The notes under the pieces were generated by a model. The model had not been told where the DNA came from. It saw nothing but the letters and a program-made list of their open reading frames with translations, and ran no database searches. A DNA stretch of 63,997 bases, filler included, from Stramenopiles sp. TOSAG23-2 (Eukaryota), in assembly GCA_900128395.1 (NCBI GenBank). It is 18 parts of 18 records of this genome, joined end to end, with 100 filler letters (N's around TTAATTAATTAA, not from the genome) between each part and the next. Parts side by side here need not be neighbours in the genome. Positions count along the whole stretch, not along the records: positions 21,472 to 24,937 come from LT651197.1; 17 more parts are not named here. One strand, written 5' to 3'. Positions 1-63,997 of the stretch are shown here, one piece after another. Each line of letters begins with the position of its first letter. Within the stretch, counting starts at the first letter, position 1. Made by a program: the position numbers and the translations under genes.

Positions 1-1860
1 AAATGCATGTCCTGTAACTTCATCCGATGATGTATCACTTTTCCAACTCCATCCTGCAAAATTTGGATTTGTTGAATTTCGCCATTGACCAGGTTTACCA
101 CCAATTCCGCATTTTTGAAAAGGTTCTTCCTCTGGTGCACACAAAGACCGTGCCATAAGGCCTTCAATATTTGTAATATAATGAAGGCGTGACAACCCGT
201 CAAAAAATGTAGATGCAAATTTTAAATCGTTTGGATCGTTTGTAATTGAATATTTCATATATGCAGAAACAACAACAATTGCAGTCCAAAGACCATTATT
301 ATCGTTGTCGCCGCAAATTGTCTTTCGATTATCACCGAATGAAGGCAAATTACACTCACCTGTTAATCCATGTCTGTTATGATTGTTTATTTGTATATTT
401 TGAAATATTTCTGCTTTTTTGGACAAGGTAAATAATTGTTGTTCTAGAACCGTTACCCCTTCCTCTGCAACAACTACAATAGTATCGCCTAGATGTATTT
501 TGTTTTGTTCATCAACAACATCATCATTGTTATTATCTGTTTTTGAAACAACACTTAAACTTTTAATTCTACTACCACTTAACCAACGTTCTTTATATAA
601 ATATCTAAATTCAGGATCATGTCCTTTTTGCCATACGGAAATACCTTCTGTTGTACCAATCCATAATTGTTTCACAATTGGGCCGTTTACCATTTCTCTT
701 GTTTTAGCGAATGCCATGCATGTTATATTTGCTGTAGGAAGCCCTGAATCTCCATTAATGGTTGTGTAACTTGAATTCAAACCAAAATGCAAATTTAAAT
801 TGTTTTGTGTTCCTATATATAAATTTGAAAGTAAAATGTTTGGATATATGATGTCGTTATCATCACCAACAACCAATTTTTTTGACTCTTCAATATCTTT
901 TGGAACTGCAACAATATCAAACACCATATCCATGATTGTAGATGATAATACACCCCCCGCACCAGACGGAATATCGGTGACCCATTCGTATCTTAAAACA
1001 TTTGTTGGATCGTGATATGAAAGAAACCAGATCTTTTCACTGTTTCCTAATACTAAAATAGGGTTCACATTTGGTATCATCATATTGCCTGATACTACTA
1101 CGGAGATCAAAGGTACACTTGATAACGTCGTTACAACATCAATACTGTTACCTAAAATAGAACCAGTTGCATAATCAATGATTCCATATGCTAAACCATT
1201 ATTACTTGCTGTCCATACTCGTGCCAATGTTGTTCCCTGTCTTTTTTTATAAGCATCATCATCATTATCATCAACATCCATAATAGTAGATTGAGTATCA
1301 ATACTAGTTGCAACACTGTTAATAACGCCTAAATTCTTTGGGCATTTCACGCAACTTATTGTTTTACATAGTGAGCTACTGGTATCATCAAAATGACAAG
1401 ATAAAGTACACATTTTACTTGGTGAAACATATCCTAATAAAGTCCTATTAGTTACAATTAATTTTGAATTTGGTTCGATTATATCTCCAAATGTTATTTG
1501 CGTAAATATATTATTGTTGTTCCTACCACCAAAAATATTGTCTAATTCAACTTGGTACAATTTTCCTTCAGCTAATATTATTGGAATATTACTTTCCGTT
1601 ACAATGACAGTTTGTTCTGCCGGTGTTGTTGTTGGAAAGGTAGGCCATGTTGGTGGTACTAAAGCTGGCGGCGTACCTTTGTATAACGCTCTTGTTGGGA
1701 TTATTTCTGTGTACGGCGGTGCACCCATATTGGTTGTAGTAGGAGTAGTAGCATGACAAAATGGTGAAAATGATGACATTAAAATAATTCCAATAATACA
1801 AATGATGAGATAATAGTCATCATAAAAACAATAAACACTGAAATAATACCGTGGTGACAT
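1..1860 (-). CDS. Secreted beta-propeller plus helical catalytic-type protein of an uncharacterised, bacterial-like family (3' truncated; absent from ORF track)
   Basis: Manual translation from ATG 1860 stays open to position 1 (620 codons). Hydrophobic leader YLIICIIGIILMSSFSPFCHA; propeller-type motifs GLPTANITCMA, LWIGTTEGI, RWL; then DNDNNGLWTA, GLMARS and WSWKSDTSSDEVTGH. Confidence 0.8.
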   Translation of the reverse strand, partial: MSPRYYFSVYCFYDDYYLIICIIGIILMSSFSPFCHATTPTTTNMGAPPYTEIIPTRALYKGTPPALVPPTWPTFPTTTPAEQTVIVTESNIPIILAEGKLYQVELDNIFGGRNNNNIFTQITFGDIIEPNSKLIVTNRTLLGYVSPSKMCTLSCHFDDTSSSLCKTISCVKCPKNLGVINSVATSIDTQSTIMDVDDNDDDAYKKRQGTTLARVWTASNNGLAYGIIDYATGSILGNSIDVVTTLSSVPLISVVVSGNMMIPNVNPILVLGNSEKIWFLSYHDPTNVLRYEWVTDIPSGAGGVLSSTIMDMVFDIVAVPKDIEESKKLVVGDDNDIIYPNILLSNLYIGTQNNLNLHFGLNSSYTTINGDSGLPTANITCMAFAKTREMVNGPIVKQLWIGTTEGISVWQKGHDPEFRYLYKERWLSGSRIKSLSVVSKTDNNNDDVVDEQNKIHLGDTIVVVAEEGVTVLEQQLFTLSKKAEIFQNIQINNHNRHGLTGECNLPSFGDNRKTICGDNDNNGLWTAIVVVSAYMKYSITNDPNDLKFASTFFDGLSRLHYITNIEGLMARSLCAPEEEPFQKCGIGGKPGQWRNSTNPNFAGWSWKSDTSSDEVTGHAF

Positions 1861-2211
1861 GTTCAACAATATCTTATATATATATATATATATATATGTA
1901 TTTGCTTTATACTTTTTGAAACCGTTATATTGTTTTTGTTAAAAAAATGGCTTATTATGTTATACAAGAGATTATGAGCAATGGCTAAATTTTGTTTTTA
2001 TTCTTTTGTACCTGTATAGTTTTTTTTTTATATTAAAATTTTAATAATATACTTATACTTATTATTATATAGAGTTGTTTTATAATAAATACTCACATAT
2101 GCATGTGATGGGCATCTCTCTCCCTCTCTCTCTCGGCTCTCAATTGTGATATATATAGAACACATCATCGTTGTGTATATAAATGTATAATATCTTTTTC
2201 TTATTTTCATT

Positions 2212-3096
2212 TTACTTGAAATTTCCTACATTTTCATCAAAAATTGCTTCTGCTTCTAACCATTCTTTTAATTTTAAATTATTTGGATCTTTTTGTTTTA
2301 ATTGTTCCATTAAATTATCAATGACTTCCTGTGATTTATTTAAATGACGTGATACTACAATTAAATTCACTAAGGAATCGACATCACCTGGATTTTCTTC
2401 CAATGCAGTTGTTAACATTTCTTCCGCTTCTGGATATTGTTCCATATGAATTTTACATACAGCTAAACTGTTTAATAATTTAACGGTTGGATCAAATTTA
2501 TCAATTAATTCTTGAAAAATATAAGATGCTTCCTCTGTTTTGCCACCACCTAAGGAACAATACACCCAACCTTGTGCTAATTGTGTAATAACAGCATCAT
2601 CTGCATTTGAATTTTCAAGTTCTGCTAATTCTTTTTGTGCTGCATCGATGCGATTCATCAAAATCAAAATGTGAATCATTAATGCAGAATGTTCTGGTTG
2701 GTTTGCCCCTGCGCCTTTTAATACTGCTAATGCTTCTGAATATTTACCAGCTTTTGTATACATTAAACCAGCTATTAAACGTAAAGTAGGATTATTTCCA
2801 GTCATTTCATCCCCAAGCCACGATTCCACTTTCTCTATGCATACGTCTTGTTTACTAGGATTTGTTTCAAAGACGGCCAATGCTTTCACAGCTTCCATGG
2901 CCATTGGCGCTTGGTTGATGCTACTAATCAACTCTTTACCTTGACCCAATGCTAGGCGTGACCTTGCAACATAAACATCCAACTCAATTTGTTTTTGTTG
3001 TGATAATGCCGGTGTAGACTCGCCTTCATCAATTGCAACTTGAAAATTACCTACATAGAAATTATTTCTCACTGCATATAATTCATCAACATCCAT
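2212..3096 (-). CDS. COPE: Coatomer subunit epsilon
   Basis: N-terminus MDVDELYAVRNNFYVGNFQ, TPR-like helices, EASYIFQEL, LLNSLAVC and LVNLIV motifs; 294 aa is typical of epsilon-COP; intronless. Confidence 0.95.
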   Translation of the reverse strand: MDVDELYAVRNNFYVGNFQVAIDEGESTPALSQQKQIELDVYVARSRLALGQGKELISSINQAPMAMEAVKALAVFETNPSKQDVCIEKVESWLGDEMTGNNPTLRLIAGLMYTKAGKYSEALAVLKGAGANQPEHSALMIHILILMNRIDAAQKELAELENSNADDAVITQLAQGWVYCSLGGGKTEEASYIFQELIDKFDPTVKLLNSLAVCKIHMEQYPEAEEMLTTALEENPGDVDSLVNLIVVSRHLNKSQEVIDNLMEQLKQKDPNNLKLKEWLEAEAIFDENVGNFK

Positions 3097-3355
3097 TTTT
3101 TATAATATTTTTTTCCCGCGCGTGTGTGTGTACAATAATTTTCTACAATAATATTATTATAACGAAACGTTGTCTTATATTATTAAAAACACTTCTTTCA
3201 CTTTGTGTATCTATACATATAAATATACATTGTTCACACCTCTCTTCATTCACTTCTATATTATATTATCATACCAATTTTATTAATTAATTTCCTTCCT
3301 CTAAATACACATTATTATTCATTTTCCTATATGTGGTTCAAAAAGGTGGCCCACA

Positions 3356-3487
3356 GTATTCACCTGCTATAGAGGTATATACACTACATAGCATTGTAAT
3401 GGTATGACTATATTATATTTATCTGGTCCATTGTATTCACCTGCTATAGAGGTATATACACTACATAGCATTGTAATGGTATGACTA
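3356..3487 (+). repeat. 77-bp-period direct repeat at contig end; member of a dispersed repeat family
   Basis: 3356-3410 is identical to 3433-3487 (55 bp); related copies lie on the minus strand at 38862-38919 and 53606-53631. Confidence 0.85.
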
Positions 3488-3587
3488 NNNNNNNNNNNNN
3501 NNNNNNNNNNNNNNNNNNNNNNNNNNNNNNNTTAATTAATTAANNNNNNNNNNNNNNNNNNNNNNNNNNNNNNNNNNNNNNNNNNNN
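3488..3587. other. Artificial contig linker N44-TTAATTAATTAA-N44 (first of 17)
   Basis: The same 100-bp linker starts at 3488, 7072, 10656, 14233, 17803, 21372, 24938, 28503, 32068, 35632, 39195, 42754, 46311, 49860, 53406, 56952 and 60498. It places stops in all six frames; contig lengths decrease from 3487 to 3446 bp, with the last one 3400 bp in this window. Confidence 0.99.
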
Positions 3588-3796
3588 ATTTTATTTTTAA
3601 CTATTTATAATTTGAAAAATTACGGTGCAATAATCGCCAATTGGTAGGTGTGTTTTTTAGTATACTAATTTTTAACAGTGTTGTTTGTACTTAGGTATCC
3701 GTCTCAGAAATTTTTTTTTTGTTGTTTTTTTTATGTTTTATTGATAAAGTACACGAAAAATTCTATTATAAATAGTGTTATTTAAATTGACGAAAA

Positions 3797-3824
3797 TTTT
3801 GACCGAAATGCATTTCGGTCAAAA
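3797..3824. repeat. Perfect 28-bp palindrome
   Basis: TTTTGACCGAAATG-CATTTCGGTCAAAA, about 120 bp downstream of the oxygenase stop codon. Confidence 0.85.
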
Positions 3825-3945
3825 AAAAAAAAGCGCGTGCCACCTATATCTTTTGTACTAGACACTACCAAATATATTAGCATGGAATTACAGGGGCTGG
3901 TGCCATGTAAAAATTATATCCCCACTATGAGATATGATATGGCAT

Positions 3946-4683
3946 TTACACACTCCATGCCCACTTCCCTAGTAAATTAAATGAAAAACTGACACGGACT
4001 ACATCATCTGGTGTTGTTCCTGGAACTTGATGTACTAACCATGGAGGAAATAATACACATTCTTTTTCCTCTGGTTCAACAAAAACCGGATTATTAAATG
4101 GTGGAGTAGCTTCTGGCTTCGATGCCACACCATCACCATATCGTAAATTTGCCTCAATAGATATTAAGACGTCAAATGGTGATGTGCCTCTAGGATCATC
4201 AAAAACAATTGGCGCTGCAGTTTGGGGGCGTTGTGCATAAAACGTGCCTGTACACATAGCATCAGAATGTACATGAGGTGGATGCACAGAACCCCCCGTG
4301 TGAACAGACGCCCAAACAAACATTGGAGCATTCTCTATAGTTTCATGTAATTCTACCAAATCATTATCTTGCTGAAGGTCTTCAAGATAGTCCTTGGCTG
4401 CACTTTTCAAACGACATTTCAATTCAAGAAATTCTTCTAGCTCTTCAAAACCATCAAGGTGTTTCGTTCGATTTGTTTCATTAAAATGTGCAAGTTGCTG
4501 TTTGAAAAACATCATATTTACAGTAGATCTCCAACCACCTGGTAAGTTTGACTCTAACGCATTTGGTGGCAAGTTTGCATAACAATTTTTATATAGTTCA
4601 TTTGCTTTTTCCACTAACGGTATAGTATTTAACTTTGCAAATTTAATTCTATGTATAGCAGCACCAAAATGTATTTTTTTCAT
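3946..4683 (-). CDS. Putative 2OG-Fe(II) oxygenase (TIGR02466-like)
   Basis: WASV..GSVHPPHVH..CTGTFY, FDDPR, LFPPWLVHQV and RVSFSFN match the HxH...H...RxS pattern of this family. Confidence 0.85.
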   Translation of the reverse strand: MKKIHFGAAIHRIKFAKLNTIPLVEKANELYKNCYANLPPNALESNLPGGWRSTVNMMFFKQQLAHFNETNRTKHLDGFEELEEFLELKCRLKSAAKDYLEDLQQDNDLVELHETIENAPMFVWASVHTGGSVHPPHVHSDAMCTGTFYAQRPQTAAPIVFDDPRGTSPFDVLISIEANLRYGDGVASKPEATPPFNNPVFVEPEEKECVLFPPWLVHQVPGTTPDDVVRVSFSFNLLGKWAWSV

Positions 4684-5047
4684 TTTACTATATATGACAC
4701 TATTTTACAATATATATATATACACACACACACACACATTCAATATTTACACGTTATAGAAAATTCGATTGTTATTTCTGTTTCTTCCAAAGATTTTCCA
4801 TCCAAAAGTATAGAAAAAGTGCAAAGAACATAAAATATCTTTTTACCATGCACCCATCAATTTAATAAAAAATTTGGTTTATCTTCAACAAAAGAAGCGA
4901 CTCCTCTTTATCTTGTGTGATGATTTTCTTTTAAGCCACATAAATTATTGTGTTTGGTACTCTAATTTTCCCTTCAAGTACAAATTATTGTCATTTGATA
5001 GGTAAAATCTCAGGAAATCCAGCTATGCTATTCGTAGACATTCTGCT

Positions 5048-5230
5048 GTACTGTTGTACTGTTGTACTGTTGTACTGTTGTACTGTTGTACTGTTGTACT
5101 GTTGTACTGTTGTACTGTTGTACTGTTGTACTGTTGTACTGTTGTACTGTTGTACTGTTGTACTGTTGTACTGTTGTACTGTTGTACTTCTGTACTGCTG
5201 TACTGCTGTACTTAAGTACTGCTGTACTGT
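5048..5230 (+). repeat. (CTGTTGTA)n 8-bp tandem repeat, about 17 perfect copies plus a degenerate tail
   Basis: Read directly from the sequence; it explains the spurious YCCTVVLL ORFs. Confidence 0.95.
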
Positions 5231-5637
5231 TTTATTTACTGTATTTCTATATGGTCATTTGATAGGCGAAAGATAAAATCACAAAAATCTTAAATAATTA
5301 TAAAAAAAGTGGAGGAGGAAATGGTCAAACCAGGCAAACCAGGCAAACCAGCATAATAAGAGACGCGAAAAAAGCAACTAATACACTTCATATGAATGAA
5401 ATGAACTGTTAGTATATATATACATATAAAAGAAATGCAAAGGGAGAACAGGAAGAATGTTGTTATTGTAGAAAGAATCATCAACAAGCAGATTTAGTTC
5501 GACGCGTTGTAATCAGAATTTCATACAAAAAGACCATTGTAGATATAGAGAGGACGCATAATTCGTATATATATATATATATATAGATATATAGTTTCGA
5601 TATATTAAACGAATAATTATAATTAGTAAAAAAGAAA

Positions 5638-6072
5638 ATGATTGTGAATAATGTTTATATTATATTGCTTACGTATTTAATAGCAATAAATTGTATGTAT
5701 TTAAGTGATGCTACTTGTGGAAGTAATGCTGATTGCAGTTTTCCAAGCGGTATATGCCAAGCAGGTGGTTGTTTGTGTGATGGACAGCATACAGGGACAA
5801 CTTGTGCAGATTTAACTTCTGGTATATTACATACTTTATTACAAGGTGGATTTTGGGGTGTATGTGTATTAAGTCTTTTTGGTGGCCTTGTACTTGGTGG
5901 ATTAGTACGTTTTGTACAACATAGAATAGAAACATCGCGTCAAACAAATAATGTAAAAGGATTGATGTTTGGTTACGGCGATGTAGACACTTTTCACTCT
6001 AGAAAGAAGACAAAAAAAGGGAAGAAAAAGAAAAAGAAAAAGAAACGAAAAGGTGACTACGAGGATGTATAA
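5638..6072 (+). CDS. Small single-pass membrane protein with an EGF-like domain
   Basis: Signal peptide; six-Cys module C..C..C..CLC..G..C; one TM helix; Lys-rich cytosolic tail. Confidence 0.75.
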   Translation: MIVNNVYIILLTYLIAINCMYLSDATCGSNADCSFPSGICQAGGCLCDGQHTGTTCADLTSGILHTLLQGGFWGVCVLSLFGGLVLGGLVRFVQHRIETSRQTNNVKGLMFGYGDVDTFHSRKKTKKGKKKKKKKKRKGDYEDV

Positions 6073-6281
6073 TTTTGTGTCAAATATATATTTGTTATAT
6101 TAAATAAAAAATATAATGAATATATACTTGTGCGTGTGTTTGTGTATATAAAAACTTTGTAACAATGTACACACGCGACTCATTTTTTCTGGGACATGGA
6201 CCTTACATATTCGTATTATATATTTTAAGATCTAAATAATAATGTATATATATTATTATACGAGTATATACAACACATATG

Positions 6282-7048
6282 GACATGAAATATTTTAAAT
6301 GATACACTTTTTGCTGATTTACTGCAATTTTAGTAGTATACTAACCAGTATAAATAAAATAATTAGTAATAATTTTACATATTTCATACTTTTTTATTTA
6401 TTTCACTCACTCAACATTTTTATTTCGAAAGAAATTTTATACTAGCGTACGAAAAATCATCGTTATCATGGATATATCGAACCAAGACCAAGTGTTTTGT
6501 TTACCTTTGTACATTGATAAAAAGATTCCCAACTATCATAACATATAGATATATCGAACAATATTTATGCGAAATTATTTATTATCTCATTTAAAATCAA
6601 AAATATTTATTTGTAACGTTATTATTAGTTGAAAATTAAAATTAAACCACATGGTGACGTAGAGTTCAATTTAAACTATCATGTCAAATTATGTCAAAAA
6701 AGTTATTGTACTTAAAAGATACTTTATGGAAACATCTTTTTTCTGATGCCAGGATCAAAGAGTCGTTCGGAGTCGTTCATTCTGAATTTTGTCCATGAAT
6801 TTCCAATAAGAATTAGCTAAATATATATATTTTTTTCAATTGATTTATAAAAGTGTGTGTGAGTTCTTCACGTTTGTATTTTTGGTAACACCTGCTGTGT
6901 CCCTAGTAAACGATAATAGTGTAATTTGATAAAAAATTATTAAAAAATAAAGATGTGTTGTAAATGAAAATTTAGAGCGAACCCTAATCCTAAACCAGTA
7001 AATTGGCCTCCCTATCAAAATAGTGTATCATTTAAAATATTTCATGTC
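6282..7048. mobile_element. MITE-like non-coding element with 27-bp perfect terminal inverted repeats
   Basis: GACATGAAATATTTTAAATGATACACT at 6282-6308 and its reverse complement at 7022-7048; no ORF inside; right flank TA, left flank TG. Confidence 0.6.
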
Positions 7049-7981
7049 TATGATGTATATATTATACAAAANNNNNNNNNNNNNNNNNNNNNNNNNNNNN
7101 NNNNNNNNNNNNNNNTTAATTAATTAANNNNNNNNNNNNNNNNNNNNNNNNNNNNNNNNNNNNNNNNNNNNGTAATACATTCATCGTTATCGATAATTAA
7201 TTGTTGTTCTAAGATTACACTAACTACTGTATATGTATTGAATCAATTTGATCTATCTATTCTAATCGATTGACCGTGTACTAACTACTGTATTGAATCA
7301 ATTGATCTATCTATTCTTTAGATAGACAATGTCTACGTCCAGCAATGTCTTCTATGTATATATTCTGATGGGTAATAACTATTTTTTTAGCAATGGTATT
7401 TCCATGTTAAACGTGTGTTTTCTTGCTCTGGCTTGGCACGAGACCATTTTTTTTTCTATTTTTTTAATTTTACTGGGCGATCAACTTCGAACAGACTTGG
7501 TTTAAATTAGTATACTAAGTAGTATTTTATCCTATCAAGTAGAGTGAAAAGTGCATGCCAATGATATACCTATGCCCTATGCCAGAACGTGCGAACCTGT
7601 CGGCAAAAAGAAGGTTAAAAGACCTATCTTCTATTTTTATATCAATATATCCGATATATATATAATATATTAATATTGTATAATATTATATTAAATAATA
7701 TTTATTGTTACATAAAAACCTTTATATTTTAATAAAAGAAAGTGCACTTCGAGTTTTTACTACTGTACAGTATATTTATTTTTAAAAAGGCTCTCGATTT
7801 CCACAGGCACCTAAAATTTAAGGGATTTGACTGAAAAAGTAGATGATGATAAGTATTTATATTATTTGTAAAATTATTAAATTATTTATTTTTATAGTGT
7901 TTTGTTGCTTTTATGATATTACCATTTGTATACATCATATCTTGACTTCTTCGTACATCGTATTATACATATTTACGTAAA

Positions 7982-9621
7982 TCATTTCTTTACCTCTGCC
8001 CTTTTCCTTTGTTTGAAACTACGAGATACAATATCATTCGACGTGGTACCACTTGTTTTGTATATGTTACCAGTCGCAAACATCATGAACTTCATCTTTT
8101 TATCTATGAGCATTATCCAAACTCCATTTAATGAGAACAATAAAATTTGAATGAACATCGATCGTTGTGTGGCACGTTTCCAAATTGTTAATTCTTCACC
8201 ATTAATGTAATAAGTAGCGAGTTTAACACCATTATTTGCAACACCAAATACACTATGGTAAATGTTGCTAGATGTTATCAGTATAAAACATCCGCACCAA
8301 GCTAATACAAAAAATCTATGTTTGATTTTAACAGCATCTATAAATACTGCAGCTATAACGATTACTAGATAAATAAGTCCATTCAGCCATGATGTTGATG
8401 AATTTGGTTTCAAAATTTCAATGAACCAATTCAATATTGCGAGCATTACAATTACAACAACGTTAGGTTCCCGAAGCAAACGCTTTAAAATAAATAACGA
8501 GACATTTCTATATAATATTATTCCGACAAAAATCACATCTATTACACCAACTACTAAGGCTACAAGATTCATTTGCCAATGCCCGAGCAATGATGATATG
8601 ACGTAAATGGTCATCCCAATGAATGCACATATTGCTGCGCCACGTTGTCCCCATTTTACCCTATCATGCAATCCATCATCTAATTGAACTTCTTTTCCTA
8701 ACAGTATAATGCTAGACCTACGTCGGCCATTACTTTGTACGTCCCAGGAATTTCTTGATCTACTACTTTTTTTGTTTATTATATTTTTTTCTTTATCCTC
8801 CTCCTCCTCCTCCTCCTCCTCCTCCCCATCGTCATCATTGTCATCGTCTTCATCAATAAACCCGGTATTTGTTTTTCTATATATATTTCCTGTAGCAAAC
8901 ATCATTAATTCCATGTTTTTATCTTTAATCAATGTCCATATTCCACAAATGGAGAAAAATAATACTTGAACGTATACGTATCTTCGGATTGAACGTTTCC
9001 ACATTATTACTTTTTCACCTTGTATCGTATACTCTGTAAGGGAAATGTTATTATCTATCGTACCAAACGTATAGTTGTAAATATTAAATATATTGATAAG
9101 CACAAAGATGGTGACGAGAGATATAGTCCAACTTCTGCTTTTTTTTATAACAGCATCGATAAAAATAACAAACGATACCAATATAAGATAAACTATCGCA
9201 AAGAGAAATGATTGGGAATCTCTATACTTTACAATCTCAATAAGTAAATTGACTATTCCAAGAAAAATGGAGATGAGAACATTTGGCTCTCTCAATAAAC
9301 GTTTAAGAAATGGAAAGAAACATTTTTGAAATATAATAATCCGAGAGATATTATTGTCATTCCACAAAATATGAGCGACGCAATACCTAATGCAACATTA
9401 TCATAAATCGAGGATAAAACAAATAAAATTGTTGCGAGAAACGAGAAAACTGCCGTTCCACCTTGTCCAAGTTTAACAGTGAAATCACGCCTTTTATCTA
9501 CATCATCTTCTACAACTTTCCCTAAAATCATGATACTCGTTCTTTTAGTACCTCCGTGATTGGCTACATGATTGTCTTCATCCGCGGGTGAAGTTGCCAA
9601 TGGATTCACCTCCATGTTCAT
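7982..9621 (-). CDS. Internally duplicated polytopic membrane protein with a 1-nt frameshift near 9311
   Basis: ORF 9292-9621 (..LLYFKNVSF) joins ORF 7982-9367 (PFLKRLLREPNV..), matching the second repeat ILYRNVSLFILKRLLREPNV. Both halves share FIDAV, WKR, Q.L.FS..G.W and MMFATGNIY. Confidence 0.75.
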
Positions 9622-10444
9622 AATGGTTCTTGTTGTATTTCTTTTTTTCTTATTCTTTATTCAATTGTTCACTTATGTTATATACGTGTAACTTAACTGC
9701 GGCTATAATATGTGTAAAAAAAGATGATATATTATATAATTATTATAGTCGTAAAAAAAGTGATATATTATTACCACAACAGGTATATTAGTCTGCCGTC
9801 TGCTGTAATGCAACTTAAACTGAAGTATGCACGTATCGTATTACCATAGTAATAGAGAGGATCCGAGACAGAGATAGCGAGAGAGTCAGCTGGTCTGTCG
9901 TCAACTGTGTGTCGTGCTGTCGTCAGCTGCCATAAATTAAATTAAGTATATTATGCGAATAGCATAGCGGGGTTTCCTATATGAGCGAAGAGTGCCCAGA
10001 GTGGCCCATACACTTCTCGGGTTTTGTGCTATTTTTTGTATCAAAATAATAGGTTGCAATACTGATATCGGTATTAAGTCAGAACAACACAACAACAACA
10101 CATAAAAAGGTAAAGGTCTGGCTAAACAAATTATAGGAATCGAAAATAAAAAAGAGTAAGAATTATATTAATATAATACGGTCGCGGAGCGGAGAGGGAG
10201 GAAGTTAAAAAAAGTATTTTTAAGCTACGAACGTGCGAACGTACGAATTATAAACTTGTATTTTTTCATTTTCATGTTTTCAAAACTCTCTGCAGCTATG
10301 ATATCATATATTTTCACGGCACTTGGAGGCACTATATGATAATATTGTAAAATACAAAGGTTCGTAATATATAATAATTTTTTTTCCCTTTTCTTTTCTT
10401 TCCTTTTCATATTTAATATGATATGATATTTATAAATAACTTTT

Positions 10445-10654
10445 TTATTTCCTTGGGGAACTTGTTGGTGCTATAAATAATTCATTACCATCACCATCAA
10501 AATGTGTAATCACCATTCCCTCACTTGAAACATTTAAAGTTGCAAAACCACCATTACCATTTCCTTTATGAAATTTCAAGGAATTTGAAGGAATCGCGTG
10601 TTTATGTGATGTTGATGGATTGTTTTCATGGGCACTACCGATTGTATGGTATTG
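10445..10654 (-). CDS. C-terminus of a purple (tartrate-resistant, ACP5-type) acid phosphatase, 5' truncated
   Basis: Manual translation QYHTIGSAHENNPSTSHKHAIPSNSLKFHKGNGNGGFATLNVSSEGMVITHFDGDGNELFIAPTSSPRK* resembles the ACP5 C-terminus (H...P...L.FH, GGF, G..LF). Confidence 0.7.
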   Translation of the reverse strand, partial: QYHTIGSAHENNPSTSHKHAIPSNSLKFHKGNGNGGFATLNVSSEGMVITHFDGDGNELFIAPTSSPRK

Positions 10655-10757
10655 ANNNNNNNNNNNNNNNNNNNNNNNNNNNNNNNNNNNNNNNNNNNNT
10701 TAATTAATTAANNNNNNNNNNNNNNNNNNNNNNNNNNNNNNNNNNNNNNNNNNNNTT

Positions 10758-10970
10758 CCATTAGAGATCGAACCAATGCATAAATTTTTATTTGCATCAT
10801 TATCAGGAAACACAAAATTAGTCAAATTGCCAAAACATATAGACTTAGAAAATGACATGATTGAAGACAGGAAAGAATATGCAAGTGAAGACGATGCATT
10901 TGATTTATTAATAAAAGAGGAGAAAAAGAGAAAAAAAAAGAAAAAAACACGGCAAAGTGATGAGCTGTAA
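10758..10970 (+). CDS. 3' end of a hypothetical protein ending in SDEL (possible ER-retention signal)
   Basis: Open from the contig start with coding-like composition; ends ..RQSDEL*. Confidence 0.55.
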   Translation, partial: PLEIEPMHKFLFASLSGNTKLVKLPKHIDLENDMIEDRKEYASEDDAFDLLIKEEKKRKKKKKTRQSDEL

Positions 10971-11272
10971 TTTTATTTTAATAAAAAAAAAATGTTTTTC
11001 ATATTTTTTTAATTTGTACGCGTACGCGCGTTTTAATGAATTTAAACTCTTTCTTTTTTTACACATATACTCTTTTATTTACGAACCGTACGAAGTTCGT
11101 AAAAAAATCATATTTTGATATAACCATCATTATATTTTCAATATAAACTCAACAATCTTTTTTACTGTTTTAGAATAATTCATTATACGTAAATGAATAC
11201 GAAGAATATAATACATATATGCGTATATATATACGTATACGAATACATAAAATCCTTTTCTAAGAATTTTAT

Positions 11273-13333
11273 TTACAATTCAAAAGTCAAGTTTACGACC
11301 GTTGTCTTTTTCTTAGTAGGCTGTCCATTTTTATCTTTAGCATATTTACTTGCAGCTTTTGTATTTAAACCATTACGAAGTCCTGCAATATATGTATGTA
11401 CTCGTTTTGGATTTGTACCCCTTTCCACTCTTGTTTGAGTGGTTTTTGTTTTTGGTAAATATACTTGTGTTTCTATTTCACGGCGATATGCACTCATATC
11501 AGTTTGCATTGAAGTCGTTTTGCACTTTTTTAAATTTGCTACTTGCAATGCACGACGACGTAATTCCCACTCATTCCATGAATACGATGGGTCAATATTG
11601 CGTTCAATAAAATGTACTGGAGTCTCGTTTGATTTATCTACCATGACAGGAGGCGCATCGGAAAGTAATGGATGCACACCATCTGATTGCGCTTTGTTTG
11701 ATATTAATTGAGTTAAATTGGCTTTTGGGAAATGATCTTGTAAACGTAATAAATGTATCAACTCTGGTGATCTACGCGCAGCATCAAGTATACCATTAAC
11801 ATATCTACCAGGATCTTCTTCAAATGCAGTTAAACCTTCCTCCGATGTAAAGACGTAATAACCACCACGATACCTAATAACACCTAATGCTGGATTACCT
11901 GGTAATAACAATGCATCACGATGTACAACTGTATGTGAGCAATATCCTTGGTATTCCAATGGCAGTTGCATAAATTCCGGAGTCGAATCAATGGATAAAC
12001 GTATTGGCGTCTCATCATTAACATTTTCATCCATCATGCTTGAAACTTTTGGCAATTGATTCGATGGTGATGCAGTTGCATCTTGTTGCTGTGGAGCATT
12101 TTCCTGTACTTTCCCCTCGGTTTTATTTTCTTCATATTTACCTTCAAATCCTTCACCATCATCTCCTTCGCCACCACTAAATGTTGGACGTTCACGTCTT
12201 GAAATGGAATGGTCTCTTGCTGCAATAACCCATTCATCAGTTAAGGATGGCGTAAACGTAGTTTTTAATGCTTCCAATTCTTTCCATGTTGCAACTTTCG
12301 CATTTAACATTTTACGTTCATCTGCTAAATTTAAATATAAATTTGCTAAGATATCAAATTTTGGATATACTTGATCCTTTGGTACGGATGCTCTGGCACC
12401 AACGATAGCTTTTAAATCCGTCATTTCACGAATATAATCACCATTTGTGGATGTAATTTTATCTTGCGCAATCATTGCATCTTCTTGCAAACTTTGCAAG
12501 TTGTATAAATATTGGCGTCTGTTTGTTAACTCATCTTGAAAGCGTTTAATTTGCGCTTCGGATACATCTTCATCTTTTTTCTCAAATAAAAATTGAAGTA
12601 CATCGGTATATTTTTGACATAAAGCAGCCATTTCATTTATCTCACGCCTCAATCCGTTAACAAAGCCACTAGCATCTTGCTTTGATAGCAACGATTCATT
12701 TTCTAAATCAGCGCCACCCTTACCAATTTCTTTATTAAACAAACGTATGCCTAATACAATATTTGCTAACTCTTGCAATTGTGATTCTTTCTCACGTTGT
12801 GTCATACCAATAAACGCTTTTAAACCAATACGTGGGAATACACTTTCTAATGCAGCAGCCACTTCAAGCTCTACGGCATTACTAGGCTGTTTCTCAGCAT
12901 CACGTTGTGCGTGTACCATTAAATATGAAAAAATTTGCCTATACAATATTGTTAAACTTTCAAAGTCACTACTACTTTTTGCTCTTACTTCTACTATCAT
13001 TGCTATTAAATTGTTTAATTTTTTATTTAATATTGCTTTTTTGTCCTCAACTAATCTGGAATGCTCCATGTAAGATAAATCAAACGCTACTTGTATTTTA
13101 ATCGTTTCTAATCCTGGAGAATCTTGAACGCATAACTTCTGCACGCACATATCTACTAAATCTTCAATGTCCGTCTCTGTCATCTCTTGATCCATTTGAA
13201 ACATATCAGCATTTTCATAGATAACAGTACGTGCAATAAAAGCAGCTAATGTTGGTGAGACATCTCCACCGCCAGATACTTTACATTGTTTTATCACTTC
13301 TGAAATAACTTTTTCAATATCATTGTCTGACAT
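11273..13333 (-). CDS. CFAP206: Cilia- and flagella-associated protein 206
   Basis: TLAAFIART, AALESVFP, EL.NIVLGIRLFNK, ELTNRRQY, PLEYQGYC, LLLPGNP, SPELIHLL and TPVHFIERNIDPSYSWNEWELRRRALQ motifs. Confidence 0.95.
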   Translation of the reverse strand: MSDNDIEKVISEVIKQCKVSGGGDVSPTLAAFIARTVIYENADMFQMDQEMTETDIEDLVDMCVQKLCVQDSPGLETIKIQVAFDLSYMEHSRLVEDKKAILNKKLNNLIAMIVEVRAKSSSDFESLTILYRQIFSYLMVHAQRDAEKQPSNAVELEVAAALESVFPRIGLKAFIGMTQREKESQLQELANIVLGIRLFNKEIGKGGADLENESLLSKQDASGFVNGLRREINEMAALCQKYTDVLQFLFEKKDEDVSEAQIKRFQDELTNRRQYLYNLQSLQEDAMIAQDKITSTNGDYIREMTDLKAIVGARASVPKDQVYPKFDILANLYLNLADERKMLNAKVATWKELEALKTTFTPSLTDEWVIAARDHSISRRERPTFSGGEGDDGEGFEGKYEENKTEGKVQENAPQQQDATASPSNQLPKVSSMMDENVNDETPIRLSIDSTPEFMQLPLEYQGYCSHTVVHRDALLLPGNPALGVIRYRGGYYVFTSEEGLTAFEEDPGRYVNGILDAARRSPELIHLLRLQDHFPKANLTQLISNKAQSDGVHPLLSDAPPVMVDKSNETPVHFIERNIDPSYSWNEWELRRRALQVANLKKCKTTSMQTDMSAYRREIETQVYLPKTKTTQTRVERGTNPKRVHTYIAGLRNGLNTKAASKYAKDKNGQPTKKKTTVVNLTFEL

Positions 13334-13942
13334 GATGAATGGTAAATGCGTATGTGTATGAATATATATATATAATAACCTTTACAATATGCTTATATAT
13401 ATATATATAATGTTGTCCCTGTATATTGTTGTATATGTTTGTATTTCTCTTCTCCTCTCTCTTTCGAAGAGTTTGTTTGTATAATAGAATGAATAATTTG
13501 TGTGTTTCTAGTCGTTTTGTTGTTAACGTATTTCTGTATTTCTATAGGAAGATTCTAGCCACAGCAGCCCTGGCACAGCCTGGACAGCCTCTGACCAGCT
13601 GATGTGTGTTCGGTTGTTATGTGAAACGGGCATTGTGCCAATTGGGTTAGTTAGAGTCAGGGTTATTAACTTGGGAGAATTTTAATAGGAGGCATATTTG
13701 ACTTGATAGTATGAGGATATGTACATATACATATATCATAGACACAGCATTAAACCGGTTTGTGCCGCCACATTTTTTTGTAATTTTCAAATTTCTTTTT
13801 AAAAAACACTAGAAGATACTTTCGTAATACGTACGAAATGTAAAAATACAATTATACTCTCCAAATGTTTTACTCCCTTCTCTCCAAGTATCTTTATTAA
13901 GTAGAGACCGTATAAATATGTATATATACAAATATTTCTTTT

Positions 13943-14232
13943 TTAACTATCTTCAAAATCTTGTTCAAATGTTTGTTCAAACGATTGTTGTTGTTGTTGT
14001 TGTTGTTGACCTTGTACAGTTGCACTTGAAATATCTTGACTAAATGGATTGTTATCATCATTATAATTGTTATTCATCATATTTGTACTACCCGTTGTTG
14101 TTGTCGTTGTTGTTGTCGTTGCTGTTGTATTATCATCATCTTCTTCACCCTCGTTGTTATTACTATTGATATTACTATTATTATTCCGTTGTTGTTGTTG
14201 TCGTTTTGCAATTTGACGAAGTCGAACTTTTC
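13943..14232 (-). CDS. Low-complexity (N/Q/D-rich) C-terminus of a hypothetical protein, 5' truncated
   Basis: The minus strand ends ..QQQQQSFEQTFEQDFEDS* at 13943, with trinucleotide coding periodicity up to the contig end. Confidence 0.6.
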
Positions 14233-14332
14233 NNNNNNNNNNNNNNNNNNNNNNNNNNNNNNNNNNNNNNNNNNNNTTAATTAATTAANNNNNNNNNNNN
14301 NNNNNNNNNNNNNNNNNNNNNNNNNNNNNNNN

Positions 14333-17300
14333 TTCGTGAATATCAAAATGTGAGTACAGGATGCAGTGGTTCGCATCCGACATATAGTACTGTATCAACT
14401 GAAAGCCTGGGATACAGTTGCCGTCTGCACAATTAAGTATTATAGAATTTTTAGATACGTAAGAAATGGTCGATGGGTTTAAGTCTTGTGCGATATGCAT
14501 TAGGTAAAGCTCATTCCGGGATTTCTCCAATACCATGTGCTCGTACGTTATGTTTTTTGGGTTGTAGATTATTTGTCGACATCGCTGTTGTCATATAAGG
14601 AACAAGATAGTTTGTTTTATGTCGGCACGATACTTAATTATTTACGTCTCATACTGAGAAAATATAATTTTTTCAAATGCTATTGGTGGAGCTAATTAAA
14701 ACAAAGTATTTGATTGGTATTGGAAAAAGGAACAGTGATTTATGGGTGTGAAAGCTGTGCTCAATGTACAACAAATAGTATCATATTACTAATACTTTGT
14801 GATAGTTGCTTGGTTAATTTTTACAGCGTGGTTACCACCGTTATTTTGGTGACAATGGAAATTGTAGTGTTTTTTATTTGTTTTTTGTCATTTTCTCTTT
14901 TCTCAATGATGTTATTGATAAAAATTATGTAGATGATGAAGAAATTTTATGTATTGTTACACAATGGCTATTGATCTTCATTGATGGTGATTATGTTTGT
15001 TTTTCTAGAAATAATTTTTTAAAACTTGTTTTCGCCGAGAATGACGATTTAGTTAAAATATGATGGAGAGCATGTAGGAAGAAGATGTATAGCAATAGTG
15101 ATATAACGCAATATAGACAATCGTATTTTGAAATGCATCAATCATTTAATGTTGTTACAAAAGGCAATATAGTGATATAATGATAACAAGTCCCATTAGT
15201 TCATGTTTCTGCCTTTTTGGTGTGATACATATCTGGTGTAGTGTGCGGCAATTATTAATTATCCATTATCCAGATGGTGGTTGGTGCTATGATATGTGAT
15301 CTATATGCGTGTTGGTGTTGGGTGTTGGGTGTTGGGTGTATTAATTGGAAAATTTGCCATTTTGTATCTTCGTCTCTGTTTTAAAAAATGAAAAGATACT
15401 TCTTAATTCATAATACGAAAGTAATTTTTTTTATAATTTGAACTTTTAACCATCAATAATACAATCATCATCATTCATCATTATATAATCAAATACAATA
15501 TTCTTATGCATATGATATGTGTTTCCATAATCATTGAAATCATTGCCATTTGCACTTCTTTCCAGCTCCGTCTTTCGCTTTCGTTTCGATATAATAGAAT
15601 AGAAAAGTATACTAATAAGTACAATATATAACTTGGTTTTATATAGGGAAATAAAAAACGACAAGTATTAAGTATGTGTAGTATATGGAAAAATGAACAC
15701 GAAAAACTATAGGCCATTTCGATAAGCGTAGGGGGATACAAAACTTCACTTCAAGCTTTGCTTACGAACGCAGTCCCGAATTTTAATGTATTTTACCATT
15801 AAAACTGGGTATGGCACTATGCTAGATCGTGCGATCTACTATGCTGGTATGGGAGGAGGAAAAAAATGCAAAATATATTAGACTGGGAGGGAAATCCTGG
15901 AAATCCCTTAAAGAATGAAGAAATTGTTGATGAGCCATTCACATCTTCTCCAAGAATCCGGGACTCCAGGAAGAAAGGTGAAAAAAAAGTTGAAAAAGGT
16001 GGTGTTTCGTTGAAGTGGTTGTTGAAAGTTGAATATTGTTATATTTTTTTTATCAGTTGCAGTATATATATACTGCAACTGATAAAAAAAATATAACAAT
16101 ATTCAACTTTCAACAACCACTTCAACGAAACACCACCTTTTTCAACTTTTTTTTCACCTTTCTTCCTGGAGTCCCGGATTCTTGGAGAAGATGTGAATGG
16201 CTCATCAACAATTTCTTCATTCTTTAAGGGATTTCCAGGATTTCCCTCCCAGTCTAATATATTTTGCATTTTTTTCCTCCTCCCATACCAGCATAGTAGA
16301 TCGCACGATCTAGCATAGTGCCATACCCAGTTTTAATGGTAAAATACATTAAAATTCGGGACTGCGTTCGTAAGCAAAGCTTGAAGTGAAGTTTTGTATC
16401 CCCCTACGCTTATCGAAATGGCCTATAGTTTTTCGTGTTCATTTTTCCATATACTACACATACTTAATACTTGTCGTTTTTTATTTCCCTATATAAAACC
16501 AAGTTATATATTGTACTTATTAGTATACTTTTCTATTCTATTATATCGAAACGAAAGCGAAAGACGGAGCTGGAAAGAAGTGCAAATGGCAATGATTTCA
16601 ATGATTATGGAAACACATATCATATGCATAAGAATATTGTATTTGATTATATAATGATGAATGATGATGATTGTATTATTGATGGTTAAAAGTTCAAATT
16701 ATAAAAAAAATTACTTTCGTATTATGAATTAAGAAGTATCTTTTCATTTTTTAAAACAGAGACGAAGATACAAAATGGCAAATTTTCCAATTAATACACC
16801 CAACACCCAACACCCAACACCAACACGCATATAGATCACATATCATAGCACCAACCACCATCTGGATAATGGATAATTAATAATTGCCGCACACTACACC
16901 AGATATGTATCACACCAAAAAGGCAGAAACATGAACTAATGGGACTTGTTATCATTATATCACTATATTGCCTTTTGTAACAACATTAAATGATTGATGC
17001 ATTTCAAAATACGATTGTCTATATTGCGTTATATCACTATTGCTATACATCTTCTTCCTACATGCTCTCCATCATATTTTAACTAAATCGTCATTCTCGG
17101 CGAAAACAAGTTTTAAAAAATTATTTCTAGAAAAACAAACATAATCACCATCAATGAAGATCAATAGCCATTGTGTAACAATACATAAAATTTCTTCATC
17201 ATCTACATAATTTTTATCAATAACATCATTGAGAAAAGAGAAAATGACAAAAAACAAATAAAAAACACTACAATTTCCATTGTCACCAAAATAACGGTGG

Positions 17301-17802
17301 TAACCACGCTGTAAAAATTAACCAAGCAACTATCACAAAGTATTAGTAATATGATACTATTTGTTGTACATTGAGCACAGCTTTCACACCCATAAATCAC
17401 TGTTCCTTTTTCCAATACCAATCAAATACTTTGTTTTAATTAGCTCCACCAATAGCATTTGAAAAAATTATATTTTCTCAGTATGAGACGTAAATAATTA
17501 AGTATCGTGCCGACATAAAACAAACTATCTTGTTCCTTATATGACAACAGCGATGTCGACAAATAATCTACAACCCAAAAAACATAACGTACGAGCACAT
17601 GGTATTGGAGAAATCCCGGAATGAGCTTTACCTAATGCATATCGCACAAGACTTAAACCCATCGACCATTTCTTACGTATCTAAAAATTCTATAATACTT
17701 AATTGTGCAGACGGCAACTGTATCCCAGGCTTTCAGTTGATACAGTACTATATGTCGGATGCGAACCACTGCATCCTGTACTCACATTTTGATATTCACG
17801 AA
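14333..17802. repeat. Whole contig is a perfect 3470-bp palindrome with no spacer, axis at 16067/16068
   Basis: ORFs are mirrored on both strands; the centre reads ..CAGTTGCAGTATATATATACTGCAACTG..; the ends are TTCGTGAATATC and GATATTCACGAA. Confidence 0.97.
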
Positions 17803-17903
17803 NNNNNNNNNNNNNNNNNNNNNNNNNNNNNNNNNNNNNNNNNNNNTTAATTAATTAANNNNNNNNNNNNNNNNNNNNNNNNNNNNNNNNNNNNNNNNNN
17901 NNG

Positions 17904-20417
17904 AGAAATAACAATTTATCAAAAAACTCTCAAAAAGAATTTGAAAAATTGTTAGCCAATCCAAATTTTGACAAAGAAATGTTTCGCCGCTTCTCTAACG
18001 ATATTTTAGAACAAAAAGATGGAAAGAAGAAGCAATTAGATATATTAGAAAAAGAAGATCTAGAGCAACAGGGTAAAGAAGTTGTAAAGCACCTTGAAGG
18101 GTGGGAATCAAATGTTAAACTATCAAATTTTCATGAGAAGGAAAAAAACATGATTGAATCTGGATTCAAATTGGTTTATAAAACGATCCAAGATAGTATT
18201 ATGAATGTACTAAAAAAAAGCAAAGAAAGCAGAATAGGTAGTAATAGCAACAATGCCCAAAAAGCAAACCTAGAAGCAGAATTGAAAAAATACATGAATG
18301 ATGCAGAAGCATGTAGACTAGTTGAAGTTGGTGGATCATTAAAGGAGTATTTAAAGTGCAAAAATGATTTTGAGAAGTTAACAAACGAATTGAAGCAAAT
18401 TACTACTGGTACAAGTTCCAATACCAATATTGCCAAAATTATCAAAGATATTAAAGAGATCCACTTGAAGGATCTTGATGAAAAATTCGCATCTCTTGGT
18501 GTAACTTCTGTTAAAGAACATGATTATATGTTCGATTATTACTTTGGCAATTTAGAAAAGAATATCATTAAAAGCAAGAATCGTTTATTTTACATGTTGA
18601 AGAAAAAACAACAAGCTCTTTTAGATTCTGCTAGAGTAAAAGAATATAAGCTAATTTTACAAGGCAAACAAGCAAAAAGTAAGAATAAGCTAAAAGCAGA
18701 ATTGAAAAAATACATGAATGATGCAGAAGCATGTAGACTAGTTGAAGATGGTGGATCATTAAAGGAGTATTTAAAGTGCAAAGATGATTTTCAGAAGTTA
18801 ACAAACCAATTGAAGCAAATTACTACTGGTACAAGTTCCAATACCAATATTGCCAAAATTATCAAAGATATTAAAGAGATCCACTTGAAGGATCTTGATG
18901 AAAAATTCGCATCTCTTGGTGTAACTTCTGTTAAAGAACATGATTATATGTTCGATTATTACTTTGGCAATTTAGAAAAGAATATCATTAAAAGCAAGAA
19001 TCGTTTATTTTGCATGTTGGAGAAAAAAGTGGCTCATCATGTAGCAAGAGTTAAAGAGAATAATAATGTGATTCTACAATTGAACAGATTGGTCATTAAA
19101 ATTAATGAAAGCATTACTAATGTAGAGCATGCTATAAAGAGGTCAACAAATATTCAAAAGTCTGATAGTTTGTCCAAAACAAAATATGAATTACACCAGC
19201 TACAGCAACAGCATCAGAAAAAGGTTGAACATTTCACAGAAGAATACTTGAGGGAAAGAAAAGACTTTGACACCAAATTTAATGAAATTAAAGAGGAGAT
19301 TCACAAATTAGAAGCAGCACAAAATTTTTATAATGAAAGCAACTTTGAGCTGGAGGAAAATCACAGCTCTAGGGAAATAGGTGTTCTTGAAGCTGATATT
19401 AAACATGAAAAGGAAAAAGCAGCCAAAATGGAAAAAAAACAAGATGAAATTTTCCAATTGTTAAATAAAATTCAGGAGTTTAATGATACGCTACGGGATT
19501 TCCAAACTGAGGTGAAAAACAAGGAGCAAAAGATAAATGAAGCCTTGGCAAATTGCAACAGGGCAGACGCAGATTATAAGAAGAAACAAATGGATTTATC
19601 AGCAGCAGAAAAGGCATCGCAAGAGGTTGTTAATGAAAAATTAACAAAGTACGTTCCAAAATTGTTTGACTCCTCAAAAATCACCCGAATTGAGTTTGCT
19701 CAAATGGATACGCGTAAGGACAATACTGGATCTTGTATTTATATACACAGGCAGGATGAATCAGGGAAAATATATAAATATAGATTATATATGGGATCCT
19801 TGTCAAACAGAAATTCAATGAAAATGATATCAAATTCAGAGTTGAAGTTAGTATCAATTGCAATCCAGCTAGCATTCAGTGATATGTGCAAACAGTATCC
19901 TATTTTACGTTTATATAATCCAGATGCATATCTTGATCCAGCGCATAAACGCATTGTTAGTAAAGTAATTGCAAACTTTATAAATAATCGCAAAAATGAT
20001 CGTCCACCTCAGGTATTTGTTTCATCAAGTGACTTTGAATTTCATCAATTTTTCACAGAAGAATGCAGGAAAGTTTCACCTATTAATGTCTACAAATTTT
20101 CTGGGAATAGCATAAGCAAGCACGAAATAGTTCCCTTAGCACCTGGACACATAGCACCTGGATCCCCGCAACCACAGAATATGATCAGTGCAGATACGCC
20201 TTTAACAGCGCGAGGAGGTAGTGATGGCGCTTCACAAGGGTCACTTTCTATGGAAACTCAGCAGACACAATCTCAACATATTAGGAGCACAACCAATGTC
20301 AGTAAAAGTAGTAAAAACGAACGCAAACGTAAAAGACAGCGTACAAATGATGTTATTGATAACAACAATAAAATGACGAGTCTTAAGAGAAGAAAAAACG
20401 AATCGTTAGAGCTTTAG
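17904..20417 (+). CDS. SMC-like coiled-coil protein with a degenerate C-terminal ABC-ATPase half, 5' truncated
   Basis: Long coiled coil followed by ISNSELKLVSIAIQLAF..YPILRLYNPDAYLDPAHKRIVSKVI..QVFVSS, which aligns by eye with the SMC pattern LSGG.K.LVALALIFA..APFYLFDEID.ALD..QFI.T. Confidence 0.7.
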   Translation, partial: RNNNLSKNSQKEFEKLLANPNFDKEMFRRFSNDILEQKDGKKKQLDILEKEDLEQQGKEVVKHLEGWESNVKLSNFHEKEKNMIESGFKLVYKTIQDSIMNVLKKSKESRIGSNSNNAQKANLEAELKKYMNDAEACRLVEVGGSLKEYLKCKNDFEKLTNELKQITTGTSSNTNIAKIIKDIKEIHLKDLDEKFASLGVTSVKEHDYMFDYYFGNLEKNIIKSKNRLFYMLKKKQQALLDSARVKEYKLILQGKQAKSKNKLKAELKKYMNDAEACRLVEDGGSLKEYLKCKDDFQKLTNQLKQITTGTSSNTNIAKIIKDIKEIHLKDLDEKFASLGVTSVKEHDYMFDYYFGNLEKNIIKSKNRLFCMLEKKVAHHVARVKENNNVILQLNRLVIKINESITNVEHAIKRSTNIQKSDSLSKTKYELHQLQQQHQKKVEHFTEEYLRERKDFDTKFNEIKEEIHKLEAAQNFYNESNFELEENHSSREIGVLEADIKHEKEKAAKMEKKQDEIFQLLNKIQEFNDTLRDFQTEVKNKEQKINEALANCNRADADYKKKQMDLSAAEKASQEVVNEKLTKYVPKLFDSSKITRIEFAQMDTRKDNTGSCIYIHRQDESGKIYKYRLYMGSLSNRNSMKMISNSELKLVSIAIQLAFSDMCKQYPILRLYNPDAYLDPAHKRIVSKVIANFINNRKNDRPPQVFVSSSDFEFHQFFTEECRKVSPINVYKFSGNSISKHEIVPLAPGHIAPGSPQPQNMISADTPLTARGGSDGASQGSLSMETQQTQSQHIRSTTNVSKSSKNERKRKRQRTNDVIDNNNKMTSLKRRKNESLEL
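18274..19028 (+). repeat. In-frame internal duplication (335 bp, period 420 bp)
   Basis: 18274-18608 and 18694-19028 differ at 6 positions. Confidence 0.95.
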
Positions 20418-21471
20418 TGAGAGGTAACTACGTAACTAAACTGTGGTGATCAATACAAGAGCCACATATTAATACATGTTATACAACGCCTAGATCTAGA
20501 ATCTAGAATTGAGTATTGAGCATTAATATTCACGAAATATAATATAATATTATGCATATGCATATGCATTACGTAATAACAAATAATTAGAGAATATACA
20601 AAAATGCATTCAACACATTAGAGAGTGTTATATAATGGTGATAACACTCCATTTAGTTTAAAAAAAAAAAATAAAAAAAATTTACGAAACGGTGTTCGTA
20701 ATATTCAAATATTAAGAACTTAATTGTATTATTATATATAGTGTGATGGTTATAATCTGAACGAACTATTCGTAAGGTTATATGATAATAAATTTTACTT
20801 CCCGTGGTAAATACTATCATACGCTCAATACTCAATCTCAAAATCTAAGGAATAACATTGTTAATCCTCTCAAAATCTAAGAAGAAATTTACTCCCTCGA
20901 TGAAAGTGATGTGAACAGTGTCCACGGGTTTTCCAAAGTTTGATGGTTTTGAATTCCCCAGGAGTGGATTCATATCATAGCAACCATTGTCTTGGATGAC
21001 GATATGACGATATAGGTTGCAAAATGCACAAAATTAGTCCACGAGTTGGTATAACGCGCGTTAAAAGCAAAAAAAAATACGAACAGTATATATATTTTAA
21101 GAGAACATTTTATATATTTTTTGAGTAAGAGAACATTTTATTCGTATATTTTTTTAATATATGAGTAAGAGAACATTTTATATATTTTTTTAAAAAAAAA
21201 ATGTTGAATATTACCAGGGTATGCCATATTTTAACTTCTCACTTCTTACAACTCTCGACTAATAGACTCTAATAAAAAATATCAAATTTCTCCTACAAAC
21301 TTGTGTACCAAATATAATTTATTTCAAATCAATTTCTAATTCATCATCATCATCATCATCATTACGATTAANNNNNNNNNNNNNNNNNNNNNNNNNNNNN
21401 NNNNNNNNNNNNNNNTTAATTAATTAANNNNNNNNNNNNNNNNNNNNNNNNNNNNNNNNNNNNNNNNNNNN

Positions 21472-22125
21472 GCAGCCTCTTCTTCATCTTTCGCTTTTTT
21501 CGCTTCAGCTTCTTCTTTAGCTTTTTTCTCTTCCAATGCTTTTGTTGCAGCAGCAGCCTCTTCTTCATCTTTCGCTTTTTTCGCTTCAGCTTCTTCTTTC
21601 GCTTTTTGCTCTTCCAATGCTTTTGTTGCAGCCTCTTCTTCATCTTTCGCTTTTTTCACTTCAGCTTCTTCTTTAGCTTTTTGCTCTTCCAATGCTTTTG
21701 TTGCAGCAGCAACAGCAGCAGCAGCAGCAGCCTCTTCTTCATCTTTCGCTTTTTTCGCTTCAGCTTCTTCTTTAGCTTTTTGCTCTTCCAATGCTTTTGT
21801 TGCAGCAGCAACAGCAGCAGCAGCAGCAGCCTCTTCTTCATCTTTCGCTTTTTTCGCTTCAGCTTCTTCTTTAGCTTTTTGCTCTTCCAATGCTTTTGTT
21901 GCAGCAGCAACAGCAGCAGCAGCAGCAGCCTCTTCTTCATCTTTCGCTTTTTTCGCTTCAGCTTCTTCTTTAGCTTTTTGCTCTTCCAATGCTTTTGTTG
22001 CAGCAGCAACAGCAGCAGCAGCAGCAGCCTCTTCTTCATCTTTCGCTTTTTTCGCTTCAGCTTCTTCTTTAGCTTTTTTCTCTTCCAATGCTTTTGTTGC
22101 AGCAGCCTCTTCTTCATCTTTCGCT
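21472..22125 (-). repeat. Coding tandem repeat, 75-99-bp units (ATKALEEQKAKEEAEAKKAKDEEEA+)
   Basis: At least seven near-identical units that differ in poly-Ala length. Confidence 0.9.
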
Positions 22126-23106
22126 ATTTTAATTACAGTTTCATCTATTGCTTTTTCTTCTTTTAGTGCTTTTGTTGCAATGGCGGCTTTTATCTCTTTA
22201 TGTTGTAATCTATTTTGTCGTTGTTGTTTCTTTTGGTCTTCAGCAACTAGTAAGGTCTCTTCTAATTTTGTAGAGTTCCTCTTACTTGATTTATCATTTT
22301 CGTTTTCGTCTTTACTTTCTATTTGTATTGACTCATTTTCATCCTTACTATCTTGCCTCGGTAATTGTCAATCTAAACAATTGTAAAATGTTTAAAATTT
22401 AGTTAGAAAAAATTCGCTGTTTATATCTTGCTTTAGTGACAAGAATATATATAATTATTTAAGTAAAGGTTTACATACTATTGTTGTTATCTTTCTTGTC
22501 TTCTTCTATTGCGGCTTGTTCTACAATTTTATTTTTCGATGTCTTTTTTTTACCCTCTTGATCACCAATATTATCAACGAATCCTTTTATATCTCCTGGC
22601 ATCTTTTTAACAGACTTAACCGTTTCATTTATACCACTGCCTATTGCACTGCCTACTTCTTTTGTAACAGCAACGGTTTTCGTGGCAACCTTTTGCGATA
22701 CGTCAACAACCTTGTATGTTATATCTTTAGTCGTTGAAACTACACTATCTCCTGCTTGCGTTAACGATTTCTCTCTTATCTCTTTCATCTTAAAGCTAAC
22801 TTCAGCAAGCCGTATTTTTTCTTCTTTCAGTCTTTCCATATTGCCAGAAAGCCTTTTTGCAATTTCTGCGTATTCAGTGCTTGTTTTATCTTCTATTCCA
22901 GCTAATTCTTGAGTGTCACTTTTCATCACAACATCCAAATACTCAATTGTCTGCCGTACCATTTTTTCTTCCGCATCAAGTTTTTTTTGCTCTCGCTTTT
23001 CTGCTTCTGTTAAAGATTGAGAAGTAATGTATTCGGGAAGACTCCCAACGGAACTTCCCACATTAGTACATGCACGATTCCAACCTTTTAAGACTTGATT
23101 TCCCAT
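21472..23106 (-). CDS. Spliced coiled-coil protein gene: exon 1 23106-22479, intron 22478-22373, TGA at 22370-22368, then an in-frame repeat extension to the contig end
   Basis: ATG GGA AAT (MGN..) at 23106; donor GTATGT, branch CTAAC and acceptor TTTAG. The spliced reading is AAT AAT TGA CAA TTA CCG.., open through the AEK-rich repeats to 21472. Confidence 0.75.
22373..22478 (-). other. 106-nt GT-AG spliceosomal intron
   Basis: GTATGTAAAC...TTCTAACT...TTGTTTAG on the minus strand; AT-rich and flanked by coding sequence. Confidence 0.8.
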
Positions 23107-23469
23107 ATCAGTTCTATCTAACAAAGATAATCTTTGCTTTTTCCAATTGCACCTTTTATACAAAACAATGTTAATGATGCAATATTATTCATTATTTATT
23201 ATTTTACAGTAGCAGTATTATATTTTATTTATTATTATTATTATTATATATAGTTGTTTTATTATTATTATTATTATTTTTTGTAGTAATATATATAAAA
23301 GGCAACTACTATTGTCATAAGTAATAATTATTAGTACCAAGTAGTGTGATGATGAGCATACTGGCATACCAGCATACCAGCATATAATATTGCCACTAGC
23401 CAGCTACACTATTTTTCACTATTAATAATAGAAAGATCCTATCACGTTTCCACACCTACATATGGCCTA

Positions 23470-23770
23470 CCCTTGTAAATAGGACGGATGAAACTCTCCT
23501 AAAAACAGGCGTGGTCTAATTAGTACAGATTTAGTGANNNNNNNNNNNNNNNNNNNNNNNNNNNNNNNNNNNNNNNNNNNNNNNNNNNNNNNNNNNNNNN
23601 NNNNNNNNNNNNNNNNNNNNNNNNNNNNNNNNNNNNNNNNNNNNNNNNNNNNNNNNNNNNNNNNNNNNNNNNNNNNNNNNNNNNNNNNNNNNNNNNNNNN
23701 NNNNNNNNNNNNNNNNNTAATTAGACCACGCCTGTTTTTAGGAGAGTTTCATCCGTCTTATTTACAAGGA
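23470..23770. mobile_element. Tc1/mariner-superfamily-like element or MITE with 53-bp TIRs and TA target duplication, interior gapped
   Basis: TA-CCCTTGTAAATAGGACGGATGAAACTCTCC..CTAATTA (23470-23522) and its inverse at 23718-23770 followed by TA; 2 mismatches; 180 N inside. Confidence 0.75.
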
Positions 23771-24407
23771 TACAGGATACAGGATGCTCTAGTGCGACAG
23801 GACAGGACAGACGGACAGACAGATTTAGATCTCCTCGATACTACTAGTATAATAGTTTCAATAGTATACAGTATTATTTCAAATTCATACTACGGACTGT
23901 GTGGTGCGGCAAAAAGGCTAGTTTCATGAAATTTTGTTCAACCTCATAGCCCAGCTAGAGGCTAGAGCTAGCGGGCTAGCTAGCTAGAGCTAGCTCTAGC
24001 CAGCTGGGCCAGCTACATGTAGCCCGGCTAGCTCTAGCTCTAGCAAGCTTTACCATTGCAAATCTATTGTACGAAGATGAGGGGATCGAGTAGGTCTAGC
24101 TAGAGCTAGCTAGCTCTAGCCAGACAGACACCTGTGCACCTCCTGGATTAATAATAATAATAATTTCAATAATAATAATAATTAATAATAATAAATAATA
24201 ATAATAATAAATAATACCACACCACTACTGCCAGACTGGCACAATAATAACACATAATAAAAAATGATGATTCGAATAAAACGCAATGTTTCGTTAGTCA
24301 TCATATCTTCAAAATTGAAATTATAGCATATACGCCATATGATATAAAACCTAAGATTTGTTTTGAAAATAGTTGTTCAGAACTTTCTGTTATTGTCATC
24401 AGTTGCC

Positions 24408-24937
24408 ATGTCGAAAATAGTTTTTATAATATTAATTATAAGTTTATCATTTTTCCTATCAAACGGATTAAAAGCTAAATGGACGGCATATGGTAAGAAA
24501 CCTGCACCGTACAGTAAAAAATACAGGGATAAGCATGGCATAAAAACTCCAGGGGCAGACGAGGGGAAACCTGGGGTATCTGATCCGCCCTCTAACACGA
24601 AAATGTTATTATTTTTCGGTGGTTGCATTGGCATGTATCTTTTTTGGTCAAGATCTCAACAACCTTCCACAAGGCCTTCGTCGAATAATCATAATAATAA
24701 TAATAGTAACAGCCGTAGTAGTAATACGATTGTTACAGCAAGAAATTTAGCTATGCCTGGTGCAGTTAGCCCACCATCGCGTAGCAGTAGGATCATTGAT
24801 GATATATCTTCAAAATCTTTGACTGGGGTAAGGGAAGCTCGCCTTGCGAGGTTGAAACGGTTTTCAGAAGAAGGTGTAAATAAAAACAAAAAAGCAATGA
24901 AGGATGCACTGGAAGCTGATGTTGTACAAAATAATAA
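24408..24937 (+). CDS. Hypothetical signal-peptide plus single-TM protein, 3' truncated
   Basis: Leader MSKIVFIILIISLSFFLSNG, TM segment MLLFFGGCIGMYLFW, REARLARL motif. Confidence 0.7.
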
Positions 24938-25092
24938 NNNNNNNNNNNNNNNNNNNNNNNNNNNNNNNNNNNNNNNNNNNNTTAATTAATTAANNNNNNN
25001 NNNNNNNNNNNNNNNNNNNNNNNNNNNNNNNNNNNNNTGTATTAATCGATAACGATTTTCCAGTAGGGGTGACACTTTTCTTATCAAATTCA

Positions 25093-26205
25093 AATGGACC
25101 TACAGACTTGGCAATGATTGAGTTGAACAACTTCGTTCGTTGTAAATTTAATGACTGTTGTTATGCAAAGAAAGATAAAGACTTATGGCAGGAGGAGAAT
25201 GCATTATATCAAAAATTACATGCAGAAAGGAATAAAGTAAATGATTTATCACCATCACCATCGTCCGAAGACGGTAGTAGCAGTACCTCTTATAGCAATA
25301 GTTCAGCTTCAAACAGACGCGCCCTTCTATCAAGTAATAGCACTAATACGTCTTCAAATGCTAGTTTGCAGATATTTGAGATCGATTTTTCACCAGAAAT
25401 TTGTTTTAAAAATGCCCGTGAATACCCTGCTGTTCTTGGAGGATCACAATTTTGCGGTTTAGGCCATTTTTGCGAAGTAGTACTTTTTGTCAATATGTCT
25501 AATGTAACTAATGTAACAGCACCTAGTCCAAGTAGTATACAGCAAATTGCAGGGAGACGGATGTTGCTATCGTCCTCTAAACATTTTAACAAGCGTTATA
25601 GAAGGCATCTTTTAGCTGTGTCGTCAAATACAACAAATACAACAAATACAACAAATGAGACGGCAACGACGACGGCGACAACATCGACAACAACAACTGC
25701 TGCACCTAATAATAATAACGACCCTCAACTGTCACCATCGCCTTCAGCAGGAGCTCCAGCTCCGTCTCCGTCTTCAGTTGAACTTGAGCCTTTGTTTATT
25801 CGTGCGAAACCTGTATATCCTGGTGATCCTATCTGTGACGATATATTTAAAGATATCGTTACAGATGACATTTGTTCTGATTTTAATCGTTGGTATCAAG
25901 AATTTATGGACGAATTCGAAAAGAAGTTGATGTGGATTATTTATTTAGTTCTCGGAATTGCTTGTTTTGAAATGCTTGGTATAATAAATGCAATCGCTGC
26001 CAATTGTTGGTTTTGTGGCCCGCCTGTTAAAATTGATATTGATGAAGAATATACTGATTCAGAATCTTCAAGTGACGAGGAAGATGAATTTGGTGTAATG
26101 CATCATCATCACGGTCACCATCGTGGTGAGAAAAAACATGCTTCATCTCCTCCAAAAGTAAAAAGAAAGAAGAAACGTACATTCCATCGTGTTGGAATGA
26201 TATGA
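25093..26205 (+). CDS. C-terminal part of a membrane protein, possibly tetraspanin-like with a greatly enlarged extracellular loop
   Basis: CKFNDCCY, several further Cys, S/T/N-rich linkers, three RRxLL motifs, then TM LMWIIYLVLGIACFEMLGII with a polar Glu and juxtamembrane Cys. The first 55 bp of the contig are an inverted copy of its other end. Confidence 0.55.
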   Translation, partial: NGPTDLAMIELNNFVRCKFNDCCYAKKDKDLWQEENALYQKLHAERNKVNDLSPSPSSEDGSSSTSYSNSSASNRRALLSSNSTNTSSNASLQIFEIDFSPEICFKNAREYPAVLGGSQFCGLGHFCEVVLFVNMSNVTNVTAPSPSSIQQIAGRRMLLSSSKHFNKRYRRHLLAVSSNTTNTTNTTNETATTTATTSTTTTAAPNNNNDPQLSPSPSAGAPAPSPSSVELEPLFIRAKPVYPGDPICDDIFKDIVTDDICSDFNRWYQEFMDEFEKKLMWIIYLVLGIACFEMLGIINAIAANCWFCGPPVKIDIDEEYTDSESSSDEEDEFGVMHHHHGHHRGEKKHASSPPKVKRKKKRTFHRVGMI

Positions 26206-26684
26206 TTCTTCGTTTATGAAGAAATTATTATTAATTTGAGATGAAGGGAAGGCGAGGAAATTTTTTACTAAACTACCTGTATAGAATTACCTGTGTGTGC
26301 TGTCTGTGGTAAAAGCCGCCTCAAGTTGTAATATTAAAATTAAAAATGATAATGCCTAAGCAGATGGTTCTGACTATAATTATATACTTTTTTTTGGTAT
26401 TTATGAACCGGTGTATTTTATAGTCTAATAATAATTCTAATACAAACATATTACCTATATAATACGTGCTGTCCAGCTGATAGTACTATGTAGAGCTTCT
26501 CCATTTTATTTCGTAGTAAAAAAAAAATAATAAATAATAAGAATAGATTATTTGATTGATTTAAATTGAATTGTATTACTTGAAAAAATAATACACTTTC
26601 CAAGAAAGGTGCAAAGATACATAAAGAAATAAAAAACAAAATAAAGTTACTACGATATATTGACACGACAAGATAGCTATTAAG

Positions 26685-28502
26685 ATGGCTGATAACGATG
26701 GTAATGCATTTCTATTTTCCACAAAAAGGAAATTGGAAAACAATAATGTAAATAATGTACCAGAACACAGACAGAAGTTATATAAAAGAGATACATATCA
26801 TATTGACGACGGTGCAGAAGAAACAAAAGTTCCGTCGCCCAACCCAACGCCTTCCCCAAACGTTATTAAGGAAGCCCATACACCACATTTAGAGTCATTT
26901 GAAGATGACAATGAATCAGCAATGGATCTGCGTTACGAAAGGAAGAAAATAATGGACAACGAGTATGGATTGAATTTATTGACGAACAACAACGATACAG
27001 AAATCGCAGAGAAGTTAGATTTCACTTCTAATTATGTTTCTGGTACACAGCTATTGCTAAATGCTCGCATTGTGAAGTTTGACGAATGTAATTTGAGTAA
27101 AGATAAAGACAATCTGATAAATGATGGCGTTTTTAATCTATTATATGAATATATGTTTAGAAGCCAAAAGAGAAGTGGGCGTGCTGGAGGAAAGGTGTGT
27201 GCATCTTTTGATGGTTTTGTTAAATCAATGTCACCAGCTATTAGACGACATAATCCTATATTTGAATATCCACCATTATACGATATATTTGACGAAAATG
27301 GTGAACATGTTGTTGATTTCTCTGTATTTTACTTGAACTCATCTTTGGTATTTCGGTGTATTGCAAAATCTTCTATCAATAGAAGCATGAATTTTGGAAC
27401 GCAGCAAGCTATGTTGAAAGGCTTTTGTACAGTATACGTTGCACAACAATTATTTAAATATAGTAAATATTTCCAAATTAAAATTATAAATAAAACACCA
27501 CATCATTTAAAGTCATTTATAGATGACAGTAAATCTGAGATGGATCTACGTTACGAAAGGAGGAAAAGAATGGAAAATGAATATGGAGGAAATCTTCATA
27601 ATGCAACATCAATCAACAGTAACAATATTGATAAGGAAGTATCAAGAGAGAATGTTGCTTTGAAAGGGCATAAGTCATTCAACTTAAATAAAAATGATGA
27701 TGATGAGTTTGACTTCAGTTTTAAACCACATCACAGTATGCCATCACCGTCCATTTCTCATTTTCAACCTTTTAAATTATATGACGATAGCAAGGCTCTG
27801 GTAGAGGATGGCGTTTTTGATGATTTGTTTCAACGCGCAAGAGAGGATAAAAAAAGTAAACATCAATTGCGATTTGCGAAGGTTTTTCATGATTTTTTGA
27901 GGTTTTCAAATGTATTCCGACATCCAGCAAATTATGAATATTCAAAACACAAGAGCGAACTTGTATGTAATTTCTCCCTTGAATATAATCATGGTAATTC
28001 GAAAGTTTGTGAAATCGAGGCGCGGCTCAAAATTGGAGATAGGGGCTTACACGAAGAATCTTTTATTAGAAAAAAAAGAGCCATAATGGAAACATTTATA
28101 ATTAAATTCATTATGGGAAAGTTGCATGAATTCACAAAAAAATATGGCAATGGTGAAGGCAGTCGTCTAAGTAAAACCCCAACGATTAAATCAAATGGCC
28201 GTGCATGTATGAATGGAGATGAATGCTTCAAGGCCAACTGCAAATTTGAGCACCCAAGTGGATTAAACAGGGTTGGTTTAAAAGAAACCGATTGTAAACA
28301 TGGTTGGAATTGTAAGAAAAAAAACTGTCTCTATCGCCATCCACAAGAGAATAGCAGCTCATTTTACAATTTAAATAATAAACCAGATGACTTTTTATCA
28401 ACTACCATCATGCACCATCCACAAGATAAAAAACCATTGCCTTTTAGTGAATTTGATAAGAAAAGTGTCACCCCTACTGGAAAATCGTTATCGATTAATA
28501 CA
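26685..28502 (+). CDS. Protein with a duplicated unknown domain and two CCCH (Nab2-type) zinc fingers, 3' truncated
   Basis: CMNGDECFKANCKFEHP and CKHGWNCKKKNCLYRHP; repeated MDLRYER...NEYG and DGVF motifs. Confidence 0.75.
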
Positions 28503-30107
28503 NNNNNNNNNNNNNNNNNNNNNNNNNNNNNNNNNNNNNNNNNNNNTTAATTAATTAANNNNNNNNNNNNNNNNNNNNNNNNNNNNNNNNNNNNNNNNNN
28601 NNTTAATTCTGTCTTCTTCTGTATTTTGCAAGTGACAAATGTCTATCTACAAATTGATATTTGGTTGATTGGTTGGACAAAGAATCGATCTTAGAAGGAA
28701 TAAAAATGTATTATTGGTTTTGTGCTTTGCAATCTTTTTTAGTAATTCTAATTTACCCTTCCCTATATATACACTACGTTTAAGTACAAAACACAAAATG
28801 GGATAAAAGTTATTTTTAAAAAGTAAAAAAACCATCCTCACACGGATAAATTGGATCGTAGGCAATGCTATGTCCATTGTAACTATAAAACCAATAGCAT
28901 AGACACAGGGGGTGTTATTTTCAATTTGGCAAATGATTATGAACAAGAGGAAGAAGAATTGCACGATACTGTATAAAAAGGTGTACGAAGTAATATAAAA
29001 AAATATAATACTAGTATATACGTGATACGATAAAATATACAGAGAGCTTCCCACACACACACACAGGTATGTCTTTTCCTCTCTCGCTCTCTCTCTCTTG
29101 AATTTACACACACGTATTTGTAGCTTTAATATACATACAGCCATCCACTTTTTCACATAATGTACCATACCAACGTAATATATCCGTAGTGATACCATGT
29201 TTCATCAATCCATCGTACTAATACATTTGTATATATTCATTATTTTATAAATCTGTCCCTCTTTTTTCACTCAAAAAACCACGTATCTTCACTTCATTCT
29301 GTTTAAGCTATTTTCCGGATATTTATAAAACATTGTGATAATTATTTGCAATTATGGTAAATAAAAACAATCATAATATTATATTATAACGTGACATCAC
29401 TCACACTATATTTCTTTGATGTAACTGTTGGAATTTTAACGAACAGTTTTTTATTTTTTAAAAAAAGTCAGGCAATTAGCATATCAATAGCACTACATTT
29501 AGAACATCCATGTTAATCCCTTAGTGAGTGTTTATAATACTACGTGAGTGGGTTTTTAAATGTGGTCCTTTTGTATGCACATACTGTACTCTGCCTATAT
29601 AATATCTATCCTTAGAATACATTCTGGTGGAAGAGGAGGAGGAGGAGGAAAAGGAGGAGAGAGGGGGGAAGAAGACGACGACATCTAGTATCTCTCTTAG
29701 CATTATACAAAGAAGCTATATATCGTCAGCTTATGACAATATCACACACACCTACCCTCAAAAGAAGGAAGGATCGATATGAGGAAAGTGCATTGTTTTT
29801 ACAAGTGAAAGGTTTTAAATAAAAACGAGGCGAATAATTATATCCCAAATGTACATGTACATGTGGAGAGATGTGTATGGTTGTTGTCGTCTTTCACAAT
29901 ATTCCTTCTTCCCTAATATAATAATATATACATCATATATTCTCGTATATATATATATACACTTATACAAAGTTTATTAGTAGTGGAGTGTGAGGGAAAT
30001 ATATATATCCAGATTGTATATATAGTAAAAGAAGAAGCATATATATATATATATATACGGTTCTGCATATATAGGGAGTTTTTTTGTGAAGAGATATTTG
30101 GAAGAAA

Positions 30108-31432
30108 ATGATCTCCCATCATCGTATTATTTACGATAGAAGAAGAAAAGCAACGAAAACAACGTTATTATATATAATATTACTTACTTTTGTGGTGCGA
30201 GTGCAAGTGGTAGTGCAAGTGCAAGTAAAGGATCGAGTAAAAGTGGTGGTACTAGTAGTGGTGGAAAATCAAAATCTGGCAGTGGAAAATCAACAAAATC
30301 TGGTAGTGGAAAATCAACAAAATCTGGCAGTGCAAAGAAAAGTGCAAGTAATGCTAAAAAAAGTTCAGCTAATGCGGCTAAATCAGCTAAGAAAAGTTCT
30401 GCTCAAGCAAAAAAAAGTTCAGAGAAAGCAGCAAAATCAGCTAAAAAAAGTTCTGAAAGTGCAGCTAAATCTGCAAAGAAATCAAAAAAAAGTGCAGCTG
30501 CATCAGATAAATCAAAGAAAAGTGCAAAAGCTGCATCAGATAAATCAAAGAAAAGTGCAAAAGCTCAATCAGATAAATCAAAGAAAAGTGCAAAAGCTAA
30601 ATCAGATAAATCAAAGAAAAGTGCAAAAGCTAAATCAGATAAATCAAAGAAAAGTGCAAAAGCTCAATCAGATAAATCAAAGAAAAGTGCAAAAGCTAAA
30701 TCAGATAAATCAAAGAAAAGTGCAAAAGCTAAATCAGATAAATCAAAGAAAAGTGCAAAAGCGCAATCAGATAAATCAAAGAAAAGTGCAAAAGCTAAAT
30801 CAGACAAATCCAAAAAGGCATCGAAAGGCGGAGGTTTGGCTAATATAGGTGAAAAAGTAGAGGAAGACATTGTTGTTGGAGAAGCAAAAAATGAATTAAA
30901 TCAAGTTATCAATAGTGCCATTAATCCTAATGGAGGTAATCCGAATGGAGGTTCCTCTGGCTCTAGAAGAGACAAAGTTACAGGTAAATGCCCAAATGTT
31001 GCGTTGCCAAAAAACAAAGTGACGTTTAAACCATGTTGTCCACTATGCCCATCATCGATGTATGATAGACATGATGTAGAATCGTATGATGATGCAATTT
31101 CATTTTTAGAATTACAAATGAAACAAAAGCGCGATGTATTAATAAAGCACAAATTACATAGAAGTGTGATGGATGAAGCAATGGATAGTCCCTTATCATT
31201 TATAGAAATTATGATGCAAATGAAAGAAAACAAAGCAAATCCTGCCCCTAGTCCAATATCACGTAAATGTGGCTGTAGTTTATGCCCACATAATATATTT
31301 AGTGATGGTGCGACACCGTTTGGAGAACCTGATACCTTTGAAGATAGAGAAAGCAAAAGTTTTGATCCACATGCATTAAAAGGTGTGCGAAATAAGCAAA
31401 ATAAACGTAAATATGTACACGATAAAGTTTGA
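30108..31432 (+). CDS. Putative secreted Lys/Ser-rich repeat protein with a Cys-rich C-terminus; frameshift near 30190
   Basis: The frame of ORF 30836-31432 is open from 30140 and reads CGASASGSASASKGSSKSGG..(KSAKAKSDKSK)n. The only upstream ATG with a hydrophobic leader (30108) is in another frame and joins if one T is added to TTTT at 30188-30191. Confidence 0.65.
30487..30815 (+). repeat. 33-bp coding tandem repeat, about 10 copies
   Basis: Unit AAAAGTGCAAAAGCT(A/C)AATCAGATAAATCAAAG. Confidence 0.9.
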
Positions 31433-32067
31433 TTTTATATTTTATAGAGAGAGATAGAGAGAGATCTAGGACAAACGTATTTGAAGTATTCCTTCAAATC
31501 ATGAAAAAATTAAATATCAAATTGAATATATTTAATTTTTAAAGAAAAAAATTAAATACGAACGCTTTGTACTTTTTAAAATATAAAAGCAAAGTGTATG
31601 ATGCAACTGCTGATTCTAATGATGGATATTAATATTTTTTTTTATTTTAAAAAATACCGAGCGCGAGCAAATTTACCACCACATACCCTCCTGAATCATC
31701 AATGAACCCAAACTAATGTTTGTGGACAATCTTGAACAGTATTGCAACTTTACGAAATAAGCAAAATAAACGTAAATATGTACACGATAAAGTTTGATTT
31801 TATATTTATAGAGAGAGATAGAGAGAGATCTCAGGACAAACGTACATTTGAAGTAGTAATCAAATCATAAAAAAAATTAAATCAAAGAGGAATATTAACG
31901 AAAAACATTTTTTAAACATTTTTTTATATATATAAAATATTAAAAGCAAAAGTGTATAATTTTTTTTTTATTTTAAAATATGAGCGCGAGAGCAAATTTA
32001 CCACCACATTGCCATCAATGAACCCAAACTAATGTTTGTGGACAATCTTGAACAGTATTGCAACTTT
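31388..32067 (+). repeat. Diverged tandem duplication of the 3' gene end and intergenic region (probably two alleles)
   Basis: 31388-31751 versus 31753-32067: identical at both ends, indel-rich in the middle. Confidence 0.8.
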
Positions 32068-32167
32068 NNNNNNNNNNNNNNNNNNNNNNNNNNNNNNNNN
32101 NNNNNNNNNNNTTAATTAATTAANNNNNNNNNNNNNNNNNNNNNNNNNNNNNNNNNNNNNNNNNNNN

Positions 32168-35100
32168 AATTTTGAGAGAAAAAAAGATCGCTCCGCTTCC
32201 AAATTTATATTGTTAAATAGATGTACGATGCTAATTCCTTTGCTTAAAAAAGATGCAGAAGCAAATTTCGCAGATAATGCAGGTGGAACATCACAATTAA
32301 ACTCCCTTCCCAATGACTGTGACGCTGCATATATATTTCCCGTCTCCAATGCAGTATAACATTGGTCAGTCAAGGTTGGAAATTGTACTCTTATTGATAT
32401 ACCTTTATTTCTTAAATACAACGGACATTCCGTGCATGATACGTAAGCGGTTAACTTGCCTTCCTTTACACGTGATTTTAACAATGAATCGATTGCATCT
32501 TCCCTTGCGTATGTCAAAGCAAAATTCAAGTTCTGTCCATTAACTTTAACGTTTTGGAGCATTTCTTCAACTAGTCCTAATCGATATGCATCGGTGGGGT
32601 GTACAGCATAAATTTCTTTACATGTTGCTACCGCAGTTGAATCGCATATCTCTGGGATATACTGTCCCTCATTATTTAAATATTTATACGTTGTGCTATC
32701 CGCAACGAGTTGCTCTACTCCATTTTCAATAGCACTTACTTTGCCACTTCTGTTCATCGTGTTTAAATTAGGCAATAATGCTTGTATTTCTACTCTTAAT
32801 AAACTGAGATAATGTTCTAATACTAATGTATCGCCGTCAGTTCCAAGTTTTTCTCGGTCTACAGCTATAAATATTCCGACATGTTTCGATATCCCTATGC
32901 TTCCTTGTGTTGCGACTGTTTTTTTCTCATTAGCGTATGTGTTAAGTAGATTGCTAGAACCTGTCATATCCAAATTAAGCATAGCATCTACCAATCCAAA
33001 ATGAATCTGTTGAATTAATGACGGTGTCCCAGGGTCATTTAATGGCTGTATTGTTACATCGTATTTTAAGATATCTGTAGCTATTTTTCCAAAGATACGT
33101 GTTGCTATCGCTGCAATAGCATCGTTTTGCTGCAATCCTATGATTACATTTGGATGCCTTCGATCCACTGCGTGTGGTTGCCATACTTGAGTGTTGGTAT
33201 TTAACCATTTGCAAGCTGCTTTGTTGACTTTATTAGGATATGTCTTATGCAGTTCTTTGCCCATCAAATGTTGTATGTCTATATCTGACAGTGTTAAACC
33301 ATTTAAGAATGACAACGCATCTTGAAACCACGGTTCTGTAGCTAGTTTTTTTCTAATTCCAACTCGAAATATATCGGATTTGAAATCGCATTTGTGTACA
33401 TTTTCCTCCATGCCCCACTTTTCTTCTGAAAACAGCGGAAGAGATATGCGTGTCAAAGGCATATTGCTATAAAATGGGTCAGGAACCCAGCCATAGAAAA
33501 CGCTAATCTTGTCCTCCATCTTCATCAATTCTTCTTTGTATGTTGCATTTTTCGTAAATGCAATTGAAAAATTTAATCCCAATCCAGTAATTTGTTTTGC
33601 AACATCCTCGTTAAATTCTGGCGATGTTCCAATCAGTTCTGGGCAATGTATATCAGAATCGTAGCAGCTTGGAGATTTCCAAATATGCGTGTTGCTGTTG
33701 CATTGGCTGTTGAAGGTAGCACTTGTTAAAGCAGATGTACATCCTTTAAAACCATCGTTTCTAATTGGTTGAAACGTCGTTCCTAAAGGATGCATTGAGT
33801 TGATAACGCTTGGAGATTTGTAAGCACGAAAAATATCCAATGGTACACTTTTCATTTTATGAAGTGCCGGTGTATTGATGTACCACCCTTTCAATCCTTT
33901 ATAACCAGATTCGTGTAAAAAAGTAATATTGTCGTTATAATTTCCTTTCTTGTACACTTCCCATAACTCAAAATCATAATCGATACCTTCATCAGCAATT
34001 AGGGCATCATATTGATTGTTTAGATTGTTTGAGGTTAAATATATTTTGTCTCGCACTTTTACATCATAACCTAACATTTCTTTGAGGACAATTGCGATTG
34101 CTTCATTTGCAACATCGTTTGACGCCCAACGCCCAGATGTGTAATATATTGTGTTTCTTCTTGATCTTGGCACAACAGGAGCGAAATCTTTTAAACACCT
34201 AGCAGTATTGTCTAGATTATTATTGTATGTTTTCATGGTAAGACCACATGCATTATCTCCGCGAAATGTTTCACAAGGTTCGCACTGTTCACATAAAAAA
34301 CATGTTTGAGGATTCTTGTTGAACATGTCATATTGAGTTCCAAACGGACAGATGGTAGCCTTTCCAGGGGCAGGATATACCATTGGTTTAGTTGCTACTA
34401 ACGGAGGTGCTACACACGTATCTATAAATGGTATGCGCGTATCGGACGGTGACGATGATGACGTCGTTGTTGATGTCAATGTTGTTGTGGGGGGCAAGAT
34501 CTGACTTGATGAACCGGTTCGTCCATCGTTTCTACGATTTTTATCAAAAGTGATTGGCCCGTAAATACTAGTTTTAATTGTCAAAGTCTCCAGTTGTCTT
34601 CTTGCATTTTCATATTTTACAGCGTCATGCCGGCTTAAATAACTTTCTATGGCTGGAAGAGATGTAAATCCTAAATCAATGTTTTGAAATAAGCGTTGGA
34701 CTAATTTGTAATACGTATATGGTATTGCATACCCACTTATTAGATCATAGTTTGAATGAAATCCTTCTTGTGCCATTACATAATTTATTATTTCTTGGCC
34801 GTTGTTGAAAAACTCATCACCATACGTCATACTTGCATGCCATTGCCCAGCGCCAATGGCATAGTTATAATTATCGGATGTTGCAATCCGAAGTTGATCC
34901 CATGCAGTACACGTCATCCATAAACCTTTTGGTTGACATGTGCCCATGGATCTCCATTTTTGAATAATAATATCAGCTTCTATATTTCTCATGCATAGCA
35001 TGTAAATGTCAGCATTTGAATTGCAAAGTTTCACGGCAATATCTTCTAAAAAATCCGGATCATTCATATTTGGAATACCATCTAAATCTTGATCATCGTC

Positions 35101-35631
35101 AGGCATTGCAAATATTCTAGGCATTGCAAGTTGGATGCCTAGACTCTTGGCGTAGTCTACACCATCTCCACAAGTTGAATTGAAAAATATACTAACAGCC
35201 CATCCAGCCACGGCAAGTGTTTTTGCACCAAATTGTTGATAAAATTTCATTGCAGGATAACTATACGTATTAGATGGCACATGCATGCCAAAAAGATACA
35301 AATTTTCATCTTCTTCATAGAAATAATTAGGACCAGCGTTCGCCAAAAGTATCACTTTATGTTTTTTGATAATAGAACGCTCTAAATCACTATCTGAACC
35401 ACCAGTTCCCAAGACAAAAGAAAAATTATACCCTGACATTGTACTATTTAACATGTAATTCAAAACAAAAGCATGTTGTTCTCTATAATAGTTTCTTGAT
35501 CTATGGTTTCCAACTTGAAGCAGTACATATCGAATATGTGCATATTTTTTTACGCCAGATGTCTTATATCCAATTGGAAACCCATGGCCATCATTCATAG
35601 CATTTAATTTCTGTACACTTATATATCCATG
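32168..35631 (-). CDS. Large extracellular sensor protein: type I periplasmic-binding (Venus flytrap) domain, Cys-rich linker, two glycine-betaine-binding-like domains; both ends truncated
   Basis: AGP..FY, YLFGMH, QWHASMTYGDEFF and TSIYGPITFD..RRN; CFLCEQCEPC; WASNDVANEAIAIVLKEMLGYDV, DFELW, FYGWVPD, RISLP and ACKWL; a second degenerate copy has DILKYDVTI and RVQFP. Open across the whole contig. Confidence 0.7.
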
Positions 35632-35731
35632 NNNNNNNNNNNNNNNNNNNNNNNNNNNNNNNNNNNNNNNNNNNNTTAATTAATTAANNNNNNNNNNNNN
35701 NNNNNNNNNNNNNNNNNNNNNNNNNNNNNNN

Positions 35732-38353
35732 GGAACCAATGCACCAAGACTAGAACCGAAATTGATTCAAAATTATGAAATTACACCAAAATCATCCGCA
35801 GCAAGTATGTCAAAAGATGGTAGTAGTAGTAAAAATGGTAATCACAATTTGACGTCATCTGGTCCTCTATTTAAATCTGTAAATACTGCACCAGATGCAG
35901 AAAATGTTGCGGTATCTGGAGATTTATATCTATTTACAAATAGACAAGGCAAGAAGCAAATTTGGCAACGGGAAGAGAAAGAGGATGTGTTAACAAAGAT
36001 ACGTTTTCATGATATAAAGGATGATGGGAAGGTATATGTACAACTCTCAGCTGCAAAAGTGTGGACTAAAGTTCAAGAAGCAAAGCCAGTAAATGTAGAA
36101 TCTGAAACACGTGATGATGACAAAGAACAACAAACATTAAATAAAGAAGTCCAAGAATTAATTAATACAAAAAATAAATTGGAAGCCGAAATATATGAGT
36201 TGAAAAATAAGAAAAGAAAAGCCAATGAATACGATCATGAATTGCAATTACAAAATAATGATAATAATAAAAAGAAGAAGAAACCAAATAACATTGGGTC
36301 AAACAGTACACAGGTCAACAAAAGTGCTCAAACAACTACTGGAAATTTTACAAAAACTGATGTAATTGATCAGCATAGTATGCGGAAAAGAAGAAAACAA
36401 AGATGGACACAACAGGATCAAGAGAGACTATGGATTTTGTATACAAGATTTAAAAACGATAGTGATAAATGGGGAAAACTTGCAGAAAATTTTTCTTCTC
36501 GGTCAATGGAAGCAATTCGGAAACGAATTGTTTTAATAAAGAGCGAAATTAAATTGTGGAGCGATGAAGATAAACGACTGTTGTGGAAAACATATACAAA
36601 TCTAAAACATGATGAAAATAAATGGGGGAAACTCCTGAAAACATTTGTAGGTCGAACAAAAAATGCAATGATAAGGCAAATTTCAATTTTAAGACAACAG
36701 AATGTTGCTAACCGCGAAGAAAGTGAAAGCAGTAGCGAGGAGGAAAGTGAAAATAGCAGCAGCGACGAAGACGAAAATGAAATTCAGAAAAGTAGTTGTG
36801 CCAGATGGGATGTGAGCGATAAACAATTGTTGTGGCAACTGTATGAAAAAGTTGAGAATGACGATGACAAATGGGGGAAAATTGCAACGATGTTTCCTGG
36901 TCGATCAGAAGTAGCACTTCAAGTTCAAATTGGAATTTTAAGACGGCAGAGTAAAGAAGAGGAGCAATGTGAAAGCAGTAGCGAGGAGGAAAGTGAAAAT
37001 AGCAGCAGCGACGAAGAGGAAAATGAAATTGAGAAAAGCAGCCGTAGCAAATGGGATGCACAAGATAAGCAATTATTATGGCAGCTGTACAAAAAGTTTG
37101 AAAAGGATGATGATAAATGGGGGAAAATCGCAACAACGTTTCCCGGTCGATCAGAATTAGCACTTCAAGTTCAAATTGCAAATATAATTAAGACAAGCAG
37201 CGGAGCCAAATGGGATGTACAAGATAAGCAATTATTGTGGCAACTGTATAAAAAGTTTGAAAATGATGATGATAAATGGGGGAAAATCGTAACGTCGTTC
37301 CCGGGTCGATCAGAACTAGCACTTCAAGTTCAAATTGGATATTTAAGACGGCAGAAAAAAGCACCCCATAAAAAAAGCAACGCTAACACGATATTATATT
37401 TAAGACGGCAAAAAAAAGCATCCCAAAAACAAAACATACCCAACAAAAATCAACATAATGGTCATGGGGATCACAAAATTCGAGAAACAAATGATGTAGA
37501 TCAAAACATACAATCTACTGCCAGCATTCACGGGGTACCATTTATTAAAGGTAAACTTACATATCATCCAATTGCCAATAAATCGATTTTAACAGCAGAA
37601 TGGGCTTGGGACCAAAAACAATTGGAGTCAAATCAAATATATGCAAAAAATACCTGTTCATATGTCGGTAAGGGGGATAAACCAAAGAGCATGATAGGTA
37701 GTTTCAATATGTATACGGAAGTGGATACCCTTTTTGCTGATTCTGTCGCTGCCACAAAGGAATATCGAAACTTGACGTATGAAGAACAATTTGATAATTT
37801 GACCTATGTCATAGATAGTAGCAGCCGTAATAGTAAAAGTAATAATTATCAGATTAAAATTACTGGAAATGGTTTTAATAATTTTGGTAAATTTGAGATT
37901 AATGGAACATTAAACAAAATTCCAAATCAAAATGATGATGGAACACAAGAATGGCAAATTGTATTGCATAAACAGTACAAAGCGGTGCAGCTGGATCAAG
38001 GAATGCAAAATAAAAGGAAGAAAAATAAGAAGAAGAAAAACGTGGAGAATAAGAAAGAAGATAAATCATCAAATAATATTGCTATCTATTCTCGTAAATC
38101 AACAAGAGCACCACATAGTACAGTATTTACAATTGGTCCTCGTGGCCTCCAAGCCAGAACTAGTACCTCCCATAGTGTATGTGTAGATACAAATAATAAA
38201 AAAGAAAATGTTGTTGATAATAACAGTGCAAGTTATGTGAAAACGGCCCAGGCGAAAACAGCAATGACATCGTCTGTGGAATCGAGGGTTGGTGGTAGTA
38301 ATCGTAACACCAATTCCATTTTAACAAGTACAATGCAATTTTTAGCAAAATAA
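35732..38353 (+). CDS. Myb/SANT-repeat protein (5 repeats) with a C-terminal beta-rich domain, 5' truncated
   Basis: Five W..QD...LW..Y..F..D.DKWGK....F.GRS repeats; basic NLS-like tracts; C-terminal KITGNGFNNFGKFEINGTL..LHKQY. Confidence 0.8.
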   Translation, partial: GTNAPRLEPKLIQNYEITPKSSAASMSKDGSSSKNGNHNLTSSGPLFKSVNTAPDAENVAVSGDLYLFTNRQGKKQIWQREEKEDVLTKIRFHDIKDDGKVYVQLSAAKVWTKVQEAKPVNVESETRDDDKEQQTLNKEVQELINTKNKLEAEIYELKNKKRKANEYDHELQLQNNDNNKKKKKPNNIGSNSTQVNKSAQTTTGNFTKTDVIDQHSMRKRRKQRWTQQDQERLWILYTRFKNDSDKWGKLAENFSSRSMEAIRKRIVLIKSEIKLWSDEDKRLLWKTYTNLKHDENKWGKLLKTFVGRTKNAMIRQISILRQQNVANREESESSSEEESENSSSDEDENEIQKSSCARWDVSDKQLLWQLYEKVENDDDKWGKIATMFPGRSEVALQVQIGILRRQSKEEEQCESSSEEESENSSSDEEENEIEKSSRSKWDAQDKQLLWQLYKKFEKDDDKWGKIATTFPGRSELALQVQIANIIKTSSGAKWDVQDKQLLWQLYKKFENDDDKWGKIVTSFPGRSELALQVQIGYLRRQKKAPHKKSNANTILYLRRQKKASQKQNIPNKNQHNGHGDHKIRETNDVDQNIQSTASIHGVPFIKGKLTYHPIANKSILTAEWAWDQKQLESNQIYAKNTCSYVGKGDKPKSMIGSFNMYTEVDTLFADSVAATKEYRNLTYEEQFDNLTYVIDSSSRNSKSNNYQIKITGNGFNNFGKFEINGTLNKIPNQNDDGTQEWQIVLHKQYKAVQLDQGMQNKRKKNKKKKNVENKKEDKSSNNIAIYSRKSTRAPHSTVFTIGPRGLQARTSTSHSVCVDTNNKKENVVDNNSASYVKTAQAKTAMTSSVESRVGGSNRNTNSILTSTMQFLAK

Positions 38354-38552
38354 TAAAAAGACCGGTAAGCACGTAACACCAAGTTTAATGTGATATTGTA
38401 TATTAATTTATAGGTAAAGTGAATGATGATGTTCTGAAAATGTTCTAAATAATTATATTTCATGTATCAATGATATATTAGTAAAGTGAATGAGATGTAT
38501 ACTAATTTTGATCGATTTTGGTAAAGATGAAGTAATTGGATGAGAAGTTTAT

Positions 38553-38717
38553 TTCGTCAAAGGTGAACTCGTCAGAGGTGGAAATTGTTCATTTTAAAAA
38601 ATGTCACCTGCTCTAGACGACTAATTTACTTCGTCAGAGGTGAACTCGGCGCGGAGGTGGAAATTGTTCATTTTAAATGTCACCTGCTCCCTGCCCAGCC
38701 TGCTCTAGACGACTAAT
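38553..38717 (+). repeat. Imperfect tandem duplication of about 75-90 bp
   Basis: TTCGTCA.AGGTGAACTCG..GAGGTGGAAATTGTTCATTTTAAA..TGTCACCTGCTC..TAGACGACTAAT occurs twice; the second copy carries a 16-bp insertion. Confidence 0.85.
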
Positions 38718-39294
38718 GTTGTTGTCTATCATCTTGGCCGATATAGATGTATATTTGATCTCGTGTGTAAGTGATGGCTGGATGGTATATGGTATGTAGA
38801 GTGTAGAGAGGATCCTCTCTAATGGTATGTACCTAGTAAATAGATATAACATGATAATATTATTACAGTGCTATGTGGTGTATTTCTCTCTTAGCAGGTG
38901 AATACAACAACAGGACCAGCAGTTCTTCATCAAAAATTCATTAAAAAATAGAAAATATGAAGAAGACCAAGAAGATCAAATCTAGAAAGGATATAGAATC
39001 AGTTAACCTTCTTAAAAAAAAGAAGAATTTGTTAACATCATTGAATCGTCATAAAAGATTAATCAAACTATTATTTAAATTGTATTACATCGTTTTACAA
39101 TAATATTATTTTATTTTTTTTGTACTCATCATCATCAAAAATTTGATAAATTTACACATTTTCAATATTTTATAATATCTTAGTTCAAGAAAAANNNNNN
39201 NNNNNNNNNNNNNNNNNNNNNNNNNNNNNNNNNNNNNNTTAATTAATTAANNNNNNNNNNNNNNNNNNNNNNNNNNNNNNNNNNNNNNNNNNNN

Positions 39295-42200
39295 TAATCA
39301 CGTTGATATTTATGGTTGGCTGCCGTTTCAATTCCATCTTTACTGCACCAACTTTAATTGCAACTTGAATATTTGTCGCATTCCTTAATGCTTTGGAATC
39401 ATTTGGCAATTTTTCTTTCCTAGCCAGTTGTAATGCACCATTTAAAATAGATTTATCACCACTATCCGTAGCAACACGCAATACAACTTCAACAATCGCA
39501 TGTCGAACTTTTTTAATGCGTTCTTTAAGTTCATTTGGTACGTTCGCCTTAAACTTGGTTGCTAATGCTTCTGCATCATCAATTGACTTAAATACACGCG
39601 TTACTGTTGATTGCTCCTCATATTCTTTTAATGTATTTGCTCCTGCAACTTCCATATACGTCAAGACAGCATGTTTTGCATAATCAGTTGTCGTGTCATC
39701 ATTTTGGCTTCGAGCATTACGCCATCCGTACAACGGTGGATAATTACTAGCTGAATTTTTAGTACACATGACTTCATTTTCCCAATTTATCCAATTCCAT
39801 TCCTTTTCCTCTGCATCATATTTAAATGCACTGAAATTATTTCCACGCCATATTGTTTTATTGCCAGATTTTCCCATTGGAAAATAATACCCATCACCAA
39901 CACATAAACCATCTGAATCCATTTGGTCAAATGGCAATGTGCATTTTAATATTTCAGGAGGATCAAATGGATTGATATCAGCAACAGGGGAAGCAAGAAA
40001 ATTTTGCAATGCATTTGAGGGAATATAACATGCTTTGCCAGACATTTGAGAATGATATTTGTTTTCCGAGTTTTTCCCCTCATTTTCAGCAGTAACATTA
40101 AAACCTTGATCTTTTAAAAATACTTTTATGCAATCAAATATAGAGCCAAAACCAAAACAACCTGTTTTTGCTAAAAATATTATTAATGCTTGCTCCGCAA
40201 CACCATCAAATTTATCATTATTAATATTTCCAGGATTTTCACCACAGAAGAAAAGGTATTTTTTTAATGCACGGATTGTATCCCGATCCAATCTACCAGT
40301 TTTGTCTAAATTCGGTGTAGAACCACCTTTTTCATTCTTCTTCTTCGTTGTTTGTTGCACCTTTCGTTTATATACAGAACAAGTTGCATGCCCTTGGTAA
40401 ATATCATTCCACATACCATTGTGTCCAAATTGATGTACCCTATTTTCTCTTCCACCATGATTATTTGGTTCACGTGGGCTCCACTTTTCAAATTTCCATG
40501 GTGAACCATCTGTCCATTTCCAATGACGAGGACCTTTACCATTTCCGCCACCGATTCTATAGGCACCCAATAAAAATTCTCTGTGTTTAGCGACTTGGTT
40601 TCTAACAAATTGGGCCTCATGTTCACTTAAAATTGATACCATATTTGCATTAAATTTTTTTGCATTGTTATTATGACCATCATAGTTCATTCTCTGTTCA
40701 AATCCTTGATACACCAACCATTTGTCATTTTTCTTTTCTTCCTTTTTTTTCTCTTCACGATATATTTTTGTTTCTACCAACTCTGATGCAGCAATTCCTT
40801 CCAATCCATCTTTCCCAGATGCAGTCACAAAGTCCTTGCATGAATCTAAAATATGTGAAATGATTTTCATGACAAGCTTATCTTTCACTTCCTGTCTACT
40901 ATAAGTTTTCATTGGAACGCCAGTATTGAGAGATTTGCTGACATGTACAACATATCCAATTATTGTTTCATATCGTTGTAGTAATAGATAACATGATGCA
41001 TCATCTTCATCGGGGTCTTCATTACCTAATGCTATTGCAGCTTCTGTTTCAAATTGATCCAAAGCTTTTTTTGCTATATGAAACATTTCTTCTTGGACTT
41101 CAAATCGCAATGGGTCCAATTTATTAATCTCAAGAGCGTCAGCAGTTTCTAAAGATGCGTTTAGATCATTATAAAGCTTACTAGCAGTGTTAGACCCGTT
41201 CAATTGATCTATAGTTGCAAATTTCTTTCTTATGTTCAATTTGTTGTTTAGGGATGTGTAATTACTATTATCACTATCACTATCATTATTATCTCTAGTT
41301 ATCTCATATTTTTGTGGTGCCACTGTAGGTCGTATTTTTATTGGTTGTGGTTGAAACTTCTCTCGTTGCGTCTCAAAGCTTGGAGAGTAATAGGTGTCAC
41401 CACCGACACATAACATAAACTGTGCATTATCAGCAATTTGATGCGGTGTTGGTGCATTACTCCGTACGTAAGCGAGACAGTTTGCTCTCAGTTGTCCTCT
41501 CGAAGCTGGATTACTACTCAACCAATTGGTATTGGCAAAGCACCAAGCTCCGTTATAATGCCAGCACTTTAAGCCATTGTCATGGGGAGCCGTATAATAC
41601 GGGTACCCATGCTGATCTTGTCCAATTTGCCTCGTCCATTTATTATTGTAGTGTGTGAACCTCCCAAATCCTGAAGTATAAAAGTAATTTGGCGCACCAA
41701 CTCCATGGCCATCATTATATGCTAATGTTGGCGCTGGTGCGCTTTCTGGACCAGCGGGGACCCATCCAAGTTTGAGTGGTGGAGTTCCAACGCGTTCCCA
41801 CCGGTCGCCATCACTCCAAGTGATCCGCGTACCACTTATAGCAGCAGCAGCACCTTTACGGACATACTGCACTCCTGAAGCGCGCAGTGAATATTGTCTG
41901 AACCCCACAGCACCATCTTTTTCCCACATATTAATCTTACTTCCGCCGCGCACTAGTTTGTTACCCTGGATAACACCCGCATCGTTACTGCCTTTGCCGC
42001 CCATATGGGCTACCATACGACGACTCCAGGACCCTTGCAAATCTGCAAGTGTCACAGAATCTTTCTCATAACCACTAGGTTTTTTTTTTGGAGGTATTAC
42101 GACTTTCGTATAACCTGGGTAATTATGCCTGGGTAATTCTGCACCAGGATCACCACCCAAAGCTTGAAAGGCAATTGCTGAACCCTTGTCCCTCTTATGA

Positions 42201-42751
42201 ACCAACGTAACCTTCCCGTTTTTAACACCGAGCACAATATTAGGATCACCATTAGTTGAGATGGTGCCATTATTATTAAGTAACCAATGCCAATGGTTTT
42301 TCCATTCTGCGCTTCCTGTTGGTTGATCTGGATAGACCATTATGATATTATTTGGTACACATTTCATGCTACTAATGGCCAAAACCAAGCAGTTATTTGC
42401 CCGGGGTTTGTGGTGTGTGGACACATTGTAACCATTTGTTGGTGAGTCTAACATTACAAGTCGCTTTGTTGCTGGAATATACACAGCTCGTTGACCCACA
42501 CCACTTTTTAATATGACTTCATAACCATGCCCATGACTCACACGAGTCCTAGTTGCATACATTCCCATTCCAGGATGGGAGCTGCAAGTCAAAGAAAATC
42601 CATACTCCAACTTCTTAGCTTCAGATAAAGTTGGATAATCTCGTGCTTTTATATTCCAGCTTGGCGGCATTCGAATGTTGTTCTTGTTCCACAGTTTAAC
42701 TGCTTCATAACTCCAACCAGTCAATGGAATTGGTGGTAGTCTGTATTTCGC
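39295..42751 (-). CDS. Multidomain protein with a C-type lectin domain and a peptidoglycan-binding-like motif; both ends truncated
   Basis: MVSILSEHEAQFV..WKWTDGSPWKFEKWSPREPNNHGGREN..WNDI (EPN/WND); LDKTGRLDRDTIRALKKYL..NPG; a possible ricin-like segment WLLNNNGTIS..NIVLGV. Confidence 0.75.
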
Positions 42752-43192
42752 TCNNNNNNNNNNNNNNNNNNNNNNNNNNNNNNNNNNNNNNNNNNNNTTA
42801 ATTAATTAANNNNNNNNNNNNNNNNNNNNNNNNNNNNNNNNNNNNNNNNNNNNTGGGAGTATATGTGTTTGTATACATGAGTATATTTGTTTTTATTTTT
42901 TTGAACCATTTTTTATATTATTGATTTTTTTTTACACTCTAACCTTACTAGCTCTAGTTATAGTACTATTAACCTTTAACCTGGCCCAGTGGCTATTTAA
43001 GGTATTATACCGTATACACATACATGTTAATTATTATAATGTAATAAAAAACAACAACAACTCGCCGCGCCGCATTATTATTACCTGTAGTATTTATTAA
43101 AATAAAATAAATTATTTCTGTAATACAAATTACATAAATACATATACATATTAATCATAAGACTATTCGACAGTATATTAAAAATTATTACA

Positions 43193-44440
43193 ATGGCAAA
43201 GTTCCTTCAACAAGGTGGAAAAGATTGCGATGGCCAAACGACAGTTGTCATCCATTTCTTAGATAATTCATCTAAAACTGTCTTGACTAATGAAACTACA
43301 ACAGCTGGTGAAGTATTACAAGAAATGTATGGACGATTAATGATATCAGACCCAAAAATTCGTGTAGAGCATTTTGCACTTTACACATCGAATGGCGACA
43401 TTGTAGGGGATAGGATCACTACCAATGAAAAAATTTTAGATATGCAAATGTCATGTGCTAAAATAATCATGCAATTTAGATTATTAGTACACAGTATACC
43501 AGTATCAAGATGCTCTATGGTAAGGCATTTATTGTATATTCAAACGCTACATAATATTATTACTGAATATTATTATGTTTCAGCTGAAGATGCTGGAAGG
43601 TTAGCTGCGTTGTGTTTGCTTGAACGATACGGTGTTCCAAAAGACGATGATGCGGAGAAGTCGAAGGAAAGGGATATGATTTCTAGACATTTAGTGGAAT
43701 TAATACCTTCACGTTTATTGAAAACGAAGTCTACTGGGGAATGGACTCAACAAATATTTAGTATTTACAATAACTTTAAAAAAGATGAAAATGATCCTCG
43801 TGCAATGGATGATGCAAAAGGTTTGTACTTAAGTATGGTAGAGAATTTAGGATCAACGCGAGACGAGTTCCTTTGTACAATTTTTAAATGTAGACAGAAC
43901 TTTGATAAATCAATCGATAGAAATTGTCTTGTTGCAATAAATGCAGATGATATTCGCATTTTGGATGGCAGAACCTATGAAAAAAAGGAAGATTATGATT
44001 TAAATGAAATTTATCAATGGGGGTTTGATGAAGACACATTAAATTTTTATATTCGCATGTCAGATGAATCACAACAGCTCATCTTTGAAACGCAACAAGG
44101 GGTTGCAATGTCGACTTTATTAACTGATATTGCCATTGCAAGACTCAAAGATAACGAAAATTCTGAGGATGAAGAAAGTGATGAGGAAATGGAAGAGAAA
44201 GATTATAGTAGTAGTGCAGATGATGATGATGATAATGATCACGAAGATGATGATCTAAAGAAAATCGTGAAATTACAAGCCCAATGGCGATCTTCTTTAC
44301 ATCGCCATGTCATGAATAAAGAATATGCTGTAGTAATGTTACAAAGTGCATTCCGTGGATACAAGGCACGAGTGCAGTTTGACAAATACATCGAAATGGT
44401 TGAAAATGGAGAAGAAGATAAAGTGAAAGAGGGACTTTAA
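43193..44440 (+). CDS. FERM-domain protein with C-terminal IQ motifs
   Basis: IHFLDNSSKT..TTAGEV, HFALY, LLYIQ..II..YY.V..EDA..LAAL and a PH-like lobe (IYQWGF, FETQQG); KLQAQWRS and MLQSAFRGYKAR. Confidence 0.85.
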   Translation: MAKFLQQGGKDCDGQTTVVIHFLDNSSKTVLTNETTTAGEVLQEMYGRLMISDPKIRVEHFALYTSNGDIVGDRITTNEKILDMQMSCAKIIMQFRLLVHSIPVSRCSMVRHLLYIQTLHNIITEYYYVSAEDAGRLAALCLLERYGVPKDDDAEKSKERDMISRHLVELIPSRLLKTKSTGEWTQQIFSIYNNFKKDENDPRAMDDAKGLYLSMVENLGSTRDEFLCTIFKCRQNFDKSIDRNCLVAINADDIRILDGRTYEKKEDYDLNEIYQWGFDEDTLNFYIRMSDESQQLIFETQQGVAMSTLLTDIAIARLKDNENSEDEESDEEMEEKDYSSSADDDDDNDHEDDDLKKIVKLQAQWRSSLHRHVMNKEYAVVMLQSAFRGYKARVQFDKYIEMVENGEEDKVKEGL

Positions 44441-44660
44441 CATGCAAAGGATAGGGTTTAACCGAGCCATGTATACTTGCCGTGGTAAATAATATGTGCT
44501 CAATTTAAATTATCATATACACACATCATATATATTACGAACTTCGTATTTTTCATGCTCTTAAATACAAACTTTTTGTATAATATACGATTTATATACG
44601 AGAGTCGTACACTTTTAATTACTTCGTAATTACGCCGAGCTTCGTACCCTCTCAAACTTT

Positions 44661-46277
44661 TTAATACTCTCCCCAACATAAAGGTTGACTGACAAATTTA
44701 CCAAACAACGTTGATAATTGAGATCTTAATACATCATCCAATAGAAAATCATTCTCATTTTCAGATGAGGATGATTCAATTTGTACTAATTCCAATAATT
44801 GTGTTATGTTATACATTTCTGGCATCAAAGAAAAAATTTCGCTTAAAATCCTTTCATTATTTTTTACATCTTTATCTTGCTGGCGAATTCTATAAATTAA
44901 GAGTTCCTCAAAAATTTGTTTTTGCACTAGACTACCACCATTATTGGAAAAATATAAAGGCGTTAACTTCGAGAAAATCATATCTTTTACAAATCTTAAT
45001 GCAGCTGTTTCTCCTAAATCTATTAAAATCATTTTTAATGCACCTATGTGGTCACCAGAACGGTACATTAATCCGGCTCTTGCCAAAATATATTCCTTTC
45101 CATTCCGTTTTTTAGGTATAGCAAGTAAAGCCCGTAAATGGTATCGTATCTTTTGGTTGTAACCACCATCTCCAGTTGTTTTAGGTGGTGCACGATCGGC
45201 TACACGGCTAACAAATTCTACTAATTTTGTTACATCTACTTTATAATATAAGCGTACCATTAATTCAAATAATGCAGGACTTTTTTCATTTCCAAAATTA
45301 TCAGGAAATTTTTCCGACAATAACAATAGTTGAAAATGTGGTCCTTGTCCAAATACCTCAAATTGCTTATTGGCCACATTGTATTTAATTCCAAAACCTT
45401 TTTCTAACGATGCCAGCAAGTTTACACTGTCAATATCGTCATACAACAAAGCTTCGTATAGATCAGAAGGTCTTAAATTCATAAATATAGAATTATTATC
45501 AATTCCATTCTTATTATTCTTATCATCTTCGCCGTCTTCATCATTGTTGCGATTGCCATCCTCATTGTCACCGTTTTCACATTCTAGTGCACCTTTATCC
45601 ACTTTACTTCTCATATTATCATAGTAAGTAGATTTATTTAGGTCCATCCTGTTATCTTCCACCTTTATCATCGAAGCTCGTATTTTTTCTAAATGCGGTG
45701 CTGCCATGCTGTTCAATGGTGTGAAATATTGCATTGATTGCGTACCAGTATAATCATTGAAAAAATTATTTACTTCCTGCTCAAAAATAACAGTGCCCCC
45801 ATCTTCATTTTGAGATGCCAACGCCAATGCTGGGTTTTGCATCCTTTTTCGCAATGATTCCCATACCGTTGGGCCACCAAGACCTAAAGATTGCATTTCC
45901 ATCGCTAGCTCCAACATTACTTTTGATGTTATCCCACGTGCAGAGGGGCCGTAATTTAATAACGCAGTTGAAGTCGCCTTCAAAAGTTCGACTCTATTTT
46001 CATTCAATGATTGCAAAGATTCTAATTTGCTGATGTACACATCAGGTGGTGGAAACCATATGGACCAAATTCTATCGGTAGACCAAATTCCACATGCAGC
46101 AGTTGTCCCTCCTGTCATCCATAATCCAATTGGGGGCGATGAAATCGTGGAAGCAAGAAAATCTATTGAAGAGACTAATAAACCAATGCCAGCATCATAA
46201 AATTTGCATGAACTTTCACATAATACGATAATTGAATTAAAAAGTATTGCAATATCTATCACTTTTTCCTCATCGGT
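44661..46277 (-). CDS. Hypothetical, largely helical protein, 5' truncated
   Basis: Long ORF with no family I can recognise. The last 33 bp of the contig (46278-46310) are an inverted copy of 45370-45402, so the listed start is chimeric. Confidence 0.7.
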   Translation of the reverse strand, partial: TDEEKVIDIAILFNSIIVLCESSCKFYDAGIGLLVSSIDFLASTISSPPIGLWMTGGTTAACGIWSTDRIWSIWFPPPDVYISKLESLQSLNENRVELLKATSTALLNYGPSARGITSKVMLELAMEMQSLGLGGPTVWESLRKRMQNPALALASQNEDGGTVIFEQEVNNFFNDYTGTQSMQYFTPLNSMAAPHLEKIRASMIKVEDNRMDLNKSTYYDNMRSKVDKGALECENGDNEDGNRNNDEDGEDDKNNKNGIDNNSIFMNLRPSDLYEALLYDDIDSVNLLASLEKGFGIKYNVANKQFEVFGQGPHFQLLLLSEKFPDNFGNEKSPALFELMVRLYYKVDVTKLVEFVSRVADRAPPKTTGDGGYNQKIRYHLRALLAIPKKRNGKEYILARAGLMYRSGDHIGALKMILIDLGETAALRFVKDMIFSKLTPLYFSNNGGSLVQKQIFEELLIYRIRQQDKDVKNNERILSEIFSLMPEMYNITQLLELVQIESSSSENENDFLLDDVLRSQLSTLFGKFVSQPLCWGEY

Positions 46278-46720
46278 AAAAGGTTTTGGAATTAAATACA
46301 ATGTGGCCAANNNNNNNNNNNNNNNNNNNNNNNNNNNNNNNNNNNNNNNNNNNNTTAATTAATTAANNNNNNNNNNNNNNNNNNNNNNNNNNNNNNNNNN
46401 NNNNNNNNNNCACATGTTTTTCAATAAAAAGTAGAAATATATATGTTAAAGTGGTATAAATGTATAGATTAGAATACTAAATATTGTACTTAAATATACC
46501 CTATTATATAGTACTTTTTTTTACCGATCCTCCCGATCTTATCGAAGATGGGTCATATATCATAATCATTTGTGTCATAACCACATATCAAAAAAGTATT
46601 TAAACACGAAAAACCCGTGTACTTTACATTACGAATATTTTAGGAATTTTATGTACGAAATATAAATCAGCAGAAACACTCCAAAATGCTCGATCCCGCC
46701 CGCTCTCTATATCTTGCTGT

Positions 46721-47656
46721 CTATCTCTCTTCATCATCTTTATTATTATCACTCATAACTTTTGTTGCAAAGAAAGCCACTACATATATAGATACAAATC
46801 CTGTCACGGAATAACTAATAGCAAATTCAACAATTCTTGCAGGTAATCCACGGAAACCTACACGTGCTCCACGTAAACATCTAACAATAGGATTTTGGCC
46901 TTCCACTTTTGGTGCTCCATTCCATACTAATTCTTTAACGTGTTGTGAGAATGTTTTGACTGGTTTTGATGGTGCAACGACCATCATTCGTGCTACGGTC
47001 GTATCAAATAAAAATGCTACAGTAACTGCTGCTGCTGCTGCAGATCCATAACTAACAGGTGGTGAAAAATTTCGTTCAGTGGCTAAATGATGTTGTGTGG
47101 AAAAAAAAGTACTATCATATACAGCAGAACAAGCACCAGCTGCATGTAATCTACGAAAAAGTGAATTTGTATTTCCTGATTTAGTTGCAGTACGTATAAT
47201 ATTACCCCAACGAGCTTCTTTCGCAGTGATAATGGATTGACTTAACATTTTTTTACGATATTCTGCTAAACCAGCTAAAAATCCTGTTGTATACCCACTG
47301 CCAACGGAGCCAACAAATCTAGCTCCCGTTCCAGTGATTCCCGTTGTTTTCTCTACGACTTGTGTATAAAGTTCTGAAATTAAAAACATAGGCCCTCTTG
47401 CAACCATTCGTTGTTCAATTGCTGGAGTCAACCCACGGTAAAATCCTAAAACTCCCATTGGCTTTCCATTTTTACCTATTGTTCCCATAATAGTTTTAAA
47501 TGCATTTGGATATGAACTAGAGCCACCTATTTGCATATTAATTTTAACTACATCACATGGGTGCGCACATAATGTGCCAGGAATAGCACCTAAACCTCCA
47601 ATCGCGCCCATTCTTAAACAAGCTATGACATCAATATCTAATCCTAAAAACGACAT
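46721..47656 (-). CDS. Mitochondrial carrier family (SLC25) protein, divergent
   Basis: HPCDVVKINMQ signature, GVLGFYRGL and GFRGL; tripartite 311-aa structure. Confidence 0.85.
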   Translation of the reverse strand: MSFLGLDIDVIACLRMGAIGGLGAIPGTLCAHPCDVVKINMQIGGSSSYPNAFKTIMGTIGKNGKPMGVLGFYRGLTPAIEQRMVARGPMFLISELYTQVVEKTTGITGTGARFVGSVGSGYTTGFLAGLAEYRKKMLSQSIITAKEARWGNIIRTATKSGNTNSLFRRLHAAGACSAVYDSTFFSTQHHLATERNFSPPVSYGSAAAAAVTVAFLFDTTVARMMVVAPSKPVKTFSQHVKELVWNGAPKVEGQNPIVRCLRGARVGFRGLPARIVEFAISYSVTGFVSIYVVAFFATKVMSDNNKDDEER

Positions 47657-48993
47657 AATAATTAATATTGTTTATATTATTTATATATATATAAATATAT
47701 CATGTATTATTATTATCTCTAATTTTTTTGTAAAAAAAAAAAAAAAATATCACACGCTATATATATATATATATTGAGCCAAAAATATAGCAACAACTGG
47801 AGTATGTATATCTATATATTATATATATAGATATTTATTTACATATAATAACAATGTATATTATCTATAGAATCTACAAAAAGCATATGGTGTATTTCTA
47901 TAAATTTATTTTTGTTTTTTATTTATATTTCATCTCCGGGTAAATATATATATATATTAATTATTTATATTAATAATAATATAACTGCTGTGTATCCTAT
48001 AATCGTATTAGTACCAGGTATAGTCTAAATAAGAACCACAGAAATTGAAAAGTTTTTGCGCTAACCCTATGGCTAACCAGGATATTCTTTAAAAAATCGC
48101 TAAATTTCTCTTGAATATGGTGATTCTTATTTGGACTACTAACTATTGTACTTCAATATATGATATTTCCCTACCTACTTCCGGGTTAACAGGTACACAG
48201 AACTGGTTATTCGTAATGAAAAATAACCAGTGCTGTGTAGGCGCACCACTTTTATGGATAATGGACCCGATTAGGTATTAGAGGAGCTGCTCCGTTTTAT
48301 GTCGGGTAGTGGGGACATACACATGTATAACAATGAATAAACATACTGTATTTGTGTACAATATTGCACTCACCACACACATGCGCAACACATGCTCACA
48401 CACATATATCAGAACATAGCATATATACTTACTATTAAAAATACAAACATATAATCTACGTTTGAAACATTGAGGAATTGAAACGACAAACTGGACGATT
48501 AGATATCTTCGAAGCTGGCAGTACAATATCGTTCAATTAGTGTTAACATTTATACAGTTAACATTTTATTTATTCCAACTTTTCTTGCATTTTTACAATT
48601 TTGTGTATATTTGTGCGGTAGGAATTGGAATTTATTAAATACAATTTCATAGAATTATATTTTTAATTTTATATAATTCTACATTACACGCTCACATTGT
48701 CAAAGAAATTAACTTGTTGTTTTAACTGGAAGATTTCTTCAACGCTGAAAGTACAATATTCATCCATTGTTGGAAACAATTAATAGTAAATATTCTACGG
48801 TTAAAATTTATTGTTCCATCCAAGCTCACATTGGCAAAGAAAGTAAATTTTAGGTACAATTCTACATTACGCGAAAAAACATTGGGAAAGTGATTATTAA
48901 CGCGTTCTTTCACTTCACCGATAATTGGAACTGTACGTAGTTTAGTAGTAATAATGAGGAGCTCAAGTGATAAGAAGACATTACGAAATAAAC

Positions 48994-49214
48994 CTGCAAC
49001 ATTCCATTTATTGCCGTCTTTCCACTCTCCTTCATGCCATACACATCACCATCAACCCAAGTATATTTCCCTTGCCTGTGCTTCTTGTCGTCTTTCCACT
49101 CTCCTTCATACACATCACCTTCCCATTTGCCTTTGCCAAAAGTATATTTCCCTTGCCCGTGCTTCTTGTCGTCTTTCCACTCTCCTTCTTACACATCACC
49201 ATCAGCCCAAGTCC
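48994..49214 (-). pseudogene. MORN-repeat gene fragment with a premature stop and a frameshift
   Basis: TWADGDV*EGEWKDDKKHGQGKYT..DVYEGEWKDDKKHRQGKYTWVDGDVY, then a 4-nt insertion before EGEWKDG. Confidence 0.75.
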
Positions 49215-49961
49215 CTGATATAGTTTTCATCCAAATTAATTAAACATCATTGGCCATTTTTGGATTTTATGAATTATCCAATATCTACCTATATAAATCT
49301 ATATAAATGGTATACTAAATCTTTACTCATTACGAGGAACACAACCTGTAATTTTTTAAAAATATTGCGACACACGCACACCGGATTTTCCGGAATTCAA
49401 AATCCCACCCATCAGACCACATTATAACATCAGGAAGCGAATATACTCTTTTCTAAAAATAGCACCGCAATACCTGTGGTAATTTTTTTCTTTTTTTTTA
49501 GCCTGCTATATACATGGATTAGCATGTTAATACCAGGTAATATATATTAGCACATTTACATTACTAATATTAATACAACATGATGTAATATATAAGAATT
49601 ACTAATAGATATAGATAGATATACATTGTATATATATCTATCATATCAATAGAAGAATACAAATAACAAAAACAAAATTCATACTCGATAAATAATTTAC
49701 TATTATAAACATAACCACATTCATTAAACATTCTTAAACTGTGAAACATATATATATATATAATTTTTCCAACATGAACTATAATGGTATGGAAATAGAT
49801 GATTCCTATCACTCAAATAACTCTTTGTCAAATAGTAATAACCTATCCATGTCATCAAANNNNNNNNNNNNNNNNNNNNNNNNNNNNNNNNNNNNNNNNN
49901 NNNTTAATTAATTAANNNNNNNNNNNNNNNNNNNNNNNNNNNNNNNNNNNNNNNNNNNNAT

Positions 49962-51845
49962 AAAGAGGAATGGAAACCAATTTTTGGAAATGTAAGCACA
50001 ATGAACAGAAATAATAAATCTAGCGAAGACAGTAAACCGAGATCGCGTGTGCGGACTGTCGCAAGGAAATCAAGAGCAAGTGTTCGTGTGCGCGAACAAG
50101 AGGGTATTCATGAACCGGGACGAGTCGGCTTATATAATCTTGGCAATACGTGCTTTATGAATTCTGTGCTACAAAGTTTGTGTTATACCGAAATGTTTAA
50201 AGAAGTTTACAATAGCGATATACCATCCAATTTTCCAATAAAACCACGTACACCATCGTTTTCAAGCCATAATAAATTCAGAAATGCAAAAACATCAGAC
50301 AATCATATGAACAGTAACAACAATAAAAATGTGAATAATAATAACAACAATATGAATCATAGTACTTATCTGAAAAAACGACCTGGACCTAGATCAGTGA
50401 CCTGTTTGCAAGATGTATTACCATCAGGTAGAAACGATTTTGCACCATCAAATGTTATTAATAAATTACAAGGTGGAGATGTAAGCAATAGAGGCACTCG
50501 TACATCTAGCAGAGTTATAGGGCAAGCACTAAAGAGACAAAAAAAAATGGAACCTCATCCATTTGATAATACTAAAGCAACAACAAACATCACAAGTACG
50601 CCGAAACCATCAGTAACCCCAATCGCTGTACATTCATTACCAAATAGCAGTAAAAGTAACTTAAATTCTGTCGAAAACATATCAATTACAAGAGAGATTA
50701 GAAAAGTGTATGAAGCGATATGGAAAGGCAAACATGGTGCTATTTCTACATGGTCTCCACAATATTTTTTCAATACCATTACCCGTTTAATGCCTTTTTT
50801 TGGTGGCAATACACAACAGGATGCGCATGATTTTTTGCATTATTTACTGGATCGTTTAAAAGATGAAAAAAAAATACAAGTAGAACGATTTTTTGGGGGT
50901 AAAATAGCTAGTGATGTGATTTGTGGCCGTTGTGGCAACCATAGACAGCGCATTGAAACGTTTTTGGATCTATCGTTAGATTATACCATGTTAAATGTCA
51001 ACTGCATAAAAGTCATTCGCGAAAGCGATGGAAAAACAGGATTGCAAGCGAGATATTTGAATTTGGTAGACTGTTTAAAACGTTTCACGAAAAAAGAAGA
51101 ATTATCACCGCGTCAAGAATATAAATGTGAAAATTGCTTTGCAACAAGGAAAAGTAAGGAAGAAACGGAAGTGCATTCATATCATGATATTGCATTTAAT
51201 GGAAAATATCCCATCGTCGGTGAAAGTCCAACTGAAAAACGTTTAACAATATCTTCTTTGCCAGAAATTTTGTGCTTGCATTTAAAAAGATGGAGAGCTG
51301 TTGGTCGATATTGGTTTAAAAACGATCGTTACGTTGAATATCCACTAGATGGTTTAGATTTAAAACCTCATATGCATCCAGATATGATTGTAACAAAGGA
51401 TGGAAACGAAATTTCATCGAAAGAGCTTGGGTCAATATATGATTTAATGGCAGTTGTCTGTCATCATGGTGCAGGGGTACGTTCAGGGCATTACACTTCG
51501 TATTGTCGTGATTTTGATAAAAACGAATGGGTTCATTTCGACGACCAGCGTGTTACACCTGTGTCAGATTCGGCACATGTTCAAACTCCGGATGCATATA
51601 TATTATTATATAAACGACGATATTCGCCATTGTCATTAGGTACATCTGATGTTGAATTTAGTAGTGGTGATGAAGATGATGAAGTGGGTGGGTATCATTA
51701 TATTGGCCATAATGGAATATTGCGACAAAACCGTGGAAGTAGTAGCTCTTCATCAACATCCTCAGGTGGTAGTGGTGGTAGGAGAAATACTAATAGAAGT
51801 AAGAAGAATGATCGCGATGGATCGCATCATATTGCGTTCGTGTAG
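49962..51845 (+). CDS. Ubiquitin-specific protease (peptidase C19), 5' truncated
   Basis: Cys box GLYNLGNTCFMNSVLQ, QQDAHDFL, FLDLSL, LCLHLKR, His box HHGAGVRSGHY, W..FDD and AYILLY. Confidence 0.95.
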   Translation, partial: KEEWKPIFGNVSTMNRNNKSSEDSKPRSRVRTVARKSRASVRVREQEGIHEPGRVGLYNLGNTCFMNSVLQSLCYTEMFKEVYNSDIPSNFPIKPRTPSFSSHNKFRNAKTSDNHMNSNNNKNVNNNNNNMNHSTYLKKRPGPRSVTCLQDVLPSGRNDFAPSNVINKLQGGDVSNRGTRTSSRVIGQALKRQKKMEPHPFDNTKATTNITSTPKPSVTPIAVHSLPNSSKSNLNSVENISITREIRKVYEAIWKGKHGAISTWSPQYFFNTITRLMPFFGGNTQQDAHDFLHYLLDRLKDEKKIQVERFFGGKIASDVICGRCGNHRQRIETFLDLSLDYTMLNVNCIKVIRESDGKTGLQARYLNLVDCLKRFTKKEELSPRQEYKCENCFATRKSKEETEVHSYHDIAFNGKYPIVGESPTEKRLTISSLPEILCLHLKRWRAVGRYWFKNDRYVEYPLDGLDLKPHMHPDMIVTKDGNEISSKELGSIYDLMAVVCHHGAGVRSGHYTSYCRDFDKNEWVHFDDQRVTPVSDSAHVQTPDAYILLYKRRYSPLSLGTSDVEFSSGDEDDEVGGYHYIGHNGILRQNRGSSSSSSTSSGGSGGRRNTNRSKKNDRDGSHHIAFV

Positions 51846-52348
51846 TACGATGTATAGAGATATAAAATATGAAAGGAGAGTTATGTTTAACATTATATAT
51901 ATATGATTATGATATCATTATAAATACTAAAATACACTTTTCTTAAAGTACACGAGTATTAGAGTATATTTTACGAGAGTTGTTGTACTTTTTTATTTTC
52001 TCTGTATACCTACTCATGATTTAATTCCTCTACCGTTTCCTCTGGGAATACAGTTAAATATATATGCAAATCTCACTAAATCGAAGACATACACACTCGT
52101 ATTTATTGATATATTTTACGTGTCGTACGTGCGTACGTTTCATTCCATACGCTTCGTATTTTTTTACAAATCATATTTCATAAGCTAAAAATACGAGAGG
52201 AGTTAATTATAAAAATTTTAATATCATACTGCTGGTGTTGTAAAAAAATTATACGAAGTACACATTATATTATATATCCTCCCTCTTTTCCGAATAACGT
52301 ACGCGTGCGTACAATTGAACCCTCTCTTATCTCTACAAAAATATTTTT

Positions 52349-53245
52349 CTATTCACAACCTTTTGGCTTAGATTTGGAATCTTTTAATATTGCACAATAA
52401 AAGCTATTCATATAATCATGACTTTGTGCAGCTTCAAATGGTTTGTAATTTATATTTGAAGGAACTGTCCATGCATGATGACAATTACCATATTTTGTAG
52501 TAGTCCAAATGGATACATTATTATTACGAAATTCATCTTCAATGTTTAACAATGCTTGGTATCCTTGATAATCCAAATCAGCATGGTGAACAGATATAGC
52601 AACTTCTTTCGTAAAATGGTCATGAGTTTGCGATGTTAAATTTCCTAGTTCACCATGAAAAGATGATACGCCAATAAGATTTGGATACCCCCTTCGTGCT
52701 AATTCAAGTACCATTTGTCCACCTAAGCAATAACCATTGGCAAACAATGCAGAAGTATTTACTGCATTAGGTTGGTTTGGAACTGCTTTCGTTTTTAAAA
52801 TTTCCATCCCATATTCCATTTTGTAATAAAATGAAGTTAAATTGCTTAAAATTTTATCCATCTCAGCTTTTGCTGCTGCGTCTGTTTTAGGACGAATACC
52901 TGTCCCATATAAGTCTGGAGCAAAGCAAATATAACCTTTTGCTGCTAATTGTTGACATCGCCATTTTTCCATTGCAGACAATCCATTCCATGTATGGCCA
53001 ATAAAAACACCTGGGGATGATTCAGAGGATGATAATATTGAGGATTTTGGATAAGCTGCATAACCTGTATAAGATACACCTTCTAATGAATATGGAAAAT
53101 CATGTCCAACAACATTTGATGGCATTGAAGGAGGCGTCCAACTTACTGATTTACCATGTCCATGTGCAACCTCGACCAAAAATACAATTGCAACACAAAA
53201 AAATACTATTTTTTTTCCCATTTTTCCATACATCATCTTTACCAT
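52349..53245 (-). CDS. Dienelactone hydrolase family protein with a signal peptide
   Basis: HTWNGL, LAAKGY..FAPDLYG, nucleophile GYCLGG, SFHG, H.D.D and HAWT; exact start Met uncertain. Confidence 0.88.
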   Translation of the reverse strand: MVKMMYGKMGKKIVFFCVAIVFLVEVAHGHGKSVSWTPPSMPSNVVGHDFPYSLEGVSYTGYAAYPKSSILSSSESSPGVFIGHTWNGLSAMEKWRCQQLAAKGYICFAPDLYGTGIRPKTDAAAKAEMDKILSNLTSFYYKMEYGMEILKTKAVPNQPNAVNTSALFANGYCLGGQMVLELARRGYPNLIGVSSFHGELGNLTSQTHDHFTKEVAISVHHADLDYQGYQALLNIEDEFRNNNVSIWTTTKYGNCHHAWTVPSNINYKPFEAAQSHDYMNSFYCAILKDSKSKPKGCE

Positions 53246-54020
53246 GTTGGTGTATCTATATAAAATATTTATTAGCAATAATGAAAATTGCGTTTCTTGT
53301 CTTGTTGATGTTTATTATATTTTGATGAAATAATGTTTATTCAATTAACTTTATTTCTGTTCATTGTGCTTACATTTCCAAAAATTGGTTTCCATTCCTC
53401 TTTATNNNNNNNNNNNNNNNNNNNNNNNNNNNNNNNNNNNNNNNNNNNNTTAATTAATTAANNNNNNNNNNNNNNNNNNNNNNNNNNNNNNNNNNNNNNN
53501 NNNNNCGTGAATCACTTCGTACTTATGGCTATACTAAATACCTGTAATATATCTATCAAACATTTACAATGGTATGTCTATCTTGTATGCTATATCCATT
53601 GTATATATAGCAGCTGAATACGATGGACCAGGTTTTTGCACCCCTATAGGGAAGATGATTTTTTTTTGTTGCACAGGAGAGAGAAATCTCTCTGTTTTTT
53701 TTTTGAGATTTGTTATTTGTTGAGATCCCTGTCTGTGGGAGATGTTAAAATCGATGTATAATATATTAAGATATGTCCATTCATTTTTTACAAATAGGTA
53801 GATATCGCGTAACCATTGTATATGTATATTTATATGTATGTATAATATCGAAGCGGATTACCTCTAGCCATGTTAATTGAAGAAAATATTTATATATATA
53901 TCTTTGTCGTGATTGTATTAATTGTATATATTAAATATCGAAAGACTATAAACCTTGTTTTTCAATCTATTTGGGATTCTGTTGATGAATACAATGCTTC
54001 GTATACAGAATTTTCTGACC

Positions 54021-54371
54021 ATGAAGACTAGGGAAAAAATTGTATTCAAAGTGCCTATAGTTATTATTATTGTAATTTTAGTAAATGTGTTGTTTGTATC
54101 TAAATCTGATATTCAATTTATAAAATTAGAAGATGGTTTATGCACTACACGACAACGTTGGAGTGGTGGCGAAGGTGAATGTAAATCAAAAAAATTAATG
54201 AATAACAATAATATGTTTCCAACATCATTGAACTATGGTAATAATAATAATATTAATAATGAGAAACAAAATACTACATTAATTGTCGTAATAATAAGTG
54301 CACGGCATCATTTTCAACATCGGCGATATATTAGAGAAACATGGGGATCGGAACATGCTTGCCACAGTCAC

Positions 54372-54416
<45 letters not shown>

Positions 54417-55529
54417 CCGTCAACTGTAATGTGTAAAATATTTTTTGTACTTGGTATGCCAACAACTATCGATGATAAAAATGGTCAAAATAATACAAAA
54501 ATTATAGATGAATCAAACATGTATCAAGATATTATACATGTTCCAGTATTAGATATTTATACAAATTTGATATATAAAGTATTATTAGCATTTGATTATA
54601 TTGATGATAAATATAATTATACATTTGTTTTGAAAGTTGATGATGATACTTATATAAATTTGAAATTATTGATAAAAGACTTATTGCATCCATTACACCC
54701 GATAAAGAAAACATTGAAAGGGCAAATTTGGGAAACGGTTCCTATGCGTGATGAAATGCATAAAAATTATATATCTGAATTATATTATCCATTAAAACAA
54801 TTGATTCCATATCCACATGGTGCACATTATTTAATAACAAATGATTTTGTGAAATATATTGTTCAAAATGAGGAAATGTTAGCTCCATCAATTATACCTC
54901 CTGAATATCGAGGAAATTTAGAAGATGTTAGAATTGGCATGTGGAGTTTTAGTATTGGCATGTCATATGTTCATGATATTCGATTTGTTGAAAGTATAAA
55001 TTGCCATTACAACGCAATTTCAATTTCAGATGTGCCGTTACATTTATTTAAACCTATTTATAACCACTTATTGCAGAACAACAATAATGACGTGGATAAT
55101 AATAATATAATATCTATGTGTACAAACGATTTACATGAATATGCAGCAAATGAATATTTAAAATTAGCAAAAAAATATATTTTGGAAGCAGATAATGATG
55201 TTGCTGCAGCAGCCGGAAAATCAGAGTTAATAATAGAAAATAAGGATACAAAACATTTATATGAAAAAGGTGGAGATGCATTAAATAATGCAGCTATTCA
55301 CTTTGCTTATGTATCTAAATTTAAAGAGGCTATGGCAAGTTTTGAAGATGCGAAGAAGATATATGAAATTATTGGTATTGAAAATAGACGAAGTGCTAGC
55401 CATAATTTAGAATATTTTTATAAAATTGCATCTGGAGAAAATGATTGTGATTTAAAATGTCATGAAAAATTGAAATTTGCGATTGATAAAGGGTTGGAAG
55501 AATTTGCTCGTCAGATATCAAAACCGTAA
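54021..55529 (+). CDS. GT31 beta-1,3-galactosyltransferase-like type II membrane protein with a TPR-like tail
   Basis: N-terminal TM, RRYIRETWG, FFVLG, E...YQDI, D.Y.NL..K, LKVDDDTYIN and EDVRIG; alternative ATG at 53985. Confidence 0.88.
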
Positions 55530-56566
55530 ATTTGTATTGTATGAGGTGTGACTTGGTGGTAGCTCTAGCCAGCCAGCCAGGGTACCGTAGGATTGCCAGA
55601 TTGCTTTGCTTACGCAAAGCGGCGAGTCACTCAACTAATAGGTATAGAAAATAAGGATTAAGGATTTTTTATTTTTGAATTTGATAGGTAAATATTCTTT
55701 CGCGACACTACGTTCACAAACAACAACAAACACATTATCCTATTTACCCTTTTTTTTCAAAATTTTTTCCGTGTCAGAAAAAACCTTATTGTTCGGCTCT
55801 TTGTTGGCACATTTCAGAGAGAACTGCACATTTGCACATTATTTGAGAATATACCACAGAATTCTCTACTTATAATTTCAAAAAAATAAATATCTTTTAG
55901 AAAGTTCTTTTTCCTTCTGGCGACTATTATATATTATTACACATATATATCATTCTTAAATATATATATTGTTGTTCTTTTGTCTATTTAGAAATGTGTA
56001 CATATAAATATTGCCTCTTTTTTTGTGATCGAGGCATCTCAAAATCACTCCAGGCACTCCTTTTTTTTTTATACCATTTTTTTTTCACTTCATCAGCAGC
56101 GCAGCAGAAAAATGCAGCGCTTTTCCTTTTCCTTCTTGTCGAGTCAATAGGTAAATTGATTTGATTTAGTATAGGCGAATATCATACCAAAAATGTGGTA
56201 CTCTACGTAGCTAGCTCTACCACAAGCGCTACCACCGTGGTATGCTGTATGCTGGTAGCTGGTATGCAATACGTATCTAGTAAGACCTATAAATACCTGC
56301 CCAGCCTGGTACTGTCCTGTATTTGCATACACAGCTAGTGTCGACCATTATAATATTGTTCACACGTTGTTCACACTTCTGTCTTTTCTTCACACATTTT
56401 GTCTGTCGTCAGAAAGTTGTTTTCAAAATTGTTTTTTATACCAGATAGAAATACCTCATACGTATATATCCTCGTATACTGTATAGAGAGAGAGAGAGAG
56501 AGAGAGAGACATTTCTTATCAAAAGGAAGAAAGAAAGAATTGAAAGTAGTTTCTTTTTTTTTTAAG

Positions 56567-56951
56567 ATGGTACGAAAAGATGCGAAAAAAAGGAGAGCAA
56601 CACCATCACGGAAAAAAAATTCAAGTAATAATATCATTGATGAAAATAATAATAATATGATATTAATTATTGGTGCCGGGCCGTCGGGACTAGTAACATT
56701 AAAAACATTATTAGAAAATAATTATAATGCTATAATTCTTGAAGCATCATCAAAAATTGGTGGAACATTTGCCAATAAATCGTATGATGATGGATCATTG
56801 GTTAGTTCAAAATATATCACATCATTTTCAGATTTTAGGTGGGAAGATGCGTCTGATAATCATCCACCTATTCCTGAATATTTAAATTATTTACACCAAT
56901 ATTGTGAAGAATTTGATCTGTATCAATTTATATATTTTGATACACAAATAG
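56567..56951 (+). CDS. Flavin-containing monooxygenase, N-terminal part, 3' truncated
   Basis: IIGAGPSGL, E....IGGTF, SSKYITSFSDF and EYLNYL..YC..F.L...I.F. Confidence 0.88.
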
Positions 56952-57051
56952 NNNNNNNNNNNNNNNNNNNNNNNNNNNNNNNNNNNNNNNNNNNNTTAAT
57001 TAATTAANNNNNNNNNNNNNNNNNNNNNNNNNNNNNNNNNNNNNNNNNNNN

Positions 57052-60000
57052 GTCCTGGACATAGTCGTAGTTCTTTTTCATCAAATCTGAATTAAAAAAT
57101 TGTTTTTCAAACCTTATCTTCGTACCTTTTTTCTGCAATGAATAAGACATCAAATATCCATTTTTAATTACAATGCGCGAGTCTTTGATTTCAAAATATG
57201 TCCGATCTCTGGTTTTTGGAGTTATTTTGTAATCTGTACTAGTTCCGGTAAACATATTATACATTTCAAATTTGTTTCGAAGAAACTCTTTTTTTCTATA
57301 TGCACATAGATCCCATATGCCTCTACTGCTAAAACGCGCATGGTAACTTATCACGTTGGAACCTTGATTTTTCATGTTTGCTTTTAAATTTTCTTTAATA
57401 GCTTTTGGTATGACACTTGTCATCTTACCTTTTTTTTCCTCTGCAGTTTTAATCGCATCTTGTATTTTTTGCGCTTCAGCAGTATCTAGTCTTTTTATCT
57501 TTTTGAATTTTATCTTCTTCTTTTTCTTCTTCCTAGCCGATACAATAGCTTGTGTGGGTTGCCATTTAATCTTCGTGAAGTCGGGATCTTCGCCACTTTC
57601 ATCAAAATCTTCTTCCCCATCTTTCTTCCTTTTTTTGTAATTTTGGCTTGATGTGCAAAACATGTGCTTGCATCTCTTAAGAGTCCAACAGCATATTTTT
57701 CTCCAAAAGATGACAACTATATCCCCACCGACAATATATAGGACGATAATGATACAAGCCAAAACCATAATCGTAGCAACAACTAAAAAGACATCAATAA
57801 ATGTATCGTCATATTGACCACCTAAACGTGTACCTTTTTCAAAAGCCGCATTCCGCAACAACAAGCCTGTAATCAAGGTAATAAATAACTGAATGGAAGT
57901 GACGTATTGTAAAAATTGGTCTGTCCCGCTCACTAATGGCTTCCAAAGACCAGATAAAAAAAGGTAAAAAACGCATATTATTACGCCGAAAAAGACTTGT
58001 GTAGTAGCATTTTTACCCATCAGTACAAGCGCACCTACTAAAATAATTTTTCTTCCCATCTCGACCACTTCAAACAGGTAAAATTCTCGTTTATATGCAC
58101 GATACAATGCGCCATATTTTGCCCTAGTCTGCATCACAACCGTATGTACATCTCTACGTATAGGAGTTGAACTTGAATTGGGATCTTGTTTAATGATTTT
58201 TCTATTAAAAAATAAAACTGAAGTATACATTAAAGGAATCCCAACAACATAAAGCAATGCCCATAGTATGGCAGCTCGATGCATATCTATATAAGCTTGT
58301 TTATCCGTTCTGATGGATAAGTCAGATTGCATATACCAATGTTCTCCATACTTTTCTAAAGCAAAGACACGGAAAATTCTTAAACCTAAGCCTGGATACA
58401 TAACAAATAAAACGAAATTTACTAGTTTTAAAGCTCTTGCATTTAGCGTTCGCGTGTCATATAAAACCATCTGCCTAGTGCAACATTTATACAATTGAGC
58501 GGATACGTATGCAAACAACATAATAGCTAACAGACTTAAAGGTACTCGCATATGAAAATAAAATTGCGTCTGGTAGCTTGTATCTAAGACGCATTTAAAG
58601 TCTCCAAAAAATGCAAAGATGTCAATGTTAAACGGCGCATAAAGGCCGGTCATTATTTGATCAAATGTCCGTGGCCATGGTACATCAAATGTAATGTTGA
58701 ATGAGGACAAAATCTGCCCCCAGGAAAAGATGATTTTCATAGTACTACCGATATTAACATTTTTTGTACCATAATCAGTTCCAGGATATGAGTCTGAATT
58801 CCCAGCTAGATTGCGCTCGATGTCGTCTATTAAACCACGCTTTGAACCTTTCAAACCCCGATCTAGCTGATTAGTAGCGCCGAGAGTTACACCTAAACCT
58901 TGTTCTTTAATAGCTCTGATATGGAAGTTTCGTTTTCTGCGCAGATTAGGATTTTTCTCGTATTTTAGGGAATCCCAAACGGCATGGTCCACTCTGGCAG
59001 TCAGATGCTTACGTTGAGATGGGTTGTAACATTCTGCCAATGTGTGCTTCCACATGTGATCAAAGATGCATTTCTCTATTTTTCCATTTTGATCGCAATC
59101 AAACGCATAGAAGACTGTTTCTGCTGCATCTGTTGGAAAGCGATTTTCAGATATCTTGCCATATGAGCGAATGGCATGGCTATATTCCTCAAACTCGATG
59201 TATCCACTATCATCTGCATCAAGCATATCAAAAATCATTCCAGCTCGTGTCATCATATACAATGATAATAAATACCATAGAAATGCCATGATTCCCATCA
59301 TTGTATAAAAAAGTGTTAAATAATTTACACCACCGCCATAATTAGCGCATGGAATACAATCCGTTTTAGCAGGAGCGATATATTTGCTTTTGCATTCATC
59401 GCAGAGTGGCACACTTTTGTTGCGACCGACTCCGCACTGATTACTAATATTCCCCCCCGCACAAATAACAGATGTACCCGTGTCTGCTCCAGCATAATTC
59501 ACGTCGTTACATAAGTGAAAATAAGTATCATCATCCAGTGCTCGCCAATAGCCACGTGCAGTCGTCAATTTTCGAAGTTGTTGGCCTAATTCTGTACAAA
59601 CTGCTCCTTCTGGGCATTTCGCACATCTATCCCTTCTATTTTCTTCAGCTGAAATATTTAAACGTTGGTCATAATACCCTATGTCGCATACGCATTGCGT
59701 GGTCGAAATCGAAGCTTCGCCGAGTGTTGTTGAGTAAATCATACACAATTTACAGTCCATCATCCCGCTTTTATCGTTGTACTTCCCAATCTGGCAGTCT
59801 GTACAGGTGCTAGCTTCGTCAAGTGCAGCATATTTACCAGGCTTGCAATTTTTGCACTGTGTAGAGCCAGCTTCTCTTCCTCCACTACTCATCCCAGCCA
59901 AACATATTACGCATTCCTTTGAGTTACTTCTTGGTTGGGCCCTACCTGGAGAACATCCTGTGCAAGAACTAGATCCAGAAGTGCTATATTTTCCAGCTGG

Positions 60001-60495
60001 ACAAGTACTGCAACTTGTAGCTTTTCCACCGCTAAACTTTCCTCCGGGGCAGGGGTTGCAGCGACTTGATCCTGTCAATGCTTGAAACTGCCCAGGTTGA
60101 CATTCATTGCACATGACACTGCCAGCACCAGACATATAACCAGCCGCACATTTTTTGCAATTTTCCACTAAACCATCAAGATTTGCTTCAAATTTACCAG
60201 CAGAGCACGGCAAGCATCTACCAGGCATCAAACCATAATGATGCCCAGGTTTACACGTCGTCGACGCCTTTGCTGATACTGTGCATAATCTATCTAAAGT
60301 AGTATCTTTAAAATAGACCCCATCGTTGCAAGTATATGTTTTCTCATTTGTATACTTGTTAGGCAAATGAACTTTACAAGCAGAAAGCATGCCTGCGCGT
60401 AAAGGACATGACGTAAAATCTTCACAACATGATTTGTTGCATGTTTTTCCAAAGTGTCTTATATCTCTCCATGCGTCTTCCGAATCACTTTCTTC
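57052..60495 (-). CDS. Cys-rich (GCC2/GCC3, ephrin-receptor-like) repeat ectodomain, EF-hand pair and multi-pass TRP-like membrane domain; both ends truncated
   Basis: Many C..C.AG.Y repeats and GYWR; TM, then DADDSGYIEFEEY and DCDQNGKIE; KIIFSWGQI..F..PWP, YGALYRAYK..Y.FEVVEM.RK. Confidence 0.8.
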
Positions 60496-60599
60496 CTNNN
60501 NNNNNNNNNNNNNNNNNNNNNNNNNNNNNNNNNNNNNNNNNTTAATTAATTAANNNNNNNNNNNNNNNNNNNNNNNNNNNNNNNNNNNNNNNNNNNNCG

Positions 60600-63500
60600 A
60601 AACGCGAGGCGCAAAGCGTCATCGAAGACGCCGAGAGGAAACGCTCGGAATATCGCACTCGAGCGATGACGGCTAAAGCTCGCGCGGAAGAACAAATGCG
60701 CGAAAAGGAAAAGGAAATGCAAGTCGCGAATAGAGATTTGGAAAAGCTGCGTCAAAAAGTCGAACAAGCGGAATCAGTATCTGCGTTGCCCCTAAAATCG
60801 ATGGAATCGAAGCTGCAGTCGATGCAATTTGAAGTCACTCGAGTGAAAACAGCCGCCAAGAATAAGAAGGACGCGTTATCAGCCGAACTCGTGAAGAAAG
60901 GTAAGGAGGTTCGCGAAATGGAGCGCGCGAAAGCTGCCGCGGTTCAAGATGCAGAAAATATCGAACGACAATTCAAAGAAAAGCGAGAGCAAAGCGAACA
61001 GGCTTTAGAGCGAGGCAAGCAAGCATTGGAAGCGGCGAAAAACTCAACCTTAACCGCGGAAAAGCGTCATTTTGAGCGTGTGGAGCACGTTCGCGAAATG
61101 CTCGTTGAGACAAAGAAAGAGTACGTGAAAGAGAAAGAAGCGTTGATCGCGGCGAAGAAGAAGTACGAAAATGAACTCGCGAAACTCGAAGAGGAGCGCG
61201 CGCAAGCCGTGCAAGAATTAGAGAATCAACGCGCCGTGACCAAAAAAGCTCGAGAAGCGCAGCGTTTGCAATTGCAAAACAAACGAGTCATGTTAGATGA
61301 AGCATCGGAAGCGTTAAAAGAGGTGAAAAAGCAACGAGACGTCATCGAGGTTGAGCATAAAGCTTCGCTCGCCACAGCGAATGAAAACTTTCAGCGAACC
61401 GAAACTCGAATGAATGCCGAGAAAGCGAAACTGAAACAGATGGAAGAGAAACACAGAGCCACTTTAAAAGACATCGAGAATAAGGTTGAAACCGCGGATT
61501 CGACGACGGAAGATATAATTCGCCAGATCGAAAATGCCGATCGCGATTTCGAGAAAAGAAAGAACGAACTCGAGCTGAGGTTAGAGGTCGCGACGGAAAG
61601 CTTAGAAAAGACGGAAGAGGAGTTACGCAGCACAAAGTTAAGAGTCGAAGCGCAGAGAGAAGAGTTGGAGTTGCGAGAACAGGCGTGTCAAGAGAAGGAA
61701 GCGGAGGCAGAAAATGCCGCCGAGTCGTCGAAATCGTTGATCAAATCTATGGAAGAAGACGTCAACGAGTTGCGAGTGAAAATTGAAACCGAGGAGAAGC
61801 GCGTCAACGAAGAAACTACCGCAGTGCAAAGAGATTTAGAGGCGAAACGAGCGCACTTGGAATTGGAAGCGACTAAGCTGGAATCTGCGTTAGACCGCGC
61901 CAGGGATATCTTCCCGCGCGAAAGTGCCTCCGCGCAGCAAGCGTACACTTTAGAAGCTATGATTGCGCCGACGGAATCGGCGAGAGAAGAGGCGGAACGG
62001 TTGGCGCTGGAATCCGAGGTACAATCGGAGAAGAACATGGCTAGGTTAATGGAACTGGCTGAAATGGTTGGTAACGCGAACACGGAGTTGAAAAGTTCTT
62101 CGAGCTTCACAGGTGGTGTTTTTACTTCTGCGAATGCAGCACAAGAAACGACGTCGACGACTTCGTTTGAATTCGCAACGGGCGAATTGCCGTTCACAGA
62201 ATCGAAAAAAACGTCGGACAACGTTTTTGATCGTCAGACGTCCACCTCGGACGCGCCTGAACCGTTCACGGGTGGGTTTGCCGAGGCCGAAGATGCCTTC
62301 TCACCGCAAATGGTGACTAAATCGTACTCTGCAAATGGGTTCACGTTCGATGACGGTAATGACGCCTTCGCTAATGACGCTTTCGGCAATGAGTTTGATG
62401 CATCGACGAAACCGACAGCAACGGCGGTAAATTTCGAAAAGCCCTTATCCAGTGCGCGTTCTGCGCCGGCAAACGTAGAAGATATCGACGATGATGACCC
62501 CTTCGATGTTCGTTTCGATGCGGACAAAAGAACTGCACACGAGACTTTAGACAAAGAGGCGAAAGAAGACGAAGAATTCTTCAAAGATTTCGGCGAGGAC
62601 ACATTTGCTCCATTCGAACAAGAAGAAGAGGATGATGATGACGGTGACGGCATATTCGGTCAGTCGAGCGGGAAAGATGGAATCCACGAAGGGTCGTCGA
62701 GAGTGCCTCTTGAGGACGATATCGCGTTTGAAGAGGAGGAAGATTTCTTCGCGCCAATTTCGCAGAAACCGGTGCAATCTTTCGAGGATTTCAACAACGC
62801 GATTAGTGATAAAGAACAGAAACAAAGTGTCAGATTCGAGGATACGAATGACAACGCGTTTAAGCTACCAGAACAAACCGGTAGAGGTGCGTTTGATGAC
62901 GACGACGATGCGTTTAACCAGGAATTCTCCGGCGATTTTAATTCTCGAGACGACGGATTCGGCACGAACAACAGCAACGACGGATTTTCGGACGAATTTG
63001 GTGAATTTGAATCGTCCAGGCAAATAAGCGATGACAAGAACGATGTTAATGATGTCGACGCGGATCATGCGTTCAACGATGCCACGGACGAGGACGAACC
63101 ATCGTCGCTGCATCGCCCTCAAACTTCTGCCGCCGCCGCCGTCCCGGAGATTACCGAGGACGTTGACGATAAAGAAGACGATCTGCCACTCTACATCAAT
63201 CGTGATGATCTCGAACGCTCTAAAAACGCGTGGCATACGCTCAGAAAATCCTTGAACGATCCGAATGCTCTCGGCGTTAGCGGCGCGCAAGTTGCGGCCA
63301 TGGTGACGAAAACTGGTTTGCCGAATGAGAAGCTCGCGAGCATGTGGAACGCGAGTTGTACATCCGAAGGATCAAGTTTAGTTTTGGGTGATTTTTGCGT
63401 ATTCATGCATTTGTTGAAACACGCACTCAGTGGTGGGAACATTCCAGACTTTCGCATCGAGGGGTCTCTTCGTGAAGAAATGTTAGGCGCGGATGTCGTT

Positions 63501-63961
63501 AACGAAGAGGCGAGATTGGTTAACGAAGCCAAAGGCTCACTTTCGAATGAAGAGAGCGAACCAGACAAGACAGCGAAGGACCAGCAACATCTGCAACAAC
63601 AAACGATGCCCCCACCAGTGCATATCCCTACACCACAACACCAGCAACAGCAGCAGCACCAGCAACAGCAGCAGCAGCAACAACAACAACAACCCTCGCC
63701 AATGCGTCGTTCGATTGGTGGTCAGCACTCGCCCACTCGTCGCGACTCGGATGCGCTCCCGAAGGAAGGTCAGCAGCGCTTGAAAGTCTTCATCGATTCA
63801 GTCGCCAACGTCAAAGATGCATCCAAAATGCAACAAGTACACTGTAAAGTATGTTTAGTCGACACGAACGGGCAAGAATTGGAACAACCTCAAAACACGG
63901 CGGTTGGCGCCCGACCCGGGAACGACAACAACTCGTTGATATTACAAAACGCAGTCACCTT
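60600..63961 (+). CDS. Eps15-like endocytic adaptor (coiled coil, DPF/DAF-rich region, EH domain, AIDA-type C2 domain) from a different, higher-GC organism; both ends truncated; absent from ORF track
   Basis: Frame starting at 60600 (KREAQSVIEDAERKR..) matches the frame at the contig end and no stop was seen. VSGAQVAAMVTKTGLPNEKLASMW..DFCVFMHL is EH-like; RLKVFIDSVANVKDA..LVDTNGQELEQPQNT is AIDA-C2-like. Confidence 0.75.
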
Positions 63962-63995
63962 AGATCGGAAGAGCACACGTCTGAACTCCAGTCAC
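63962..63995 (+). other. Illumina TruSeq adapter contamination
   Basis: AGATCGGAAGAGCACACGTCTGAACTCCAGTCAC, exact. Confidence 0.99.
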
Positions 63996-63997
63996 AG

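Follow-up and report, generated by a model that had tools for sequence, protein, structure and literature searches.

A spliced gene of the marine protist Stramenopiles sp. TOSAG23-2 reads, in its mature mRNA, into a UGA stop codon that is followed directly by a leaky-stop hexamer and then by a long frame of coding character. Stop codon readthrough of the CARYYA type, giving an extended protein, is the best single reading of this locus and makes it a credible candidate, to which we attach a probability of roughly 0.45. The gene would be a nuclear one, of an AT-rich, intron-poor marine eukaryote, and a single splice in its mRNA would set the UGA five bases into exon 2. At this codon most ribosomes would terminate and release a helical protein of 210 residues, and some, perhaps a few percent or more, would probably insert the amino acid of a near-cognate tRNA and stay in frame. 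Readthrough would then add a helical Ala/Glu/Lys repeat tail of at least 298 residues, with its end beyond the assembly.

The window, meaning the whole stretch of 63,997 nucleotides that was analyzed, consists of 18 contigs of 3400–3487 bases ordered by decreasing length and separated by 17 N-TTAATTAATTAA-N linkers (at 3488–3587, 7072–7171 and so on). These contigs are separate and merely joined by the linkers, so genes on either side of a linker are not to be taken as genome neighbours. GC content lies between 30 and 39% in 17 contigs and reaches 50% in the remaining one. The gene of interest is found on contig 7 (21472–24937) and is read on the minus strand; its coordinates in the original prediction were all correct when checked on that strand. 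The end of contig 7 is a real one, at the N linker (21471), and the break falls within a tandem repeat. The features of the gene are the following:

22479..23106, minus strand: exon 1, with the ATG at 23106–23104, 209 codons and the first base of codon 210; the protein starts MGNQVLKGWNRAC, and RNA contigs cover 22479–23117.
22373..22478, minus strand: intron of 106 nt with a GTATGT donor, a branch-like site TTCTAAC at 22408–22402 and a TTTAG acceptor; RNA joint 22372/22479.
22368..22370, minus strand: in-frame TGA stop, the second codon after the splice junction, the same in the window and in metagenome contigs L001 and L002.
22362..22367, minus strand: CAATTA hexamer directly 3′ of the TGA, which fits CARYYA and equals the tobacco mosaic virus hexamer.
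22352..22354, minus strand: AAG, a possible alternative in-frame acceptor proposed from sequence only; its use would shift the exon start to 22351 and remove 21 nt, the TGA among them.
22158..22361, minus strand: non-repeat start of the post-stop frame (QLPRQDSKDENES...), supported by stop counts and codon log-odds, with spliced RNA to 22150.
21472..22179, minus strand: tandem repeats with units of 99 nt and of 75, 78 and 81 nt, Ala/Glu/Lys-rich and helical, cut by the contig end.

The stretch holding the gene is present in sequencing runs of 14 studies, and 11 of those runs are recorded as RNA. Assembled contigs of four RNA runs (X2, X5, X6, and X19) were compared with positions 22150–23250. 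The joint 22372/22479, which skips 106 bases bounded by GT and AG on the gene's strand, occurs in three of the four (X2, X5, and X6, from three studies), so that the intron is removed as had been claimed; no other splice joint was seen in the contigs of these three runs. The oligo-dT run X19 has no contig below 22495 and is uninformative on the junction. Joining 22479 to 22372 gives the spliced reading AAC AAC AAT A/AT TGA CAA TTA CCG AGG, which places the stop and its CARYYA motif together in the mature mRNA. As the spliced contigs extend to 22150 or 22169, the transcript runs at least 200–220 nt beyond the TGA, into the first repeats. An unspliced piece is also present in X2, at a depth of 4.1 versus 15.2 for the piece with the junction. 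A search for other introns in the window as a source of an acceptor consensus gave no candidates under strict settings and 247, mostly spurious, under loose ones.

Two independent metagenome contigs, L001 and L002, are 98–99% identical to the window and have the same intron ends, the same TGA and the same CAATTA. Since the TGA is common to all three DNA contigs and to the RNA of X2, X5, and X6, it is not an assembly error. The RNA contigs of these three runs, which cover the site, carry no variant letters at either the stop or the hexamer. A sense codon at 22370–22368, named in the original prediction as an observation that would overturn it, appears in neither the DNA nor the RNA contigs.

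The context of the stop matches published readthrough signals, in keeping with the earlier claim that stop-CARYYA is a leaky-stop context. By one report, a stop with CARYYA behind it is the motif at which tobamoviruses achieve readthrough, and UGA serves in it as well (PMC3542737). In human cells, UGA-CAAUUA gave about 15% readthrough and all six bases mattered; within this context UGA was similar to UAG, both being far above UAA, and the related CARNBA motif is active in yeast readthrough (PMC4132726). No RNA structure was detected 3′ of the TGA (z 0.27); a type I signal is not expected to have one, and the result counts neither way. The window has eight sites at which CARYYA follows a stop, counting both strands and any frame, and only the predicted site has more than 53 open codons after it. 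The motif is expected after roughly 1 in 400 random stops, and this figure is to be read with the fact that the locus was picked because of its hexamer.

Beyond the TGA, a downstream in-frame ORF of coding character is present. As predicted, the frame stays open for 297–298 codons up to the N linker, and its translation contains no Met; by comparison, 0–29 open in-frame codons follow the stops of 15 other long ORFs of the window. Within the repeats several frames are open, and for this reason the non-repeat first 210 nt of the tail provide the test that counts. Here the three frames contain 0, 5, and 11 stops, and only 117 of 20000 shuffles leave frame 0 free of stops (P 0.006). With a codon model trained on 11461 codons from stop-free ORFs of other contigs, the tail has a log-odds of 0.383 in frame 0, level with exon 1 and with the training mean, and of −0.73 and −1.36 in the other frames; 13 true post-stop control windows score no higher than 0.04 even when the best frame of each is taken. 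The 99-nt unit is repeated in 4.8 copies with 99% matches and is accompanied by units of 75, 78, and 81 nt; every one of these lengths is divisible by three. A single-sequence AlphaFold model of the tail predicts helices at residues 27–171 and 178–296 (mean pLDDT 77.8), and the repeat analysis and the model together agree with the anticipated Ala/Glu/Lys helical extension. The tail is protein-coding, now or very recently, in the exact frame that follows the stop. The original prediction of a short protein of about 210 residues plus a long readthrough form therefore stands as regards the splice, the TGA, the hexamer, and the coding-like tail; we infer from these that translation of the tail, and readthrough at some level, is plausible.

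An open frame after a TGA could also mean that TGA is read as sense, either through a reassigned code (Trp or Cys) or as selenocysteine. Nothing specific speaks for this reading, and contig 7 by itself offers too little sequence for a test of the code. The other contigs of the window, however, hold ORFs of 1153, 1151, 1147, and 1131 codons without any stop, and the Pfam domains Coatomer_E (2–287 of 290), UCH (1–254 of 254), FAP206, and DLH are each whole in single ORFs there. No in-frame TGA was met within conserved genes of these contigs, whose stop-free ORFs run up to 1153 codons. The codon log-odds of exon 1 is 0.388, compared with a training mean of 0.381 (sd 0.144); exon 1 thus fits the codon model as well as the training windows do, which argues that contig 7 belongs with the other contigs. 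Taken together, the long stop-free ORFs, the whole domains, and the shared codon usage make general reassignment of TGA very unlikely, as the original prediction had also held. Its observation that other genes end in TGA, at 7982, 26205, and 31432, is correct in that three such long ORFs exist, each with T, not C, as the next base. For selenocysteine, the TGA sits in a poly-Asn linker and not in a redox motif, and neither SECIS nor any other Rfam family reached threshold on contig 7, which ends before the true 3′ UTR. We consider a sense TGA very improbable.

The gene set of the window includes FAP206, C-type lectin, ephrin-receptor-like, FERM/IRS-PTB, and AIDA-C2 domains, and the nearest clusters to its coatomer epsilon protein are chordate, arthropod, and ascomycete. 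These affinities suggest that the source may be a flagellated, possibly holozoan, protist, in which case animal and yeast readthrough data would be relevant to it.

The main rival, which we regard as possible if somewhat doubtful, is a recently truncated gene. Here a young nonsense TGA, or a shift to a new upstream acceptor, would have cut the reading frame; translation would simply end at the TGA, the tail would be 3′ UTR that still looks coding-like since little time has elapsed, and CAATTA would be coincidental. Variants were called between the window, L001, L002 and the RNA contigs, leaving out five differences within the final 21 bases of L002, whose contig end probably lies on another repeat unit. 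Exon 1 has seven synonymous and three non-synonymous variants plus one in-frame 6-base deletion, which indicates purifying selection (P 0.001 versus neutrality). The first ~400 bases of the tail have only nine variants, one synonymous and eight non-synonymous; they fit neutrality (P 0.45) and misfit the exon 1 pattern (P 0.0004), and the two regions differ in their ratio of synonymous to non-synonymous changes (Fisher P 0.02). The synonymous share in the tail, 1/9, is in line with the neutral expectation of 0.197, and its variant density of 2.2% resembles the 1.9% of the intron, both as truncation would have it. One of the eight is an AAA to TAA change at 22190, about 60 codons into the tail, found in L001 alone (one of six sequences covering the site), so that a stop is already present there. 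About 6% of random changes in the tail would make a stop, and the open frame is therefore compatible with less than ~5% neutral divergence since a truncation. Tail polymorphism, in this small sample, looks neutral and resembles that of a fresh 3′ UTR, which weakens the case for selection on a long form. Disordered repeats are, as a class, often fast-evolving. In addition, it is the short protein alone that is conserved in a relative with 66% identity (P0002), which also stops at the intron. Truncation nevertheless requires precisely this leaky hexamer to have arisen by coincidence, with a probability of about 0.002 per stop by a rough estimate from base composition, and the TGA is common to both strain haplotypes (~2% apart) and to RNA from three studies. 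Moreover, if a nonsense change fell in a leaky context, ribosomes would still read through it in part. A hybrid account, in which a nonsense change was tolerated owing to the leaky context, lies between the readthrough and truncation readings. The 6-base deletion in exon 1 (22570–22575, Asp-Asn lost) is common to L002 and an X5 RNA contig, from which it follows that at least two haplotypes circulate.

A second route to a long protein would be an alternative 3′ splice site, which we judge unlikely as the main source of it. A minor transcript spliced to the AAG at 22354–22352, or to an ATAG or AAAG further on, would lose the 21 nt with the TGA and make most of the long isoform, and the TTTAG form would give the short protein. 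The original prediction had proposed that an AAG acceptor (22353–22352) skips the stop in frame. The frame part of that proposal holds, with a 127-nt intron and 235 open codons before and 292 after it, and the TGA sits exactly between the TTTAG and AAG acceptors; its use was not seen in the contigs of three RNA runs. No joint at the AAG occurs in the three runs with a junction contig, bearing in mind that assembled contigs drop rare isoforms. The X2 contig spanning 22150–22372 (depth 12.8) is also unbroken at 22352, where, given how assembly graphs generally behave, a substantial second isoform should have split it. AAG is a weak acceptor, and, counted from the branch site, the one at 22354–22352 is preceded by another AG. 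In fungi, splicing or readthrough can serve the same kind of C-terminal switch (Freitag 2012, as reported in PMC3798809), which speaks for this route. Both routes could also act together: a leaky UGA-CAAUUA within the 21 nt between two in-frame acceptors would let splicing and termination jointly set the ratio of short to long forms. We think such a double switch, with a very long, fast-evolving single-helix Ala/Glu/Lys spacer in its long form, quite unlikely.

Readthrough, the preferred reading, would place the gene among several known systems. As in type I (tobamovirus-type) readthrough, the stop is followed directly by CAAUUA and a long in-frame ORF, and downstream RNA structure is neither present here nor needed. 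Here, however, the gene is cellular, spliced and from a protist, it uses UGA where UAG is usual in natural cases, and its extension is a low-complexity repeat without detectable constraint. Yeast genes with CARNBA contexts and mammalian readthrough genes (OPRL1, MDH1, and others) likewise involve cellular mRNAs, a leaky UGA context, and a C-terminally extended isoform. Those cases are backed by conserved extensions or by reporter assays, whereas this one is known from sequence and transcripts, and extensions are usually short there, compared with at least 298 codons here. To our knowledge, readthrough of a cellular gene by the plant-virus CARYYA signal has been documented in few organisms. Fungal glycolytic enzymes with cryptic peroxisomal tails resemble the present gene in having short and extended forms per gene, produced through readthrough or through alternative splicing depending on the species (Freitag 2012, via PMC3798809); here both routes would be possible 21 nt apart. 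The fungal tail is a short targeting signal, in contrast to the long helical repeat with an unassembled end found here. A literature search combining choanoflagellate with stop codon readthrough returned no related paper, as judged by titles and the starts of abstracts.

If readthrough is real, one mRNA of an abundant marine protist would yield two very different proteins, and gene callers that halt at the UGA would miss most of the coding sequence. Were the locus a double switch, it would be the first described case of a readthrough gene in its lineage of uncultured, possibly holozoan, protists. Under truncation, the locus would be a snapshot of a gene just after the event.

The exon 1 protein is, in its AlphaFold model, a helical hairpin with predicted helices at residues 34–69 and 77–167 and pLDDT above 90 at about residues 41–100. 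A Foldseek search of this model against the PDB gave no matches at E ≤ 0.001 and returned generic helical hairpins only. A Pfam search yielded no family above cut-off for exon 1 and none for the tail, and Protein Atlas gave no lead for exon 1 (best score 0.77). Among 1.84 billion representatives searched there were seven matches, all of them fragments or at most 211 aa. Five homologues are near to it in length, all of at most 230 aa, and the C-terminal ones stop at the intron. None of 2461 longer candidates scored as a longer homologue, and none of 43 candidates matched the first 80 residues of the tail. By these database searches, the exon 1 protein is an orphan. The C-terminal residues of P0002, its closest distinct relative, read like a translated GTATGT, from which the intron position seems conserved, as far as a protein alone can tell. 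A locus scan of metagenomes recovered two same-species contigs only, the 66%-identical orthologue not being among them, and a scan of genome contigs found no further locus. The short protein starts with Met-Gly, and the original prediction considered it possibly myristoylated; MGNQVLK is kept in P0002 and P0005. A small residue is usual at position 6 of N-myristoyltransferase substrates; this protein has Leu there, and the myristoylation claim is accordingly weak.

Several other features of the window were recorded. Contig 7 contains a run of 180 N at 23538–23717 flanked by a perfect inverted repeat of ~40 bases (23485–23537 and 23718–23770), as a result of which the same peptide can be read from either strand; a palindromic element that was masked or left unassembled could explain this, as could a chimera formed in amplification. 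A GCTAGCTAGAGCTAGCTCTAGCC-like palindromic repeat block lies between the two genes of contig 7 (23940–24125), where Rfam gave weak miRNA-like matches alone, far under threshold. The last contig (60598–63997), the one with 50% GC, has one 1131-codon ORF, with EH and AIDA-C2 domains; its source may be a different organism or a different compartment of the genome. A loose computational screen picked out a possible 163-nt intron on the plus strand, close to where the UCH gene ends (51477–51639, GTACGT...TTAG), removal of which would link 505 open codons to a further 88.
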